This document shows, piece after piece, positions 1-64,000 of a stretch of 64,000 nt of DNA. The notes beneath the pieces were generated by a model. That model was not told the origin of the DNA and did no database searches. It saw nothing but the letters and a program-made list of their open reading frames with translations. Within the stretch, counting starts at the first letter, position 1. Every line of letters begins with the position of its first letter. A program made the position numbers and the translations under genes. Source of the DNA: an uncultured bacterium. GTDB taxonomy: Bacteria > Pseudomonadota > Alphaproteobacteria > SMXQ01. The stretch is from positions 603 to 64,602 of the forward strand of contig CBDUSV010000001.1 of the NCBI GenBank assembly GCA_965369885.1. The letters are read 5' to 3'.

Positions 1-2385
1 GAATATATGCTGTATCTGTTATGGGATCTGGGCCTCAAGGTCGGCCACGCCACCCGGTCGATCAATGACTGTATCCGTCTTGCCAAAAGCGATATCACCA
101 TCGAGACCTCGATGCTCGAAGCCCGCAGGATCTGTGGCGATACCGATCAGTTCACCGAGTTGCGCCAGCGTTTCACCCGCCAGGTCATGGCCGGGAGCGA
201 GATCAAGTTCGTCGAGGCCAAGCTGACCGAACGTGACGAGCGTCACCACCGCATGGGTGATTCCCGCTATCTGTTGGAGCCCAATGTAAAGGAAGGCAAG
301 GGCGGCCTGCGCGACCTCCACACCCTGTTCTGGATCGCCAAATATGTCTACCGGGTCAACAAGGTCAGCGAGATGGTCAAGCTTGGCGTGCTGTCGTCCA
401 AGGAGGCCGACCGTTTCGCCAAGGCCCGCAACTTCCTGTCAACGGTGCGCTGCCACCTTCACCACTTGGCCGACCGCGCCGAGGAACGGCTGAGTTTCAA
501 TATGCAGGCCGAGGTCAGCCAACTGATGGGCTACACCGATCATGTCGGCGCCAGCGCCGCCGAGCGTTTCATGAAGCACTATTTCCTCTACGCCAAGGAA
601 GTCGGCGATCTCACCCGCATTTTCTGCGCCGCCATCGAGGACCAGCACCGGCGCAAGCCGCGCCGCTTCCTGCCGCGCCTGGGCCTGCGCCAGCGCACCG
701 TCGAGGGGTTCGAGGCCGAAGGCGACCGGGTGACCGTGACCGATGCCGAAACCTTTACCGAAGACCCCACCAAGCTTATCAGCCTGTTTCTTGTCGCCCA
801 CCGCAACGACCTGGACATCCATCCCCAGGCGCTGCGCCTGATCACCCGCAATCTGGGGCTTATCGATGACGATCTGCGCAACAACGCGGATGCCAACCAG
901 GCCTTCATGGAGCTGCTGGCGGCCAAAGACGATTCCGAATTCATGCTCCGGCGCATGAACGAGGCCGGCGTCTTCGCCCGCTTCATCCCCGAGTTCGGCC
1001 GCATCGTCGCCCAGATGCAGCACGACATGTATCATGTCTACACCGTCGACGAGCACACCCTGTTCGCCCTCGGCATCCTCCATCGCATCGAGTGCGGCGA
1101 GCTCGAGGAAGAGTTGCCGCTGTCAACCGAGATCATCAACAAAATCCAATCACGCCCGGTGCTCTATCTGGCGCTGTTGCTCCATGATATCGGCAAGGGC
1201 CGGGGTGGCGACCATTCCGAAATTGGCGCCGAAATTGCCCAGAGGCTGGGCCCGCGTCTCGGGCTGAGCGAAGAGGAAACCGAGACCGCGTCGTGGCTGG
1301 TGCGCATGCATCTGGCGATGAGCAACATGGCGTTCAAACGCGACATCGGCGACCCCCAGACGGTGCGGGATTTCGTCGAGATCGTGCAATCGCCCGAGCG
1401 CCTGAGACTGTTGGTGCTGCTCACCGTGGCCGATATCCGTGCCGTCGGCCCCAAGGTATGGAATGGCTGGAAAGCGGCGCTTTTGCGCGACCTCTATCAC
1501 CTTGCCGAAAATTTAATGTCGGGCGGCTTGATGGCCGAGGGCCGCGACCAGCGCGTCGCCGCGGCCCAGGACGCGTTGCGCGGCGAACTTAAGGACTGGA
1601 AGCCCGAGGATTTGGATGCCCATATCGCCCGCGGCTATCCGTCATACTGGCTGTCGTTCGACACCGCGATCCACGCCCATCATGCCCGTCTCATCGCCAA
1701 GGCCGAAGAGGCGGCGGCCCCGCTGACCATCGATTTCCGGGTCGATGATTACCGCTCGGTCACCGATGTCACGGTCTATACCGCCGACCAGGCCGGGCTG
1801 TTTTCGCTGATCGCCGGCGCCATCGCGGTCGCCGGCGGCAACATTCTCGACGCCAGGATATTTACCCTCGTCAATGGCATGGCGCTGGACAGTTTTTCGA
1901 TCCAGGATGCCCAGGGCGCCTCTTTCCGTGGCACCGAAAATCTCGAGAAACTTAAAGGCATCATTGAAAACGCCATGACCGGCCGGTTGCGGCTGGGCCA
2001 GGAACTCGCCGAACGCCAGGATGGGCCCGCCCGTCCCCGGGTCTTTGCCGTGACGCCACAGGTGCTGATCGACAACGACGCCTCGGCCAGCCACAGCGTC
2101 ATCGAGGTCAACGGCGCCGACCGTCTGGGGTTTCTATATGACGTCACCAGGGCCTTGACGGAACTCAACCTGCAGATCTCTTCCGCCAAGGTTTCGACCT
2201 TCGGCGTCAGCGTCATCGATGTGTTCTATGTCAAGGACCTGTTCGGACTCAAAATCACCCATGAAGACAAACTTGCCCAGATTGCCGAGGTACTGACCGC
2301 GGCGCTCAAGGGCGCGGATGCGGACCCGGACACCGAACCCGCGGCGGTGACCGGCGCCAAAGGCCGTATCGCCATCGCCGAATAG
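1..2385 (+). CDS. glnD: Bifunctional PII uridylyltransferase/uridylyl-removing enzyme GlnD, 5'-truncated by the window edge
   Basis: The reading frame is open from base 1 and the 792-aa translation carries an HD domain and C-terminal ACT domains. Conserved glnD-murJ-trpS synteny supports the call. Confidence 0.85.
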   Translation, partial: EYMLYLLWDLGLKVGHATRSINDCIRLAKSDITIETSMLEARRICGDTDQFTELRQRFTRQVMAGSEIKFVEAKLTERDERHHRMGDSRYLLEPNVKEGKGGLRDLHTLFWIAKYVYRVNKVSEMVKLGVLSSKEADRFAKARNFLSTVRCHLHHLADRAEERLSFNMQAEVSQLMGYTDHVGASAAERFMKHYFLYAKEVGDLTRIFCAAIEDQHRRKPRRFLPRLGLRQRTVEGFEAEGDRVTVTDAETFTEDPTKLISLFLVAHRNDLDIHPQALRLITRNLGLIDDDLRNNADANQAFMELLAAKDDSEFMLRRMNEAGVFARFIPEFGRIVAQMQHDMYHVYTVDEHTLFALGILHRIECGELEEELPLSTEIINKIQSRPVLYLALLLHDIGKGRGGDHSEIGAEIAQRLGPRLGLSEEETETASWLVRMHLAMSNMAFKRDIGDPQTVRDFVEIVQSPERLRLLVLLTVADIRAVGPKVWNGWKAALLRDLYHLAENLMSGGLMAEGRDQRVAAAQDALRGELKDWKPEDLDAHIARGYPSYWLSFDTAIHAHHARLIAKAEEAAAPLTIDFRVDDYRSVTDVTVYTADQAGLFSLIAGAIAVAGGNILDARIFTLVNGMALDSFSIQDAQGASFRGTENLEKLKGIIENAMTGRLRLGQELAERQDGPARPRVFAVTPQVLIDNDASASHSVIEVNGADRLGFLYDVTRALTELNLQISSAKVSTFGVSVIDVFYVKDLFGLKITHEDKLAQIAEVLTAALKGADADPDTEPAAVTGAKGRIAIAE

Positions 2386-2458
2386 GCGCGCCGGAAACTC
2401 GACCGGCTATCTTCCCGGCGCTTTTCTCGCAACCACAAATCCTTTACATGTTGCCGCC

Positions 2459-4018
2459 ATGGCCTTCGTGCGTACGATCACGATCATCGGCGGCTACACC
2501 ATGGCAAGCCGCATCCTCGGTTTCACCCGCGATATCTTGTTGGCGGCGATCGTCGGCGCCGGACCGGTGGCGGACGCCTTCTTCGTGGCCTTCAAGCTGC
2601 CCAACTTCTTCCGCCGCCTGTTCGCCGAAGGCGCCTTCAACGCCGCGTTCGTGCCGATGTTTTCCGGCCTGCTCACCACCGACGGCAGGGAGGCGGCGCG
2701 GCAATTCGCCGAACAGGCCCTGGCCGTCCTGGTCGCGGCCCTGGCCGTGCTTTTGATCCTGTTCGAGTTGACCATGCCGTGGGCGATGTATGGCTTCGCC
2801 CCCGGCTTCGCCAAGGATGCGGACAAATTCGCCCTCGCGGTTGAGCTCACCCGCATCACCTTCCCCTATCTGTTGTTCATCTCCATGGTGTCGTTGATGG
2901 GCGCGGTGTTGAATTCCCTCGATCGTTTTGCCGCCGCCGCGGCCTCGCCGATCCTGTTGAACGTGTTTCTGATCGGCGCCTTGATCGGTCTCGCGCCGGT
3001 GATGGCAACCCCGGGCCACGCCCTGGCCTGGGGTGTCGCCACCGCCGGTCTCGCCCAGTTCGGGTTGCTGGCCTATGCGCTGCGTGGCGCCGGCATGTCC
3101 CTTGTGCCCGCCCGACCGCGGCTGACTCCCCGGGTGCGCCGGCTATTGCGGTTGATGGGGCCGGGCGTGGTCGGCGCCGGGGTGGTGCAGATCAATCTGC
3201 TGGTCGATGTGGTGATTGCCTCGCTTTTGCCGTCCGGGTCGATTTCCTATCTCTATTACGCCGACCGCATCAACCAGCTGCCCCTGGGTGTCGTCGGCAT
3301 TGCCGTCGGCACCGCCCTGTTGCCGGTGCTGTCGCGCCAGATCAAAAGCGGTGACGACGCCGGCGCCCGGGACAGCCAGAACCGGGCGCTGGAATTCGCG
3401 CTTCTGCTGACCGTGCCGGCGGCGATGGCGATGATGGTGATGGCATGGCCGATCATTCTGGTGCTGTTCGGCCGTGGCGCTTTCGGGGCGGCGGAGGTGA
3501 CGGCGACGGCCTGGGCGCTTGGCGCCTATGCCACCGGACTGCCCGCCTATGTGCTGATCAAGGTGCTGGCGCCGGGGTTCTTCGCCCATGAGGATACGGT
3601 GTCCCCGGTGAAGATCGCGATCCTTTGCGTCGTCGTCAATGTGGTGCTCAATCTTGCCCTCATGGGCCCCCTGGCCCATGCCGGCATCGCCTTGGCGACG
3701 GCGTTGTCGGCCTGGTTGAATGCCGGGCTTCTCGCCTGGGGGCTCCACCGCCGCGGCTGGTTCGCCCTGGACAGCCGCTTGCGGCGGCGTTTACCCCGCA
3801 TCGCGCTTTCGGCGGCGGCGATGGCTTTGGCCCTGGCGGCGGCGGCGGCGGCCCTGGCGGCACCGCTTGGCGGCGGCGAGCTGGCGCGTATCGGCGCCTT
3901 GGCCGCCTTGGTCGCAGGCGGGCTAGTGCTCTATGGCGCGGCGGCGCATCTCAGCGGCGCAACCGATCTCAAGGAGATCAAGACTGTGTTTGCCAAAAGC
4001 ACAGAGAAACAGTCTTGA
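2459..4018 (+). CDS. murJ: Lipid II flippase MurJ (MviN)
   Basis: The 519-aa polytopic membrane protein starts with the MurJ-typical N-terminus (...SRILGFTRD...). Its position after glnD supports the call. Confidence 0.9.
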   Translation: MAFVRTITIIGGYTMASRILGFTRDILLAAIVGAGPVADAFFVAFKLPNFFRRLFAEGAFNAAFVPMFSGLLTTDGREAARQFAEQALAVLVAALAVLLILFELTMPWAMYGFAPGFAKDADKFALAVELTRITFPYLLFISMVSLMGAVLNSLDRFAAAAASPILLNVFLIGALIGLAPVMATPGHALAWGVATAGLAQFGLLAYALRGAGMSLVPARPRLTPRVRRLLRLMGPGVVGAGVVQINLLVDVVIASLLPSGSISYLYYADRINQLPLGVVGIAVGTALLPVLSRQIKSGDDAGARDSQNRALEFALLLTVPAAMAMMVMAWPIILVLFGRGAFGAAEVTATAWALGAYATGLPAYVLIKVLAPGFFAHEDTVSPVKIAILCVVVNVVLNLALMGPLAHAGIALATALSAWLNAGLLAWGLHRRGWFALDSRLRRRLPRIALSAAAMALALAAAAAALAAPLGGGELARIGALAALVAGGLVLYGAAAHLSGATDLKEIKTVFAKSTEKQS

Positions 4019-4092
4019 GCGCCCTTGCCCCCCCCTTGACCGCCCGGGGGCGAGTGGGCCATAACTCCGCGTCGCGGCGGGGGAGGCCGTAG

Positions 4093-5091
4093 ATGGATCG
4101 CATCTTCTCGGGCGTGCAGCCCACCGGCAATCTGCATCTAGGCAATTATCTCGGCGCCATCCGCAATTGGGTGGAGCTGCAGGAATCCTTTGACTGCATC
4201 TTCTGCATCGTCGATCTTCATGCCCTGACCCAGCCCCAGGACCCGGACACGCTGCGCGCCAACACCCGTGAGGTCACCGCCGCCTACCTGGCCGCCGGCA
4301 TTGATCCCGAACGCTGCATCATCTTCAATCAATCCATGGTCTCGGGCCATTCCGAGCTGGCCTGGCTGCTGAGCTGCCTGACGCCGATCGGCTGGCTCAA
4401 CCGCATGACCCAGTTCAAGGAGAAGGCGGGCAAGAAGCGCGACAACGCCGCCCTCGGCCTCTATGCCTATCCGGTGCTGATGGCGGCGGACATCTTGTTG
4501 TACAAGGCGACCCACGTGCCGGTGGGCGAGGACCAGAAACAGCATCTGGAACTCTGCCGCGACATCGCCGGCGCCTTCAACCGCCAGTTCGGGGTCGAGT
4601 ATTTCCCCCTGCCCGAGCCCCAGATCCTGGGCGAGGCGACCCGGGTCATGTCACTGCGCGACGGGTCCGCGAAGATGAGCAAATCCGATGCGTCCGATTA
4701 TTCCCGCATCAACATGACCGATGACGCCGATGCCATTCATCTCAAGATCCGCAAGGCGCGGACCGATCCCGATCCCTTGCCGGGGACGGCTCAAGGGCTG
4801 GCGGGCCGGCCCGAAGCCGCCAACCTGATCGGCATCTATGCCACCCTGGCCGGGCAGGGCCGGGACCAGGTGCTGGAAAAATTCGAGGGCCAGATGTTCT
4901 CGGCCTTCAAGCCGGAATTGGCGGAACTGGCGGTTTCGGTGCTGGGGCCGATCGGCGATGAGATGAACCGCTTGATGAAGGAGCCCGGCTATGTGGACGG
5001 CGTGCTTCACCGCGGCGCCGAGCGCGCCAACGAGATCGCCCACCATCATCTGGCCGAGATTCACGGTATCATCGGCACTCTCAGGCCTTGA
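4093..5091 (+). CDS. trpS: Tryptophan--tRNA ligase
   Basis: The protein has the class I HIGH-like motif ([13 protein letters not shown]) and a KMSKS motif (AKMSKS). A GGGAGG Shine-Dalgarno sits 6 nt upstream of the ATG. Confidence 0.95.
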
Positions 5092-5223
5092 AAATTCGAA
5101 ACAACATGCTTCTGATGCCGATTTATTGAAATCATTGTGTTTTTTTCTTGCGCTTGCCGGTTTCCCGGCGCACAAAACAGTGCGAATTCTTTGATCATAT
5201 TTTGAGTCTGTTCACCCGGTCCC

Positions 5224-6144
5224 ATGCAGATTTATCTGCCGATAGCGGAAATGTCGGTCAGCGTTTTCCTGCTGCTGGGCCTCGGCGGCTTCGTTGGTTT
5301 CCTGTCGGGCCTGTTCGGCGTCGGCGGCGGCTTTCTCATGACACCCTTGCTGATCTTCTGGGTCGGTGTGGCGCCACCTGTGGCCGTCGCCACCGAGGCC
5401 AATCAGATTGTCGCCGCCTCGGTCTCCGGCGTCGTCGCCCATTGGCGCCGGGGCAATGTGGATTTCCGCATGGGGGCGGTGTTGCTCTGCGGTGGCTTGG
5501 TGGGCTCGACCTTCGGGGTGTGGCTCTATTCCATGTTGCGGGGGATCGGCCAGCTCGATCTTGTGATCACGCTGGCTTATGTGGTGTTCCTCGGTGTCAT
5601 CGGTACCCTGATGCTGATCGAAGCGGTGCGGACCACGCTCAGGCTGCGCCATGGCGCCGGCGGGCGCAAGCTGCACCAGCACACCTGGCTCCACGGCCTG
5701 CCCTTCAAATTGCGCTTCCGCAAGTCCAAGCTTTACATCTCGGCGTTGTTGCCGCTGGGGATAGGGTTCTTCGTCGGCATCCTGTCGGCGATCATGGGCG
5801 TCGGCGGCGGCTTCGTCATGGTTCCCGCCATGATCTATCTGTTGGGGATGCCGACCACGGTGGTGGTCGGAACATCGCTGTTCCAGATCATTTTCGTCAC
5901 CGCCTATGTGACCTTCCTGCAGGCGGTGAGCAACCAGACCGTCGATGTCTTGCTGGCGGTTGTGTTGTTGACCGGTGGCGTCATCGGCGCCCAGATCGGC
6001 AGCCGCTATTCGGGCCGCCTGCCCGGCGAACATTTGCGTGGCCTGTTGGCGCTGATCGTCATTGCGGTGTGTGCCAAACTGCTGTTCGATCTGGTGACGG
6101 TGCCGGATGATCTCTACTTTCTCGGCCGGCCGGGGGTGGGATGA
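5224..6144 (+). CDS. TauE/SafE family (DUF81) sulfite/anion exporter-like membrane protein
   Basis: The translation shows a duplicated 4-TM glycine-rich DUF81 architecture (GGGFLMTPLL... and VGGGFVMVPAM...). Confidence 0.7.
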   Translation: MQIYLPIAEMSVSVFLLLGLGGFVGFLSGLFGVGGGFLMTPLLIFWVGVAPPVAVATEANQIVAASVSGVVAHWRRGNVDFRMGAVLLCGGLVGSTFGVWLYSMLRGIGQLDLVITLAYVVFLGVIGTLMLIEAVRTTLRLRHGAGGRKLHQHTWLHGLPFKLRFRKSKLYISALLPLGIGFFVGILSAIMGVGGGFVMVPAMIYLLGMPTTVVVGTSLFQIIFVTAYVTFLQAVSNQTVDVLLAVVLLTGGVIGAQIGSRYSGRLPGEHLRGLLALIVIAVCAKLLFDLVTVPDDLYFLGRPGVG

Positions 6145-6917
6145 AAGCACTCACAAAATCTTTGGCCCTGGCAACGGTTCTTGCTGCTGCGTCCCTGGTT
6201 TGTACCCCGGCCCGCGCCGCGTCTCCCCTGGTCGCCGATCTGTCCCAGCATCTGGTGGCGATCACCACCGGCTTTACCGGCACCGAGGTTTTGTTGTTCG
6301 GCGCCATCGAAGGCGGCGGTGACGTGGTGGTGGTGGTGCGCGGCCCCAATCGGCGTGAAACCGTCCGGCGCAAGACCCGGCTCGCCGGCATCTGGGTCAA
6401 TGGCGCCGAGATGTCCTTCGACGGCGTGCCGGCGTTCTATTGGGTTGGCGCCAGCCGCGATCTCGAGGCCATCATGGCGCTGCCGGTGAGGTTGCGCCAT
6501 GGCATCGGCGCCGATCAGTTGCATTTCAAGACTGTGGCCAAGACGGCGGTCAAGACGGCCGGCGAAAAGCCGGTGGAGCTGGCGCTGTTCCGCAAGGCCC
6601 TGGTGCGCAACAAACGCCGGGTCGGACTTTACGGCCGTGAAGTCGGCAAGGTGTCGTTCCTCGGACTGAGACTGTTCCGCACCCGGGTCTACTTCCCCGC
6701 CAACGTGCCCACCGGCACCTACAAGGTGGAGGTCTTCTTGTTGCGCGATGGCGTGGTGGTCAGCGCCCAGACCACCCCCTTGATCATCAGCAAGATCGGC
6801 CTCGGCGCCGAGGTCTATGATTTTGCCCACCGCGAATCCGCCCTTTATGGCATTATCGCCATCATCATCGCCCTCTCGGCAGGCTTGCTGGTGGGCTTCA
6901 TCTTCCGAAAGATGTGA
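6141..6917 (+). CDS. Conserved alphaproteobacterial protein with signal peptide and C-terminal membrane anchor (TIGR02186-like), function unknown
   Basis: The protein has an N-terminal signal peptide (…LVCTPARAASP) and a C-terminal transmembrane helix. It overlaps the DUF81 gene by 4 nt, and this family is typically paired with DUF81 in alphaproteobacteria. Confidence 0.5.
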   Translation: MKALTKSLALATVLAAASLVCTPARAASPLVADLSQHLVAITTGFTGTEVLLFGAIEGGGDVVVVVRGPNRRETVRRKTRLAGIWVNGAEMSFDGVPAFYWVGASRDLEAIMALPVRLRHGIGADQLHFKTVAKTAVKTAGEKPVELALFRKALVRNKRRVGLYGREVGKVSFLGLRLFRTRVYFPANVPTGTYKVEVFLLRDGVVVSAQTTPLIISKIGLGAEVYDFAHRESALYGIIAIIIALSAGLLVGFIFRKM

Positions 6918-6921
6918 GGCC

Positions 6922-7431
6922 ATGACCGACACGCCCACAGAACCGCCCGCCAAACCGTCCGCAGAACCGTTGGACCGTATCTTCCTGGTGGTGGTGGACA
7001 ACACCGCGGAATTGCGGGTTGCGCTACGCTTCGCGTCACTGCGGGCGCGCAACACCGGCGGGCGCGTCGCTTTGCTCTATGTCATCGAGCCCGCCGACTT
7101 TCAGCATTGGATGTCGGTGGAAAACCTGATGCGCGAGGAAAGCCGTAAGGAGGCCGAAGAGGTGCTGCAGACCTATTCGCCGCAGGTTCAACAATGGTCG
7201 GGCCGCACCCCGGTGCTGCATCTCAGGGAAGGCAAGCTGCAAGATGAGTTGCTGAAGCTCATCGACGAGGACCAAAGCATTTCCATTCTCGTTCTCGGCG
7301 CCGACACCGGCGGCAAGGGGCCGGGGCCCCTGGTCAGCGCCCTCACCGGCAAGATGGCGGGCAAACTCCGGGTGCCGCTGACCATCGTCCCGGGCAATCT
7401 TACCGACGACCAGATCGAAAGCCTGACCTGA
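6922..7431 (+). CDS. Universal stress protein family (UspA-like)
   Basis: The translation shows a Usp-like alpha/beta fold signature (RIFLVVVDNTAEL...VALLYVIEPAD...ILVLGADTGG). The internal ATG at 6922 was chosen because it lies 4 nt after the upstream stop. Confidence 0.65.
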   Translation: MTDTPTEPPAKPSAEPLDRIFLVVVDNTAELRVALRFASLRARNTGGRVALLYVIEPADFQHWMSVENLMREESRKEAEEVLQTYSPQVQQWSGRTPVLHLREGKLQDELLKLIDEDQSISILVLGADTGGKGPGPLVSALTGKMAGKLRVPLTIVPGNLTDDQIESLT

Positions 7432-7729
7432 GACGCCGGCAGCCCAAACCATCCCGACTGGGCCGGTTTTTGGGCCCAATGTCCAAATCAACCCTTGATT
7501 AACCATAACCGGCGCCGCCAGCGCCGCTCAGGCCCCTAAAGCCCGGTTTTCGCGATGGACGATCACTGCGTTGTTGCGGCCGAGTTTGAAACTTTGTTCG
7601 CCCCACCATGAGCTTTTCCGGGCACCTTGGCCCTTACCACGAAAAAACTTAACTATTACCCTTAACTCATTGATATTTTTCGCAAAATTTATCTTGATTT
7701 TGAGGCTCTATTTAGCCATTTTGGATGTG

Positions 7730-7799
7730 CCGGGCAACCCGATGCCCGTCCCGATCCGATGCCCCGGACAATCCATGTGTCCCGGGCGATCCGATGCCC
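7730..7799 (+). repeat. Three copies of a CCGATGCCC-containing motif immediately upstream of the nfu RBS
   Basis: The 12-mer GATCCGATGCCC occurs identically at 7753-7764 and 7788-7799, and a 10/12 copy sits at 7736-7747. The extended 19-nt units (G)CCGGGC(A/G)A(C/T)CCGATGCCC lie 51 bp apart. Confidence 0.6.
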
Positions 7800-7816
7800 A
7801 GGACGAGGGATAAAAC

Positions 7817-8377
7817 ATGTTCATACAGACCGAACTGACCCCCAATCCCGCCACCCTGAAATTCCTTCCTGGCCAGATGGTCATGGGTTCAGGCACCGCG
7901 GATTTCACCAGCGCCGAGGCGGCGCGACGATCACCCTTGGCCGAAGCGCTTTTCGAGGTCGAGGGGATCAAAGGCGTCTTTTTGGGCGCCGATTTCGTGA
8001 CCGTGACCAAGGATGACGGCACGGACTGGCAAGTTCTCAAGCCTTCGGTGCTTGGCATTGTCATGGAGCATTTCACCTCCGGCGCGGCGATCCTCAATGA
8101 CGAGGCCGCCGGCGACGAGGCCGGTGCGGCGACGGCGGAGGAGGACGAAGAGGTGGTTGCTCAGATCAAGGAGCTGCTGGAGACCCGGGTTCGCCCGGCG
8201 GTTGCCCAAGATGGCGGCGACATCGTCTTCCACCGTTTCAAGGACGGCATCGTCCATCTGCAGCTTCAAGGCGCCTGCTCCGGCTGCCCCAGTTCCACGG
8301 CGACCCTGAAGATGGGGATCGAGAATTTGCTCAAGCATTACATACCCGAAGTTTTGGAAGTACGCGCAGTTCAATAG
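7817..8377 (+). CDS. NifU-like Fe-S cluster scaffold/carrier (Nfu family)
   Basis: The protein has an Nfu N-terminal domain and a C-terminal CxxC motif (GACSGCPSS). A GAGGGA Shine-Dalgarno precedes the ATG. Confidence 0.8.
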   Translation: MFIQTELTPNPATLKFLPGQMVMGSGTADFTSAEAARRSPLAEALFEVEGIKGVFLGADFVTVTKDDGTDWQVLKPSVLGIVMEHFTSGAAILNDEAAGDEAGAATAEEDEEVVAQIKELLETRVRPAVAQDGGDIVFHRFKDGIVHLQLQGACSGCPSSTATLKMGIENLLKHYIPEVLEVRAVQ

Positions 8378-8413
8378 CGTTCAGTTGAGTTCAGTAGCGT
8401 GGAGTATCAGAAA

Positions 8414-9667
8414 ATGTTCAGGGAAAACTGGAAACGTCTTGAAGGCCTTGGCAACAAGGGGCTGGGCTTGATCGGCCAGGTTGGAACCGCGGTCAAGTGT
8501 GTTGGCGCCCATATTGGCGGCAAGTCCCTCGGCGGTCCACGCCTGGCCACGGCCGTGGGCCTCACCGTTGCCATTTCCCTTGCCATGGTTTTCGATGCGC
8601 CCGTGCCGTCTTCGCATCTGTCCAGCGTGGCGCCGGCGGCGGGTCCGGTGGCGGCGATGCGGGTCCAGGCTTCGGCCCAGATACCGGCTAAGACCCTGCC
8701 AGCTAAGACCCTGATCGTGGAGTCCCCCCGCTTTGCCCTGGGGAACCTGCGCGAAAAGGCCGAGACCGCCGACCAGGTTTTCGCGGTGTTGCGCCACACC
8801 AAACGCGCCCGTTCCCACCATTCGTTCATCAAGGCCGGCAATGTCAATGTCATGGTCATCACCAACGATTCCGTCAAGCTGCATCAGACCTTCCGCAGCA
8901 TGGGCTATCACCTCGAGCGCGTGCGCGCCGGTGAACAGTCGGTGCCGAGACTGTATCTGGCCAGTCTGCCGGCGGACCTGCCCCGGCTCAATTCGGTGCA
9001 AACCCGCAAGGCGGTGTTCATCAAGACCATCCTGCCACTCATTCTTCGGGCCAATGAAGATATCCTGCATCAGCGCCGGCGCCTGATTGTCCTCAAGGGG
9101 CGTATTGCTGGGGGCAAGGTCATGTCTTCGGCGGAGAAACAGTGGCTCGAAAGCTTGGCCGGCCAGTACGAAGTCGCCAACCGCAACTTCAAGGAACTGT
9201 TGAACCGGGTCGATGTCATCCCGCCGTCCCTGGCTTTGGCCCAGGCCGCCGAGGAAAGCGGCTGGGGGACGTCGCGGTTCGCCCAGGAGGGCAACGCCCT
9301 ATTCGGTCAGCGCACCTCCAAGGAGTCCAGCGGCATCGTGCCCAAGGGCGTGTCCGGGGAGAACAACATCAAGATCAAGTCCTTCGGTAAGCTGTATGAC
9401 GGCATCAGTTCCTATATCCGCAATCTCAATGTTCACCGTGCCTACCGGCACTTGCGCACGGCCCGCGCCCAGCTGCGCCGCCGCAACGGCGAAGGCGCCG
9501 AGTTCAACGGCATGGATCTGACGCGGACGCTCTACGCTTACTCGGAGCGCGGCGAGGCCTATGTGCGCACCATTCAGTCGATCATGCGCTACAACAATTT
9601 CGATCAGTTCGATGCGGTGCGCCTGAGCAACAAGGCGGTCTTTTTCGGCAAGTTTTCCGGCACCTGA
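8414..9667 (+). CDS. Bax/FlgJ-like mannosyl-glycoprotein endo-beta-N-acetylglucosaminidase domain protein
   Basis: The C-terminal half carries a glucosaminidase domain (…AQAAEESGWGTSRFAQEGNALFGQ…) and the N-terminus has a TM or signal anchor. The start is uncertain; alternatives are the GTG at 8399 or internal ATGs. Confidence 0.6.
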   Translation: MFRENWKRLEGLGNKGLGLIGQVGTAVKCVGAHIGGKSLGGPRLATAVGLTVAISLAMVFDAPVPSSHLSSVAPAAGPVAAMRVQASAQIPAKTLPAKTLIVESPRFALGNLREKAETADQVFAVLRHTKRARSHHSFIKAGNVNVMVITNDSVKLHQTFRSMGYHLERVRAGEQSVPRLYLASLPADLPRLNSVQTRKAVFIKTILPLILRANEDILHQRRRLIVLKGRIAGGKVMSSAEKQWLESLAGQYEVANRNFKELLNRVDVIPPSLALAQAAEESGWGTSRFAQEGNALFGQRTSKESSGIVPKGVSGENNIKIKSFGKLYDGISSYIRNLNVHRAYRHLRTARAQLRRRNGEGAEFNGMDLTRTLYAYSERGEAYVRTIQSIMRYNNFDQFDAVRLSNKAVFFGKFSGT

Positions 9668-9694
9668 TCGCCAATTTCCATCCCAGTCCAATAC

Positions 9695-9726
9695 ACCGCG
9701 GTCTAAGTACCGCGGTTTATTTCTTT
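9695..9726 (+). terminator. Intrinsic terminator after the glucosaminidase gene, overlapping the convergent deacetylase stop
   Basis: The hairpin ACCGCGG-tctaagta-CCGCGGT is followed by TTATTTCTTT. Confidence 0.5.
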
Positions 9727-10781
9727 GGCACCATGAATTGGGTACCGAACCAGCGCCACCGCCTGTCCGGTCCGGGTAGGGTGCAATTGATCCGCGTCCG
9801 GCCCGGTGGGAACGGGGCGGTGGGCCGCACTTCGATGCGCTTGCCGAGACGCATCACGGGCAGTTTGCCGCGGCCTGACAAGTAACAGGCGAGCCGATTG
9901 AGATTGTGCTTGCCCTGGGATGTCACCGTGAAACCGAATGCCGGGGGATTGACCCGGATCAGCGGATCGGCCGGGGTGATGTCGCCGACCATCAGGGGCA
10001 GGGCATTGACCGCAAGACGGAAGCGGTTGATGCCGCCAAAGGCCTCGTTCATGGCGAAGCGCGGCAGGTAGGATTTGTCGGCCTTGCCGTGCAACACGCC
10101 GGAATGTTGGCCGAAGGCAAAGCTGAACCCGGCCTTTCTCACCAACGCCATGACCTCTGAACTCGCTTCGCCATAGGGATAGGCGAACAGCTCCGGCACC
10201 TTGCCGAGCTCGGCCTTGAAGCGTTGGTTGGATTTGGCGAGATCCTGGCGATTGCGCTCCGCCGTCGATGTCGCCATGTGGAGATGACTCGCGGTCTGGC
10301 TGCCGATGGTGACGCCGGCCTTGGCCATGGCGCGGATCTGGTCCCATGACATGTAGTTTCTGAGTTTGCGGTCAATCGGCCGGGTGGCGACAAACAGCGT
10401 GAAGGGAAACCCCGCCGCCTTGAGACGGGGCCAGGCCTCGGTGTAAGCGGACAGATAGGCGTCATCGATCGAGATGCCGACCGTGCGGGGCGGCAACTCC
10501 TCGCCATTGGCAATCGCGGTGACGATGCGGGGCAGGGCCAGGACGGTGTAGCCGCCATCGCGAAGTTCCTTGAGGTGGGCCTCGAACTGGTCGAGACGGA
10601 TGTTGGTGGATGGCGCCGTGGTGGCGCCGAAGCGATGGTACATGACCACCACCGCGGCCGATTTATCCTCGGGCGCGGCACGCACCGCCTGGGCCCAGCC
10701 GCCCAACACCGCCGCCGCCACCACGAGCGCGAATAGCGCACTGTAAATGACCCTGGCAATGGACCCTGGCCGATGCTTCAC
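9717..10781 (-). CDS. Polysaccharide deacetylase (NodB-homology domain), secreted
   Basis: The protein has a signal peptide and NodB motifs (…GISIDDAY…, …TLFVAT…). The GTG at 10781 was chosen because a GGGGA Shine-Dalgarno precedes it; the track ORF begins at 10802. Confidence 0.65.
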   Translation of the reverse strand: MKHRPGSIARVIYSALFALVVAAAVLGGWAQAVRAAPEDKSAAVVVMYHRFGATTAPSTNIRLDQFEAHLKELRDGGYTVLALPRIVTAIANGEELPPRTVGISIDDAYLSAYTEAWPRLKAAGFPFTLFVATRPIDRKLRNYMSWDQIRAMAKAGVTIGSQTASHLHMATSTAERNRQDLAKSNQRFKAELGKVPELFAYPYGEASSEVMALVRKAGFSFAFGQHSGVLHGKADKSYLPRFAMNEAFGGINRFRLAVNALPLMVGDITPADPLIRVNPPAFGFTVTSQGKHNLNRLACYLSGRGKLPVMRLGKRIEVRPTAPFPPGRTRINCTLPGPDRRWRWFGTQFMVPKK

Positions 10782-10870
10782 GAAGCCTGCTCCCCCAACC
10801 ACATATGCCTATAGAGAAGGTGCGATAGATTCATCTTGTTTGCCGGCGTGGTCAAGCGGCAAGGCGGCAA

Positions 10871-11467
10871 TTACATCATGCCGTTGGCAAGTTGGCGGTC
10901 TTCCACCAGTGGGTAGCGGCGTGAATCGAACAGCTGGTAATGCCACCATTCATTGCGATAGAAATCCCAGCCCGCCGCCGTCATCAGCCCTAGCAACAGA
11001 TGACGGTTGCCCTGGGCCTTGGCATCGATGGCAAGCGACCCGTGGTGGGACCGCGGCGTGAAGGCATCGAACGCGGTGCCCATGTCCAAGGGTTTGGCCT
11101 CGCCGTCGATCAGGGTCAGATCAACCGCGGCGCCACGGGAATGGGGCGAGCCCTTGCGCGGATCGGCCAGGAAGTCGGGATCCGGCGTATGGTTCCACAA
11201 CACCCATTGCGCCTCCACCGGGCGGAAGGCATCGAAGATTTTAAGACCAAGACCGAGTTCCCCGGCGAGGGCCACGGCCTGGCCAAGGCAGTGGGCGGCA
11301 TCGGCGTGGAGATAGCATATGCCGTGACGGTAGACGGCGCGGCCGGTGAAATTATCGGCGGTGGCATAGGCCAGGTCGATCTCGACATTGAACGCCGCCG
11401 CCTCGATGTGAACCAGCTTGGCGGCGCCGGAAGCAGGGTCTTGGGGGTTCACGCAGGATCCTTTCAT
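10871..11467 (-). CDS. D-alanyl-D-alanine dipeptidase (VanX/DdpX, peptidase M15D)
   Basis: The translation shows the VanX-like zinc-peptidase core (…SPHSRGAAVDLTL… …WWHYQL…). Confidence 0.7.
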   Translation of the reverse strand: MKGSCVNPQDPASGAAKLVHIEAAAFNVEIDLAYATADNFTGRAVYRHGICYLHADAAHCLGQAVALAGELGLGLKIFDAFRPVEAQWVLWNHTPDPDFLADPRKGSPHSRGAAVDLTLIDGEAKPLDMGTAFDAFTPRSHHGSLAIDAKAQGNRHLLLGLMTAAGWDFYRNEWWHYQLFDSRRYPLVEDRQLANGMM

Positions 11468-11584
11468 CTATTTGGCAGCGATCTGACCTTGGGCAAACAA
11501 GGCCGGGGACAGAATTTCTAACATGATCTATTCTGCGAGGCATCTAGGCTGTGCACTCACAAGGATTATGCCCGGGGGCGTGCC

Positions 11585-12319
11585 ATGAAGATCCTGGCGA
11601 TGGATTCGGCGACATCGGCCTGTTCGGCGGCGGTGTGGTGCGACGGCGCCATCCAAGCGCACCGTTTCCAGGCCATGGAACGGGGCCAATCGGAGGCCCT
11701 CATCCCCATGGTGATCGAGACCGTCGCCCAGGCCGGGCTGGAATTCGCCGATCTTGATCTCATTGCCGTCACCACCGGGCCCGGGGCTTTCACCGGTGTG
11801 CGCATCGGCCTGGCCTCGGCCCGCGGCCTGGCCCTGGCCGGGGATCTGCCGATGGTTGGCGTCACCACATTGGAAGCGGTGGCCCGGGGCGTGCCCGCCG
11901 ATGAGCGCCAGGATCGCCGGCTGGTGGTGGTGATCGACGCCAAAAGGCGGGATTTTTACGGCCAATGTTTCGGCTCCGGCCTGGAAGCCCTGGGCCCGCC
12001 CGCGGCCGTGATGCCACAAGACGCCCAGGAGCTACTATCGCCGGGTCCGGTGCTGGTGGCCGGTGATGGTGCCGAGCAGTTGCGCGCCGCCCTTGCCGGG
12101 CGCCGCAATGGCGCCCGGGAGGGAGACTTGGCCCGGGAGGGAGACTTCGATGGAGACCATATTCGCTATTCCCAGGCCCCGGGCCGTCCCGACGCCGTCC
12201 AGGTTGCGGCCATCGCCGCCGAGCGCGGGCCCGAGGGCGCGCGCGCCCCGGTGCGGCCGCTCTATCTGCGTCCACCGGATGCCACCCTGCCCAGCGACGG
12301 TGGTAGGCTCAGACCATGA
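11585..12319 (+). CDS. tsaB: tRNA threonylcarbamoyladenosine biosynthesis protein TsaB (YeaZ)
   Basis: The protein has the Kae1/YgjD-like inactive paralog fold (MKILAMDSATSACSAAV…TGPGAFTGVRIG). Conserved tsaB-rimI pairing supports the call. Confidence 0.85.
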   Translation: MKILAMDSATSACSAAVWCDGAIQAHRFQAMERGQSEALIPMVIETVAQAGLEFADLDLIAVTTGPGAFTGVRIGLASARGLALAGDLPMVGVTTLEAVARGVPADERQDRRLVVVIDAKRRDFYGQCFGSGLEALGPPAAVMPQDAQELLSPGPVLVAGDGAEQLRAALAGRRNGAREGDLAREGDFDGDHIRYSQAPGRPDAVQVAAIAAERGPEGARAPVRPLYLRPPDATLPSDGGRLRP

Positions 12320-12333
12320 TCATAAGGGGGACC

Positions 12334-12921
12334 ATGACGGGAAACAGCCGGCCCAAGGGCGCCCGCAAAGGCGCCAAAACCAATGCCACAAAAGCCATGG
12401 ATGGCGGCGACGTCACCCTTGTCGCGGTATCCCCGGCCTATCATTACTTGGTCGCCGCCCTTCACGGTCTTTGCTTTGATGATGCGTGGAGCGCCAACAC
12501 CGTGAGCCAGGTCATGAACATGAAGGGCGCTTTCGGATATACCGCGCAACTCGAAGCTGAAGCGGGGGCACAAGTGGGGGATGTGGGCGGCAATGGCGCC
12601 GTCAGCGCGGCGACGCCGGCGCCCGCCGGCTTCGTCCTTTGCCATCTTGTCGCCGACGAATGCGAGATTCTTTCCCTCGGGGTGGCTCCCGAATGCCGTG
12701 GCAAGGGGATCGGGGCGCGGCTGGTGGGGGCCGCCGTGGACAAAGGCCGTGCCCTGGGGGCCGAGCGGCTGTTTCTAGAGGTCGCGGAAGACAACGAGAC
12801 CGCACGGGGGCTTTATAACGCCCATGGCTTCACCCCGGTGGGGCGCCGCCCGGGCTATTACAAGCGCCAGGGCGCGTCATCGGTGGCGGCCCTTACGCTG
12901 TGCCTCGATGTGACCGGCTAA
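12334..12921 (+). CDS. rimI: Ribosomal-protein-alanine N-acetyltransferase RimI (GNAT)
   Basis: The protein has a GNAT acetyl-CoA binding motif (…CRGKGIGARLVGAAV…). The ATG at 12334 is preceded by an AGGGGG Shine-Dalgarno; an earlier ATG at 12316 overlaps the tsaB stop, so the start is ambiguous. Confidence 0.75.
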   Translation: MTGNSRPKGARKGAKTNATKAMDGGDVTLVAVSPAYHYLVAALHGLCFDDAWSANTVSQVMNMKGAFGYTAQLEAEAGAQVGDVGGNGAVSAATPAPAGFVLCHLVADECEILSLGVAPECRGKGIGARLVGAAVDKGRALGAERLFLEVAEDNETARGLYNAHGFTPVGRRPGYYKRQGASSVAALTLCLDVTG

Positions 12922-13181
12922 CCCTTTCGGATGCGTAATATATAGACGGTCCCGGGGTCGTCCGGGGACGGCGATTTGCCGTCGGCGGGCTCCAAGGAGA
13001 GCACCTGGTGGCCGGTCTCACGGACCGAACGCGGCACGTTTTCCAGTGGCTCGGCACCCTTGATGCGGATGGCCGCGGTCTCGCCGGACGACATCCGCTC
13101 GATTAACAATTTGGTCTTAACAAAGGTAAGCGGACACACTTCTTGTGTTATGTCTAGATTGTGATCCACTACATCTGTCAT
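12918..13181 (-). CDS. TusA-like sulfurtransferase (SirA/YedF/YeeD family)
   Basis: The 87-aa protein carries the TusA CPxP active-site motif (EVCPLTF). The gene is notably AT-rich relative to its flanks and overlaps the rimI 3' end convergently. Confidence 0.65.
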   Translation of the reverse strand: MTDVVDHNLDITQEVCPLTFVKTKLLIERMSSGETAAIRIKGAEPLENVPRSVRETGHQVLSLEPADGKSPSPDDPGTVYILRIRKG

Positions 13182-13215
13182 TCTCGCCGTCCAATTGTAT
13201 ATATTGAATATGTTA

Positions 13216-13244
13216 TTGCTAAAACCAGCTAAAAAACTTATATT
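13216..13244 (+). promoter_or_regulatory. Candidate sigma70-type promoter for the MucR/Ros gene
   Basis: The -35 is TTGCTA (13216-13221), followed by a 17-nt spacer and a -10 of TATATT (13239-13244). It lies inside a 95-bp AT-rich divergent intergenic region. Confidence 0.4.
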
Positions 13245-13276
13245 TCATTTGATATTTTGACAGGGAGAAATGTTAA

Positions 13277-13699
13277 ATGGCTGAAGCTACGGATTCAAGC
13301 GAACTGCTCGAATTGACGACCGAGATTGTTTCATCTCACGTCGCCAACAACCCGGTCACGGTGAATGATCTGCCGAATTTGATTCAGCAGGTTTACAACA
13401 CCTTGGCCACCATCGGGAAGTCTTCCGCTCCCGCAGCCGAACGTCCCCAGCCGGCGGTGCCGATTAAGCGGTCGGTGACCCCTGATTTTATCATCTGTCT
13501 CGAAGATGGCCGGAAGCTCAAGATGTTGAAGCGTCATCTCAAGACCGCCTACAACATGACCCCCGAAGAATACCGCGAGCGTTGGGCGCTGACCCCCGAT
13601 TATCCCATGGTTGCCCCCAATTACGCCAAGCAGCGGAGTACCTTGGCCAAGAAAATCGGCCTCGGCACCAAGCCACGCGGCCGGTCACAGAACAATTGA
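13277..13699 (+). CDS. Ros/MucR family zinc-finger transcriptional regulator
   Basis: The 140-aa protein has the Ros/MucR C2H2-like segment (…FIICLEDGRKLKMLKRHLKTAYNMTPEEYRERW…). A GGGAGAA Shine-Dalgarno precedes the ATG. Confidence 0.8.
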   Translation: MAEATDSSELLELTTEIVSSHVANNPVTVNDLPNLIQQVYNTLATIGKSSAPAAERPQPAVPIKRSVTPDFIICLEDGRKLKMLKRHLKTAYNMTPEEYRERWALTPDYPMVAPNYAKQRSTLAKKIGLGTKPRGRSQNN

Positions 13700-13789
13700 G
13701 ATTACGCCTGAGCAGATGTTGGCCTTGCGCACCGGACGGCCCGCCGCAAAGCCAACGCCCTGTTGGCATGAAAAAAAGTCAACTATAGT

Positions 13790-14251
13790 GTGAGTAATAT
13801 GGTTTCAAGTTTCGCAATAATGTCCCCTCTTGAGAAGCTCTGCCGGGATAAGGGCATGAGAATGACCGACCAGCGCCGGGTGATTGCCCGTGTGCTGTCG
13901 GAGGCATCCAACCATCCCGATGTCGATGAGGTTCACCGCCGGGCGGTGGATGTCGACCCCCGTATCAGCATTGCCACGGTTTACCGTACCGTACGTTTGT
14001 TCGAGGAGGCCGAGATCATCGCCCGTCACGATTTCGGGGATGGTAGGGCGCGTTACGAAAAACTACCCATAAGCCATCATGATCATCTGATTGACATCAG
14101 GACCGGAAAAGTCATTGAGTTCCGCAGCGAAAGAATAGAAAATCTGCAGCGTGAGATTTCCAGGGAATTGGGTTATGATCTGGTTGATCACCGCCTCGAA
14201 CTTTTTGGCATCCCAATAAAGGGCGACGAAAAGGCGAAGAGAAAAGCGTAA
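13790..14251 (+). CDS. Fur family transcriptional regulator (Fur/Mur-type)
   Basis: The protein has a winged-helix N-terminus and the HHDH metal-site motif (ISHHDHLIDIRTGKVIEF). The start could instead be the internal ATG at 13820. Confidence 0.75.
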   Translation: MSNMVSSFAIMSPLEKLCRDKGMRMTDQRRVIARVLSEASNHPDVDEVHRRAVDVDPRISIATVYRTVRLFEEAEIIARHDFGDGRARYEKLPISHHDHLIDIRTGKVIEFRSERIENLQREISRELGYDLVDHRLELFGIPIKGDEKAKRKA

Positions 14252-14313
14252 GTCACCTCTACGTCTTCGGCTATTGTGGATAGATCGGAATTCGAAAACG
14301 GGTATTCGGAATC

Positions 14314-15135
14314 ATGAGTGCCAGTGATTGCAAGGACAATCGATTCTGCAATTTGTGGGCCGGCAGCCTAGAGGTTCGGCTCGCAACCTCTGAAGCCGAA
14401 GTGGTTGCCGCCCAGCTGTTGCGGTACCGTGTTTTCTACGAGGAAATGGCGGCGATCCCGACCAAGGAAATGGCGGCCCTGCGCCGCGATTTCGACGCTT
14501 TCGACGCCGATTGCGACCATTTGCTGGTCATCGATCATAGCTTGGCCGAAGGTGCCAACAAGGTGGTGGGAACTTACCGGCTGATCCGCCGCGAGGCCGC
14601 CAAGCGCCTGGGCGGGTTCTATTCGGCCAGCGAATACAACATCAGCAAACTTGAAGCCCATAAGGCCGAAATTCTCGAACTCGGCCGGTCATGCGTCGAT
14701 GTTGCCTATCGCACCCGCGGCGCCATGCAACTGTTGTGGCAAAGCATCGTCGCCTATGTTTACCATTACGATATCGCCTTTTTGTTCGGCTGCGCCAGCT
14801 TGCCGGGCACCGACGTGGCGAAACAGGCGGACAAGCTCTCTTATCTCTATCACTATCACCTGGCGCCGCCGGCCCTGAGACCGCGGGCGCTGGACCAACG
14901 TTATGTCCAGATGAACCTGATGGCGGAGGATGAAATCGATACCCGCGCCACCCTGGCGTCGATGCCGCCATTGATCAAAGGGTATCTGCGGGTTGGTTGC
15001 TTCGTCGGTGACGGGGCGGTGATCGATGAACAGTTCAACACCATCGACGTTTGTATCGTGGTCAAGTCCACTCTCATCACCGCAAGATATGCCCGCCACT
15101 ATGAACGCAGCACGCGCCTGGCCGGGGCCGCTTAA
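14314..15135 (+). CDS. olsB: Ornithine-acyl-ACP N-acyltransferase OlsB (hemolysin-like GNAT N-acyltransferase)
   Basis: The 273-aa protein belongs to the OlsB/hemolysin-like acyltransferase family and sits immediately upstream of a PlsC-family acyltransferase, the classic olsB-olsA pair. Confidence 0.65.
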   Translation: MSASDCKDNRFCNLWAGSLEVRLATSEAEVVAAQLLRYRVFYEEMAAIPTKEMAALRRDFDAFDADCDHLLVIDHSLAEGANKVVGTYRLIRREAAKRLGGFYSASEYNISKLEAHKAEILELGRSCVDVAYRTRGAMQLLWQSIVAYVYHYDIAFLFGCASLPGTDVAKQADKLSYLYHYHLAPPALRPRALDQRYVQMNLMAEDEIDTRATLASMPPLIKGYLRVGCFVGDGAVIDEQFNTIDVCIVVKSTLITARYARHYERSTRLAGAA

Positions 15136-15140
15136 AGTCC

Positions 15141-15932
15141 ATGGGGTCGACCATTCGGGGCGTTGTCCGGCTGGCGCTGTGGACCGGCTGGACCCTGATG
15201 CTGTTGCCGGTGCAGGTGGTTTCCGTCGCCCTTGGGTCCGGCCTGGCTGAAACCATCCCCCTGCTCTATCACCGGGGCTGTTGCCATATCATCGGCCTCG
15301 ATGTGGTGAGTCTGGGAAAAATCTCCGAGACCAAGCCGACCCTGTTCGTTTCCAATCACATCTCGTATCTCGATATCACGGTCTTGGCCTCGATGGTGCG
15401 GCTGTCCTTCATTGCCAAAAGTGAAGTCGCGACCTGGCCGTTGTTTGGACTGCTTGCCAAGCTGCAGCGTTCGGTGTTCGTCGAACGCCGTCCCGTGCGG
15501 ACGGCTCATCACCGCGACGAGATCGCCGCCCGGCTCGATGCCGGAGACCGGCTGGTTCTTTTCGCCGAGGGCACGTCTTCCGACGGAAACCGGGTGTTGC
15601 CGTTCAAAAGCGCCCTGTTCAGCGTCGCCGAGCGCACCAAGGATCTCGCGCCATTGGCGATACAACCGGTTTCCATTGCCTATGTGCGTCTCGACGGGCT
15701 GCCGCTGGGGCGGGAATGGCGGGCCTATTACGCCTGGTACGGGGACATGGATATGGCCTCCCATTTTTGGAAGATTTTCACCCTAGGAAGGGTGACCGTG
15801 GAGGTCCGCTTCCACCCCCCGGTCTTCATCGCTGATATCGGCAACCGCAAGGCCCTATCGGATTATTGCCACCGCCAGGTCGCCCAGGGCGTCACCGAGG
15901 CCCTGACCGGCGGCCGTGATCGGGCCTTGTAG
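15141..15932 (+). CDS. olsA: Lyso-ornithine lipid O-acyltransferase OlsA (PlsC family)
   Basis: The protein has the HX4D motif (NHISYLD) and FAEGTSS acyltransferase motifs. It starts 6 nt after the olsB stop. Confidence 0.65.
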   Translation: MGSTIRGVVRLALWTGWTLMLLPVQVVSVALGSGLAETIPLLYHRGCCHIIGLDVVSLGKISETKPTLFVSNHISYLDITVLASMVRLSFIAKSEVATWPLFGLLAKLQRSVFVERRPVRTAHHRDEIAARLDAGDRLVLFAEGTSSDGNRVLPFKSALFSVAERTKDLAPLAIQPVSIAYVRLDGLPLGREWRAYYAWYGDMDMASHFWKIFTLGRVTVEVRFHPPVFIADIGNRKALSDYCHRQVAQGVTEALTGGRDRAL

Positions 15933-16116
15933 CCGGAATTTGCGGGCACATATGTTGTTAAAGGCCGATTGTGGCGGCCCAGGCTTTAATTAGGATTGGA
16001 CCCAGTTCGCTTGACTCCTGGAGGTGCGATGTTAGAGTTTTCCGGTTCCTTTGATTTTAAAGGATTTTTAAGCCTGCTGCGGGGACCATGGGGCCCAAGG
16101 CGGTAGGGTTCAAGAT

Positions 16117-17526
16117 TTGACGAAAAAACTCTTCATCAAAACCTTCGGCTGCCAGATGAACGCCTATGATTCGGCGCGCATGGCCGATGTTATGGCGCCC
16201 CATGGCTATGGCCTGGCGGCCGGGCCCGATGGGGCCGATCTGGTCATTCTCAACACCTGCCATATTCGCGAGAAAGCCGCGGAAAAGCTCTATTCCGAGC
16301 TCGGCAGGCTGGCGCCATTGAAATCGGCGCGGGCCCAGCATGGCGGCCGCATGATCATTGCCGTCGCCGGCTGTGTCGCCCAGGCCGAAGGCGCCGAAAT
16401 TGCCCGCCGCGCGCCCTATGTCGATATCGTGCTTGGCCCCCAGACTTACCATCGCCTGGGGGAAATGGTGGCCCGGGCGGGCCGTGCCGCGCCCGGCTCG
16501 GCCCCGGTGGTGGATACCGAATTTCCTTCTGAATCGAAATTCGATCACCTGCCTGATGCGGCCTTGCCCCAGGGCGTCGCGGCCTATCTCTCGGTCCAGG
16601 AAGGATGCGACAAGTTCTGCACCTTCTGTGTCGTGCCTTACACCCGCGGCGCCGAATATTCGCGCCCGGCCGGCGCCGTCGTGGCCGAGGCTCGTCGCCT
16701 GGTGGCCGGCGGCGCCCGCGAGATCATGCTTTTGGGCCAGAACGTCAATGCCTATCACGGTGCCCATGGCGGCGGCGAGCTCGGCCTCGGCGGCCTGATC
16801 CGGGACCTTGCCGCCATCGATGACCTCGAACGCATCCGCTACACCACCTCCCATCCCCGGGACGTGGATGACGAGCTTGTTGCCGTCCATGGCGAGGTGC
16901 CGGAACTCATGCCCTATCTGCATCTGCCGGTTCAGTCCGGATCGGATCGGGTGCTGGCGGCGATGAACCGGGGCTATGGACGCGATGACTATCGGCGCGT
17001 CGTCGACAAGCTGCGCCGCGCCCGGGGGGATCTGGCGTTGGCGTCGGACTTCATCGTCGGCTTTCCCGGTGAGACCGATGCCGATTTCGCCGCCACCCTC
17101 GGCCTGGTCCGGGACATCGGCTTTGCCCAGGCCTATTCCTTCAAATTCAGCCCCCGTCCCGGGACGCCGGCGGCGGCGCTGGCCGCACAGGTCCCCGAAG
17201 CGGTGAAGACCGAACGCCTGGCCCAACTCCAGCACTTGCTCGACCACCAGCAGCGCGCCTTCAACCGGCGTTCGGTGGGCACGACCATGGCGGTGCTGTT
17301 CGACCGCCAAGGCAAGCGTGAAGATCAACTCGCCGGGCGCAGCCCCTATATGCAGGCGGTGATCTTGGATGTGGATGGAACCGACGCGGCCCAAGCCGGT
17401 GTGTCCGGCACTGTAACAGAAGTGCGGATCATCGAAGCCCACGCCAATAGCCTCAAGGCAACCCTGGCGTTGCGGCCACGTAGCGATGGCGTGAGGTCTA
17501 CCGCCGCCGAGGGGGCATGGGCATGA
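16117..17526 (+). CDS. miaB: tRNA-2-methylthio-N6-dimethylallyladenosine synthase MiaB
   Basis: The protein has the MTTase N-terminus ([10 protein letters not shown]), the radical-SAM CxxxCxxC motif (CDKFCTFC) and a TRAM domain. The start appears to be a TTG. Confidence 0.9.
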
Positions 17527-18566
17527 AACCCGAAGGCATCGATACGCCCTCGCACCTCGAGCTGCAGATCGAGTTCGACGACAACTCCCTGTTGTCGCTG
17601 CTGTTCGGCGAGCACGATCAGAATCTTGCCCGCATCGAACAAAAACTCGGCGTCATGCTGGCGAGCAGGGGAAATCAATTGGCCATCACCGGGCCGGCCT
17701 GGGCCGCCGAAGCGGCGCATCACTGCCTGGATAGCCTTTACGGCAAGCTCAAGGACGGAACCGAGATTGATCAGGGCGAAGTCGACGCCGCCATTCGCTG
17801 GGCATCGGACAGCGGGCCCAATATCGATTCCAATGTCGGGGGCAAGGCTGGGGGCAAGACTGGGGGGCGGCACAAATCGGCGGCCCACGATCTGATCATC
17901 AACACCCGCAGGCGCAAGATTTCGCCGCGCACCCCGGCACAGGCCGACTATATCCGCGCCATGGAGGATTATGAGTTGGTGTTCAGCCTGGGCCCGGCGG
18001 GCACCGGTAAAACCTATCTGGCGGTGGCGACGGCGGTGTCGCTTTTGATGGCCGGGGAAGTCGACCGCATCATCCTGTCACGCCCGGCGGTCGAGGCCGG
18101 CGAGCGGCTGGGATTCCTGCCCGGTGATCTGCGCGAGAAGATCGATCCCTATTTGCGCCCGCTCTATGACGCGCTTTATGACATGTTGCCCGCCGACCAG
18201 GTGGCCAAGCGTCTCGCCAGCGGTGAAATCGAGGTCGCGCCCCTGGCCTTCATGCGTGGCCGCACCCTGGCACACTCCTTCATCATCCTCGACGAGGCCC
18301 AGAACACCACACCGGTGCAGATGAAAATGTGCCTGACCCGGCTTGGCGAGAACTCCCGCATGGTGGTCACCGGCGATCCCAGCCAGGTCGATCTGCCCGA
18401 CGGAACGCGCTCGGGACTGGCGGACGCCACCGAGACCCTGGAAGGGGTCGAGGGCCTGACCTTCGTCCGCTTTACCGATACCGATATGGTGCGTCACACC
18501 CTGGTGACCCGGGTGGTGCAGGCCTACGAGAAAGCGGAACGCGATGCCGGCAAGGGCCGGCGGTAA
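17523..18566 (+). CDS. phoH: PhoH-like ATPase (YbeZ)
   Basis: The protein has a Walker A motif ([11 protein letters not shown]) and a KH-like N-terminus. Conserved miaB-phoH-ybeY-corC-lnt order supports the call. Confidence 0.9.
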
Positions 18567-18569
18567 GAA

Positions 18570-19139
18570 ATGTCGGATATGAGCGTCAAGGCCGAGATCA
18601 ATGTCTCCACGCCCGGTGAGGCATGGCAGGCATGCTTGCCCGAGGCCGAGGCCTTGAGCCGCCGCGCCGCCTTGGCTGCCGTCGAGGACGCCATTGCCGG
18701 CGCTGCAATTGCCGATTTGGTGCCCAAAGGCGGTGCCATGGAAGCCAGTGTCGTGCTCGCCGATGACGATTTCGTGCGCAAGCTCAACCGGGATTACCGG
18801 GGCCGCGACGAGGCCACCAACGTATTGTCCTTCGCCGCCATCACCCCCTCCGATCCCCCATTCGCCCGGGCCCAAGGACGGGACGGTGACGGCGGCGTGC
18901 GGCCTGTGTTGTTGGGTGACGTGGTCATCGCTTTTGAAACCGTGGCGGCCGAGGCCGAAGCGCAAGCCAAAAGCCTTGAGGCCCATCTATGTCACATGGC
19001 GGTGCATGGCATGCTGCATCTTTTGGGCTATGATCATGACGGCGAAGATCCGGCGACAATCATGGAGCGGCTGGAAACATTGACAATGGAGCGCATGGGT
19101 TACCCCGACCCATACGCGCCCACGCAGGCGGCGACATGA
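18570..19139 (+). CDS. ybeY: rRNA maturation endoribonuclease YbeY
   Basis: The protein carries the metal-binding motif HxxxHxxGxxH (HMAVHGMLHLLGYDH). Confidence 0.9.
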   Translation: MSDMSVKAEINVSTPGEAWQACLPEAEALSRRAALAAVEDAIAGAAIADLVPKGGAMEASVVLADDDFVRKLNRDYRGRDEATNVLSFAAITPSDPPFARAQGRDGDGGVRPVLLGDVVIAFETVAAEAEAQAKSLEAHLCHMAVHGMLHLLGYDHDGEDPATIMERLETLTMERMGYPDPYAPTQAAT

Positions 19140-20086
19140 ACGCGGAGTCCTCTTCGAACTCCACCCGCGGCAACGGGGTTGCGGCCGCCGGCACCATCGC
19201 CGACACGGTCCGCGGCTGGTGGCACAGATTGGTGCGCGGCCGCAACGGCGACAATTCGATCCGGGAAACCCTCGAGGAACTGATCGAGGATCGCGAAGAG
19301 GCCGAAGCCCCGATCAACGCCGACCAGCGCGTGCTGTTGGAAAACATCCTGTCCCTCGAGAAGGTGACGGTGAAGGATGTGATGGTGGCCAGCGCCGAGA
19401 TTATCGCCGTCGATGCGTCGACCCCCTTCACCGAGTTGATCGAACTGATGAGCCGCGCGACCCATTCGCGCCTGCCGGTCTACCGCGAGACCTTGGACGA
19501 CATTGTCGGCATGGTCCATATCAAGGACGTTCTGGCCTGTCTAAGCCGCTCAGATCAGGTATCGCTGACCTCCATCGCCCGCAAGATCCTGTTCGTTTCG
19601 CCGTCGATGCACGTGCTCGATCTGTTGCTGCAGATGCGTATGACCCACATCCATATGGCGCTGGTGGTCGATGAATATGGCGGCATCGACGGCCTGGTTA
19701 CCATCGAGGATCTGGTGGAGGAAATCGTCGGCGAGATCCAGGATGAACACGACGTCGATATCCCGACCATGATCGAACGGCCCGACGGCTCGGTCGTTGC
19801 CAGCGCCCGCACCAAGATCGAGGAATTCGAGGACCGCTTCGGTGCGGTGCTGACCCAGGAGGAACGGGACGACGATATCGATACCCTTGGCGGGCTGGTG
19901 TTTTCGCTGATGGGGCGGGTGCCGAGCCGGGGTGAGGTGATTTGTCATGCGTCGGGGCTCGAATTCGAGGTCACCGACGCGGATCCGCGCCGGATCAAGC
20001 GGCTGCGCCTGTCCAATCTGCCCAAGGCCGCCAAGGAGCCCGACGCGGGTCACGATGGGGACGGGCCGACCACGGAAACCCCTTAA
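19136..20086 (+). CDS. HlyC/CorC family transporter-associated protein (CBS pair plus CorC_HlyC domain)
   Basis: The protein has CBS domains and a C-terminal transporter-associated domain. It overlaps the ybeY stop by 4 nt. Confidence 0.85.
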
Positions 20087-20114
20087 TCCCGTGCCCGCCG
20101 CCCACCCATGTCTT

Positions 20115-20174
20115 CCAGATCCATGCCTCCTAGATCCATGCCTCCCAGACCCATACCTCCCAGACAATGCCTAG
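20115..20174. repeat. Four tandem 15-bp units (ccagatccatgcctc-like) in the corC-lnt spacer, running into the first possible lnt start
   Basis: Read directly from the sequence: ccagatccatgcctc / ctagatccatgcctc / ccagacccatacctc / ccagacaatgcctag. Confidence 0.7.
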
Positions 20175-20184
20175 CTGGTCGTTG

Positions 20185-21801
20185 ATGGAGTTGCGCCGCC
20201 GCGCAACCGCGTTGGTGGGCTGGCGGCGGTGGTTGTGCGCCGTTGTGCTGGGGGCGGCGGCGGCCACGGCGTTTCCTCCGCTTTATATTTTGCCTTTGGC
20301 CTTGGTTGGGTTTACCGGCCTGGTTTGGTTGATCGACGATGCCGGCGCCGGGCCTAAGCCGTTGCGCGCCGCCTTTGCCGCCGGTTGGTGGTTCGGCTTC
20401 GGCCATTTTGCAGCCGGGCTCTATTGGATTACCAACGCTCTGATGGTGGACGCGGCCAAGTTCGGTTGGCTGGCGCCGTTCGCCGTCGCTGGGCTTGCTG
20501 CATATTTCGCGCTGTATCCGGCGTTGGCGGCGTTGGCCACGCGGCTTTCAGGGGCCACCGGTGTGCGCCGCATCGTGGTGCTGGCGGTGGCCTGGACCGC
20601 GTGCGAGTGGCTACGCGGCATGGTTCTTGGGGGCTTTCCCTGGAACCTGATGGGGACGGTGTGGGCATGGTCGGACGCCATGATCCAACTCAGCGCTTAT
20701 GGCGGAACATATGGCCTGAGCCTCTTGGCGGTGTTTGCCGCCGGCGTTGCCGCGACCCTCACCGATGGTCCGGCCGACCAGCCCCGTGCCGCGCGGTGGC
20801 GCTCAGTCATGGTGCTGGCCGGGCTTGTTGGCTTGGTCTGGCTGGGCGGCGCGGCGCGGTTGGGCCTGGCTCCGCAATATGGCGCCAGTGGTGGGCCGGA
20901 GATGGTGCCCAATGTTCGCTTGCGCCTGGTCCAGGGCAATATCGATCAGCGTGACAAATGGCGCACCGGCCAGCGCGCCATCAATTTCCGCAAGCATCTG
21001 CGCATGAGCGCCACCGGCACCAAGACCCCTGGCGCCCCCGGCACCAAGACCCCCGGCGCACCCGGCGCCGTGACCCATATCATCTGGCCCGAGACCGCGA
21101 CGCCTTATGTCCTCGCCAATGATGCCGCGGCGCGCGCCGCCGTGGCCAGGGTGGTGCCGCGCGCCGGCGTCGTCATCACCGGCGCAATGCGCACGACCCG
21201 GGCGGGGGTAAAACCGTTCCAGGTGTGGAACAGCATTCACGCGGTCGATGGTGGCGGCAACCTGCTTGCCAGTTATGACAAGTTCAACCTGGTGCCGTTT
21301 GGCGAATTCATCCCCTTCCGGAGCTTGTTGCCGCTCACCAAGCTGACAGCCGGCACGGTGGATTTCAGCGCCGGCCCCGGCCCCCGCACCTTCAAGCTGC
21401 CGGGGCTTCCACCAATGAGCCCGCTGATCTGCTACGAGGTAATCTTTCCGGCGGACGTTCTCGATGGCGAAGACCGCCCGGCGTGGCTGCTCAATCTCAC
21501 CAACGATGCCTGGTTCGGCGTCAGTACCGGCCCCTATCAGCATTTCGCCGCCGCGCGGCTCCGCGCCGTCGAGCAAGGATTGCCGTTGGTGCGCGCCGCC
21601 AACACCGGAATCTCGGCGGTGGTCGACCCCTATGGCCGCACCATGGCGCGGCTTGGCCTCGGTGTTGAAGGCATTCTCGACAGCCCCCTGCCCAAGCCAT
21701 TGCCGGCCCTGACCCTGTATGGCCGCCTCGGCGACTGGATTGTGCTGTGGCTTGCTTTGGCCGCCTTGATCCCGGCTGTGTTTCGCCGCCGCCCCGCCTA
21801 A
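20185..21801 (+). CDS. lnt: Apolipoprotein N-acyltransferase Lnt
   Basis: The protein has a multi-TM N-terminus and a C-terminal nitrilase/CN-hydrolase domain (…ICYEVIFP…). The start is ambiguous between ATG 20167 and ATG 20185. There is an in-frame 24-bp tandem duplication at 21016-21063. Confidence 0.85.
   Translation: MELRRRATALVGWRRWLCAVVLGAAAATAFPPLYILPLALVGFTGLVWLIDDAGAGPKPLRAAFAAGWWFGFGHFAAGLYWITNALMVDAAKFGWLAPFAVAGLAAYFALYPALAALATRLSGATGVRRIVVLAVAWTACEWLRGMVLGGFPWNLMGTVWAWSDAMIQLSAYGGTYGLSLLAVFAAGVAATLTDGPADQPRAARWRSVMVLAGLVGLVWLGGAARLGLAPQYGASGGPEMVPNVRLRLVQGNIDQRDKWRTGQRAINFRKHLRMSATGTKTPGAPGTKTPGAPGAVTHIIWPETATPYVLANDAAARAAVARVVPRAGVVITGAMRTTRAGVKPFQVWNSIHAVDGGGNLLASYDKFNLVPFGEFIPFRSLLPLTKLTAGTVDFSAGPGPRTFKLPGLPPMSPLICYEVIFPADVLDGEDRPAWLLNLTNDAWFGVSTGPYQHFAAARLRAVEQGLPLVRAANTGISAVVDPYGRTMARLGLGVEGILDSPLPKPLPALTLYGRLGDWIVLWLALAALIPAVFRRRPA
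21016..21063 (+). repeat. In-frame tandem duplication (2 x 24 bp) encoding GTKTPGAP-GTKTPGAP inside lnt
   Basis: The sequence reads ggcaccaagacccctggcgccccc followed by ggcaccaagacccccggcgcaccc. Confidence 0.7.
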
Positions 21802-21875
21802 AATTCCGAAATTCCGGCGCAACTGCACAAATCTGGTGCAAATCGGCCAAAATTGCTCGATTCCTGCGGTTTTTG

Positions 21876-21903
21876 TTGACTGCATACCATCGTATGCTAT
21901 CAA
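21876..21903 (+). promoter_or_regulatory. Candidate promoter of the XRE regulator gene with an embedded operator-like palindrome
   Basis: The -35 is TTGACT (21876-21881), followed by a 16-nt spacer that is a perfect inverted repeat (GCATAC-catc-GTATGC, 21882-21897), then a -10-like TATCAA. Confidence 0.4.
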
Positions 21904-21946
21904 AACTCCGGGGAGCATGTTCAAGAATCGGGTAGGAGCCACTGAA

Positions 21947-22396
21947 ATGGCAAGGCTCGCACGGCCACGAAAAAAACGGACCAGGAATGTTTCAATCGAC
22001 GGTCCCAATCCCGTCGATGTCCATGTCGGCACCAGGGTGCGTCAACGCCGGACCCTGTTGGGTATGAGCCAGGAGAAATTGGGCAATGCCGTCGGCCTGA
22101 CCTTCCAGCAAATTCAGAAATACGAACGGGGCACCAACCGGATCGGCGCCAGCCGGCTGCATGAATTCAGCAATATCCTCGATGTGCCGGTATCTTTTTT
22201 CTTTGACGAGCTTCCCCAAAGGGGACGGTCGCGCCAGGCCCGGGGTTTTTCCGAGGGCGCGCAAAACAAGTTCGAACATGATGCCTTCTCCAAGCGCGAG
22301 ACCCTGGAACTGGTTCGCGCCTATTACCGCATCACCGACAAGCAGGTGCGCAAGCGCATCGTCGATATGATCCGCTCGGTCGGCAAAGCCCTGTGA
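21947..22396 (+). CDS. XRE-family helix-turn-helix transcriptional regulator (conserved neighbour of metK in alphaproteobacteria)
   Basis: The protein has a Cro/C1-type HTH (…LGMSQEKLGNAVGLTFQQIQKYERGTNRI…). The ATG at 21947 is 8 nt downstream of an AGGAG Shine-Dalgarno. Confidence 0.75.
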   Translation: MARLARPRKKRTRNVSIDGPNPVDVHVGTRVRQRRTLLGMSQEKLGNAVGLTFQQIQKYERGTNRIGASRLHEFSNILDVPVSFFFDELPQRGRSRQARGFSEGAQNKFEHDAFSKRETLELVRAYYRITDKQVRKRIVDMIRSVGKAL

Positions 22397-22611
22397 AGGC
22401 GGCGCCCCGCCGATGGCAGGGGCGGTTTAAACACACATCTACTCCCCTTTCGGCACTGGGCGGCGGCGGTGTTTCCCCGCCGTGATTCCTCTTGACTGCA
22501 TGACCAAAGGTTGCAACAAGTCCGCCCCTGCGGGACTCGTTGGCCGCTCCGGCGGTTTCATCGACAACGATGCTAAAGACAATCGGGAATCGAAAACCGG
22601 AGGTTGCGGCC

Positions 22612-23781
22612 GTGTCCAAAGGCGATTTTCTTTTCACCAGTGAATCCGTGTCCGAAGGCCATCCGGACAAGATCAGCGACCGCATTTCCGATGCGGTGGT
22701 AGACGCTTATCTGACCGCAGATCCCCTGTCCCGGGTTGCCGCCGAGACCCTGGTCACCGCCAATCGTATCGTCATGGCCGGCGAAACCCGGGGTCCAGAG
22801 GAGGTCACTTTCGACCACTTGGAGGACATCGCGCGGCATTGCGTCAAGGAAATCGGTTATGAGCAGCCGAAATTCCATTGGAAAAATGTGGACGTCGAGA
22901 TTCTCATCCATCAGCAATCGCCGGACATCGCCCAGGGTGTCGATGCCGCCGGCAACAAGGATGAAGGCGCCGGCGACCAAGGCCTCATGTTCGGCTTTGC
23001 CTGCAATGAGACCACGGCCCTGATGCCGGCGCCGATCTTTTATTGCCACCATATTCTGCGGTCCTTGGCCGAGGCCCGCCATTCCGGCGCCGAGCCCGGC
23101 CTTGGCCCCGATGCCAAGAGCCAGATCACCATGCAATATGTCGGCAACAAGCCGGTTCGCGCGAAATCGGTGGTGGTGTCGACCCAGCACAGCGAAGATC
23201 TCGACCAGGAACATGTCCGCGAAATCGTGCGGCCCCATGTGGTCAATGTGCTGCCCGAAGGCTGGATGTGCGATGAGGCGGACTTCTACGTCAACCCGAC
23301 CGGCCGCTTCGTGATCGGCGGGCCCGAAAGCGATACCGGGCTGACCGGACGCAAGATCATCGTCGATACCTATGGCGGCTCGGCGCCCCATGGCGGCGGC
23401 GCCTTTTCCGGAAAGGATCCGACAAAGGTCGACCGCTCGGCGGCCTATGCCGCGCGCTATTTGGCCAAGAACGTGGTCGCCGCGGGGTTGGCGGATCGTT
23501 GCATCATCCAGGTGGCCTACGCCATCGGCGTCTCCAAACCGCTGTCGGTCTATGTCGACACCTGCGGCACCGGGGTTGTCGATGAAGACAAATTGTCCGC
23601 CGCGCTGCAGGACCTGGTGGACCTTTCCCCCCGCGGCATCCGTGAGCACTTGAAGCTCAGCAAGCCGATCTATGCCCGCACCGCGGCCTACGGCCATTTT
23701 GGCCGCGAGCCCGATCCGGACGGTGGATTTTCATGGGAGCGCATCGATCTCGTCGACAAACTGAAGTCCGCCCTGACTTGA
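22612..23781 (+). CDS. metK: S-adenosylmethionine synthase
   Basis: The protein has the MetK N-terminal signature ([18 protein letters not shown]) and the GGGAFSGKD loop. GTG 22612 gives a typical length of 389 aa; ATG 22570 is an alternative start. Confidence 0.9.
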
Positions 23782-24503
23782 CGTCCGAAGGCGGTCCGGA
23801 CGGCCATGGCCGCATTCTTTACGGCCGCCGCCGTGGCCGCCGGCTCAGGCCACGGCGCCAGGCCCTGGTGTCGGAGCTGTTGCCGCAACTCGGACTTGCC
23901 CTGCCCGCCGATGGCGCCGCCGATTTCGACCCCCTTCAGGCCTTCACCGCCGCCATGCCGCGCCCGCGGGAGATCCGCATCGAGGTCGGTTTCGGCGCCG
24001 GGGAACATCTCGCCGCCCAGGCGCAAAATCACCCCGACATCGGCTTCATCGGTTGTGAACCCTATATCAATGGCGTCGCCGCGCTGTTGAGCGAGATCGA
24101 CCACCTTGGGCTCGGCAACATCCGTATCTTCATGGACGATGCGCGCAAGTTGGTTGACGCCCTGGCGGGCAATTCCATAAGCCGGGTCGATCTGTTGTTT
24201 CCCGATCCGTGGCCGAAGAAACGGCATCACAAGCGCCGGTTCATTTCTCCGCAAACCCTCGATCAGCTGGCGCGTATCCTCGAAGATAATGGTGAATTGC
24301 GCTTTGCCAGCGACGATTCCGCTCTGGTGCGCTGCACCCTGGAGGCGGTTCTCGACCATGGGGATTTCACCTGGCTTGCCAAGCGGCCCGCCGATTGGCG
24401 CCGCCGGCCCGCCGACAGCATCGCCACCCGTTATGAGGCCAAGGCCGGCGCCGCCGGGCGCACTTGCGTGTTTCTGAGCTTTGCCCGCTTACCGCGTCGC
24501 TGA
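23778..24503 (+). CDS. trmB: tRNA (guanine46-N7)-methyltransferase TrmB
   Basis: The protein has an alphaproteobacterial Arg-rich N-terminal extension ([15 protein letters not shown]) and a SAM-MTase core (…[17 protein letters not shown]…). The start is uncertain between TTG 23778 and ATG 23733. Confidence 0.8.
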
Positions 24504-24596
24504 GGTAAAAACAGCGAAAATCAGCGAATTTTGGGGATATGTCAGGGAAAGGCCATGGTTTATCGCCCTTTCAGGGGCTTTTACTTGCTAAATAGC

Positions 24597-24624
24597 TTGA
24601 AGCTGACGGTGATATGGATATATT
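24597..24624 (+). promoter_or_regulatory. Candidate sigma70-type promoter for the rimP-nusA-infB operon
   Basis: The -35 is TTGAAG (24597-24602), followed by a 16-nt spacer and a -10 of TATATT (24619-24624), in a 300-bp lower-GC spacer. Confidence 0.3.
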
Positions 24625-24806
24625 CATACCAGCTTGTTCTTAGCGCCCCATTGTTTGGGTCAAGTCGTTCCCGAGGGGTGGGCCATTGGCCCGCTTTTTT
24701 ATTTCTTTCAACACTTATTGGGTCTGAGAGACGGGAGCCAGGGAGCGACTTCCCGGGGCACGGACGGCCATAGCAATTTCTTTGACCGCTGCGGAAAAAG
24801 ACAGGA

Positions 24807-25292
24807 ATGGATCAGCTGCCGAACCAGGTGGAAACGCTGGTGGCCCCGACCCTTGGTGCCATGGGTTATGATCTCGTGCGCGTGCGCGTGATCGGCGCCG
24901 ACCGGGTGACCCTGGAGGTGATGGCGGAGCGCAGCGACGGTGACGCCATGACGGTCGGTGACTGCGCCGATATCTCCCGCGCGATTTCCACCGTGCTCGA
25001 TGTCGAAGATCCGATTCCCGGTTCATACACCCTGGAGGTGAGTTCCCCGGGCCTTGCCCGCCCCTTGGTGCGGCTCGCCGATTTTGAGCGTTTTGCCGGC
25101 TTCCAGGCCAAGATCGAGCTCGACGCGGCGCTAGACGGCCGCAAGCGATTTCGCGGCCAGCTCGCCGGTATCAAGGGCGACGCGGTGCGCATTGTTCTTG
25201 CCGACGGCGAAGCCGAACTGCCTTTCAAGCGTATCTGCAAGGCCAAATTGGTCATGACTGACGATCTGATCGCGGCGACGCGCAAGCAGTAA
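24807..25292 (+). CDS. rimP: Ribosome maturation factor RimP
   Basis: The 161-aa protein is a YhbC/RimP homolog immediately upstream of nusA. Confidence 0.9.
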   Translation: MDQLPNQVETLVAPTLGAMGYDLVRVRVIGADRVTLEVMAERSDGDAMTVGDCADISRAISTVLDVEDPIPGSYTLEVSSPGLARPLVRLADFERFAGFQAKIELDAALDGRKRFRGQLAGIKGDAVRIVLADGEAELPFKRICKAKLVMTDDLIAATRKQ

Positions 25293-25304
25293 GAATTAGG
25301 TTAG

Positions 25305-26975
25305 GTGAAAGAGACGATGGAAACTTTGACAGGGCTTGCCAAACCCGAACTTCTTCAGGTCGCCGACAACGTGGCCCGGGAAAAAAGCATCGATGCCGAG
25401 GAGGTTTTGGAGGCCATGGAACAGGCCATCCAGAAGGCCGGGCGCTCGAAATACGGCCATGAACACGACATTCGGGCGGGCATCGACCGCAAGACCGGCG
25501 AGATCTCGCTGGCGCGCTATCGCGAGATCGCCGATCCGGTGGAAAATGAAACGATGCAGATTTCGCTGGATGAGGCGCTGAAGCTCGATGCCGATGCCAA
25601 GCTCGGCGAATTCATCACCGACCGCTTGCCGCCGATGGATTTCGGCCGCATCGCGGCGCAGACCGCGAAGCAGGTCATCGTCCAGAAAGTCCGCGAGGCC
25701 GAACGCCAACGCCAGTACGAGGAATACAAGGACCGGGTCGGCGACGTCGTCAACGGCTTGGTCAAACGCGCCGAATTCGGCAATGTTGCCGTCGATCTCG
25801 GCCGCGCCGAAGCGGTGATGCGCCGCGACGAATGCCTGCCCCGCGAGAATCTGCGCCAAGGTGACCGCGTCCGTGCCCTGGTCTATGACGTGCGCGAGGA
25901 AACAAGGGGGCCGCAGATCTTCCTGTCGCGCTCGCGGCCGGAATTCATGGCCAAGCTTTTCGCCCAGGAAGTGCCGGAAATCTATGACAGCATCATCGAA
26001 ATCAAGTCGGTGGCCCGTGATCCCGGCAGCCGCGCCAAGATCGCGGTTGCTTCCAATGACGCCAGCATCGACCCGGTAGGCGCCTGTGTCGGCATGCGCG
26101 GCAGCCGCGTCCAAGCGGTGGTCGGCGAGCTTCAAGGCGAGAAGATCGATATCATCCAATGGTCGCCGAGCAATGCCACATTCGTGGTCAACGCCCTGGC
26201 GCCGGCCGAGGTCGCGAAAGTGGTGATGGATGAAGATGCCCGGCGCATCGAAGTGGTGGTGCCCGACGATCAGTTGAGCCTCGCCATCGGGCGCCGTGGC
26301 CAGAATGTGCGTCTGGCGTCACAGCTCACAGGTTGGTACATCGATATTCTCACCGAAGCGCAGGAATCCGAGCGCCGCACCGAAGAGTTCAACACCCGTT
26401 CGCAGATGTTTATCGAGGCCCTGGATGTGGATGATGTCATCGCCCATCTGCTGGTCACGGAAGGGTTCTCCGCCATCGAGGAGGTGGCATTTATCCCGCC
26501 GGAGAATTTGGTGGAAATCGAAGGGTTCGACGAAGAGGTCGCCCAAGAGCTGCAGGAACGGGCCCGCACCTATCTTTCCGAGCGCGAGGAAAAATTCATG
26601 GTGCGGCGCGCCGAGCTCGACATCGCCGATGATCTACTGGATATCCCCGGGCTGTCCCTGGAATTGGTTGTCGAGCTGGGTGAGAAGGGAATCAAGACCC
26701 GGGACGACCTGGCCGATCTCGCCAGCGATGAACTGATCGAAACACTGCCCGAGAAAGCCATGACGGATAGTGAAGCCGCCGCGGTGATCATGGCGGCGCG
26801 GGCCCATTGGTTCGAGGACGAGGTCACGGAAGAAACCGGCGAAGAAACCGATTCAGAGATGGCGGATTCAGAGACTGGGGATTCAGAGACTGGGGGTTCA
26901 GATAAGGGAGGCGAACCCGAACCCGAAACCAAACCCCTCGACCCGGCCGACCCGGCCAATCTGTTCAAGAGCTGA
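25305..26975 (+). CDS. nusA: Transcription termination/antitermination factor NusA
   Basis: The protein has an N-terminal domain, S1 and KH domains, and an acidic C-terminal tail. The start is a GTG. Confidence 0.95.
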   Translation: MKETMETLTGLAKPELLQVADNVAREKSIDAEEVLEAMEQAIQKAGRSKYGHEHDIRAGIDRKTGEISLARYREIADPVENETMQISLDEALKLDADAKLGEFITDRLPPMDFGRIAAQTAKQVIVQKVREAERQRQYEEYKDRVGDVVNGLVKRAEFGNVAVDLGRAEAVMRRDECLPRENLRQGDRVRALVYDVREETRGPQIFLSRSRPEFMAKLFAQEVPEIYDSIIEIKSVARDPGSRAKIAVASNDASIDPVGACVGMRGSRVQAVVGELQGEKIDIIQWSPSNATFVVNALAPAEVAKVVMDEDARRIEVVVPDDQLSLAIGRRGQNVRLASQLTGWYIDILTEAQESERRTEEFNTRSQMFIEALDVDDVIAHLLVTEGFSAIEEVAFIPPENLVEIEGFDEEVAQELQERARTYLSEREEKFMVRRAELDIADDLLDIPGLSLELVVELGEKGIKTRDDLADLASDELIETLPEKAMTDSEAAAVIMAARAHWFEDEVTEETGEETDSEMADSETGDSETGGSDKGGEPEPETKPLDPADPANLFKS

Positions 26976-26991
26976 TAGGTGGAACCGCGAC

Positions 26992-27735
26992 GTGACCATG
27001 TACGACAACAAAGCGCGAACCACCACGCAGCGCAAGCGGCGCGGGCAGGTGGCGGACCCGGCGGCGGCGCCATCAGGCACCGCAACCGGAAGACGCTGCA
27101 TCGTCAGCGGTGAGGTTGTCCCACGTTCCCAACTGATCCGCTTCGTCGTCGGGCCCGAAAATAAGCTCATTCCCGATATCGCCGAGACTCTGCCGGGGCG
27201 GGGTTTGTGGTTGAGGGCGCGCCGTGATGTGTTGGACACGGCCCTGGCCCGGAACCTGTTTGCCAGGGCGGCACGCGGCCCGGTTGCCGTCGATGCCGAT
27301 CTGGCGGAGACGGTCGAGGATTTGCTGGCGCGGCGCTGTCTTGAACTTCTGGGCCTGGCGCGGCGCGCCGGTCTTGCCGTCACCGGTTTCGAAAAGGTCC
27401 GGTCCATGCTTGGCGCGGGAAAGGCGGCATTGTTGATCACCGCCGCCGATGCCGCCCCTGGCGGACGCGACAAATTGCGCGCCAAGGCGCCGGATGTGCC
27501 CACCATCGGGGTCCTGGACTCAGAGGAACTGGCTGCTGCCCTGGGCCGTGGCCATGTGGTACATGTGGCGGTGGCGCACAGCCCGCTTGCCGATCACATT
27601 GCCGTCGAGATCAGGCGCCTTGCCGGAATGCGCGCTGATTTTGCCGCCGATTTCGCTCACGACACGCTTTTGCCATCAACGGTTGATATGGCTCCGGATG
27701 GCGCCAACAAGGCCCACGGTATTCAGGAAAGTTGA
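26992..27735 (+). CDS. YlxR (DUF448) RNA-binding protein fused to an L7Ae-like domain
   Basis: This is the conserved nusA-infB interval gene, with a YlxR motif (…RCIVSGEVVPRSQLIRFV…GRGLWL…). Confidence 0.7.
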   Translation: MTMYDNKARTTTQRKRRGQVADPAAAPSGTATGRRCIVSGEVVPRSQLIRFVVGPENKLIPDIAETLPGRGLWLRARRDVLDTALARNLFARAARGPVAVDADLAETVEDLLARRCLELLGLARRAGLAVTGFEKVRSMLGAGKAALLITAADAAPGGRDKLRAKAPDVPTIGVLDSEELAAALGRGHVVHVAVAHSPLADHIAVEIRRLAGMRADFAADFAHDTLLPSTVDMAPDGANKAHGIQES

Positions 27736-30354
27736 TTGGAAATGTCGGAAACCCCAGACGAACAGCCAGACGCGAAGAAAGAGAAAAAGCCGCTGACACT
27801 TGCGCGGCCGGGCCGTTTGGAGCTTAAGAAAACGGTCGAGGGCGGACAGATTCGCCAAGCCTTCTCCCATGGCCGGACCAAGGCGGTCAAGGTCGAGGTC
27901 AAGAAGAAGCGGACCTATACCCAAGGCGACAGCGGCGCCATGACCGAGGTCAAGGAAGGTCTGTTGCCGCAAGTGCCCGGGGTTTCCGTCGATGACATTT
28001 TTAAACCCGCCAAACCAAGCGGTGTCGCGGCGGACGCGCTGCGCGAACTGACCGAAGAGGAAAAGGCGACCCGCGCCCGCGCCCTCGAAGGCGCCATCCG
28101 TGCCGAGGCCACCGCCGATGCCACCGCCGAGGCCACCGCCGAGGCCACCGCCCTCAAGGAATTGGAAGAAGACCTGAAGATTGCCGAAGAACCGGCTCAG
28201 GTTGCCGAGGAGCCAACGGCGGACGCCGCCGAGGCCCCTGAAGTTACGGAACCCGAGGAAGACAAGCCGGCGTCCCCGGCCGCGGCCCCAGCCGAGAAAG
28301 CCAAGACGCCTGTCCAAATCAAACCAGCGGAGCCGTCACCTGCTCTCGAGGACGAGGACGGCGAGCGCGGCAAGGCCGGTGATCGCCGTGGGCGCAAGCC
28401 GGGCCGGGGTGACAACCGGCGGCCGAGCCTATCCTTGCGCAAGGATGCCGCGCGGCGCAGGCCCGGCAAGATGACCGTAACCCGCGCCCTTGACGATGAA
28501 AGCGAAGAGCGGGTCCGCAGCCTGGCGTCGGTTCGCCGCGCCCGCGAGCGCGAGAAACGCGCGCAGCAACAGCTGGCCTCGGGCGAACCGCTCAAGGTGG
28601 TCCGTGACGTGGTGATTCCGGAAACCATCACGGTTCAGGAACTGTCGAACCGCATGGCCGAACGGGCCGTCGATGTCATCAAGGCGCTGATGAACACCGG
28701 TACCATGGCCACCATCAACCAGGTTCTCGACGCCGACACCGCCGAGCTTGTCGCCGGTGAATTCGGCCACAATGTCAAACGTGTCAGTGAAGCGGATGTG
28801 GAGATCGGCCTCAAGGGCTCAGACGACGCCGATGCCAGCCTCGAAGACCGTGCTCCCGTGGTCACCGTCATGGGCCATGTCGATCACGGCAAGACATCGC
28901 TGTTGGACGCGTTGCGCAAAACCAATGTGGTCGGCGGCGAGGCCGGCGGCATCACCCAGCATATCGGGGCCTATCAGGTGAAGCTGGCCTCGGGGGCGAA
29001 TATCACCTTTCTTGATACTCCCGGTCACGAAGCCTTCACCGCCATGCGCTCCCGCGGCGCCAAGGTGACGGATATCGTCGTGCTGGTCGTCGCCGCGGAC
29101 GACGGCATCATGCCGCAGACCATTGAGGCGATCCATCATTCCAAGGCGGCGGAGGTGCCGCTCATTATCGCCATCAACAAGATCGACATCCCCAATGCGG
29201 ATACCGACCGCATTCGCCGCGATCTGTTGCAGCAAGACATCGCCGTCGAAACCATGGGCGGTGATGTTCTCACCGTGGAGGTTTCGGCCAAGGAAGGCAC
29301 CAACCTGGATAAGCTCGAAGAAGCCATCCTGTTGCAGGCGGAAATTCTTGAACTCAAGGCCAATCCCAACCGCTCCGCCGATGGCATCGTGGTTGAAGCC
29401 AGGATCGAGCGGGGACGGGGCAATGTCGCCACCGTCCTGGTTCAGCGCGGCACCCTCAAGGTCGGCGATATTTTCGTTGCCGGCAGCGAGTGGGGCCGGG
29501 TGCGCGCTCTGCTCGATGACCGTGGCCGGGAATTGGACCAAGCCGGACCGTCGATTCCGGTCGAAGTGCTGGGGTTGAACGGCACACCGCTGGCCGGTGA
29601 CGAGTTTGCCGTGGTCGAGGACGAAGCCCGGGCCCGCCAGATCACCGAATTCCGTTTGCGCCGGGCCCGCGATGCGATGGCCGCCGCCGGCGCGCGAGGC
29701 ACCGTCGAACAGATGCTGTCCGATATTGCCGCCGGCCAGGCCAAGGAACTGCCGCTCGTGGTCAAGGCGGATGTCCATGGCTCGCTGGAGGCCATCCTCG
29801 GCAGCCTCGAGAAAATGTCGACGGATGAAGTCGCGGTTCAGATCCTGCATTCGGCGGTCGGCGGCATCAACGAATCGGACGTGACCCTGGCCCAGGCGTC
29901 GAAAGCCTGGATCCTGGGCTTCAATGTCCGCGCCAATCCCCAGGCGCGCGAACTCGCCAGCCAGTCCAATACGGATATTCGCTATTATTCAATCATTTAC
30001 GATCTTACCAATGACGTGAAGGCGGCTCTAAGCGGCATGCTGTCGCCGACCATGAAGGAAACCATGTTGGGCAATGCGCAGATTCGCGAAGTGTTCAACG
30101 TTTCCAAGGTCGGCAAGATCGCCGGTTGCATGATCACCGATGGCACGGTCAAGCGCGGCGCCAAGGTGCGCCTGATCCGCGACAGCGTCGTCATCCACGA
30201 AGGTGCCCTCAAGACCCTCAAGCGCTTCAAGGATGAAGTCCGCGATGTCAAGGAGGGCTATGAATGCGGCATGGCCTTCGAGAACTACCAGGACATCCAG
30301 ACCGGTGATGTCATCGAGTGCTTCGAGGTTGAAGAAATTGCCCGGACGCTCTGA
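27736..30354 (+). CDS. infB: Translation initiation factor IF-2
   Basis: The 872-aa protein has a GTPase G-domain ([12 protein letters not shown]…DTPGHEAF…NKID) and a low-complexity Ala/Glu-rich N-terminus. Confidence 0.95.
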
Positions 30355-30405
30355 GGTCTCCCGGGATCTTGGGCCGAACGTGGGTCAAGGCGTGGGGAAA
30401 AAAGC

Positions 30406-30837
30406 ATGACACGACGGCATTCCACCCGCCTGGACCGCGCCCCCAGCCAACGCCAATTGCGCGTCGCCGAGGAAATTCGCCATGCCTTGGCGCGGATCCT
30501 GGAACGCACGCACTTCCGCGATCCCCTGCTCGCCGAGACCTCGATCACCGTCTCGGAAGTGCGCCTCAGCCCCGATCTGCGCCAGGCCACGGTCTTCGTC
30601 ATGCCCTTGGGCGGGGCCAACCAGGATCCGGTTGTCGGTGCGCTCAACCACGCGGTGTCCTTCCTGCGCGGCCAACTCGCCCATGAGGTCTCCATGAGGC
30701 ACCTGCCGGCCCTGGTCTTCACCATCGACCAGACCTTCGCCGAGGCCTCGCGGGTCACCGATTTGCTGCATAGCCCCGACGTCGCCCGCGATCTCAAAGC
30801 CGAGCCATCGGCGGAAAACGAAGGCGATGGGGCGTAG
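30406..30837 (+). CDS. rbfA: Ribosome-binding factor A
   Basis: The protein has a KH-like RbfA fold (…RQLRVAEEIRHALARIL…). Confidence 0.9.
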   Translation: MTRRHSTRLDRAPSQRQLRVAEEIRHALARILERTHFRDPLLAETSITVSEVRLSPDLRQATVFVMPLGGANQDPVVGALNHAVSFLRGQLAHEVSMRHLPALVFTIDQTFAEASRVTDLLHSPDVARDLKAEPSAENEGDGA

Positions 30838-31765
30838 GCGGCGCCCGCCCCCCGGCGCCCGGCCGCTGCATGGTTGGGTGGTGATCGACAAGCCCCGGGG
30901 CATCACCTCCGCCGCCGTGGTCACCCGCGTGCTCAGGGGGTTGCGCGCCACCAGGGCGGGCCATGGCGGGACCTTGGATCCCCTGGCCACCGGGGTTTTG
31001 CCGATTGCCCTGGGCGAGGCCACCAAGACCGTGGCCTATGTCATGAATGGCGACAAAACCTACCGCTTTGTCCTCGCTTGGGGCGAGGCCCGCAGCACCG
31101 GGGATACCGAGGGCGAGGTCACCGAGACCAGCGATATCCGCCCCTTACGCCAACAGATCGAGGCGGTTCTCGCCGATTTCACCGGCAAGATCTGGCAGGT
31201 GCCGCCGGCCTACTCGGCGATCAAGGTTGATGGCCAGCGCGCCTATAAATTGGCCCGGGCCGAGCGCGATTTCTCCCTGAAGGCCAGGGAAGTCGAGATC
31301 CATCGCATCGAGCTCATGGATATCCTTGACCACGATCATGCCGAATTCGAGGTTTCCTGCGGAAAAGGGGTCTATATCCGCAGCCTCGCCAGCGATATCG
31401 CAACCCGGCTGGGGACCGTCGGTCACGTCCATTCCCTGCGCCGGACCCGGGTCGGGCCGTTTGCCGAAGATGTGGCGATTTCGCTAGATAAACTGGAAAT
31501 CCTCGGGCATAGTGCCGCCCAACCTGAGTGTTTGTTTCCGATCGAGACCGTGCTGGACGACATCCCGGCCCTGGCCCTGACGGAAAATCAGGCCCAATTC
31601 CTGCGTACGGGAAGGGCCGTTCAGGTGTTCCGCACCGGAAATTCGGAGATTCCCAAGGAAATGTCCGAAGGTGCGGTCGTCTATGCGACGGCCGGTGGTA
31701 AACCTGTGGCGTTGGCGCGAATGGAAGGCGGCATGCTACAGCCGGTACGTGTTTTGAACCTTTAG
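30827..31765 (+). CDS. truB: tRNA pseudouridine(55) synthase TruB
   Basis: The protein has the catalytic Asp motif (GHGGTLDPLATGVLPI) and a PUA-like C-terminus. The start is uncertain and overlaps the rbfA end. Confidence 0.9.
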   Translation: MGRRRRPPPGARPLHGWVVIDKPRGITSAAVVTRVLRGLRATRAGHGGTLDPLATGVLPIALGEATKTVAYVMNGDKTYRFVLAWGEARSTGDTEGEVTETSDIRPLRQQIEAVLADFTGKIWQVPPAYSAIKVDGQRAYKLARAERDFSLKAREVEIHRIELMDILDHDHAEFEVSCGKGVYIRSLASDIATRLGTVGHVHSLRRTRVGPFAEDVAISLDKLEILGHSAAQPECLFPIETVLDDIPALALTENQAQFLRTGRAVQVFRTGNSEIPKEMSEGAVVYATAGGKPVALARMEGGMLQPVRVLNL

Positions 31766-31781
31766 ATAATGGAGTAATGCG

Positions 31782-32051
31782 ATGTCGATAACGCCCCAAC
31801 GCAAGGGCGAGCTGGTCGAACAATATGCGACCGCCAAGGGCGACACCGGTTCGCCCGAAGTCCAGGTAGCCATTCTCAGCGAACGAATCGTTAATCTGAC
31901 CGAGCACCTGAAAGCGCATAAGCATGACCACCACTCACGGCGCGGCCTCATCATCATGGTGGGGAAACGCCGGCGGTTGCTGGACTATCTCAAGCGCAAA
32001 AACGAAGACCGATACGGCACATTGATCAAAGGCCTGGGGCTACGCCGCTAA
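31782..32051 (+). CDS. rpsO: 30S ribosomal protein S15
   Basis: The 89-aa protein shows classic S15 sequence (…[15 protein letters not shown]…). Confidence 0.95.
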
Positions 32052-32231
32052 GCCATTGTCGTGTGCAACCGCCGCGTCCGGTGACAAGGCGGGAAATCAC
32101 AGTTTGTCAATCCAAGGCATGTTTGGCGCCGCGGTCAAAGCCCGTGGCGATGTAAGTGTTGGAAGAGAGATGGATATAAATCAACGGCGCGTTCGTCATA
32201 GGGGCGCCCGCGCCATGGAAGGAAGATAATA

Positions 32232-34361
32232 ATGTTTAATATAATTACCAAAGAACTTGAGTTGGGCGGCCGCAAGCTGGTCATGGAGACCGGAAGAATG
32301 GCCCGCCAGGCCGATGGCGCGGTCCTCGTCACCTATGGCGAGACCACGATCCTGTGCACCGCCGTCGCCCAGAAGACACCGAAGCAGGGCATCGACTTTT
32401 TCCCGCTGACGGTCAACTACCAGGAAAAGACTTTTGCCGCCGGCAAGATTCCGGGAGGCTTCTTCAAGCGTGAAGGCCGTCCCAGCGAGAAGGAAACCCT
32501 GACCTCGCGCCTCATCGACCGGCCGATCCGGCCATTGTTTCACCCCAATTTCCGCAATGAAACCCAGGTCATCTGCACCGTGATCAGTCATGATCTGGAA
32601 AACGATCCCGACATTCCCGCCCTGATCGGCGCGTCGGCGGCGCTGACCATTTCCGGCATCCCCTTCATGGGGCCGATCGCCGGCGCCCGGGTCGGCTATA
32701 TCGACGGCGAATATGTGCTCAACCCCCAGATCGACGAGATGCCCAATTCCAAGCTCGACTTGGTGATGGCGGGCACCAATGACGGGGTCTTGATGGTCGA
32801 ATCCGAGGCCGGCGAGCTGTCGGAACAGGTCATGCTCGGTGCCGTCATGTTCGGCCACAAGGAATGCCAGAAAGTCATCAGCGCCATCATCGAACTGGCC
32901 GAGGACGCCGCCAAGGAGCCCTGGGCCATCGCCGATGCCCCCGCCGAGACCGAGACCGTGGCCGACCGCATTCGCGAACTGGCCGAAAGCGATCTTCGCA
33001 GCGCCTATGAAGAGGTCGATAAACAGACCCGCACCGACAAGATCGCGAACGTCAAGTCGGCGGTGTCCGAAACCCTCATAGCGGAAGAACTTGATCCCAA
33101 CCTATTCGGAGCTCAGTTCAAGAAGTTGGAAAAGGACATCGTCCGTGGCGCGATCCTCGAGACCGGCAAACGCATCGATGGCCGCGATACCTCCACGGTG
33201 CGCCAGATCATGGGCGAGGTCGGCGTGCTGCCGCGCGCCCATGGCAGCGCGCTGTTCACCCGCGGTGAAACCCAGGCCCTGGTGGTCGCCACCCTGGGCA
33301 CCGGCCAGGATGAGCAGATCATCGATGCCCTGTCCGGCGATTACCGGGAACATTTCCTGCTGCATTACAACTTCCCACCCTATTCGGTGGGCGAGGCGTC
33401 GTTCCTGCGTTCACCGGGCCGCCGCGAGATCGGCCACGGCAAACTGGCGTGGCGCGCGCTGCGTCCGGTGATGCCGACCAAGGAGGATTTCCCCTACACC
33501 ATCCGCGTGGTGTCCGAGATCACCGAATCCAACGGCTCGTCCTCGATGGCGACGGTGTGCGGATCGGCGCTTTCGATGATGGATGCCGGCGTGCCGCTGT
33601 CGAAACCGGTGGCCGGCATCGCCATGGGCCTGATCAAGGAAGGCGATAAGTTCGCGGTGCTGTCCGACATTCTGGGTGACGAGGATCATCTCGGCGACAT
33701 GGATTTCAAGGTCGCCGGCACCACCGATGGCATCACCGCCCTGCAGATGGACATCAAGATCACCTCGATCACCGAGGAGATCATGGCCACCGCCCTGGAT
33801 CAGGCCTTGGCGGGACGCCAGCACATCCTTGGCGAGATGTCCAAGGCCCTGGACCACGCCCGAGCCGAGGTCAGCGCCAACGCGCCCCGTATCACCACCA
33901 TGCAGATCCCCAAGGACAAGATCCGCGAGGTCATCGGCACCGGCGGCAAGGTCATCCGGGAAATCTGCGAGACCACCGGGGCCAAGATCGACATCGAGGA
34001 TGACGGCACCATCAAGGTGGCGGCGGTCGAGGCCAAGGCCGCCGAAGAAGCCGTCGAATGGATCCGCTCCATCGTCGCCGAGCCCGAGATCGGGACCATC
34101 TATTCCGGCAAGGTGGTGAAGGTGGTCGATTTCGGCGCCTTCGTGAACTTCCTGGGCTCCCGGGACGGCCTGGTCCATATCAGCGAGCTCATCGAAGGAC
34201 GCTGCAACAAGGTCACCGACGTGGTGAATGAGGGCGACATGGTCAAGGTCAAGGTGTTGGCCATCGACGACCGCGGCAAGGTCCGCCTCAGCCTGCGCGC
34301 CGTCAATCAGGAAACCGGCGAGGACATCACCAAATCCAAGGATTCCACGGCGGCCGAATAA
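32232..34361 (+). CDS. pnp: Polyribonucleotide nucleotidyltransferase (PNPase)
   Basis: The 709-aa protein has two RNase PH domains, a KH domain and an S1 domain. A 180-nt leader follows rpsO. Confidence 0.95.
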
Positions 34362-34383
34362 GGCCCCTCACGGGCCGGTTTTT
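34362..34383 (+). terminator. Rho-independent terminator after pnp (hairpin 1)
   Basis: The hairpin is GGCCC-ctcac-GGGCC, followed by GGTTTTT. Confidence 0.6.
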
Positions 34384-34390
34384 GGAATTG

Positions 34391-34432
34391 AACGGGCGCC
34401 ATCGCCCTTGGTGGTGGCGCCCGTTATTTTTT
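34391..34432 (+). terminator. Second intrinsic terminator after pnp (tandem)
   Basis: A perfect 10-bp stem (AACGGGCGCC … GGCGCCCGTT) with a 15-nt loop is followed by ATTTTTT. It overlaps the stop codon of the convergent lipoprotein gene. Confidence 0.6.
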
Positions 34433-35089
34433 GCCGTGAAGAAAACCAAGCCGGGCGTGGAATTGCCGGGCCCAAAGCCGGAAGGCGCCCTCGACCTGGC
34501 GCCAACTGTTCAAGACCTGGGGCTTGGGGGTTCTATCCTGATTTTTGACAACGACGATGGCGACAAGCCGTTCATTGGTGACGGAATCGAGGACTTCGGC
34601 TTCGATATGGGCCCTCTTGGTCGATAGCAGGAATTTCATCCTGGCCGGTGATGCCAAGCTGGGGATGGGATTGTATATTTCGAGATTGGCGATGGCGCCA
34701 CGCAGCCGCAAGGTCCTTGGGCCGGGCCGCAGGGTCACCGGATAGGTGCTCCCGATGGCGTCGATCAAGGCGTTCTGGAAAATGACCGCAAGCCGGGCGA
34801 CATCCCTGGGATCGGTGGCTTGCAGTTGGGATTGGGCATGGTGGAAAATCGCCACCGGGTCGAACATGATGTTGTCGTAATTGGCCAGATTGGCCCCCGG
34901 TTTGCGGTAAACGAAGTCGCCTTTGGCGCCGGAAACCTTCTTGAGGGCGGAATAATCCACGAGAAATCCGGAAAAATGTTTCGGCTTGGCTTTGGCGCAG
35001 GCCACCAGCAACGCCAACGCCAAGGCCAGCCCCATCGCCGCCATGGCGCCGCGCTTGGAGATCGGGGATTTTGTTCCATTCATCGCCAT
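34424..35089 (-). CDS. Putative lipoprotein (DUF3313-like)
   Basis: The protein has a signal peptide with an LVAC lipobox. No catalytic motif was recognised. Confidence 0.4.
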   Translation of the reverse strand: MAMNGTKSPISKRGAMAAMGLALALALLVACAKAKPKHFSGFLVDYSALKKVSGAKGDFVYRKPGANLANYDNIMFDPVAIFHHAQSQLQATDPRDVARLAVIFQNALIDAIGSTYPVTLRPGPRTLRLRGAIANLEIYNPIPSLASPARMKFLLSTKRAHIEAEVLDSVTNERLVAIVVVKNQDRTPKPQVLNSWRQVEGAFRLWARQFHARLGFLHGKK

Positions 35090-35269
35090 GGGTGGGGTCC
35101 AGATCGGTGCCGGAGAGGCTTAAATGCTGGGTAAGTCCTTACACCGGAAGAAATCTGGCATAAAGCTGGTCAATTGCCAAATTCGTTCATATATGGGGTA
35201 TTAGAATTATTTTAAATTGTTGCCTGGGCCCACCGGAAACCCGTAACATCCGCAGATATTGGGTCCATA

Positions 35270-36679
35270 ATGAGTGTAAGGATGAAGTCGCTTAATCCAT
35301 TGATGATTTCCGGGCGCGAAGCCTTGCCCCTGGTCGAAGGCGGCAAGGGCGTCGCCGTTTCCAATGGGGAAACCTCGGGCTTCTGGGCCGCCAGCGGCGG
35401 GGTGGGCACGTTTTCGGGCGTCAACGCCGATTCCTATGACCACAACGGCGATCTGATCCCGATCATCTATCGTGGCCGGACCCGGCGTGAACGCCATGAA
35501 GAGCTGGTGGCCTACGCCATCGAGGGCGGCATCACCCAGGCCCGCATCGCCCATGATATCGCCAACGGGGCGGGGCCGATCCACATGAACATCCTGTGGG
35601 AGATGGGCGGTGCCGAACGGGTCTTGAAGGGTGTTCTCGAAGGCGCCAAGGGGTTGGTCCAGGGCGTGACCTGTGGCGCCGGCATGCCCTACCGCATCGC
35701 CGAGATCTGCGCCAGGTTCGGGGTTCATTACTACCCCATCGTGTCTTCGGCCCGGGCTTTCCGCGCCCTGTGGAAGCGGGCCTACCACAGATTCTCGGAA
35801 TTGCTCGGCGGCGTGGTCTATGAGGATCCCTGGAAAGCCGGCGGTCACAACGGCCTGTCCAACAGCGAAGATCCCGATATCTTCGAGCCCCCCCTGCCAC
35901 GGGTGTTGGAATTGCGCGGCATGATGCGCGACTATGGCCTCGGCGACACCCCCATCGTGATGGCCGGCGGGGTCTGGTTCCTGCGCGAATGGCAGGACTG
36001 GATCGACAATCCCGAGCTTGGACCCATCGCGTTTCAGTTCGGCACCAGGGCCCTTCTTACCAAGGAGAGCCCGATCGCCGATGATTGGAAACAGAAAATT
36101 CTGAACCTTGAAGAGGGCGACATCTTTCTCAACAAGTTCAGCCCGACCGGGTTCTATTCATCGGCGGTCAACAACGATTTCCTCAAGGAGTTGAAGGCCC
36201 GCAGCGACCGTCAGGTCGCCTATTCCGTCGAACCCGTGGGCGAGCTCGACACTCCGTTCCCGGTGGGCGCCCGTGGCCGGCTGGTCTATCTCACCGCGTC
36301 CGACCGGGCCCATGCCCAGGGCTGGGTCGATGAAGGCTACACCGAATCGCTACGCACCCCGGATTTCACCCTCATCTTCGTCACGCCGAGGAAGGTCAAG
36401 GAAATCCGCAAGGATCAGATCGAATGCATGGGCTGTCTTTCGTCCTGCCGGTTCTCCAACTGGGCCCATAACGAAACCGGGTCCACCGGCAAGAAGACCG
36501 ATCCCCGCTCCTACTGCATTCAGAAGACCCTGCAGACCATCGTCCATGACGGCGATGTGGAAAACCAACTCATGTTCGCCGGCCACAATGCCTACCGCTT
36601 CAAGACCGACCCGTTCTATGCCAACGGCTTCATCCCGACGGTGCGCGAACTGGTGGAGCGGATCGAGACCGGTGATTGA
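35270..36679 (+). CDS. Nitronate monooxygenase / 2-nitropropane dioxygenase family (NMO-like flavin oxidoreductase, TIM barrel)
   Basis: The family assignment rests on overall sequence similarity and is tentative. Confidence 0.45.
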   Translation: MSVRMKSLNPLMISGREALPLVEGGKGVAVSNGETSGFWAASGGVGTFSGVNADSYDHNGDLIPIIYRGRTRRERHEELVAYAIEGGITQARIAHDIANGAGPIHMNILWEMGGAERVLKGVLEGAKGLVQGVTCGAGMPYRIAEICARFGVHYYPIVSSARAFRALWKRAYHRFSELLGGVVYEDPWKAGGHNGLSNSEDPDIFEPPLPRVLELRGMMRDYGLGDTPIVMAGGVWFLREWQDWIDNPELGPIAFQFGTRALLTKESPIADDWKQKILNLEEGDIFLNKFSPTGFYSSAVNNDFLKELKARSDRQVAYSVEPVGELDTPFPVGARGRLVYLTASDRAHAQGWVDEGYTESLRTPDFTLIFVTPRKVKEIRKDQIECMGCLSSCRFSNWAHNETGSTGKKTDPRSYCIQKTLQTIVHDGDVENQLMFAGHNAYRFKTDPFYANGFIPTVRELVERIETGD

Positions 36680-36717
36680 GATCGCGCTGATGAAAAGAAG
36701 TTTTTTAAGATTAACAT

Positions 36718-36757
36718 TGTTCCCCAAGGGTAGCTATTGTAGCGTTCCCAAAGGGGT
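36718..36757 (+). promoter_or_regulatory. Operator-like arrangement upstream of the Irr-like gene
   Basis: Direct repeats (GTTCCCCAAGGG and GTTCCCAAAGGGG) flank a palindrome (GCTA-ttg-TAGC). Confidence 0.3.
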
Positions 36758-36801
36758 TATTTTGGGGATTGAATCGACTGCGTGTTGAAGGGTAAATAGC
36801 C

Positions 36802-37221
36802 GTGGATCGTCCTTATAGTCATATCCTGGATCGTCTCAAGATGGCGGGCCTGCGCCCGACCCGTCAACGCCTGGCGCTCGCCAAATTGTTGTTCGATGGC
36901 GGCCAACGTCATGTCACGGCGGAGCAACTCCATAGCGAGGCGATAGGCCAAGGCATCCGGGTGTCCCTCGCCACCGTCTACAACACCCTCCACCAGTTCA
37001 CCACGGCGGATTTTCTGCGTGAGATCGTCGTCGATTCGGGGCGGTCCTATTTCGACACCAACACCACCGACCACTATCACTTCTTTTTCGAAGATACCCG
37101 TGAACTCAAGGATATTTCCAAGGATGCCGTGAGCTTCGCCCATCTGCCGAAGCCTCCCAAGGGCACCAACGTAAAATGCGTCGATGTGGTCATCCGCGTC
37201 GAAAATTCCCGAAATTCCTGA
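36802..37221 (+). CDS. Fur family transcriptional regulator, Irr/PerR-like
   Basis: The protein has a Fur-type winged helix and an H-Y-H motif (TDHYHFFFED) in place of the canonical HHDH. It lies upstream of rubrerythrin and an ICE-type box. The start is either 36802 or ATG 36841. Confidence 0.65.
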   Translation: MDRPYSHILDRLKMAGLRPTRQRLALAKLLFDGGQRHVTAEQLHSEAIGQGIRVSLATVYNTLHQFTTADFLREIVVDSGRSYFDTNTTDHYHFFFEDTRELKDISKDAVSFAHLPKPPKGTNVKCVDVVIRVENSRNS

Positions 37222-37256
37222 GCATTTCCTACCGGCCGAAAACGCCGTAAAGTTAG

Positions 37257-37273
37257 TTTAGAGGCGTTCTAAA
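37257..37273 (+). promoter_or_regulatory. Irr-box / iron control element (ICE)-like operator
   Basis: The sequence TTTAGAG-gcg-TTCTAAA matches the alphaproteobacterial ICE consensus TTTAGAA-N3-TTCTAAA at 16 of 17 positions. Confidence 0.55.
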
Positions 37274-37295
37274 TTATTGACTCGCAGTGTTGATC

Positions 37296-37314
37296 GGTCC
37301 ATATAGTATGGACC
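37296..37314 (+). promoter_or_regulatory. Perfect inverted repeat, candidate second operator upstream of rubrerythrin
   Basis: The sequence GGTCCATA-tag-TATGGACC has two 8-bp arms with no mismatches. Confidence 0.4.
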
Positions 37315-37383
37315 AGGGCTTTATGGCGTAGACCGATCCGATTCCGAGAACCAAACCATTTCAATGCGTAAAGGAGAATGAAA

Positions 37384-37800
<417 letters not shown>

Positions 37801-37898
37801 GAACGAAAGACCAAGTCTATTGATTGTGAAGAGGGGGGCGCAGATGCCCCCCTTCTTGTCAGTTCCCATCGCCACGGACGGTGAACCGAGAGGGTGAC

Positions 37899-39260
37899 AT
37901 GGTTGAAGGTGGCCTCAAGGCGCCGGTGCGCCATCCGCTCGATTGGCAGAACCCGGATTTCTTCGATGGGGATTTGCTCGACGCCGAATTGCGCCGGGTG
38001 TTCGACATCTGTCACGGCTGCCGGCGCTGCTTTAACTTATGCGACAGTTTTCCGCGCCTGTTCGATCTCATCGACGATTCAGATACCGGCGAGCTCGATT
38101 CGGTCGAGAGCCGGGATTTCGCGCCCGTCATCGACGCCTGCACCCTGTGTGACATGTGTTTCATGACCAAGTGCCCCTATGTGCCGCCCCATGAGTTCAA
38201 TCTCGATTTCCCTCACCTCATGTTGCGCGCCCGCGCCATTGATTTTGCCCGCGGCAAGGTTGGCTTCACCGCCCGCCAAATGACCGAGACCGACCGCAAT
38301 GGGCGTCTTGCTAGGTTTGCGGCGCCGCTGTTCAATTGGGCAACCCGGCGCGGCAACTGGCTGGTGCGGCCGATCCTGGAACTTATCGCCTCCATCCACC
38401 GCGATGTGGAACTGCCGCGTTTCCAGGCCGAGACCCTGATGGCGCGGGCCAGGCTCGGGGCTAGGGAAATTGACCGCACTGCCCCCGCCCAAGGCCGCAA
38501 GGCGGTGATCTTCGCCACCTGTTTCACCAATTACAACAACCCCAAGGCCGGCATGGCGGCGCTGGGCGTCTTGGCCAAGAACGGTATCGCGGCCGAGATC
38601 TCCTATCCCGGCTGCTGCGCCATGCCCCAGCTCGAACATGGCGATCTTGACCGGGTTGCCGGCCAGGCGCGCAAGGTGGCGGCCCATTTCAAGGACCATA
38701 TCGCCCAGGGCTATGACGTCATCGCCCTGGTGCCGTCCTGCGCCCTGATGCTCAAATTCGAATGGCCTTTGTTGTTGCCGGGTGACGAGGATGTCTTACG
38801 ACTCGCCGCCGCGACCCGCGATATCTGTGAATATGTCGTGGACATCGCCGCCAATGAAGGCCTGGCGGCGGGGCTTGCGCCCATCGACGGCGGTGTTTCG
38901 CTCCACATGGCCTGCCATGCCAGGGCCCAGAATATGGGCCACAAGGCGGCGGACATGCTGCGCCTGATCCCCGGCATGGTGCCGGACGTGGTGGAGCGCT
39001 GCTCGGGCCATGGCGGCTCGCTGGGGATTACCAAGGACTATTTCGAGACCGCGGTGAAGCTTTGCCAGCCGGTGGCGAAGCGCGCCGCCGGGCATGACAA
39101 CACTCATTTCTGTTCCGAATGCCCCTTGGCCGCCAAGCATGTGGTCCAGTGCATGGAAAGCGTGAATGGGGACGCCACCGGGACCAAAGAACTGAGCCCC
39201 AGCCATCCCATCGAGATCCTGGCCCAGGCCTACGGCATTGATCCGGACGGCACGCGGTGA
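37899..39260 (+). CDS. Fe-S oxidoreductase, HdrD/GlpC-like (2x[4Fe-4S] ferredoxin domain plus two cysteine-rich CCG domains)
   Basis: The protein has CxxCxxC…CP motifs (CHGCRRCFNLCDSFP, CTLCDMCFMTKCPY) and CCG-type motifs (YPGCCAMPQ, CSGHGGS, FCSECP). A GAGAGGG Shine-Dalgarno precedes ATG 37899. Confidence 0.7.
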   Translation: MVEGGLKAPVRHPLDWQNPDFFDGDLLDAELRRVFDICHGCRRCFNLCDSFPRLFDLIDDSDTGELDSVESRDFAPVIDACTLCDMCFMTKCPYVPPHEFNLDFPHLMLRARAIDFARGKVGFTARQMTETDRNGRLARFAAPLFNWATRRGNWLVRPILELIASIHRDVELPRFQAETLMARARLGAREIDRTAPAQGRKAVIFATCFTNYNNPKAGMAALGVLAKNGIAAEISYPGCCAMPQLEHGDLDRVAGQARKVAAHFKDHIAQGYDVIALVPSCALMLKFEWPLLLPGDEDVLRLAAATRDICEYVVDIAANEGLAAGLAPIDGGVSLHMACHARAQNMGHKAADMLRLIPGMVPDVVERCSGHGGSLGITKDYFETAVKLCQPVAKRAAGHDNTHFCSECPLAAKHVVQCMESVNGDATGTKELSPSHPIEILAQAYGIDPDGTR

Positions 39261-39850
39261 CAGCCTTGCCCCACCTCATCACCCGGGCCGACATCATGGA
39301 TATGGAGGCCTACGTCAAGGTCCGCGATGGGCGGCGTGCGCGCATCATCGAGATCAAACGCTTACGCCGTGTCGCCGTCGGGCCTTTCGCCACGTTCTTT
39401 TTTGAGAGTTTCGACACCATGTGGCATCAGATCCACGAGATGCTCTATGTTGAGAAGGGTGGTGAGGACCAGATCGAAGGCGAGCTCGAGGCCTACAACC
39501 CGCTGATCCCCAAGGGCCGCGAGCTGGTGGCGACATTGATGTTCGAGATCGCCGATCCGGAACACCGCCTGCGCGCCCTGGCCGGGCTCGGCGGTGTCGA
39601 GCACACGGTCAGCATTAGCATCGATGGTGTGGAGATTGCCGCCCAACCCGAAACCGACTTGGAACGCACCACCGCCGAAGGCAAAACCTCGGCGGTCCAT
39701 TTCCTGCGCTTTGCCCTATCGCCGGACGCGGCCGATAAATTCAAAACCCCGGATGCGCGGGTGGTGTTGGCCATCGGTCACGGGAACTATGCCCACATGG
39801 CGGTGTTGCCGGAACAAGTTCGCGCCGCGCTCGCCACCGACCTCGACTAA
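39257..39850 (+). CDS. DUF3501 family protein
   Basis: The 197-aa gene overlaps the Fe-S protein stop by 4 nt. This family is typically found next to CCG-domain Fe-S proteins and rubrerythrin. Confidence 0.5.
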   Translation: MTALPHLITRADIMDMEAYVKVRDGRRARIIEIKRLRRVAVGPFATFFFESFDTMWHQIHEMLYVEKGGEDQIEGELEAYNPLIPKGRELVATLMFEIADPEHRLRALAGLGGVEHTVSISIDGVEIAAQPETDLERTTAEGKTSAVHFLRFALSPDAADKFKTPDARVVLAIGHGNYAHMAVLPEQVRAALATDLD

Positions 39851-39859
39851 AGCAGTCGG

Positions 39860-40474
39860 TCATTTCTTGGCGCCGTCGGCCGCCCGCGCGCCCCAGAATT
39901 CCCCCTTGCGCAGCCAGCCGCTATGTCCCGCGGCTTGGATTTCGCACCAGCTTTTCTCGCACCGCAACAGCTCGGCGACCACGCCGGGTTCGAGCCGCGC
40001 CACGGTTTTGGCACCGGCGGCGGGTTCGCTGTGCAATAAGCGCACCAGCCCGGTCACCAGCACGGTGCGCCGGCCCGATAGCATGGAGCGGTGGACCCAA
40101 CCGACGGTTCCCTGCCAGTCGCGCACTTTGCGCCAGGTGTCGAATTCGGCCACGATCTCGATGGGGAAGCTGCGGCGTTTGAACACCCATTCGACGGGAT
40201 AGCGCACCCCGGGGCCGGTGCGCACATTGACCTCGGCCGCGCGCAGGGAGGCAAAACGCGGCAAGGGCCGGCCCGAGCGTGTGCCCTCAGGCTTGGCCAG
40301 GGGGGGCTTGGCGGCGGGCCTTGGCGGGGGCTTGGCGGTTTCGGATTGGGCACTCTCGGCCACCGCCCCTGCCGCCCCTGCCGTCGCCAATGCCCCGACG
40401 GTCATGACCGCCAGGCCCGCCCCGGCCAAAAAGACCATCGGCGCCATCCGCCATGGAGCCCGGTCAGACAACAA
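39860..40474 (-). CDS. Bacterial SH3-domain protein, secreted/membrane-anchored
   Basis: The protein has an N-terminal hydrophobic segment, a Pro/Ala-rich linker and an SH3b-like C-terminus (…VNVRTGPGVRYPVEWVF…). Confidence 0.5.
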   Translation of the reverse strand: MLSDRAPWRMAPMVFLAGAGLAVMTVGALATAGAAGAVAESAQSETAKPPPRPAAKPPLAKPEGTRSGRPLPRFASLRAAEVNVRTGPGVRYPVEWVFKRRSFPIEIVAEFDTWRKVRDWQGTVGWVHRSMLSGRRTVLVTGLVRLLHSEPAAGAKTVARLEPGVVAELLRCEKSWCEIQAAGHSGWLRKGEFWGARAADGAKK

Positions 40475-40940
40475 TCATGGCCCCGTGTTTGGATGCGTCG
40501 GCGAGAAAACTGACGATACCGCCCTCGGCATAGGTGATGTCGCCGCGCAGATCCGCCACCGTTAAGTCCATGGCGCGCAGACCCATCTCGCAGACCATGA
40601 ACTTGACCTCGAAGCCGATGCAGGCGTCTAGCAACTCATCGAAGTTGGCGATGCCGCGGGATGCAAAGTGGCGGTCGGCCGCGGCGGCGGTTGCGCCACC
40701 GTCGGCGATGGCTTCGGTCACCGGGGCATCGTGCCAGCCCGGGGTGCTCCCGTCAGCGGCCTTGGCGAGGGCGCGGATCGCCGCCATGGTGAAGAACAGG
40801 GTCACCGGCCGGTTCACCGCGGCTGCTGCCGCGGCCATGGCCAGGGCGTAATGGACGCGGTGATAGTCACCGGAAAACACCACGACGGAAAGCTTGTCCG
40901 GGCTCGCCTGGCCCCCGGCGCCGTCTTGCTCAGCCGCCAT
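40464..40940 (-). CDS. DsrE/DsrF-like (YrkE/TusD-like) putative sulfur-relay protein
   Basis: The protein has a DsrE-fold and a candidate active Cys in the FMVCEMG motif. The internal ATG at 40940 was chosen; it overlaps the moeB stop by 11 nt, suggesting translational coupling. Confidence 0.5.
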   Translation of the reverse strand: MAAEQDGAGGQASPDKLSVVVFSGDYHRVHYALAMAAAAAAVNRPVTLFFTMAAIRALAKAADGSTPGWHDAPVTEAIADGGATAAAADRHFASRGIANFDELLDACIGFEVKFMVCEMGLRAMDLTVADLRGDITYAEGGIVSFLADASKHGAMIVV

Positions 40941-41733
40941 GTTGGGAAAGATCCTTGATTGTCGGGGCCTCTCCGCACAGCGGACAGGCGGGGTCGGGCC
41001 TGAGCCGCACCTTGCGGAAGGTCGTGCCCAGCGCATCGTAGATCAACAGCGATCCCGAAAGGCTGTCGCCGATGCCAAGCAGTTCCTTGAGCACCTCGGT
41101 GGCCTGCACCGAGCCCACCGCGCCGGCGACGGCGCCCAGCACCCCACCCTCGGCGCAGGTCGCAATCAGGCCCGGCGGCGGCGGTTCGGGGAACATGCAG
41201 CGGTAACAGGGATGGTCCCCGCCGAGGTGGGCCTTGAAGGTCGAAACCTGTCCCTCGAAGCGCAACAGCGCCGCCGCCACCAGGGTCTTTTTGGCCAGAT
41301 AGCAGGCGTCATTGACCAAAAAGCGGGTTTCGAAATTGTCGCTGCCGTCGGCGATGACATCGTAATTCTCTAACAACTCAAAGGCGTTTCCGGCGTCAAT
41401 GCGGGTCTGGTGGGTGACCAGGCGGATCTCGGGATCGATCGCTTCGATGGCCTGGCGCGCGCTTTCGACCTTGGCGGTGCCGATGCGTTCGGTGGCGTGG
41501 ATGATCTGGCGCTGGAGATTCGAGAGATCGACCACATCGTCGTCGACAATGCCAAGGGTGCCGACACCGGCGGCGGCAAGATACAACAACAAAGGCGAGC
41601 CCAGCCCGCCGGCGCCGATCACCAGGACGCGGGAGCGCAAAAGCTTAGCCTGGCCCTCACCGCCGACCTCGGAGAGGATGATATGGCGGGCATAGCGCTC
41701 GATCTGATCGGGGCGAAATTCCATGGCGTTCAC
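40930..41733 (-). CDS. moeB: Molybdopterin-synthase adenylyltransferase MoeB (ThiF/MoeB/HesA family)
   Basis: The protein has a Rossmann motif (VLVIGAGGLGSP), paired CxxC zinc motifs (PCYRC … CPLCG) and no rhodanese domain. The start is a GTG. Confidence 0.75.
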   Translation of the reverse strand: MNAMEFRPDQIERYARHIILSEVGGEGQAKLLRSRVLVIGAGGLGSPLLLYLAAAGVGTLGIVDDDVVDLSNLQRQIIHATERIGTAKVESARQAIEAIDPEIRLVTHQTRIDAGNAFELLENYDVIADGSDNFETRFLVNDACYLAKKTLVAAALLRFEGQVSTFKAHLGGDHPCYRCMFPEPPPPGLIATCAEGGVLGAVAGAVGSVQATEVLKELLGIGDSLSGSLLIYDALGTTFRKVRLRPDPACPLCGEAPTIKDLSQHGG

Positions 41734-41742
41734 GTCGCGCGG

Positions 41743-42750
<1,008 letters not shown>

Positions 42751-42786
42751 ACTGTCCCCGTTGGTGCCGCCATGTCTGGCGCTACC

Positions 42787-43233
42787 CTAAATCGTGAAGT
42801 CCAAACGCTTGTGTGCGTCACTTTCGATATTCTCTTGATTGGCTTTCAGACACAGATCTTCAATCGACACCTGATCCAGCTCTTTGAGAAATTTTTCCTG
42901 CATGTCTTGCCACATCGGTTCCATCACCCGGCTGCCCATTTCCGATGCCGGGGCCGAGCCGTCTTCTTCATCGAGACCGGAAATCACCCGGGTGATATCG
43001 CCGACGGTGATGCGGCGGCGCTCCCGCGCCAGGATGTAGCCGCCGCGCGGCCCGCGCACCCCGGTCAGCACTCCGGCGCGGACCAATTGCTGCAGGACCT
43101 GTTCGAGATAGCGCTGGGGGATGTTCTGGCGCCGGGTGATATCGCGGCTTTGCACCGGCTGGCCGCCGGCATTGAAGGCGATGTCGACGACGGCTTCGAC
43201 GGCGAAAAACAGCTTGTTGGAAAGATTGAGCAT
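42787..43233 (-). CDS. Rrf2 family transcriptional regulator (CymR/IscR-like)
   Basis: The protein has an Rrf2 HTH (MLNLSNKLFFAVEAVVDIA…). The internal ATG was chosen and lies 5 nt after the dut stop. Confidence 0.7.
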   Translation of the reverse strand: MLNLSNKLFFAVEAVVDIAFNAGGQPVQSRDITRRQNIPQRYLEQVLQQLVRAGVLTGVRGPRGGYILARERRRITVGDITRVISGLDEEDGSAPASEMGSRVMEPMWQDMQEKFLKELDQVSIEDLCLKANQENIESDAHKRLDFTI

Positions 43234-43238
43234 GGGTG

Positions 43239-43712
43239 TTACATCCCGCCGGTGCCGGTGCCGGTGGAGCCGAAGCCGCCGCTGCCGCGCGCGGTCTCCG
43301 GCAATTCGCCAACCTTCTGCCATTGCACCCGGCTCACCGGGGCGATCACCATTTGCGCGATGCGCAGCCCGCGGCTGACGGTGAAGGGCGCGTCCCCGAG
43401 ATTGGCCAGGATGACGGCGATCTCGCCGCGGTAATCGGCGTCGATGGTGCCCGGTGAGTTGAGGACGGTGACGCCGGATTTTGCCGCCAGGCCGGAGCGG
43501 GGCCGAACCTGGGCCTCGAAACCCGACGGCAGGGCGATGGCGACGCCGGTGGGGATCATGGCGCGCGCCCCGGCCTCGATGATGACGTCGCCCGCCACCG
43601 CCGCCAGCAAATCGACCCCGGCGCTGTCTTGGGTGGCATAGGCGGGCAGCGCCAAGCCTTCGGCGTTGGCGAGCTGGCGAATGGGGACGGAAATTTCTTC
43701 AAGCGCGGGCAC
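43239..43712 (-). CDS. dut: dUTP diphosphatase
   Basis: The translation shows the five dUTPase motifs (…SAGVDL…, …RSGLA…, …[10 protein letters not shown]…). Confidence 0.9.
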
Positions 43713-43713
43713 G

Positions 43714-44955
43714 TTACTGCTTTTGCGCCAATGTGGCCGAGATCTGGCGCACCAGCCGGTCGGCGACGGCGTCCTTGGTCATTTTGGGCCAGCTTTCGGC
43801 CTTATCACCGGTGATCAGATGGACAACATTATGGTCGCCGCCAAAGGTGCCGGCGGCTTCCGAGACGTCATTGGCGACGATCCAGTCGCAACCCTTGATG
43901 CCCAGTTTGGCGCGGCCATTGGCGATGACGTCCTCGGTCTCGGCGGCGAAGCCGACCACAAGGCGCGCCCGGCGGTTGCCCGGCTCGGAAAGCCGCGCCA
44001 GGATATCGGGGTTTTCCACCAACTCGAGGGTGGCCGGCGTGGATTTGCCGCGCCGGGTCTTCTTGATCTTGCGGGCTTCGGTGTGTTTGGGGCGCCAGTC
44101 CGAAACCGCCGCCGCGCACACCGCGACATCGGCGGGCAGCGCCTTCTCACAGGCCGCCAGCATGTCGGCGGCGGTAACCACATGCACGGTTTCGACGCCC
44201 AAGGGGTCGGGCTGGCTGACCGGTCCCGAGACCAAGGTGGTGTCTGCGCCCAGGCGGTGCAGCGCCCGGGCGATGGCATGGCCCTGTTTGCCCGATGACC
44301 GGTTGGCGATGAAGCGCACCGGATCGATGGCTTCATGGGTGGGGCCGGACGTGACCAGGGCGCGGCGGCCCTTCAACGGCGTCTTGCCGGGGGCGGTGTC
44401 TTTGAAATAGTCCCCGATCGCGGCCAGGATGTCTTCGACCTCGGCCATGCGGCCCTCGCCGGTCTCGCCGCAGGCCAGATCGCCGGTGGCGGGGCCGATG
44501 CGCATCACGCCCAGGGTCTCCAGGGTCTCTAAGTTGCGCCGCGTCGCCCCATGGTTCCACATGGCCTGGTTCATCGCCGGCGCCACCAGCACCGGGCTGT
44601 CGGCCGCCAACAGCGCCGTGGTGGCCAGGTCCGAGGCCAGGCCCATGGCCATCTTGGCGAGGAAATCTGCGGTCGCCGGCGCCACCACCACCAGATCGGC
44701 TTCCCGCGCAAGGCGGATATGGCCCATCTCGCTTTCATCGGTGAGCGAGAACAGCTCGGAATAGACCTTTTGCTCGGAGAGCGCCGAAACCGACAAGGGC
44801 GTGACGAATTCGGCCCCGGCCTTGGTCAGGATGACCCGCACCTGGCAGCCTTGGTCGCGCAGGCGCCGGATCAGATCCAGGCACTTGTAGGCGGCGATGC
44901 CGCCGGTGATGATCAGCAGAATATGGCGCTTTTCCAACACGTTATGATCCAGCAT
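43714..44955 (-). CDS. coaBC: Bifunctional phosphopantothenoylcysteine decarboxylase / phosphopantothenate--cysteine ligase
   Basis: The 413-aa protein has an N-terminal flavoprotein domain and a C-terminal DFP ligase domain. Confidence 0.9.
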
Positions 44956-45067
44956 AATTTACGAATGAAATCTGTGATTAATCTAGCGGTCTACTCAAGT
45001 TTTTACAAGATCAAGTTGGAAATAATGCCCATGGATGGTTAAGGGTGCCCTAATGACCGAATGGCGC

Positions 45068-46270
45068 TTAGGCCCGGGGGTCGCGGATCGGCAGGCCGAA
45101 GCGGGCGCGGCCATAGAAGCCGGCCTGGGCATCCCAGGTGATGCCGCCCTGGGAGGCGCCGGCATGTAAATCGCGCCAGCCGCGCTGGACCTCGCTGGTG
45201 GTCTGCACACCGCGCATGCCGGACATATCGTAAAGCCGGTCCACCGCGCGCAGGCACATGAGCACCGCATAGGCGTTGTTGCGGCGCCATTGCACGCGCT
45301 GGATCAAATCCGGGGTCTCACCCCGTTCGGTCATGCCATGCGCGGTGTCGCAATCCTTCAAGGCGAGCGCCCAGGCCGCGGCGGTTTCGGCATCGGATTC
45401 GGAAAGCCTGAGATGGACGATCGATTCCTCGGCCAATTTGAGGCCGCCGACCGAGACGCGGCCCGCCAAATCCTCCTCGGTGAGTTCCTGGACCCCCCGC
45501 GCGATGCCGATCAAGGGTCCGACAAACAGGCGTGACGCGATGGCCCAGAACGGCAATTGGTACAACAGATTGTCACTGACCTCGGTTCCCGGCGACGGCC
45601 CGCCGGTGATGTCGAGCGAGCTGATCATGCGGTAATCGGGGATGAAGACCTGGTTCATTTTCAACGAGCGCGAGCCGGTCGCCGCCATGCCGGCGACGAA
45701 CCAGTCGTCGATGACCTCATAGTCGGATTTGTGCACGGCGGCGAAGCGGTGTTCCGCCGGGCCGTCGTCCGGGCGCAGGAACAGCTGCAGATTGACCCAG
45801 TCGACGAAATCAATGCCGCTGGAGAAATGCCACACCCCATCGACGATGACGCCACCGTCGGTCATGGTGATCTTGGCGCCTCGGTCCGGGTGCGCCGAGG
45901 CCGAGAGTGAATCCGGGTTGTCGGCCCACATCTCTTCCTGGGCGCGGGCTGACTTCAGGCCGTTGATCAGGCCGTGCTGGGAGACGTTGGTGAAGACCCA
46001 GGCCGAGGAGCCACAGCCGCGGCCGAGCTCGGCGGCGATGTCGATGATGGTGGTGAAATCCATTTCATAGCCGCCCCAGCGCTTGGGCATGAAGATGCGG
46101 TAGAGCCCGGCCTCGACGAATTCCCTTTGGGTCTCATCGGGCATGCGGCGGCCGGCTTCGGCGTCGGCGGCGCGTTGGCGCAAGCTTGGCACCATGTCGG
46201 CGGCGCGGCGGATCAGCTCGTCACGGCCGGGCGCCTCGGCGGGTGCGGACAAGGTCTCGGATGGCGTCAT
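45068..46270 (-). CDS. Acyl-CoA dehydrogenase-fold flavin-dependent monooxygenase (HsaA/DszC/SfnB-like, group D)
   Basis: The 400-aa protein has an ACAD-like architecture. The call rests on family-level similarity only. Confidence 0.5.
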   Translation of the reverse strand: MTPSETLSAPAEAPGRDELIRRAADMVPSLRQRAADAEAGRRMPDETQREFVEAGLYRIFMPKRWGGYEMDFTTIIDIAAELGRGCGSSAWVFTNVSQHGLINGLKSARAQEEMWADNPDSLSASAHPDRGAKITMTDGGVIVDGVWHFSSGIDFVDWVNLQLFLRPDDGPAEHRFAAVHKSDYEVIDDWFVAGMAATGSRSLKMNQVFIPDYRMISSLDITGGPSPGTEVSDNLLYQLPFWAIASRLFVGPLIGIARGVQELTEEDLAGRVSVGGLKLAEESIVHLRLSESDAETAAAWALALKDCDTAHGMTERGETPDLIQRVQWRRNNAYAVLMCLRAVDRLYDMSGMRGVQTTSEVQRGWRDLHAGASQGGITWDAQAGFYGRARFGLPIRDPRA

Positions 46271-46454
46271 GGTTCGCGTGATCCCCCCGGATTTGTGGTC
46301 CCCGCTCTATCCCCAGGCGGGGTACTGGCGCCAATGGTGGCATTTCCCGGGGGCCAAAGCAACGCGTTGGCATATTGGGGGAAATCACATGGCAAGCTGT
46401 TCCGGATCACGCGTTTGCGGCTATAATTTCGCGACAGCCAGACGGAGATGAGCC

Positions 46455-46844
46455 ATGACATTCACAGCGATCGAGATCATTGCCATCATTCTCATAGGCG
46501 TTTCCATCATCAAGCTTGCCGTAATTGCCGTCTCTCCCGGTGCCTGGATCGGATTCGCCCGGAGAATCTATCTAAAGCCATGTGTAACCTCCGCCGTCGC
46601 CTTGGTGCTTGCGGCGGTGGTGTTGTACTTCCTGGTCGCCTCCGGGATGACGATTGTCCAGATTCTCGCCGTGTGGGTTTTCGTGGCGTTGATCATGGTC
46701 GTCGGCTTCGCCAATTATGCCGGTGACATCCTCGATTGGGCCTCGGGACGTGACATCAAGACCTGGATCGCGGAGCAATGGCTGCTCATGGTGATCTGGA
46801 TCGGCCTGCTGGTCTGGGGACTTCAGGCGATATTCTTTTCCTGA
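46455..46844 (+). CDS. Small integral membrane protein (about 4 TM helices), unknown function
   Basis: The 129-aa protein is strongly hydrophobic. It overlaps the 3' end of the convergent monooxygenase gene by 22 nt. Confidence 0.4.
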   Translation: MTFTAIEIIAIILIGVSIIKLAVIAVSPGAWIGFARRIYLKPCVTSAVALVLAAVVLYFLVASGMTIVQILAVWVFVALIMVVGFANYAGDILDWASGRDIKTWIAEQWLLMVIWIGLLVWGLQAIFFS

Positions 46845-48514
46845 TCGGCGTTGGCCTTTGCCACCGGCGCCGCGCCGCGAACCCGGTCGATGACCGCCAG
46901 GCAATCCGCCGGCATGGTGTCACCACGCCAGGCGACATGGCCGTCGGGCCGCACCAGCACCAACCTGCGCTCATAAAGCTCGGTCAGTTCCGCCAAGTCG
47001 AAAGCATGGACCACGAGGGGGAGGCCACGGGCACCCGCCGCCTCGACAAGCCCATCGGCCTCGGGCGCGTCCGGGCCTAGACGCAACAGCACGAAGCCCT
47101 GGCCATAGAGGTCAAGCACCGATTTGCCCTTCGCGATCGGGGCATGGGGCGCCCGCGCGCCGGGATAGGTTGTTGGGTTGTAGACCCGGAAATCAACTTC
47201 CGGCGCCGGCGTCCCATCAGCAACGCAAACCGGGGAATTCTCATAGATATGGCCGATCTGGGCCCCTTCGGTCCGCCGATACATGACCTTTTCGATGCTC
47301 TTTGTGGTTTTCCTACGGGCTTTCTCGCCGGCGGGGGAATCCTCATCAATGTGGGGGCCCGGCTTGACCGCGCCAGGCTTCGATGCGGTCGAGGTGATGC
47401 GGTTGAACCCGACGGCGGCGGTTTGGATGTTGCGCTCACCGATGGGGCGGCGGTCGGCCTCATAGGAATCCAACAGGGCCGGGCCGCCCCAACCATCAAG
47501 CATGGCCCGGAGCTTCCAGGCCAGATCGACGGCATCGGCGAGCCCGGTATTCATGCCCAGATTGCCCTGAGGCGACAATTGGCGCGCCGAATCGCCACAC
47601 AGAAAAATCCGCCCGTCCCGATAGCGATCGGCGATCAACATGCGCTGGCAGTGGGGCAGCACGTAAATGATTTCATATTCGAAGTCCCGCCCCATGACCC
47701 GGTGGAGGCATTCATCCGCATCGATCCGTTCCCAAGCCTCGGGGTCGTTGGTCCCGCGCACCGCCAAGCGCCACAGGTCCCGCCCGTTAATGGCATAAAT
47801 CGACGTCCACAGGCCTTCCGGCCCAACTGCCCAATAGGACCGCGCCGGGCCTTTGTCGTGAAGCTTGGGCAGCTCTTCGGAGCGGAACAGGATGGACGTG
47901 GAATAGCTGATGGAGGGAATGCCATTGAGCTCGATGCCGATAGCCTTGCGGATCGAACTCACCGCACCCTCGCAGGAGACGACATAATGCGCCCGGACCT
48001 CTTCGGTCTTGCCGGTCTTAAGGTCTCTCAGTATCGCGGTCACGCCATCCCTATCCTGGGCAACGTGGTCGCACCGCACCTCATAGCGCATGGTGATCTC
48101 AGGCGTGGTCTCCACCAATCTTTGCATGATGGGATTGAAAACAGTGCTGGGACAAAGCTGGTACTTCTCCGCCACGCCACGGGGCGGCACGGTCTCACTC
48201 AGCGGCGGATATTCCTGGCAGGCAAGGAGATAACCGGTGAATGACGTGAAATAGACTTCGTTTCTCGGGTGGTCCTTGGGGTAGCCCTTTTCCCGCACCT
48301 CATCGATGATGCCCCAACGGCGGCAGAACTCCATGGTCCGCATGCCGACGCCCATGACCTTAATTATTTCTTGGGCACCGTCCGTTTGTTCCACCACAAG
48401 GGACCTTATCCCCTGCAGGCCGAGTTCGACGGCCAGTGCGAGCCCGACGGGCCCGCCGCCGACGATCAACACCGGAATGATGTCACGATTTTCCTTGGAA
48501 GCATCCGTCCCCAT
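46823..48514 (-). CDS. FAD-dependent aromatic-ring monooxygenase (PheA/TfdB class, FAD_binding_3)
   Basis: The protein has a GxGxxG motif (VGGGPVGLALAVELG), a DG and GD motif (…LCGDSARQ…) and a C-terminal thioredoxin-like dimerisation region. It lies 57 bp downstream of ubiB on the same strand. Confidence 0.65.
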   Translation of the reverse strand: MGTDASKENRDIIPVLIVGGGPVGLALAVELGLQGIRSLVVEQTDGAQEIIKVMGVGMRTMEFCRRWGIIDEVREKGYPKDHPRNEVYFTSFTGYLLACQEYPPLSETVPPRGVAEKYQLCPSTVFNPIMQRLVETTPEITMRYEVRCDHVAQDRDGVTAILRDLKTGKTEEVRAHYVVSCEGAVSSIRKAIGIELNGIPSISYSTSILFRSEELPKLHDKGPARSYWAVGPEGLWTSIYAINGRDLWRLAVRGTNDPEAWERIDADECLHRVMGRDFEYEIIYVLPHCQRMLIADRYRDGRIFLCGDSARQLSPQGNLGMNTGLADAVDLAWKLRAMLDGWGGPALLDSYEADRRPIGERNIQTAAVGFNRITSTASKPGAVKPGPHIDEDSPAGEKARRKTTKSIEKVMYRRTEGAQIGHIYENSPVCVADGTPAPEVDFRVYNPTTYPGARAPHAPIAKGKSVLDLYGQGFVLLRLGPDAPEADGLVEAAGARGLPLVVHAFDLAELTELYERRLVLVRPDGHVAWRGDTMPADCLAVIDRVRGAAPVAKANADQEKNIA

Positions 48515-48571
48515 GATGTCCCTTTTTTTGCGGAACGATTTGCATTTTCGGCAAATGCGGGATCAACGACT

Positions 48572-50122
48572 TCACAATAAAACCACCAAGATGGTGGCGA
48601 GCACCGCCAGGATCAGCCACAGCGCCACGCCGCGGTGGCGGGGGTTGCCGTCTTGGGTCAGGCCGCGCACCGAATCCGGGTGCAGCCTGAGCCCGCCCTC
48701 GGACACCATCTCGGCGGTGCGTTCGACGCCTCTGATCAGGTGCGGCAGCCGTTCGATGCCCGATGCGACCTCCTTGGCGGTGTTGCGCAATATGGCCTCG
48801 GCGCCGAGATTGACTTCGATCCAGTCCGCGATCAAGGGCCGGGACATTTCCCACATATTGACGTCCGCATCGAGCATGCGGCCGATGCCTTCGGCCACCA
48901 TCATGGTCTTTTGCAGCAACAAGAGCTGGGGCTGGGTTTCCATCTCGAAGGACTCGGTGACGGAAAACATCTGGGCCAGTAGCCGGGCGATGGAAATCTC
49001 ATTCAAGGGCTTGCCGATGATCGGCGCCCCGATCGAGCGGCAGGCCTGCATGAATTCGTCGCGGGATTGGCTGGCGGGGACGTAGCCGGCGCGGAAATGG
49101 ATGTCGGAAACCCGGCGGTAATCGCCTTCAAGGAAGCCCATCAGCATTTCGCCGAGATAACGCCGGGTGGTGGCGTCAATCCGCCCCATGATGCCGAAAT
49201 CGACCGCGTGGATGGAGCCATCGGCGGCCACGAACAGGTTGCCGGGATGAAGATCGGCATGGAAGAAACCGTCGCGGAAAATCTGATGGAAGATGGCCCG
49301 GGACGCGGTCTCGACCAGGGCACGGGGATTGTGCCCGGCCTTGATCAGGTCGTCGCGCTGGTCGATCGGGATGCCCTCGACGCGGGCAAGGGTCAGGACC
49401 CGCTTGGCGGTGCGCTGCCAGTCGATCTCCGGCACATTGAAACTGTCGTCATCGGCGAAGTTTTCGGCGAGTTCCACCGCCGCCGCGGCCTCCAGGCGCA
49501 AATCCATCTCGGTTTTCACCACCCGGGCGAAGGTGCGCACCACCTCGACCGGTTTCAGGCGGTGGAGCGAGGGCTGGCTGTTCTCCACGGTCTCCGCCAG
49601 CCACAGAAACAGGTCCAGATCCCGGGCAAAGGCGTCTTCGATGCCGGGCCTGAGCACCTTGACGGCGACTTCACGGCCGTCGGTGGTCACCGCGAAATGA
49701 ACCTGGGCGATCGACGCCGCCGCCACCGGCTGGTCGTCGAATTGCGAGAACAACTCATCGATCGGGCTTGAGATCTCGTCCTCGATGGTGCGCCTGGCCT
49801 CGGCGGTTGCGAATGGCGGCAGGTCGTCTTGAAGTTGCGACAGATCGGCCGCCATCTCGTCGCCGATAAGATCGGCGCGGGTGGCGAGGGACTGGCCGAA
49901 TTTTATGAAACTCGGGCCGAGCTCCTGGAACGCCAGGGAAAGCCGTTGGCCCGGCCTTAGGTTCTCTGTGCGCTTGCGCTTGGCGAGGCGCACCACCAGC
50001 CTTGCGGTGGCGGTGACGGCACTGCCGTCGGTGAGGGCTTCGAGGGGAAACAGGGCGTCATGGCGCGCCAGGGTGCGGACGATGCCCAAAAGCCGGGCGA
50101 CGCTGCGGACAGCACGTAGCAT
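48572..50122 (-). CDS. ubiB: Ubiquinone biosynthesis regulatory kinase-like protein UbiB (ABC1 family)
   Basis: The 516-aa protein has the ABC1 atypical kinase motifs (…ASIAQVH…, …[11 protein letters not shown]…). Confidence 0.9.
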
Positions 50123-50125
50123 GTT

Positions 50126-50905
50126 TCAGATCCGCCAGGCCGAGTGCAGGGCGGCGATGCCGCCGGTGAGGTTGCGGTAGCTGACGCGCTCCAGCCCGGC
50201 GGCCTCGATCATGGCGGCAAATTCGTCCTGGGGCGGAAAGCCGCGGATGCTCTCGACCAGATAGCGGTAGGCATCGCCGTCGCCGGTGACGATCTCGCCG
50301 AGCCGTGGCAGCACGGCAAAGGAATAGCGGTCATACAGCTCACCCAGCAGCGGCACCGCGACGCGGGAGAATTCCAGGCACAGGAACCGTCCGCCGGGCT
50401 TGAGCACGCGCCGGGCTTCGCCCAGCGCCACATCCATGTGGCTGACATTGCGCAGGCCGAAGGCGACGGTATAGGCATCGACGCTACAATCCGGCAGCGG
50501 CAGGGATTCGGCATCGGCGGTGACGAAACGGCAATGGGCGCCGAGGCCGCGGGCCTTGGCGCGCACGCGCCCGACCTCGAGCATCTTGGCGTTGACGTCC
50601 AGCACCGTGACGCTGCCGCCCCGGGCGCTGTTGGCCTCGGCGCCGCCGACCCGGTCGATGACGCGAAAGGCGATGTCGCCGGTGCCGCCGGCGATATCGG
50701 CGAGATTTATCCCCGGCCGTGGCACCAGCCAGTCGATCATCGCCGCCTTCCACAAACGGTGGATGCCGCCGCTCATCAAATCGTTCATCAGATCGTAGCG
50801 CCCGGCGACGGCGTCGAAAACAGCGCGCACCCGGCGTGCCCGGGAGTCCATGGGGGAATCTGGGGGGGAATCCTGGGGATGATCCGTGCTGTGACCGGTT
50901 TCCAT
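50126..50905 (-). CDS. ubiE: Ubiquinone/menaquinone C-methyltransferase UbiE
   Basis: The protein has the SAM-MTase motif (…[12 protein letters not shown]…) and the UbiE signature. The start was taken at the internal ATG of a long track ORF. It is divergent from mutM. Confidence 0.85.
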
Positions 50906-50953
50906 GGCGCAAACATAGCCCACGGGGCCGGTTTCCGCTACTTTACGGGCGTC

Positions 50954-51820
50954 ATGCCCGAACTGCCTGAAGTTGAGACCGTACGGCGCGGCCTTGCCCC
51001 TGTCCTCGAAGGCCGATGCCTGACAAGGGTGGAACAACGGCGCGAGAACCTCCGCGTCCCGTTTCCCGAAAATTTCGCCGCCCGGCTGCAAGGCCGCCGG
51101 GTGCGCCAATTGGACCGCCGCGGCAAGTACATCCTGGCGCGGTTGGACGACGGCAATGTCTGGGTGATCCATCTCGGCATGTCGGGGCGCATGGTGATCG
51201 ATGAACCCGGCCTGGACGGCGAAGCGGCGGAGCCCGGACGCCACGACCATGTCATCATCGACACCGACCAGGGACGCCGCATCCGCTTTAACGACGCGAG
51301 AAGGTTCGGCCTGATGACGCTCACGCCTGAGAGCGATCTCGCCAGCCACCCCCTGTTCCGCCGTCTCGGGCCCGAGCCCCTGGGCAATGATTTCAACGGC
51401 GTCGCCCTGGCGGCGGCGCTGCGTGGCAAGAAAACCCCGATCAAGTCGGCGCTGCTTGACCAGCATGTGGTCGCAGGCCTCGGCAATATCTATGTCTGCG
51501 AAAGCCTCTACCATGCCGGCATCGCACCTAAGCGACAGGCCCATCGCATCGCCGCCGCCGCCAAGGGAACCCAAGCGGAAAACCTCGCCGGCGCCATCCG
51601 CCAGGTCTTGACCGATGCCATCGCCGCAGGCGGATCAAGCCTGCGCGACCATGTGCAGCCTTCCGGCGAGCTCGGTTATTTCCAGCACCATTTCGCGGTC
51701 TATGGCCGCGAGGGGGAAGCCTGCCCGGATTGCGATTGTGATGTGAAGGGTAAGGGCGGGATCAAACGCATCGTCCAAAGCGGGAGGTCGACATTCTATT
51801 GCGACAATCGCCAGCGTTAG
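50954..51820 (+). CDS. mutM: Formamidopyrimidine-DNA glycosylase
   Basis: The protein has the N-terminal MPELPEVE (Pro2 and Glu3 catalytic residues), an H2TH domain and a C-terminal zinc finger (CxxC…C). The start was taken at the internal ATG of a long track ORF. Confidence 0.9.
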
Positions 51821-51938
51821 GGCCACGACGCTTTATGATCACACACCCTAGACGGGGGCCTTGGGCTATGCGATCCTCCGCGCTGATCTTTGGCCGGGCG
51901 TGTTTCCCTAGAGGGTTTTCGTAAGAGACGGCATAGGC

Positions 51939-52619
51939 GTGGTCCGTTTTCAAAATGTCGGCATGCGGTACGGCCTGGGGCCGGAAATTCTGCATGACGT
52001 GTCCTTCATGCTGGAGCCCGGTTCGTTTCATTTCCTCACCGGGCGCTCAGGCGCCGGCAAGTCCTCGTTGCTGAGGCTGTTGTATCTCGCCCACCGCCCG
52101 TCACGCGGTCTTGTCACCATGTTCGACCGTGACATCCTGACGACGCCGCGCCGTGAGTTGCCGGCGCTGCGCAGGAAAATCGGCGTGGTGTTTCAATCCT
52201 TCCGCCTGCTCAATCATCTGACGGTGATGGACAATGTCGCCTTGCCCCTGCGCATCGCCGGAGGCCGGGAACGCGAGATCCGTGAAAACGTCACCGAACT
52301 GTTGGAGTGGGCCGGGCTCAAGGATTGCCTCGATGCCCATCCCGAGACCCTGTCCGGCGGGCAGAAGCAGCGGGTCGCCATCGCCCGCGCGGTGGTGAAC
52401 AAGCCGCGTTTGCTGTTGGCCGACGAGCCGACGGGAAATGTCGATGAAGATATCGCCACGCGGCTTTTGTATCTGTTCGAGGAACTCAACCGGCTGGGCA
52501 CCACCGTCATCATCGCCACCCACTCGGAAGCCCTGGTCACCCGTTTCCGCCACGCCCAGCTGCACCTGGAGGGCGGCGAGCTCACCATCCGCCGCGTCGC
52601 CGCCGTGGGGGCGGCATGA
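51939..52619 (+). CDS. ftsE: Cell division ATP-binding protein FtsE
   Basis: The protein has Walker A (GRSGAGKSSLL), an ABC signature (LSGGQKQR) and Walker B (LLLADEPTGNVD) motifs. Confidence 0.9.
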   Translation: MVRFQNVGMRYGLGPEILHDVSFMLEPGSFHFLTGRSGAGKSSLLRLLYLAHRPSRGLVTMFDRDILTTPRRELPALRRKIGVVFQSFRLLNHLTVMDNVALPLRIAGGREREIRENVTELLEWAGLKDCLDAHPETLSGGQKQRVAIARAVVNKPRLLLADEPTGNVDEDIATRLLYLFEELNRLGTTVIIATHSEALVTRFRHAQLHLEGGELTIRRVAAVGAA

Positions 52620-53524
52620 TTCTAAAAAACCGCACCGATCTGCCTATGCAACAGGATGCCTCGCGGCGTTTCCTGCCTTGGCTGGTGGCGATCATGGTGT
52701 ATCTCGCGACCCTGGCCCTTGCCGGGCTTCTGGTTCTCAATGACGCGGCCGGGCGCTGGGACCAGGGGTTGAGCGGAACCCTGACAGTGCAGATTCCGCC
52801 CTTGACCGGCAAGGCCGCGGCCGGGCGCGGCGCCAAGACCCACCAGCTTAAGCGCGTGGCCAAGGCCGTAAAGGTGCTGCGCGGCACCCCCGGCATCGCC
52901 CAGGTCCGGGTGCTCGGCATTGCCGAGATCAAGGCCCTGCTCGAGCCCTGGCTCGGCACCGGCGACTTCGCCGCCGAATTGCCGCTGCCGGCGCTGATCG
53001 ACGTCAAGATCCGGCCCGAAGCGCGGATCAACATGGATGGTCTTGGCGCGGTGTTGGATGGCGCCGTGCCCGGCGCCACCGTCGACGACCACAGGAAATG
53101 GCTCGAACGTTTGATCCTGCTCGCCCGTTTCACCCAGTTGATCGCCGCCGCAATCGTCTTCCTGGTCAGCGCCGCCGCCGTCGCCACGGTCATTTTCGTG
53201 ACCCGGGCCGGCCTTTCCATCCATCATGAGTTCATCGAGCTCATGCACTTCATCGGCGCCCAGGACGGCTACGTGGCGCGGCAGTTCCAGTTCCAGGCCC
53301 TGGGTCTGGGATTGAGCGGCAGCGTCATCGGCTTCGTCCTCGCCGCCGCAACCTTGCTTGCGCTCGGCTTGATCTCGGCCCAGTTGCAGGCGTCGCTGAT
53401 GCCGAAACTGTCGCTCGATCTGTCGCAATGGCTGATATTGGCCGCAATCCCGGTGATTGTCGCCCTGATCAGCATGATCACCGCCCGCGTCACCGTGCTC
53501 AAGGTGCTGGCGCGGATGCCGTGA
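52616..53524 (+). CDS. ftsX: Cell division permease-like protein FtsX
   Basis: The protein has 4 TM helices and a periplasmic loop. It overlaps ftsE by 4 nt. Confidence 0.85.
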   Translation: MILKNRTDLPMQQDASRRFLPWLVAIMVYLATLALAGLLVLNDAAGRWDQGLSGTLTVQIPPLTGKAAAGRGAKTHQLKRVAKAVKVLRGTPGIAQVRVLGIAEIKALLEPWLGTGDFAAELPLPALIDVKIRPEARINMDGLGAVLDGAVPGATVDDHRKWLERLILLARFTQLIAAAIVFLVSAAAVATVIFVTRAGLSIHHEFIELMHFIGAQDGYVARQFQFQALGLGLSGSVIGFVLAAATLLALGLISAQLQASLMPKLSLDLSQWLILAAIPVIVALISMITARVTVLKVLARMP

Positions 53525-53533
53525 AGGAAGGCG

Positions 53534-54175
53534 ATGGCTAGGCTACATTCCCATGGCTCCCGCCGCCTGGCGAAGTGGACCGCGGTGGTGGTGTTGGCGA
53601 TCATCGCCGGTTGGACCTGGGCGCTGGTGTGGTTCGCCGAAAACATCCCGCGCCAGGTCGCCAACCTGTCGAGCCCGACCGATGCGGTGGTTGTGCTCAC
53701 CGGCGGCAGCGACCGGCTGCGGGCCGGCTTCGAGCTTCTGGCGCAAAAGCGGGCCCGGAAGCTGTTCGTCTCCGGCGTCTATCATGGTGTCGACGTGGCC
53801 GAACTGTTGCGCATGTCGCGCCAGGCGCCGAAGGAATTGGAATGCTGCGTCACCCTCGGCTACACCGCCGACGACACCGAGGGCAATGCCCATGAGACCG
53901 CCCAATGGATGGCCAAGGAGAATTTCCGCTCTCTGCGCCTGGTCACGGCCAATTACCATATGCAGCGCTCGCTGTTGGAATTCCGCCGCGCCATGCCCGC
54001 CATCACCGTGATCCCCCACCCGGTGTTCCCGAAGAATTTCAAGGGCGAGGGCTGGTGGCTCTGGCCCGGCACCACCTCTTTGATCCTTCGCGAACACTTC
54101 AAATATGTCGTGGCCCTCGCCTGGGGCCTTGTTGCCAGTGGCAAAGGGGCGGCCAAGTCCGGTGGGCGGCGATGA
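53534..54175 (+). CDS. YdcF/DUF218 family protein
   Basis: The protein has an N-terminal TM helix and the DUF218 core (…VVVLTGG…). Confidence 0.6.
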   Translation: MARLHSHGSRRLAKWTAVVVLAIIAGWTWALVWFAENIPRQVANLSSPTDAVVVLTGGSDRLRAGFELLAQKRARKLFVSGVYHGVDVAELLRMSRQAPKELECCVTLGYTADDTEGNAHETAQWMAKENFRSLRLVTANYHMQRSLLEFRRAMPAITVIPHPVFPKNFKGEGWWLWPGTTSLILREHFKYVVALAWGLVASGKGAAKSGGRR

Positions 54176-54915
54176 CGGTGCTGCGCTCGGCCCTGTTCTA
54201 TGTCGGAGTCTTCGTGCTCACCGCGGTGATATCGGTGGTCTATTTTCCGCTCCTGGTGGCGCCGCGAAGGGTCATGATTGCGGGTGGTATTTTGTGGTCC
54301 CGCGCCGTGCTCGGCCTGCTGGCCGGCATCACCGGGCTCGGCCACAGGGTCCGGGGCCGCGAACACATTCCCGATGGGCCGGTGATCTTCGCCTCCAAGC
54401 ACCAGTCGGCCTGGGACACGTTCGCTTTCCCCGCGCTGTTGGGCTCGCCCAGCCTGGCGATCAAGAAGGAGCTCTTCCTGATTCCATTCTATGGCTGGTT
54501 TGCGCGCCGCGCCGGCATGATCGGGATCGACCGGGGCGGTGGCGCCCGGGCGCTGAGATCTTTGGTCCGCGGTGGGCGCAAGACCATTGACCAGGGACGG
54601 TCCGTGATTATATTTCCTGAAGGAACCCGGGTCGCTCCCGGACAACACCGGCACTATCAGCCCGGCATAGCCGCGCTCTATAAGGACCTGGACCGCCCGG
54701 TGGTGCCGGTGGCGGTGAATTCCGGTCTGTTCTGGGGCCGGCGCACCTTCATCAAGCATCCCGGCACCATCACCTTGGAGTTCCTGGCCCCGATCGCGCC
54801 CGGCCTTGGCCGCGAAGAATTCATGAATGAGCTTGAACGGCGCATCGAAACCGCGACAAGGCGCCTGGAAGCCGAGGCGACGGGCAAAAACGGCGCGCTG
54901 CCAAGCACGGATTGA
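54172..54915 (+). CDS. 1-acyl-sn-glycerol-3-phosphate acyltransferase family (PlsC-like lysophospholipid acyltransferase)
   Basis: The protein has the HX4D motif (HQSAWD) and an FPEGTR motif. It overlaps the ydcF stop by 4 nt. Confidence 0.75.
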   Translation: MTVLRSALFYVGVFVLTAVISVVYFPLLVAPRRVMIAGGILWSRAVLGLLAGITGLGHRVRGREHIPDGPVIFASKHQSAWDTFAFPALLGSPSLAIKKELFLIPFYGWFARRAGMIGIDRGGGARALRSLVRGGRKTIDQGRSVIIFPEGTRVAPGQHRHYQPGIAALYKDLDRPVVPVAVNSGLFWGRRTFIKHPGTITLEFLAPIAPGLGREEFMNELERRIETATRRLEAEATGKNGALPSTD

Positions 54916-55082
54916 GGTTGCAGCGCCGAAAAAAGCGCCGATCCGCCTTCCGATCACCGGGGACAACTCCGTGGATAAATTGTCTTCGGCCACTTTAGAA
55001 TTGCTGGAAATCACCGGTTCCGGCTATTGCGCCAAAGGTTTAAGCACAATTTGCCCCTTGGAAACATAACAAGAACATTCTC

Positions 55083-55111
55083 TTGACGGCTCCATTGCCG
55101 GTTTCTAGAAT
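55083..55111 (+). promoter_or_regulatory. Strong sigma70-type promoter for nrdJ, defining a ~175-nt leader
   Basis: The -35 is TTGACG (55083-55088), followed by a 17-nt spacer and a -10 of TAGAAT (55106-55111). Confidence 0.45.
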
Positions 55112-55292
55112 GCACCCATACCCATTGGGCCGCTTTTCACGGACCATCGGGACGGGGCCTCGAATCCCTTAGGTTTCTAGGCTTTATACTTGGGTCGCGT
55201 GGGGCGCATCGGGGCTTTTAGAGGATCACACCGGGGATCGGCGGCGGCATTCGGGCCGGGGCCGGCCACTTTTTGGCTCAGCGGAGCAGACA

Positions 55293-57602
55293 ATGACCGG
55301 TATCACAGCCATTTCCCAGCAAATCTGGGACATGAAGTACCGTTTCAAATCCGCCGACGGCGAGCCTGTGGACAAAACCGTCGAGGATAGCTGGCGCCGC
55401 GTCGCCGGCGCCCTCGCCTTGGCGGAAAAAGACCCGGAAGTCTGGGCCGAACGCTTCTTCGACGCCATCAAGGATTTCGAATTTCTGCCCGCCGGGCGCA
55501 TCATCGCCGGCGCCGGGACCAAGCGCAAGGTGACGCTGTTCAACTGTTTCGTCATGGGCGCCATCCCCGACGACATGACCGGCATCTTCGAGAATCTCAC
55601 CGAAGCGGCGCTGACCCTGCAACAGGGCGGCGGCATCGGCTATGACTTCTCCACGCTCCGGCCCAAGGGCGCGCCGGTCCACGGCGTCGGGGCCGATGCC
55701 TCGGGGCCGTTGTCCTTCATGGATGTGTGGGACTCAATGTGCCGAACCATCATGAGCGCGGGCTCGCGCCGCGGTGCCATGATGGCGACGCTTAGATGCG
55801 ACCATCCCGATATCGAGGCCTTCATCGACGCCAAGCGCGAGCCCGGACGGCTGCGCATGTTCAACCTCTCGGTGCTGGTGACCGACGCCTTGATGGACGC
55901 GGTCAAAAGCGACGCAGCGTGGGAGCTCAGCTTCGACGGGGTCTGCTACAAGACCATCGGGGCGCGCCAGCTGTGGGACAAGATCATGGCCGCGACCTAT
56001 GACTGCGCCGAGCCCGGGGTCATCTTCATCGACCGCGTCAATGCCCGCAACAATCTCCATTACTGCGAGGAGATCCACGCCACCAATCCTTGCGGCGAGC
56101 AACCCCTGCCGGCCTATGGCGCCTGTCTGTTGGGCTCGATCAATCTCGCCCGTCTGGTCCGCGATCCGTTCGAGACTTCGGCCGGGCTCGATTTGGCGAG
56201 GCTGCGTGAACTGGTCCCCGTCGCCGTGCGCATGATGGACAACGCCATCGACGTCTCCGACTTCCCCTTGCCTCAGCAGGCCCAAGAGGCCCGTGGCAAG
56301 CGGCGCATCGGCCTCGGCATCACCGGGCTTGCCGACGCCCTGATCATGTGCCGGACCCACTATGGCAGCGCCAAGGGTGTGGCCCTCTCGCAAAGCTGGG
56401 TCAAGGAAATCCAGCGCGCCGCCTATCTGGCGTCCACCGAACTGGCGGCGGAAAAAGGCGCCTTCGAGATGTTCGACGCCGAGCCCTATCTTGGGGGCGA
56501 AACCGTGCGCGAGCTTGACGGCGATATCCGCGACGCCATCGCCAAACACGGCATCCGCAACGCGCTCTTGACCTCGGTGGCGCCGACCGGGACGATTTCC
56601 CTGTTCGCCGACAATGTGTCCTCGGGCCTGGAGCCGGTTTACAGCTTCACCTATTCGCGCGCCATCACCCTTGCCGACGGCACCCGCCACCAAGAAGAAG
56701 TCACCGATTACGCCACCCGGCTCTACCGCCGCCTCAAGGGAGAAAACGCGCCGCTGCCCGACTATTTCACCGATGCCCAGCATCTGAAGCCCCATGAGCA
56801 TATCGCCATGCAGGCGGCGGTTCAGAAATTCATCGATAGCTCGATCTCCAAGACCATCAATCTGCCGGTCGATATCTCCTTCGAGGATTTCAAGGACATC
56901 TATCTCAGCGCCTATGACCCCGGCTGCAAGGGCTGCACCACCTACCGGCCCAATGCGGTGACCGGCGCCGTGCTCGCGGTCGAGGGCGCCGACGCACCCA
57001 AAATGCAACACGAACTTGCCCTCGAAGCGCCGCCGGCCCGGCCCGAGGACAGCTTCGAGGCCGGCGCCGTGGTCTATATGACCCAGCCCTTGAGCCGCCC
57101 CGAGGAGCTTCCCGGCAAGACCTATAAGATCAAGTGGCCGGAAAGCGACCACGCCGTCTACATCACCATCAACGACATCATCCAGGATGGCCGCCGGCGC
57201 CCCTTCGAGATCTTCATCAATACCAAGAACATGGAGAATTTCGCCTGGATGGTGGCGTTGACCCGGATGATCAGCGCCGTGTTCCGGCGCGGCGGCGATG
57301 TCTCCTTCGTGGTCGAGGAATTGAAGGCGGTGTTCGATCCGCGCGGCGGCCATTGGGTCGATGGCAAGTACGTGCCCTCGCTCTTGGCCGCCATTGGCGA
57401 TGTCATCGAGGCCCATATGATCGATATCGGTTTTGTCGCCCAGCCCGAGGGCGCCGTTGCGCCCGGCCCGGAGGCGATCAAGCAGGTGGTGGGGCTCGAA
57501 GACATTCCCTTCCGCCAATGCCCCAAATGCGGCGAGGCCGGCGTCGTGCGCCAGGAAAACTGCGACGTCTGTATCTCCTGCGCCTATTCCAGATGCGGCT
57601 GA
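55293..57602 (+). CDS. nrdJ: Adenosylcobalamin-dependent ribonucleotide reductase (class II)
   Basis: The 769-aa protein has RNR catalytic-core motifs and a C-terminal Cys-rich zinc-ribbon tail (CPKCGEAGVV…CDVCISC). Confidence 0.85.
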   Translation: MTGITAISQQIWDMKYRFKSADGEPVDKTVEDSWRRVAGALALAEKDPEVWAERFFDAIKDFEFLPAGRIIAGAGTKRKVTLFNCFVMGAIPDDMTGIFENLTEAALTLQQGGGIGYDFSTLRPKGAPVHGVGADASGPLSFMDVWDSMCRTIMSAGSRRGAMMATLRCDHPDIEAFIDAKREPGRLRMFNLSVLVTDALMDAVKSDAAWELSFDGVCYKTIGARQLWDKIMAATYDCAEPGVIFIDRVNARNNLHYCEEIHATNPCGEQPLPAYGACLLGSINLARLVRDPFETSAGLDLARLRELVPVAVRMMDNAIDVSDFPLPQQAQEARGKRRIGLGITGLADALIMCRTHYGSAKGVALSQSWVKEIQRAAYLASTELAAEKGAFEMFDAEPYLGGETVRELDGDIRDAIAKHGIRNALLTSVAPTGTISLFADNVSSGLEPVYSFTYSRAITLADGTRHQEEVTDYATRLYRRLKGENAPLPDYFTDAQHLKPHEHIAMQAAVQKFIDSSISKTINLPVDISFEDFKDIYLSAYDPGCKGCTTYRPNAVTGAVLAVEGADAPKMQHELALEAPPARPEDSFEAGAVVYMTQPLSRPEELPGKTYKIKWPESDHAVYITINDIIQDGRRRPFEIFINTKNMENFAWMVALTRMISAVFRRGGDVSFVVEELKAVFDPRGGHWVDGKYVPSLLAAIGDVIEAHMIDIGFVAQPEGAVAPGPEAIKQVVGLEDIPFRQCPKCGEAGVVRQENCDVCISCAYSRCG

Positions 57603-57626
57603 GGGCGCGTCCCCGGCACGAAGCCG

Positions 57627-58205
57627 TCAATCATTGATCTTGGATTCCATCAACGCCCGCACCTTGGCGTCGAGCACGTGCAACGGGCTTTCCTTGATGC
57701 CCATCTCGTCGAGATGGATGACGGTGCTGGCGAGATATTCGTAGTTGGGACCGCTTCTGCCCCGGCCCTGGAAGATCAAGCCCGCCGCTTCATCGGCCGG
57801 CAGTTTCCCGGCGTATTGGTGATGGGAGCGGTCGACCACATAGGCGTAAGCCATCACCCGGTTGGGGCTGCCCTCGGCAGGGGTGACCGTCACCGGGACC
57901 GAGCGCCTTAAATAAACTTCGGTCACCCGTTCGCGCTTATCCAGATAAGCGATCACGTCCACCGCCTTATGCTCGGCGATAAGGAAGGCCTGGCCCTTGC
58001 ACGAGCCGCCGGAATCGAGCCCCAGCACCAACCCGGGGCACTCCTGGGTGCCGCGCCAGACATGGGAATAGATACAGAACGACCGGTGATAGCCGCGCAG
58101 CAGGGCCGGCGCCATCTCCTGATGGTCGAACTGGGGGTTCCACATCAACGACCCGTAGCCAAACACCCAGATGTCGCCCGACTTATCGATCATGTCCACG
58201 TTCAT
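57627..58205 (-). CDS. ChaC-like gamma-glutamylcyclotransferase
   Basis: The protein has the GGCT-fold N-terminal motif (WVFGYGSLMW) and a catalytic Glu region. Confidence 0.7.
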   Translation of the reverse strand: MNVDMIDKSGDIWVFGYGSLMWNPQFDHQEMAPALLRGYHRSFCIYSHVWRGTQECPGLVLGLDSGGSCKGQAFLIAEHKAVDVIAYLDKRERVTEVYLRRSVPVTVTPAEGSPNRVMAYAYVVDRSHHQYAGKLPADEAAGLIFQGRGRSGPNYEYLASTVIHLDEMGIKESPLHVLDAKVRALMESKIND

Positions 58206-58274
58206 CCAAGCTATACGGTGGCGGGTTGACGGACTATACAGGCAAAGGGCATGGACGGGCGTGTGGAAAGGCCG

Positions 58275-59366
58275 ATGGGTTTGAACAGATCATGGTTTTC
58301 ATGGATCGGCTTGGCGGTGTTGGCACTCGCCGTCGGCATGGTTGCCGCCTGGTTCGCCGGCGCCGGGATGGTGCGCGACGGCATCGACGACTGGGCCCGG
58401 AACTGGCGCGACCAGGGCAATTTCGTCAGCTATGGGGATATCAAGATCGAGGGGTTCCCCCTGATCTTCCGCGGCCATATCGCGGACCCGGCGATCGGCC
58501 GCGTCAATGGTAGATCACCATGGCAATGGCGCCCGCCGGCGGGGCTCACACTCACGGTCAAGCCCTGGGACATTCGCCATATGGTCATCGGCCTCGAAGG
58601 TTTGCACCGCATCCGCTACACCGCCCGGGATGCGCCGCGCCAGATCGCGGTCAACGCCGCATCGGGCCAGGCGCGTCTCGGCGCCGGTCTGGTCGGCGCC
58701 GGTGATCTCGACCTTGACGTCCGGGGCATCACCGCCGCCCCTGAGGGGGTGGGCAAAGCCAAGGACGGGGGCAACACCCTCGCCATCCAACAACTCATCC
58801 TGATCGCCAATCACGGACCACTAAGCGGCGCCGATCACCGGACCCCGACGGCGAATGTGACCCTCGGCGTCTTGGGCGTGACGTTGCCCAAGCCCACGTC
58901 CAAGTCCAGGGCCCTAGGCCCGAGGAGCCTTCCTCTCGGCCGCCACATCGACACCGTGAACCTGGTGGCCACGGTGCTGGGGCCGCTGGCGCTCCGTCTT
59001 GGCATCGATGATATCGTCAAATGGCGCGACGGGGGCGGCACCGTTGATATCGAGACCCTGCTGGTTCACTGGGGGCCGCTCAATTTTTCGGCGACCGGGA
59101 CCCTGGCGCTGGATCAGAACTTGCAGCCGCTCCTCGCCATGACCGCCACCATCACCGGCTTCGTTGAGACCATTGATGCCCTGGCCACTGCCAGGGCGAT
59201 CAGGACGCGGGACGCCAACACCGCGAAGATGTTGTTGTCGCTGCTGGCCAAGCGCCCGCAAGGCGGTGGGCCGGCCGAGCTCAAGGTTCCCTTGACGGTG
59301 CAGGACGGCAAGCTGTTCATCGGGCCGGTGGCGCTGATGAAGGTGCCGCGGCTGAACCTGTTTTGA
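58275..59366 (+). CDS. DUF2125 family protein (alphaproteobacterial, membrane-anchored)
   Basis: The protein has an N-terminal TM helix and a Gly/Ala-rich periplasmic body. The start could be 58251 or 58275. Confidence 0.45.
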   Translation: MGLNRSWFSWIGLAVLALAVGMVAAWFAGAGMVRDGIDDWARNWRDQGNFVSYGDIKIEGFPLIFRGHIADPAIGRVNGRSPWQWRPPAGLTLTVKPWDIRHMVIGLEGLHRIRYTARDAPRQIAVNAASGQARLGAGLVGAGDLDLDVRGITAAPEGVGKAKDGGNTLAIQQLILIANHGPLSGADHRTPTANVTLGVLGVTLPKPTSKSRALGPRSLPLGRHIDTVNLVATVLGPLALRLGIDDIVKWRDGGGTVDIETLLVHWGPLNFSATGTLALDQNLQPLLAMTATITGFVETIDALATARAIRTRDANTAKMLLSLLAKRPQGGGPAELKVPLTVQDGKLFIGPVALMKVPRLNLF

Positions 59367-59399
59367 CAATTCGCGAAAAGTGCACCGAAAGCGGCAGCT

Positions 59400-60329
59400 T
59401 TAGGCCTGCCCGGCGTCGATGATGGAGCGGCGGATCTCGCGGGTCCGGGCAAACATTTCTTCGAGCTTGTCGCCTTCGCCATGACGAATCGCCCGCTGCA
59501 AAGCCACCAGGTCCTCATTCAGCCTTCCCAGCATCTCCAGCACCGCTTCGCGGTTGTTGAGGAAGATGTCGCGCCACATCACCGGATCGGAGGCGGCGAT
59601 ACGGGTGAAGTCACGGAACCCGCCGGCGGCGAACTTGATGACCTCCGATTGCAGGTGGTCTTCGAGATCGGTCGCGGTGCCGACGATGGTGAAGGCGATG
59701 AGGTGGGGCAGATGGGACGTGATCGCCAGCACCAGGTCGTGATGGGCGGCGTCCATGATGTCGACCTGGCAGCCGGCGCGCCGCCACAGTTCCGACATCT
59801 TTTCCACCGCCGCCTCATCGGTTTCCGGCGGTGGCGTCAGGATGCACCAGCGGTCCTCGAACAATTCGGCGAAGCCGGCATCGGGGCCCGAATGCTCGGT
59901 CCCGGCCACCGGATGGCAGGGCACCAGATGGACCCCTTGCGCCACAGCCGGGGACAAATATTCGATCACCGCCTGCTTGACCGATCCGACATCGGCGAGG
60001 ATGGCGCCGGGCTTGAGTTTGCCGGTGATGGCCGCCGCGATGTCGGCATAGGCGCCAATCGGGGTGCAGATCACCACCAGATCGGCCTCGGCGGCGGCCT
60101 CGGCGGCCTCGGCGGTGACGCTATCGACGAAGCCGAGCTCTAAGGCGCGCTTGCGGGTCTTGTCGCTTTGCGCCACGCCGACAATGTGACCGGCAAGGCC
60201 TTCGCGCTTCATCACCCGGGCGAGGGACGATCCGATCAGCCCAAGGCCGATCAAAGCGACCCGGGTGAACATTTCGCCGCCGCCGGTGGTGGCATTCGCG
60301 CCGGATTGTGAGGTGGGTGTTTTCGCCAT
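59400..60329 (-). CDS. Prephenate/arogenate (cyclohexadienyl) dehydrogenase
   Basis: The protein has a Rossmann NAD(P) motif (VALIGLGLIGSS). Conserved hisC-tyrC pairing supports the call. Confidence 0.8.
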   Translation of the reverse strand: MAKTPTSQSGANATTGGGEMFTRVALIGLGLIGSSLARVMKREGLAGHIVGVAQSDKTRKRALELGFVDSVTAEAAEAAAEADLVVICTPIGAYADIAAAITGKLKPGAILADVGSVKQAVIEYLSPAVAQGVHLVPCHPVAGTEHSGPDAGFAELFEDRWCILTPPPETDEAAVEKMSELWRRAGCQVDIMDAAHHDLVLAITSHLPHLIAFTIVGTATDLEDHLQSEVIKFAAGGFRDFTRIAASDPVMWRDIFLNNREAVLEMLGRLNEDLVALQRAIRHGEGDKLEEMFARTREIRRSIIDAGQA

Positions 60330-60350
60330 GGTGGGTTCCGCAATCCCGGC

Positions 60351-61457
60351 TCAGCCGGCGTCCTTCATGAAATCATCCAGCGCGTCGGCGACCGCGTGCA
60401 TTTCCGCCTCAATCCCGATGGTGATGCGCAAGCCCTGCCCCAAGCCGTATTTTCCGAGGCGGCGCACGATAATGCCGCGGCTCTTGAGAAAACCGTCGGC
60501 GGCGGCGGCATCCCGCGAGCCATCCCCGGGGAAACACACCAGCAGGAAATTTCCGGCGCTGGGCGCGACCTCAAGGCCGGCCTCGGCCAGGCGCCCGGCA
60601 AGCCAGGCGCGCCAGACCTGGTTGTGACGCTTAGCCGCTTCGGTGAATTCGACGTCCTCAACAGCCGCGATCCCGGCCGCCAGGGTCGGCGCGGTGACGC
60701 TGAACGGCATGCGCAGGCGGTTGAGGATATCGACCACCGGCGCCGGCGCGTAGGCCCAACCGAGACGCAAGCCCCCGAGGGCGAAGATCTTCGAAAAGGT
60801 GCGGGTCATCACCACATTGGCGCCGTCATCGACCAGATCGATGCCCGGCGAATAGTCATCATCGGTGACGAATTCGGCGTAGGCGGAATCGATCACCAGG
60901 AGGACATTTCCGGGCAGCCCTTTGCGCAGACGGCGCAACTCCCCGGCATCGAGGTAGCTCCCGGTCGGGTTGTTGGGATTGGCGAGATACAAAATCCGCG
61001 TGCGGGCGGTGACCTTTCCGAGCAGTTGGTCGACATCGGCCTTGAGGCCGGTCTCGGGCGCGGCAATGGGCTGGGCGCCGACCGAGCGCGCCATGATCGC
61101 ATACATCAAAAAGCCATGCTCTGTGTGGATCACCTCGTCGCCGTCGCCGGCATAGGCCCGGGCGAGCAGGCACAACAGCTCGTCGGAGCCGGCGCCGCAG
61201 ACGATACGTGCTTCATCGAGGCCGAAGCGCTGGGCGATGGCGCGGCGCAGCCCGGAGGCGTGCCCGTCGGGATAGCGGTGGATCTCCGCCGCCGCCGCCT
61301 GGTAGGCCGCGACCGCGCGCGGGCTGGGCCCCAAGGCGCCTTCGTTGGACGACAGCTTGATCACGCGCTCATGGTGTTCGATGGTGGATTCGCCGCCTTC
61401 GTAGGGCTCGATGTCCTCGATCCCCGGGCGCGGTGTGATGGCGGGTGCAGCGGTCAT
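60351..61457 (-). CDS. hisC: Histidinol-phosphate aminotransferase
   Basis: The protein has a class II aminotransferase fold. The start was taken at the internal ATG of a longer track ORF. Confidence 0.85.
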   Translation of the reverse strand: MTAAPAITPRPGIEDIEPYEGGESTIEHHERVIKLSSNEGALGPSPRAVAAYQAAAAEIHRYPDGHASGLRRAIAQRFGLDEARIVCGAGSDELLCLLARAYAGDGDEVIHTEHGFLMYAIMARSVGAQPIAAPETGLKADVDQLLGKVTARTRILYLANPNNPTGSYLDAGELRRLRKGLPGNVLLVIDSAYAEFVTDDDYSPGIDLVDDGANVVMTRTFSKIFALGGLRLGWAYAPAPVVDILNRLRMPFSVTAPTLAAGIAAVEDVEFTEAAKRHNQVWRAWLAGRLAEAGLEVAPSAGNFLLVCFPGDGSRDAAAADGFLKSRGIIVRRLGKYGLGQGLRITIGIEAEMHAVADALDDFMKDAG

Positions 61458-62347
61458 GGCCGCCCCCCGGACGCACCCTCGGATGCCATGTCGTCGCGCC
61501 CCAGCGGCGCCGCATAGGCGCCGAGGACGTGGATGGCGGTCACCATCTCGCCGAGATTCACCGCGAGATGGCTGATCCTCGACTCCCCGGCGACGACAAA
61601 GCCCTCGCACTCTATCAGGTGGAGCCAGCCCGACCGTTCCGGGGTTCCGGGACGTTCCACCAAGAACAGGGGATTAAGCCCGGCGGCTGCGAAATTCTCG
61701 CTCAGTTTTGCCCGGCTGATTTCGTCATCGGTCTCGATCACCACCATCGAGCGGTCATCATCGGTGGGCTCCGGGCTCATCATGGCGATGGCCAGCGCCT
61801 TGGGCTCCTCGCCGCCGGCTCTGGGATCGGGGGCGAAGGGGATGCGGGCGATGATTTGCGGGCCGGTGTCGGCGGCCGCGAGCAACAGCGGCCACCAGGG
61901 CTCGGCGTCATCTTCGGTGGGAAACGGCAGCACCGCCACCGTGGCCTCTCCCGCCACCACGTCGCGCACCGCCTCGCTGGCGGAATTGCACATGGTGACA
62001 GGGGTGTGGCTGCCATATTGGTCACGCGCCAGATTGAGGCATTCGGCGCCTTCCGGGTCGAACACGGCCATGGAAAACGGTCCTTGCAGGCGCACCAGGG
62101 ACGACATGATCTCACGCCAGATCCGCACCAGATCACGGCGGGCAAAGGCGCCGGCGTGGCGTTTTACCAGGCGGCGCAGGACCTGGGCCTCGCGGGCGGG
62201 GCGCAGAAACGGCCCGGCGCCATCGCCCTTGACGGCGCCGATCCGTTCCGCCACCTCAACCCGGCGCATCAACAGATCGTGGATGTCGTCGTCGATATCG
62301 TCGATCGCGCGACGCAACTCCTCGAGGGATTCGGGGGAAGGTTCCAT
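61454..62347 (-). CDS. Chorismate mutase (AroQ class) with additional C-terminal domain
   Basis: The protein has an N-terminal CM_2-like helical segment (…LEELRRAIDDIDDDIHDLLMRR…). It overlaps the hisC start by 4 nt. Confidence 0.6.
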   Translation of the reverse strand: MEPSPESLEELRRAIDDIDDDIHDLLMRRVEVAERIGAVKGDGAGPFLRPAREAQVLRRLVKRHAGAFARRDLVRIWREIMSSLVRLQGPFSMAVFDPEGAECLNLARDQYGSHTPVTMCNSASEAVRDVVAGEATVAVLPFPTEDDAEPWWPLLLAAADTGPQIIARIPFAPDPRAGGEEPKALAIAMMSPEPTDDDRSMVVIETDDEISRAKLSENFAAAGLNPLFLVERPGTPERSGWLHLIECEGFVVAGESRISHLAVNLGEMVTAIHVLGAYAAPLGRDDMASEGASGGRP

Positions 62348-62506
62348 ATCACACCCGGGTGCCGAGTTCAGGGGCCAAGATTAGGGGGTCAAAATCAGGG
62401 GGGAGTCATAGTCTCCCACGCCCCCAAAATCAAAGAAAACGTTGATTGTTTTGCCCCTGGCCCCTAGCTACTGTGTCCGCCTATTGCAAGGAAATGGCCA
62501 AGGATT

Positions 62507-63688
62507 ATGCCGCAAGACACCGGAACCACCAGTCCCGAGACCTTTGATGTGTCCGGCTTCAAGGTCGAACTTGGGGGCGAGACCCCGCTTAGGCTCGACT
62601 GTGGCGTCGATCTCGGCCCCTTCACCGTCGCCTACCAGACCTATGGCAGCCTGAATGCCGAAAAATCCAACGCCATTCTGGTCTGCCATGCCCTGACCGG
62701 GGATCAATTCCTCGCCGGCGATAACCCGGTGTCGGGACGCAAGGGATGGTGGGACCTGCTGGTCGGCGCCGGCAAACCCCTGGATACCGAGCGCTATTTC
62801 GTCATCGGTTGCAACATCTTAGGCAGTTGTATGGGCACGGTAGGCCCCAAGGAGGACAACCCGGCCACCGGCAAGCCCTATGGGCTCGATTTCCCGGTCA
62901 TCACCATCGGGGACATGGTCAAGGCCCAGAAACTCCTGATCGACCATCTCGGCATCGATCAGCTGTTCTGTGTCATCGGCGGCTCCATGGGCGGCATGCA
63001 GGTTCTCGACTGGGTGGCGCGCTACCCGGACCGGGTGTTCTCGGCGGTGCCGATCGCGACGGCGGCGCGGACCTCGACCCAGAATATCGCCTTCCACGAG
63101 GTCGGCCGCCAGGCCATCATGGCCGACCCGAATTGGTGCGGCGGCGACTATCTCAACCAGGGCAAGCGGCCCCACCGGGGCCTGGCGGTGGCGCGCATGG
63201 GGGCGCATATCACCTATCTGTCGGAAAAGTCCCTGCACCAGAAATTCGGCCGCAACCTTCAGGACCGCAAGGACTTTACCTACGGGTTCGACGCCGATTT
63301 CCAGATCGAAAGCTATCTGCGCCACCAGGGCAGCACCTTCGTCGATCGTTTCGACGCCAATTCGTACCTCTATATCACCCGGGCCCAGGACTATTTCGAC
63401 CTCGCCGCCGAATATGGCGGGGTGCTGGCCGATGCCTTCCGCGGCACCCGGACCCGATTCTGCGTCATCTCGTTCACCAGCGACTGGATGTTCCCGACCG
63501 CCGACAACCGCGAGATCGTCCATGCCTTGAATGCCGTCGCCGCCAATGTCAGTTTCGTCGAAATCGAGACCGATCTCGGCCATGATTCCTTCCTGATGGA
63601 TTTCCCCGAGTATCACAGGACCCTGGCGGGTTTCCTTGATGGCGCGCTCCGGACGCGCACATACCCGGTGGCCGGGGGTAAGCCCTGA
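62507..63688 (+). CDS. metX: Homoserine O-acetyltransferase
   Basis: The protein has an alpha/beta-hydrolase fold with the nucleophile motif GGSMGG. It is paired with metW. Confidence 0.9.
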
Positions 63689-63690
63689 TC

Positions 63691-64000
63691 ATGAGTTCCG
63701 ATGCCTCCATCCAACGCTGGCAAACCGCCCCGCCGGACAGCATCCGCGCCGATCTGCAGTTGGTGGCGGATCTGGTGCAAGAGGGAAGCCGGGTGCTGGA
63801 TGTCGGCTGCGGCGACGGCGCGCTGCTCGACCACCTGACCCAGTACAAGGGCGTCGACGGCCGCGGCATCGAGATCAATGCGGCCCGGGTCAATGCCTGC
63901 GTCAGCCAGGGCCTGTCGGTGATCCAGGGCGACGCCGAAACCGACCTCAAGGACTACCCGTCCGAGGCCTTCGACTATGTCATCCTTGGCCTGACCCTGC
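63691..64000 (+). CDS. metW: Methionine biosynthesis protein MetW, 3'-truncated by the window edge
   Basis: The gene is not in the ORF track. Manual translation from ATG 63691 gives MSSDASIQRWQ…SRVLDVGCGDGALLDHL…, a MetW-type SAM-MTase-like N-terminus. It starts 2 nt after the metX stop. Confidence 0.8.
   Translation, partial: MSSDASIQRWQTAPPDSIRADLQLVADLVQEGSRVLDVGCGDGALLDHLTQYKGVDGRGIEINAARVNACVSQGLSVIQGDAETDLKDYPSEAFDYVILGLTL

Follow-up and report, generated by a model that had tools for sequence, protein, structure and literature searches.

MucR is an H-NS-like protein that favours AT-rich DNA with T-A steps. The mucR/ros loci of Brucella, Agrobacterium and Sinorhizobium are autoregulated; the Brucella protein binds several AT-rich sites with T-A steps within the mucR promoter and represses its own expression (PMC5881533). 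The zinc of MucR is structural and the protein does not sense metals (PMC9779718), so the phrase "metal regulators", used in a first-pass annotation of the locus described here, does not suit MucR. TusA/SirA-like carriers (E. coli TusA, YedF and YeeD/TsuB; TM0983) are marked by a CPxP motif, and a structure is available for the Fur protein of Magnetospirillum gryphiswaldense (PDB 4RAY). We examined a locus in which genes of all three families lie side by side, within a stretch of 64,000 nucleotides (the window).

Gene content of the locus

The TusA-like gene, mucR and fur form a block at 12918-14251, placed between a rimI-like gene and a pair of ornithine-lipid genes. The genes of the locus are as follows.

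11585-12319, forward strand: tsaB (TIGR03725 at 171 bits, over the cut-off); synteny is kept in most related loci
12316-12921, forward strand: rimI-like gene for a GNAT acetyltransferase (PF00583; TIGR01575 at 70 bits, below the 86-bit cut-off)
12918-13181, reverse strand: TusA-like gene (tusA), 87 aa, "CPLTF" subfamily (PF01206, 53.8 bits)
13277-13699, forward strand: mucR, encoding a Ros/MucR-family regulator of 140 aa with a Cys-Asp-His-Tyr metal site (PF05443, 171.8 bits)
13820-14251, forward strand: fur, 143 aa (PF01475, 124.6 bits); the mechanical open reading frame runs from GTG 13790
14314-15932, forward strand: olsB-like and olsA-like ornithine-lipid genes (NF052555 at 300 bits and NF052553 at 277 bits, both just below cut-off), syntenic

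The Pfam matches PF01206, PF05443 and PF01475 bore out the gene identities (TusA-like, Ros/MucR and Fur) and coordinates proposed in the first-pass annotation. Gathering scores were 28.6 bits for PF01206 and 25.4 bits for PF05443. For fur, ATG 13820 is more likely to be the true start than GTG 13790, since alignments with homologues begin at about residue 9-14 and the gene calls of contigs that are approximately 90% identical give 143 aa. The product matched M. gryphiswaldense Fur at 8e-58 over 134 residues. It missed the NCBIfam Fur equivalog cut-off (94.8 vs 146 bits) and was clearly not Irr, with Irr models scoring 42.9 and 36.9 bits.

MucR matched Ros (2JSP) at 1e-26. Zinc ligands in Ros/MucR proteins are expected at positions 79 (Cys), 82 (Cys or Asp), 92 (His) and 97 (His). 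Cys, Asp and His at positions 79, 82 and 92 were kept in all 37 sequences compared, and positions 96/97 are Ala/Tyr, not His/His.

The TusA-like protein belongs to a subfamily in which the cysteine at position 16 is invariant (LDIT.EVCPLTFVKTK) and the second proline of the CPxP motif is replaced throughout by threonine, giving CPLTF. Its AlphaFold2 model (mean pLDDT 78) predicted a beta-alpha-beta-alpha-beta-beta fold, a two-layer alpha/beta sandwich, and Foldseek aligned the model with E. coli TusA (3LVJ, TM 0.72) and YeeD (8K1R, TM 0.74). The only matching NCBIfam models of the TusA type were YedF and TsuB/YeeD, with no TusA-proper equivalog listed, and both equivalog cut-offs were missed (YedF, 31.4 vs 79 bits; TsuB, 23.4 vs 147.5 bits). 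No tus, dsr or yeeE gene was seen in the part of the window examined for them, approximately 7-19 kb. Rfam searches found no RNA family, whether in 12700-14500 with a limit of E <= 1 or in the entire window with the gathering score.

Gene order in related genomes

The order tsaB-rimI-(tusA)-mucR-fur-olsBA-miaB-phoH was found again in dozens of divergent alphaproteobacterial genomes, confirming the suggestion that the tsaB-rimI-fur neighbourhood is conserved. A Fur-based search gave 51 genome loci; mucR lay directly upstream of fur on the same backbone in about 35 of them, and 15 of these also carried the TusA-like gene. The stop codons of the convergent rimI-like and tusA genes overlap by 4 nt, and the overlap was kept in loci L056-L061.

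Starting from the TusA-like protein, the association was tighter. All six homologues looked up (59-95% identity) were encoded divergently from mucR-fur, and among the metagenomic TusA-like loci in which this could be tested, mucR lay divergently upstream in 73/78; the intervening spacers had a median length of 104 bp. The TusA-MucR-Fur combination, first described as unusual, is conserved and is the rule for this TusA-like subfamily.

The slot between rimI and fur occurred in four states. It was empty in L006, L012, L015, L023, L025, L026 and L040, held mucR only in loci of L004-L022 and in L045, held both genes, or held tusA only (L081, L098 and L117).

Base composition within the window

The block 12918-14251 had a GC content of 52.8%, compared to a window mean of 62.7%, and no other stretch of this length in the 64 kb was lower. 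Across equally long windows the standard deviation was 2.8%; only 0.4% of them were as low, and all of these overlapped the TusA-mucR-fur locus. The low GC that had drawn attention to this segment is therefore outside the noise, measured against a background of 62.7%, not the approximately 65% first given.

All three genes contributed to the dip. GC and GC3 were 0.57 and 0.69 for tusA, 0.56 and 0.70 for mucR, and 0.52 and 0.58 for fur, compared to gene means in the window of 0.62 ± 0.04 and 0.77 ± 0.07; fur had the lowest GC3 of the window's family-supported genes. Partition of the dip gave an amino-acid effect of -2 to -4 points and a codon-choice effect of -3 to -6 points (z = -1.6 to -3.1). 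The codon-choice dip of fur (z = -3.1) was bigger than that of most orthologues and was shared only with relatives of approximately 90% identity. The other low-GC genes in the window were irr and an HTH_3 regulator.

The same dip was present in every related genome examined. Relative to flanking genes, orthologues were lower in GC by 9.3 points for tusA (17/17 loci negative), 7.8 points for mucR (36/36 loci) and 5.5 points for fur (48/48 loci), and fur was still 4.7 points lower in 12 loci that lack mucR. In all 88 dereplicated loci compared, GC fell below the locus value across the 120 bp preceding mucR, by 21.9 points. Because these loci are linked by phylogeny and are not independent samples, the counts, and the Mantel p-values given below, overstate the support. 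Of the two parts of the refuting condition set with the first reading, one holds: orthologous genomes have the same gene order, but not native composition, since the dip is common to them. The low GC thus belongs, as a conserved trait, to these genes and the region that controls them and does not mark a foreign origin.

Vertical inheritance of the block

The segment had originally been proposed as an acquired island. A recent arrival of tusA-mucR, with or without fur, by horizontal transfer would make the low GC an unameliorated donor signature silenced by MucR. This is in keeping with the block being the lowest-GC stretch of the window and with the occurrence of MucR paralogues on plasmids and phages. 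We regard it as extremely improbable. Many divergent lineages have the same gene order, the dip is seen in the orthologous genes throughout, and fur is low in GC in genomes without mucR. Identities of tusA, mucR and fur each tracked those of neighbouring genes, and a distance-based concordance test against miaB and phoH gave Mantel rho values of 0.59 (MucR), 0.56 (Fur) and 0.40 (TusA), each with p <= 0.002. There were no tRNA genes in the window and no repeats bounding the block, and its three open reading frames leave no room for a mobility gene. A search of plasmid and phage DNA returned no record covering >20% of the segment, only partial matches in the conserved core regions of mucR or fur.

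Because the same GC dip occurs in every related genome examined, the low-GC block is an ordinary core locus that has long been inherited vertically, and the island interpretation fails. GC dips over small regulators and promoters in GC-rich alphaproteobacteria can be ancient and conserved, and caution is needed before horizontal transfer is inferred from them.

Horizontal replacement of fur was also considered as the cause of its extra-low GC3, and was rejected because Fur identity follows that of the neighbouring genes.

An older event is a separate matter. A tusA-mucR cassette may have entered the rimI|fur junction of a deep alphaproteobacterial ancestor and then descended vertically with some losses, its AT-richness kept by function and not by history. 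The four states of the slot, and a wider pattern consisting of a tsaB-rimI-fur-miaB backbone, are consistent with such an insertion. We nevertheless judge it unlikely: tusA and mucR vary independently, unlike parts of a single cassette, fur's low GC is left unexplained, and the four states could have arisen by gain or by loss. An ancient insertion is compatible with vertical inheritance of the block as an account of the locus in its present state.

The AT-rich zone and its predicted promoters

The strongest part of the dip lies between the divergent tusA and mucR genes, and the following features were noted in and near this region.

13088-13340, no strand: AT-rich zone of approximately 250 bp, dense in T-A steps and centred on the divergent spacer
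13182-13276, no strand: divergent tusA/mucR spacer of 95 bp, a probable MucR target
13194-13222, reverse strand: predicted tusA promoter, TTAGCA-17-TACAAT (tentative)
13216-13244, forward strand: predicted mucR promoter, TTGCTA-17-TATATT (tentative)
13263-13268, forward strand: ribosome-binding site of mucR, GGGAGA, seen in the sequence
13763-13789, forward strand: possible fur promoter, TTGGCA-15-TATAGT, with a short spacer (weak evidence from sequence)

At 28% GC (z = -5.2), the spacer was the most AT-rich intergenic region of the window, the others ranging from 40 to 78%, and it had the highest density of T-A steps among them (11.6 per 100 bp). The AT-rich zone extended beyond the spacer on both sides, covering the first ~30 tusA codons and the beginning of mucR: windows of 95 bp with GC <= 0.40 began at 13088-13244, with a minimum of 0.26. 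GC3 was 0.50 in codons 1-32 of tusA vs 0.80 in the remainder; the corresponding values for mucR were 0.60 and 0.74. The AT-rich string ttgtgttatgtctagattgtg (13143-13163), singled out in the first-pass annotation, falls within the tusA coding region and is not intergenic DNA. In close relatives, the divergent spacer was 88-93% identical, compared to 72-75% for the mucR-fur spacer.

The near-consensus mucR promoter reported earlier is present as TTGCTA-17-TATATT, but a match as good as this is no more than chance would give in DNA so rich in AT. Upstream of mucR, 32% of real sequences scored >= 9/12 against the sigma-70 consensus, compared to 25% of composition-matched shuffles; promoter positions are tentative because real and shuffled sequences score alike. 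Both hexamers were unchanged in relatives of approximately 90% identity while the bases between them varied, and several distant loci had similar TTGC-N17-TATAT sites. One pattern, picked after seeing the data, was present in 16/88 mucR upstream regions vs 3.3 expected, and was the sole enriched one. The predicted -35 hexamer of tusA overlaps that of mucR, and the predicted tusA promoter would give a leader of only ~5 nt.

Downstream, fur is probably transcribed from a separate promoter; a TATA[ACG]T element was present upstream of fur at a similar distance in many loci. No 19-mer upstream of fur matched the Fur box consensus at >= 12/19 positions, and there is thus no sign of Fur autoregulation. 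A hairpin in the mucR-fur spacer was considered as a terminator or attenuator and dropped because its fold was not better than that of shuffled sequence (z = -0.7).

Probable sources of the GC dip

These observations suggest that the dip is intrinsic to a vertically inherited core block, conserved in three small genes and their control region, and that the AT-rich zone most likely serves MucR autoregulation; we consider this combined explanation likely. Three sources would add up. The first would be the ~250-bp, T-A-step-dense zone centred on the 95-bp spacer, which may hold back-to-back promoters for the TusA-like gene and mucR. MucR would most likely bind here, repressing mucR together with the TusA-like gene; by analogy with Brucella, it is plausible that the spacer could serve such autoregulation. 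The second source would be the AT-leaning amino-acid composition of the three small proteins, and the third an AT-biased codon choice, strongest in fur. Both of these tendencies also appear in the other small regulators of the window (irr and the HTH gene).

Composition and expression could instead account for the whole dip with no role for MucR, if small, weakly expressed regulators have AT-leaning amino acids with weak codon bias and the spacer is AT-rich simply because its 95 bp accommodate a pair of promoters and a pair of translation starts. The similar dips in irr and the HTH regulator elsewhere in the window, the chance-level promoter matches and the dip of fur in loci without mucR all agree with this explanation, which is possible but on the unlikely side. 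It does not readily explain why the spacer is so far below every other intergenic region in GC and above them in T-A steps, why the zone runs ~100 bp into the tusA coding sequence, where rare codons are used, or why the region upstream of mucR is depressed by 22 points in every one of the 88 loci. In the three tusA-only loci, which represent two lineages, the tusA-fur spacer was just 4-8 points below locus GC.

A possible role for the TusA-like protein

The tight linkage raises the question of a shared function. The TusA-like protein might work with MucR and/or Fur, relaying sulfur or redox status to MucR through its Cys-Asp-His-Tyr site or to iron-sulfur homeostasis, or supplying sulfur for nearby tRNA-modification genes such as miaB. 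The very tight, conserved linkage with a shared control region, the strongly conserved subfamily with its invariant cysteine, and the TusA-like genes that still adjoin fur where mucR is missing (L081, L098 and L117) point in this direction. Linkage alone is no proof of shared function, many lineages keep mucR-fur without tusA, and the protein falls under the YedF and TsuB/YeeD cut-offs. We found no paper describing a TusA-MucR-Fur pairing or linking MucR with TusA. A functional module of this kind is doubtful. The same low probability applies to its most specific form, in which the CPLTF subfamily would be a dedicated MucR-Fur partner: a small cysteine-persulfide or redox carrier whose gene is driven by the AT-rich bidirectional control region it shares with mucR, and which modulates MucR or links sulfur and iron-sulfur status to iron regulation and the nearby tRNA A37-modification genes. 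The subfamily is strongly conserved, uncharacterised and almost always divergent from mucR-fur, making it a concrete choice for study together with MucR and Fur.

Comparison with known systems

Like TusA, YedF, YeeD/TsuB and TM0983, the TusA-like protein has the PF01206 domain, a cysteine at the N-terminus of helix 1 and the same fold. It differs from these carriers in having CPLTF in place of CPxP, and its genomic partner is mucR-fur. Fur resembles M. gryphiswaldense Fur and the Mur-type Fur of Rhizobium in keeping the HHDH motif, and the CxxC structural-zinc site is missing both here and in the 4RAY protein.

MucR shares its N-terminal and DNA-binding domains with the proteins of the autoregulated mucR/ros loci of Brucella, Agrobacterium and Sinorhizobium, and its N-terminal region aligned well with Ros. 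Its upstream region is AT-rich with many T-A steps, the feature that Brucella MucR recognises in its own promoter (PMC5881533). Unlike those loci, mucR here occupies the rimI|fur slot, divergent from a TusA-like gene, and the fourth zinc ligand, His in their MucR/Ros proteins, is Tyr. In this respect it resembles MucR2 and MucR3 of S. meliloti, atypical zinc-binding Ros/MucR proteins that share Cys-Asp-His and have Tyr for the fourth His (PMC13297338). The residue before the tyrosine differs, being Ala96 here and Lys in S. meliloti MucR2 (Lys118-Tyr119; PMC13297338). The MucR of this locus belongs to a widespread clade with a Tyr-type fourth metal ligand, described only recently for S. meliloti MucR2/3.

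Genes of the tusA-mucR-fur block

The three genes placed at 12918-14251 by the first-pass annotation were all recovered by Pfam family matches.

12918-13181, minus strand: TusA-like gene, 87 aa (PF01206, 53.8 bits)
13277-13699, plus strand: Ros/MucR gene, 140 aa (PF05443, 171.8 bits)
13790-14251, plus strand: Fur gene, mechanical ORF (PF01475, 124.6 bits)

The ATG at 13820 is the likelier start of fur: homologue alignments begin at about residue 9-14, and the gene is called as 143 aa in ~90%-identical contigs. Its protein matched Magnetospirillum gryphiswaldense Fur (4RAY) with an E-value of 8e-58; NCBIfam model comparison clearly excluded an Irr identity. The block is flanked 5' by tsaB and a rimI-like GNAT gene and 3' by olsB-like, olsA-like, miaB and phoH genes. 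rimI and the TusA-like gene converge with a 4-nt overlap at their stop codons (12918-12921), leaving no space for a terminator between them; the overlap is retained in ~90%-identical contigs (L056-L061). Within tsaB, a perfect tandem duplication of GCCCGGGAGGGAGACTT (12113-12147, 18-nt period) produces a repeated AREGD(L/F) peptide.

Base composition of the locus

Windowed GC calculation bore out the low-GC segment: 52.8% compared to a window mean of 62.7% (sd of same-size windows 2.8%). Only 0.4% of windows were as low, all overlapping this locus. GC/GC3 values were 0.57/0.69 for tusA, 0.56/0.70 for mucR and 0.52/0.58 for fur; gene means in the window were 0.62 ± 0.04 and 0.77 ± 0.07. When the dip was partitioned gene by gene, amino acid content contributed -2 to -4 GC points and codon choice -3 to -6, the latter strongest in fur. 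Codon choice in fur (13820-14251) is strongly AT-biased (GC3 0.58, z = -3.1). This extra-low GC3 is lineage-specific: it is common to ~90%-identity relatives (L058, L060) and is not shared by ~73%-identity relatives (L052, L062; 0.73-0.75). No sign of gene replacement at fur was found as its cause.

The 95-bp divergent tusA/mucR spacer (13182-13276) is the lowest-GC intergenic region of the window (28% GC, z = -5.2), and T-A step density among intergenic regions peaks there (11.6 per 100 bp). The AT-rich zone (~13088-13340) reaches the mucR start and extends ~30 codons into tusA (GC3 0.50 there, 0.80 in the rest of that gene); an AT-rich string quoted in the first-pass annotation proved to be tusA coding sequence, not intergenic DNA.

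The same dip was seen in orthologous loci. Relative to flanking housekeeping genes, GC was lower by 9.3 points in tusA (17/17 loci), 7.8 in mucR (36/36) and 5.5 in fur (48/48), and the fur dip was 4.7 points in 12 loci without mucR. The 120 bp 5' of mucR averaged 21.9 points below locus GC in all 88 dereplicated loci. Because relatives share the dip, low GC is intrinsic to these genes.

The window's other low-GC genes, irr and an HTH_3 gene, also encode small regulators. The irr gene (36802-37221; IrrA equivalog, 203 bits, above cut-off) is followed by a rubrerythrin gene in the second-lowest GC patch (36802-37800); the genome thus has Fur and Irr, each in a low-GC patch. The HTH_3 regulator (21836-22396, 186 aa, GC/GC3 0.56/0.66) resembled phage-type repressors and Wmk only weakly, below threshold.

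Conservation of gene order

A Fur-protein scan, one genome per species, gave 51 loci at no more than 73% identity. In about 35 of these, mucR lies directly 5' of fur within a tsaB-rimI ... olsBA-miaB-phoH backbone, and 15 of these also carry the TusA-like gene in the same divergent position (Telmatospirillum and MAGs labelled Rhodospirillaceae, Rhodospirillales and Acetobacterales among them). All six TusA-like homologues examined (59-95% identity) share the tusA-mucR-fur context. A metagenome scan with the TusA-like alignment as query returned 80 loci, 78 of them testable; mucR was divergently upstream in 73 (median spacer 104 bp), and in 3 of the remaining 5 tusA was directly divergent from fur. 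Across genomes the rimI|fur junction was empty, mucR only, tusA+mucR or tusA only (contrasted in L081, L098 and L117 versus L004-L022 and L006, L012, L026), so tusA and mucR have been gained or lost independently at one spot.

Gene by gene, MucR, Fur and TusA identities follow those of neighbouring genes. Mantel rho against miaB+phoH distances was 0.59, 0.56 and 0.40, respectively (p ≤ 0.002, values that overstate support because the loci are interrelated). The segment has neither bounding repeats nor a mobility gene, no tRNA gene was found anywhere in the 64-kb window, and plasmid and phage record searches returned none matching more than 20% of the segment. With syntenic gene order, concordant divergence and no signs of mobility, the proposed acquired island is not supported; the block is an ordinary, conserved part of the core genome. 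Orthologous genomes have the same gene order, but not native composition, as they share the dip.

Predicted promoters and putative MucR autoregulation

13216-13244, plus strand: predicted mucR promoter, sigma-70-like, TTGCTA-17-TATATT, followed by a GGGAGA ribosome-binding site
13222-13194, minus strand: predicted tusA promoter, sigma-70-like, TTAGCA-17-TACAAT

The -35 hexamers of these predicted promoters overlap, and the tusA promoter would give a nearly leaderless transcript. The near-consensus promoter sequence reported at first pass (TTGCTA-17-TATATT) is present in the spacer but is not an above-chance match: sigma-70-like matches of such quality were no commoner than in composition-matched shuffles. 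TTGC-N17-TATAT-like sites occur 5' of mucR in several distant loci. Among regions 5' of mucR, only a post hoc pattern, chosen after the data were seen, was enriched (16/88 vs 3.3 expected). In ~90%-identity contigs, the tusA-mucR spacer is 88-93% identical compared to 72-75% for the mucR-fur spacer, with promoter hexamers invariant and intervening bases variable.

MucR-family proteins recognise AT-rich DNA containing T-A steps; in Brucella, MucR binds its own promoter at several sites of this type and is autorepressed (PMC5881533). From this precedent and preference, we reasonably infer that the AT-rich zone is a putative MucR autoregulation site, which would also control the TusA-like gene. 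The tusA-only loci (n = 3, two lineages), where the tusA-fur spacer is just 4-8 points below locus GC, are weakly in line with this.

A promoter of its own probably serves fur; a TATA[ACG]T element recurs 5' of fur in many loci. No Fur box was found upstream of fur, and a mucR-fur spacer hairpin was not significant. Window-wide, the best Fur-box-like matches were 13/19 to GATAATGATAATCATTATC (32222-32250, between the S15 gene and the next gene) and an equally good 13/19 at 46475, with none near fur.

The second most AT-rich spot of the window (7571-7813; 95-bp windows starting at 7601-7655 drop to 29% GC; AT-rich run roughly 7640-7720) precedes an Nfu/NifU-like gene (7817-8377). An 80-aa ORF covering it had no family match and is probably not a gene; the spot could represent a further promoter or a region resembling a MucR target.

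Comparison with known TusA and MucR proteins

A full-text search for MucR and TusA together returned nothing relevant. The TusA-like subfamily is tightly conserved, with the motif LDIT.EVCPLTFVKTK and an invariant Cys; the second Pro of the usual TusA-type CPxP motif is replaced by Thr. The matching NCBIfam models, YedF and TsuB/YeeD, were both below cut-off. An AlphaFold2 model (mean pLDDT 78) predicts a TusA fold (TM 0.72-0.74 to E. coli TusA and YeeD).

In the MucR (13277-13699; residues 74-92), Cys79, Asp82 and His92 are kept, as in 36/37 orthologues; Ala/Tyr replace Ros His96/His97 in this protein and these orthologues. The metal site is of the Tyr type described in 2026 for S. meliloti MucR2/MucR3 (PMC13297338), and here it seems to belong to the principal, syntenic MucR in a large clade.

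Follow-up and report, generated by a model that had tools for sequence, protein, structure and literature searches.

Genes and features at the irr-rbr locus

The DNA analyzed here, referred to as the window, is a stretch of 64,000 nucleotides (64 kb) from an uncultured alphaproteobacterium, and all coordinates refer to it. Two co-oriented genes, irr and rbr, are separated by a 162-nt spacer that holds both elements of interest, an Irr box and a perfect palindrome (37257 to 37314). The product of irr (36802 to 37221, + strand) is a 139-aa iron response regulator of the Fur family (Pfam FUR, 4e-19). It scored 203.5 bits against NCBIfam IrrA, where the cutoff is 150, and 182.2 bits against NCBIfam Irr, where it is 170. 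The rbr gene (37384 to 37800, + strand) encodes a rubrerythrin-family protein of 138 aa without a rubredoxin domain (Pfam Rubrerythrin, 9e-30). Its product reached 142 bits with NCBIfam Rbr, under the 200-bit cutoff, and orthologues at ∼90% identity were found to be widespread. A Shine-Dalgarno sequence, AAGGAG (37370 to 37375, + strand), was read from the sequence 8 nt 5' of the rbr start codon.

The gene order (NMO-like)-irr-rbr-CCG-DUF3501 was found in most of 164 related loci from genomes and metagenomes. In the window, the NMO-like gene (35270 to 36679) precedes irr, while rbr is followed on the + strand by genes for a CCG-domain/GlpC-like Fe-S oxidoreductase (37899 to 39260) and a DUF3501 protein (39257 to 39850). 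The synteny of these two genes (37899 to 39850) with rbr is conserved. When the related loci were compared, no regulator gene other than irr was found to be conserved beside the operon. A G+C-rich hairpin with a perfect 8-bp stem, AGGGGGGC-gcagat-GCCCCCCT, followed by TCTTGT (37832 to 37853, + strand), lies in the interval separating rbr from the CCG-domain gene. It is a possible terminator or attenuator of rbr, in which case rbr would be largely monocistronic; the terminator scan left this hairpin unflagged.

The usual upstream neighbor of irr was the NMO/FabK-like oxidoreductase (469 aa), which was 65 to 76% identical in approximately 50 loci. In L001 and L002, the closest relatives of the window, a divergent fabA-fabB pair replaces it. 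The neighborhood points to a recurring link of irr with fatty-acid or enoyl-reductase-type genes.

Six close relatives (L001 to L004, L165, and L166; Rbr 96 to 98% identical) were aligned over the whole irr-rbr spacer, giving a clade alignment of seven sequences with the window. The rbr AAGGAG was unchanged in five of these six relatives and displaced by a small insertion in L165. Metagenomes were also scanned with Irr, seeking intermediate relatives; the best match was 71% identical, and the scan yielded family-level data rather than a graded clade series.

The region upstream of irr

Upstream of irr, a 12-nt direct repeat was observed, with the copies GTTCCCCAAGGG (36719 to 36730) and GTTCCCAAAGGG (36744 to 36755, + strand) being 92% identical. 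The first copy lies within a conserved block, TTAACATTGTTCCCCAAGGGTAGCTATTGTAGCGT (36711 to 36746, + strand), which also holds TAGCTAttgTAGC, contains the promoter-like TTAACA-18-TATTGT, and is the probable irr promoter. This block was unchanged in L001 and L002 except for A/G at 36716, despite the different upstream neighbor (fabA), while at the second copy both relatives read GTCCCGTAAGTG. Neither the block nor the repeat was present in 122 more distant irr loci. The repeat was rejected as a conserved regulatory site, with only the first copy and the promoter-like block being kept, and these only in L001 and L002. The arrangement would be best interpreted as the clade's irr promoter. The initial annotation had described the arrangement at 36718 to 36757 as related to the palindrome upstream of rbr. 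The direct repeat is real, but it does not resemble the rbr palindrome in sequence, and its second copy is unconserved.

An Irr box upstream of rbr

An Irr box (ICE), TTTAGAGGCGTTCTAAA (TTTAGAG-gcg-TTCTAAA; 37257 to 37273, unstranded), was assigned from its consensus match and conserved position. It agrees with the ICE consensus TTTAGAA-N3-TTCTAAA at 13 of 14 positions (1 mismatch) and is the sole site in the 64 kb with no more than one mismatch; a match as good was found in only 0.2% of equal-sized windows. Orthologous rbr upstream regions, 138 in number, were anchored on the ICE. In 96 of them, reduced to 81 representatives after removal of near-duplicates, an ICE with up to four mismatches was located 1 to 7 nt 5' of TTGAC within a rigid layout.

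In the clade alignment, none of the 14 arm positions of the ICE was variable, while the central 3 nt varied. Invariant arms around a variable center are the classic footprint of a putative dimer-binding site. The prediction of positions 37257 to 37273 as an Irr operator is strongly supported, because irr is adjacent, the position of the ICE is fixed in approximately 80 lineages, and no arm position varies within the clade. An Irr-box-like element in the rbr upstream region had been proposed in the initial annotation, with conservation upstream of orthologous rbr genes as the test, and such conservation was found in approximately 80 independent lineages. This half of the earlier finding was right and describes known biology.

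The probable core promoter of rbr

The ICE ends 3 nt 5' of a −35 hexamer, TTGACT (37277 to 37282, + strand). Across the family, TTGAC was found 3 to 7 nt after the ICE in 79 of the 81 representative loci, with a gap of 3 nt in 42 cases, 4 nt in 20, and 5 to 7 nt in 17, and none of its five positions was variable in the clade. The full layout, ICE / 3 to 7 nt / TTGAC / 16 to 17 nt / CCATAww, was defined from the 81 representative loci (92 non-redundant), and the spacer after TTGAC was G+C-rich. When the column profile was anchored on the −35, C-C-A-T-A-(T/A)-(A/T) appeared at offsets 22 to 28, equivalent to 37299 to 37305 in the window, where the −10 element reads CCATATA (+ strand; family consensus, CCATAww). 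Offsets 29 to 39, the columns of the right arm of the palindrome, showed a near-uniform base composition across the family.

The window promoter (TTGACT, 17 nt, CATATA) has its −35 and −10 within the spacing of 17 ± 1 nt. Written as aTTGAC-N17-CCATAT, it matches CTTGAC-N17-CTATAT, the alphaproteobacterial sigma-70 consensus from Sinorhizobium meliloti (PMC2873474), at 10 of 12 positions with identical spacing. The likeness to this consensus lies in the exact spacing and in a −10 position that is conserved across the irr-rbr family, whereas in the family the second base of CTATAT is more often C than T (CCATAw).

Transcription would start at approximately 37312, giving a 5' UTR of approximately 70 nt. 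Relative to this predicted start, the ICE is centered at approximately −47 and extends from approximately −55 to −39. Positions 37257 to 37314 would form the core promoter of rbr, possibly that of an rbr/Fe-S oxidoreductase/DUF3501 operon; this is part of a reading, with Irr as the single regulator and the palindrome as a product of chance, that we consider likely as a whole. The two elements had previously been placed in the rbr leader. By the predicted promoter, neither would be a transcribed leader element, since the ICE is 5' of the −35 and the palindrome runs from the −10 to approximately +3.

The sequence GACTC at 37279 to 37283, over the −35, is a GANTC (CcrM-type methylation) site. Among the representative promoters, the base following TTGACT was C, creating GACTC, in 23 of 28, compared with 11 of 53 otherwise, a count that ignores phylogenetic non-independence.

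The palindrome over the −10 element

The perfect 8-3-8 inverted repeat GGTCCATA-tag-TATGGACC (37296 to 37314, unstranded; arms at 37296 to 37303 and 37307 to 37314) begins 22 nt 3' of the ICE, as had been described, and its arms are 100% complementary around a 3-nt spacer. The left arm consists of the last 3 bases of the promoter spacer and the −10, with CCATATA forming its inner part (five bases), while the right arm covers the predicted start at approximately 37312. The dyad symmetry is promoter-proximal, spanning the −10 to approximately +3. The earlier statement that the palindrome does not resemble the Fur, PerR, or OxyR consensus held up, since it did not fit the consensus strings for Fur, PerR, OxyR, RirA-IRO, FNR/FixK, alpha-LexA, or IscR type 2. 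The best matches to these strings were no better than those in 5 to 99% of equal-sized windows, and none fell on the palindrome.

The 64-kb window contained 18 perfect inverted repeats when arms were set at 8 bp or more and loops at no more than 10 nt, compared with 16.7 ± 4.4 in Markov simulations, and the chance of one such repeat in a 160-bp spacer was roughly 4%. Further copies of the palindrome, which the initial annotation had proposed to seek by motif search, were not found in the 64-kb window, nor was another copy of TCCATA-N3-TATGGA with up to two mismatches (0.85 expected). Likewise, in the 164 loci neither the palindrome nor its core was found again, apart from the orthologous sites and L163. 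The core CCATA-N3-TATGG was without a match in 159 of the 164 loci. Its five occurrences in ∼750 kb of related loci were always at the rbr promoter position, four in the clade of the window and one in the unrelated lineage L163 (Irr 63% identical). At this position L163 has a 10-3-10 palindrome, CCGACCCATA-aac-TATGGGTCGG, of which its relative L160 carries an imperfect version. About one-fourth of the promoters have CCATA as the −10, and the chance of TATGG occurring 3 nt further on in one of them was estimated at ∼0.03.

A second 8-bp inverted repeat is present in the same region. Its left arm, GATCGGTC (37292 to 37299), overlaps the left arm of the palindrome, and its right arm is GACCGATC (37331 to 37338, unstranded). 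This repeat was lost in L003 and L165, and the clade alignment contained no compensatory changes for it.

Conservation of the palindrome in the clade

In the seven clade sequences, one of the eight positions of the left arm was variable, and five of the eight positions of the right arm. All eight Watson-Crick pairs were present only in the window. Counted contiguously from the loop, six pairs were present in L166 (TATGGATC) and in L003 (AGTCCATA/TATGGATC) and five in L001, L002, and L004 (TATGGGTC). In L165, with an Rbr that is 98% identical, TGTCTATC replaces TATGGACC, leaving one contiguous pair from the loop and four of eight overall. No compensatory changes were found in the palindrome pairs of the seven sequences. 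Because all six relatives carry T where the window has C37313, the perfection of the palindrome is a derived, window-specific feature resulting from a single-base T-to-C change at 37313.

The palindrome had been taken in the initial annotation to suggest dual control of rbr by a second dimeric regulator. In its most specific form, this reading makes the ancestral TCCATA-N3-TATGGA the operator of a clade-specific dimeric regulator, e.g., a peroxide or redox sensor, that represses rbr independently of Irr. The dyad does occupy a classic repressor position, from −10 to +3, a core of 5 to 6 bp is retained in six of the seven clade sequences, and the unrelated locus L163 carries CCATA-N3-TATGG at the corresponding position. 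As no match to the Fur, PerR, OxyR, RirA, FNR, LexA, or IscR consensus was found, any binder would not be one of those. However, half of this site coincides with the −10 box, whose conservation has its own cause, and the right arm, variable at five of eight positions, is missing from L165, in contrast to the invariant ICE arms. The palindrome is also missing in approximately 150 other orthologous promoters, has no second copy in the 64-kb window, and is at chance frequency, and irr is the sole regulator gene conserved in the neighborhood. We regard such a regulator as unlikely. It also appears rather improbable that the CCATA-N3-TATGG dyad is a real operator providing a second, peroxide- or redox-dependent input atop Irr, with retention in the clade and an independent origin or retention in L163.

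A real dimer operator would be expected to behave like the ICE; the palindrome does not, and it is thus not supported as an operator. With the −10 as one half-site, an unconserved right arm as the other, a frequency at the level expected by chance, and no further copies in the 64-kb window, the data give no support for a second regulator, and the proposal of dual control was not upheld. The palindrome instead most probably consists of the −10 box together with a fortuitously complementary, unconstrained start region.

Inverted repeats around the −10 across the family

In 8 of the 81 representative promoters, a perfect inverted repeat with arms of 7 bp or longer was centered on the −10, compared with 1.26 ± 1.08 in flank shuffles, and a left/right swap control gave 6 versus 0.92. 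Expressed as density, this was 8.6 per kb, approximately 2-fold over the same loci generally (3 to 5 per kb) and similar to the 5' UTR; the ICE bin reached 32 per kb. Lineage-specific inverted repeats over the −10 were seen in L009, L014, L032, L054, L108, L118, L139, and L160/L163, amounting to ∼10% of lineages. Their arms were 7 to 10 bp and their loops 0 to 15 nt, their centers varied by 10 nt, and their sequences differed between lineages.

The excess over both the shuffles and the swap control, with sequences that differ by lineage, is what would be seen if dyad symmetry at the −10 were a recurrent, sequence-independent structural feature, e.g., a supercoiling-sensitive cruciform or an aid to melting. 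The density, however, is only ∼2-fold above background and comparable with the 5' UTR value, ∼90% of the promoters are without such a repeat, and the loops (0 to 15 nt) and centers (shifting by 10 nt) are not fixed. We know of no mechanism of this kind for promoters like these and consider it very unlikely. The excess is a weak tendency and not evidence for a regulator. A family-wide −10 dyad was not adopted as the main explanation, the excess being only ∼2-fold over the local background.

RNA-level readings of the repeat

With irr and rbr co-oriented and only 162 nt apart, the repeat might act as a + strand RNA hairpin in read-through transcripts of irr, serving as a terminator, insulator, or processing site between the two genes. 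Read as RNA, two substitutions present in relatives, C37313->U and A37312->G, produce G.U pairs that keep a stem in six of the seven sequences, and the spacer was found to fold better than shuffles (z = −2.15). Against this, no compensatory double changes were observed, three other changes break pairs, and half of all transitions keep pairing by chance. The stem is not followed by a U-tract, the terminator scan found no terminator, and a transcript starting at the rbr promoter would include the right arm only. An Rfam scan of 36600 to 37950 at E ≤ 1 gave no match, and no covariation-supported structure was obtained (covariation term, +0.03 kcal/mol). A hairpin function of this type is highly improbable. 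The RNA-level reading was accordingly set aside as the main explanation, with covariation absent despite a G.U-containing stem in six of seven sequences, and the idea of an irr terminator was dropped, as the terminator scan found no site.

Other ICE-like sites

An ICE-like sequence with two mismatches, ATTAGAATTATTTTAAA (35200 to 35216, unstranded), was located 54 nt 5' of the NMO-like gene. It is followed by 3 nt and TTGCCT, the same layout as that of ICE, 3 nt, and −35 at rbr. In 11 other loci for which the upstream region of the NMO-like gene was complete, that region contained no ICE. On this basis ATTAGAATTATTTTAAA was rejected as a conserved target of Irr, and it may be specific to the clade or fortuitous.

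With up to two mismatches, an ICE was also found upstream of irr itself in 8 of 124 irr loci (L008, L017, L036, L063, L064, L101, L132, and L153), which suggests putative autoregulation of irr in those eight lineages. The window has no ICE upstream of irr.

Rodionov et al. (2006, PMC1698941) reported Irr and the ICE only in Alphaproteobacteria. An ICE-like 7-3-7 palindrome was observed 5' of an rbr gene with ∼88% identity in metagenome-assembled genome contigs labeled Gammaproteobacteria, Thiohalomonadales, or Sulfurifustis. It was found in L024, L030, L035, L038, L057, and L076, at 47 to 112 nt upstream of rbr, and further in L040, L056, L069, L081, and L084. The usual variant in these loci was TTTAGAC-N3-GTCTAAA, with no TTGAC after the site. 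Neither an Irr-like gene within 3 kb nor an adjacent regulator was found in the gammaproteobacterial-labeled loci.

Proposed control of rbr by Irr and comparison with known systems

Single control of rbr by Irr at the ICE is the best-supported model. Irr, encoded just upstream, would bind the ICE as a dimer, with a footprint reaching the −35; since the ICE lies next to the −35, this hexamer would fall within a Fur-type footprint. Bound in this way, Irr would control the access of RNA polymerase to the rbr promoter. From the tolerated gap of 3 to 7 nt, we infer that occlusion is favored over phase-dependent activation. By analogy with Bradyrhizobium and Rhodobacter, Irr would repress at low iron or haem, with release when iron, haem, or oxidants inactivate it; both the binding of Irr and the direction of regulation at rbr are predicted from such homologous systems.

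Irr is known to bind the ICE (TTTAGAA-N3-TTCTAAA) and to act negatively or positively according to its position (PMC1698941). It represses the ICE promoters of the rubrerythrin-like blr7895/mbfA at low iron, and in vitro binding to the mbfA and ccpA promoters has been shown for Irr of Rhodobacter sphaeroides (PMC3413700). In Pelagibacter, rbr mRNA was increased 1.57-fold under iron limitation (PMC2864753). Because this rise misfits simple repression by Irr, the sign of regulation is uncertain.

If the preferred reading is true, the locus represents a further clean case of the minimal Irr regulon, in an uncultured alphaproteobacterium, and not a new type of regulation. The fixed layout of ICE, 3 to 4 nt, and −35 in approximately 80 lineages provides a defined architecture in which to study the action of Irr from −47. 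On the same reading, chance can yield a perfect inverted repeat over a −10, and the conservation of both half-sites should be checked before a regulator is proposed.

As a 19-bp perfect dyad placed for steric repression, the palindrome resembles operators of the PerR, Fur, TetR, and MarR types that lie over the −10 and start. It differs from them in lacking half-site conservation among orthologues, a known consensus, a nearby cognate gene, and further copies in the 64-kb window. The ICE promoter, with its 7-3-7 palindrome and an Irr-type Fur-family regulator, is like those of blr7895/bfr in Bradyrhizobium japonicum and mbfA/ccpA in R. sphaeroides. Irr binding was shown in such homologous systems (PMC3413700) and is predicted for the ICE of the window. 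The R. sphaeroides mbfA ICE overlaps the transcription start (PMC3413700), while here the ICE is just 5' of the −35, at approximately −47. MbfA is membrane bound, and the target in the window is a soluble, erythrin-only protein of 138 aa. In common with the B. japonicum and R. sphaeroides systems, the target is a rubrerythrin-like oxidative-stress/iron protein. A minimal Irr regulon consisting of a rubrerythrin-like gene was predicted for Rhodospirillum, Magnetospirillum, and Pelagibacter (Rodionov et al. 2006, PMC1698941), and as in those predicted regulons, irr and rbr are adjacent.
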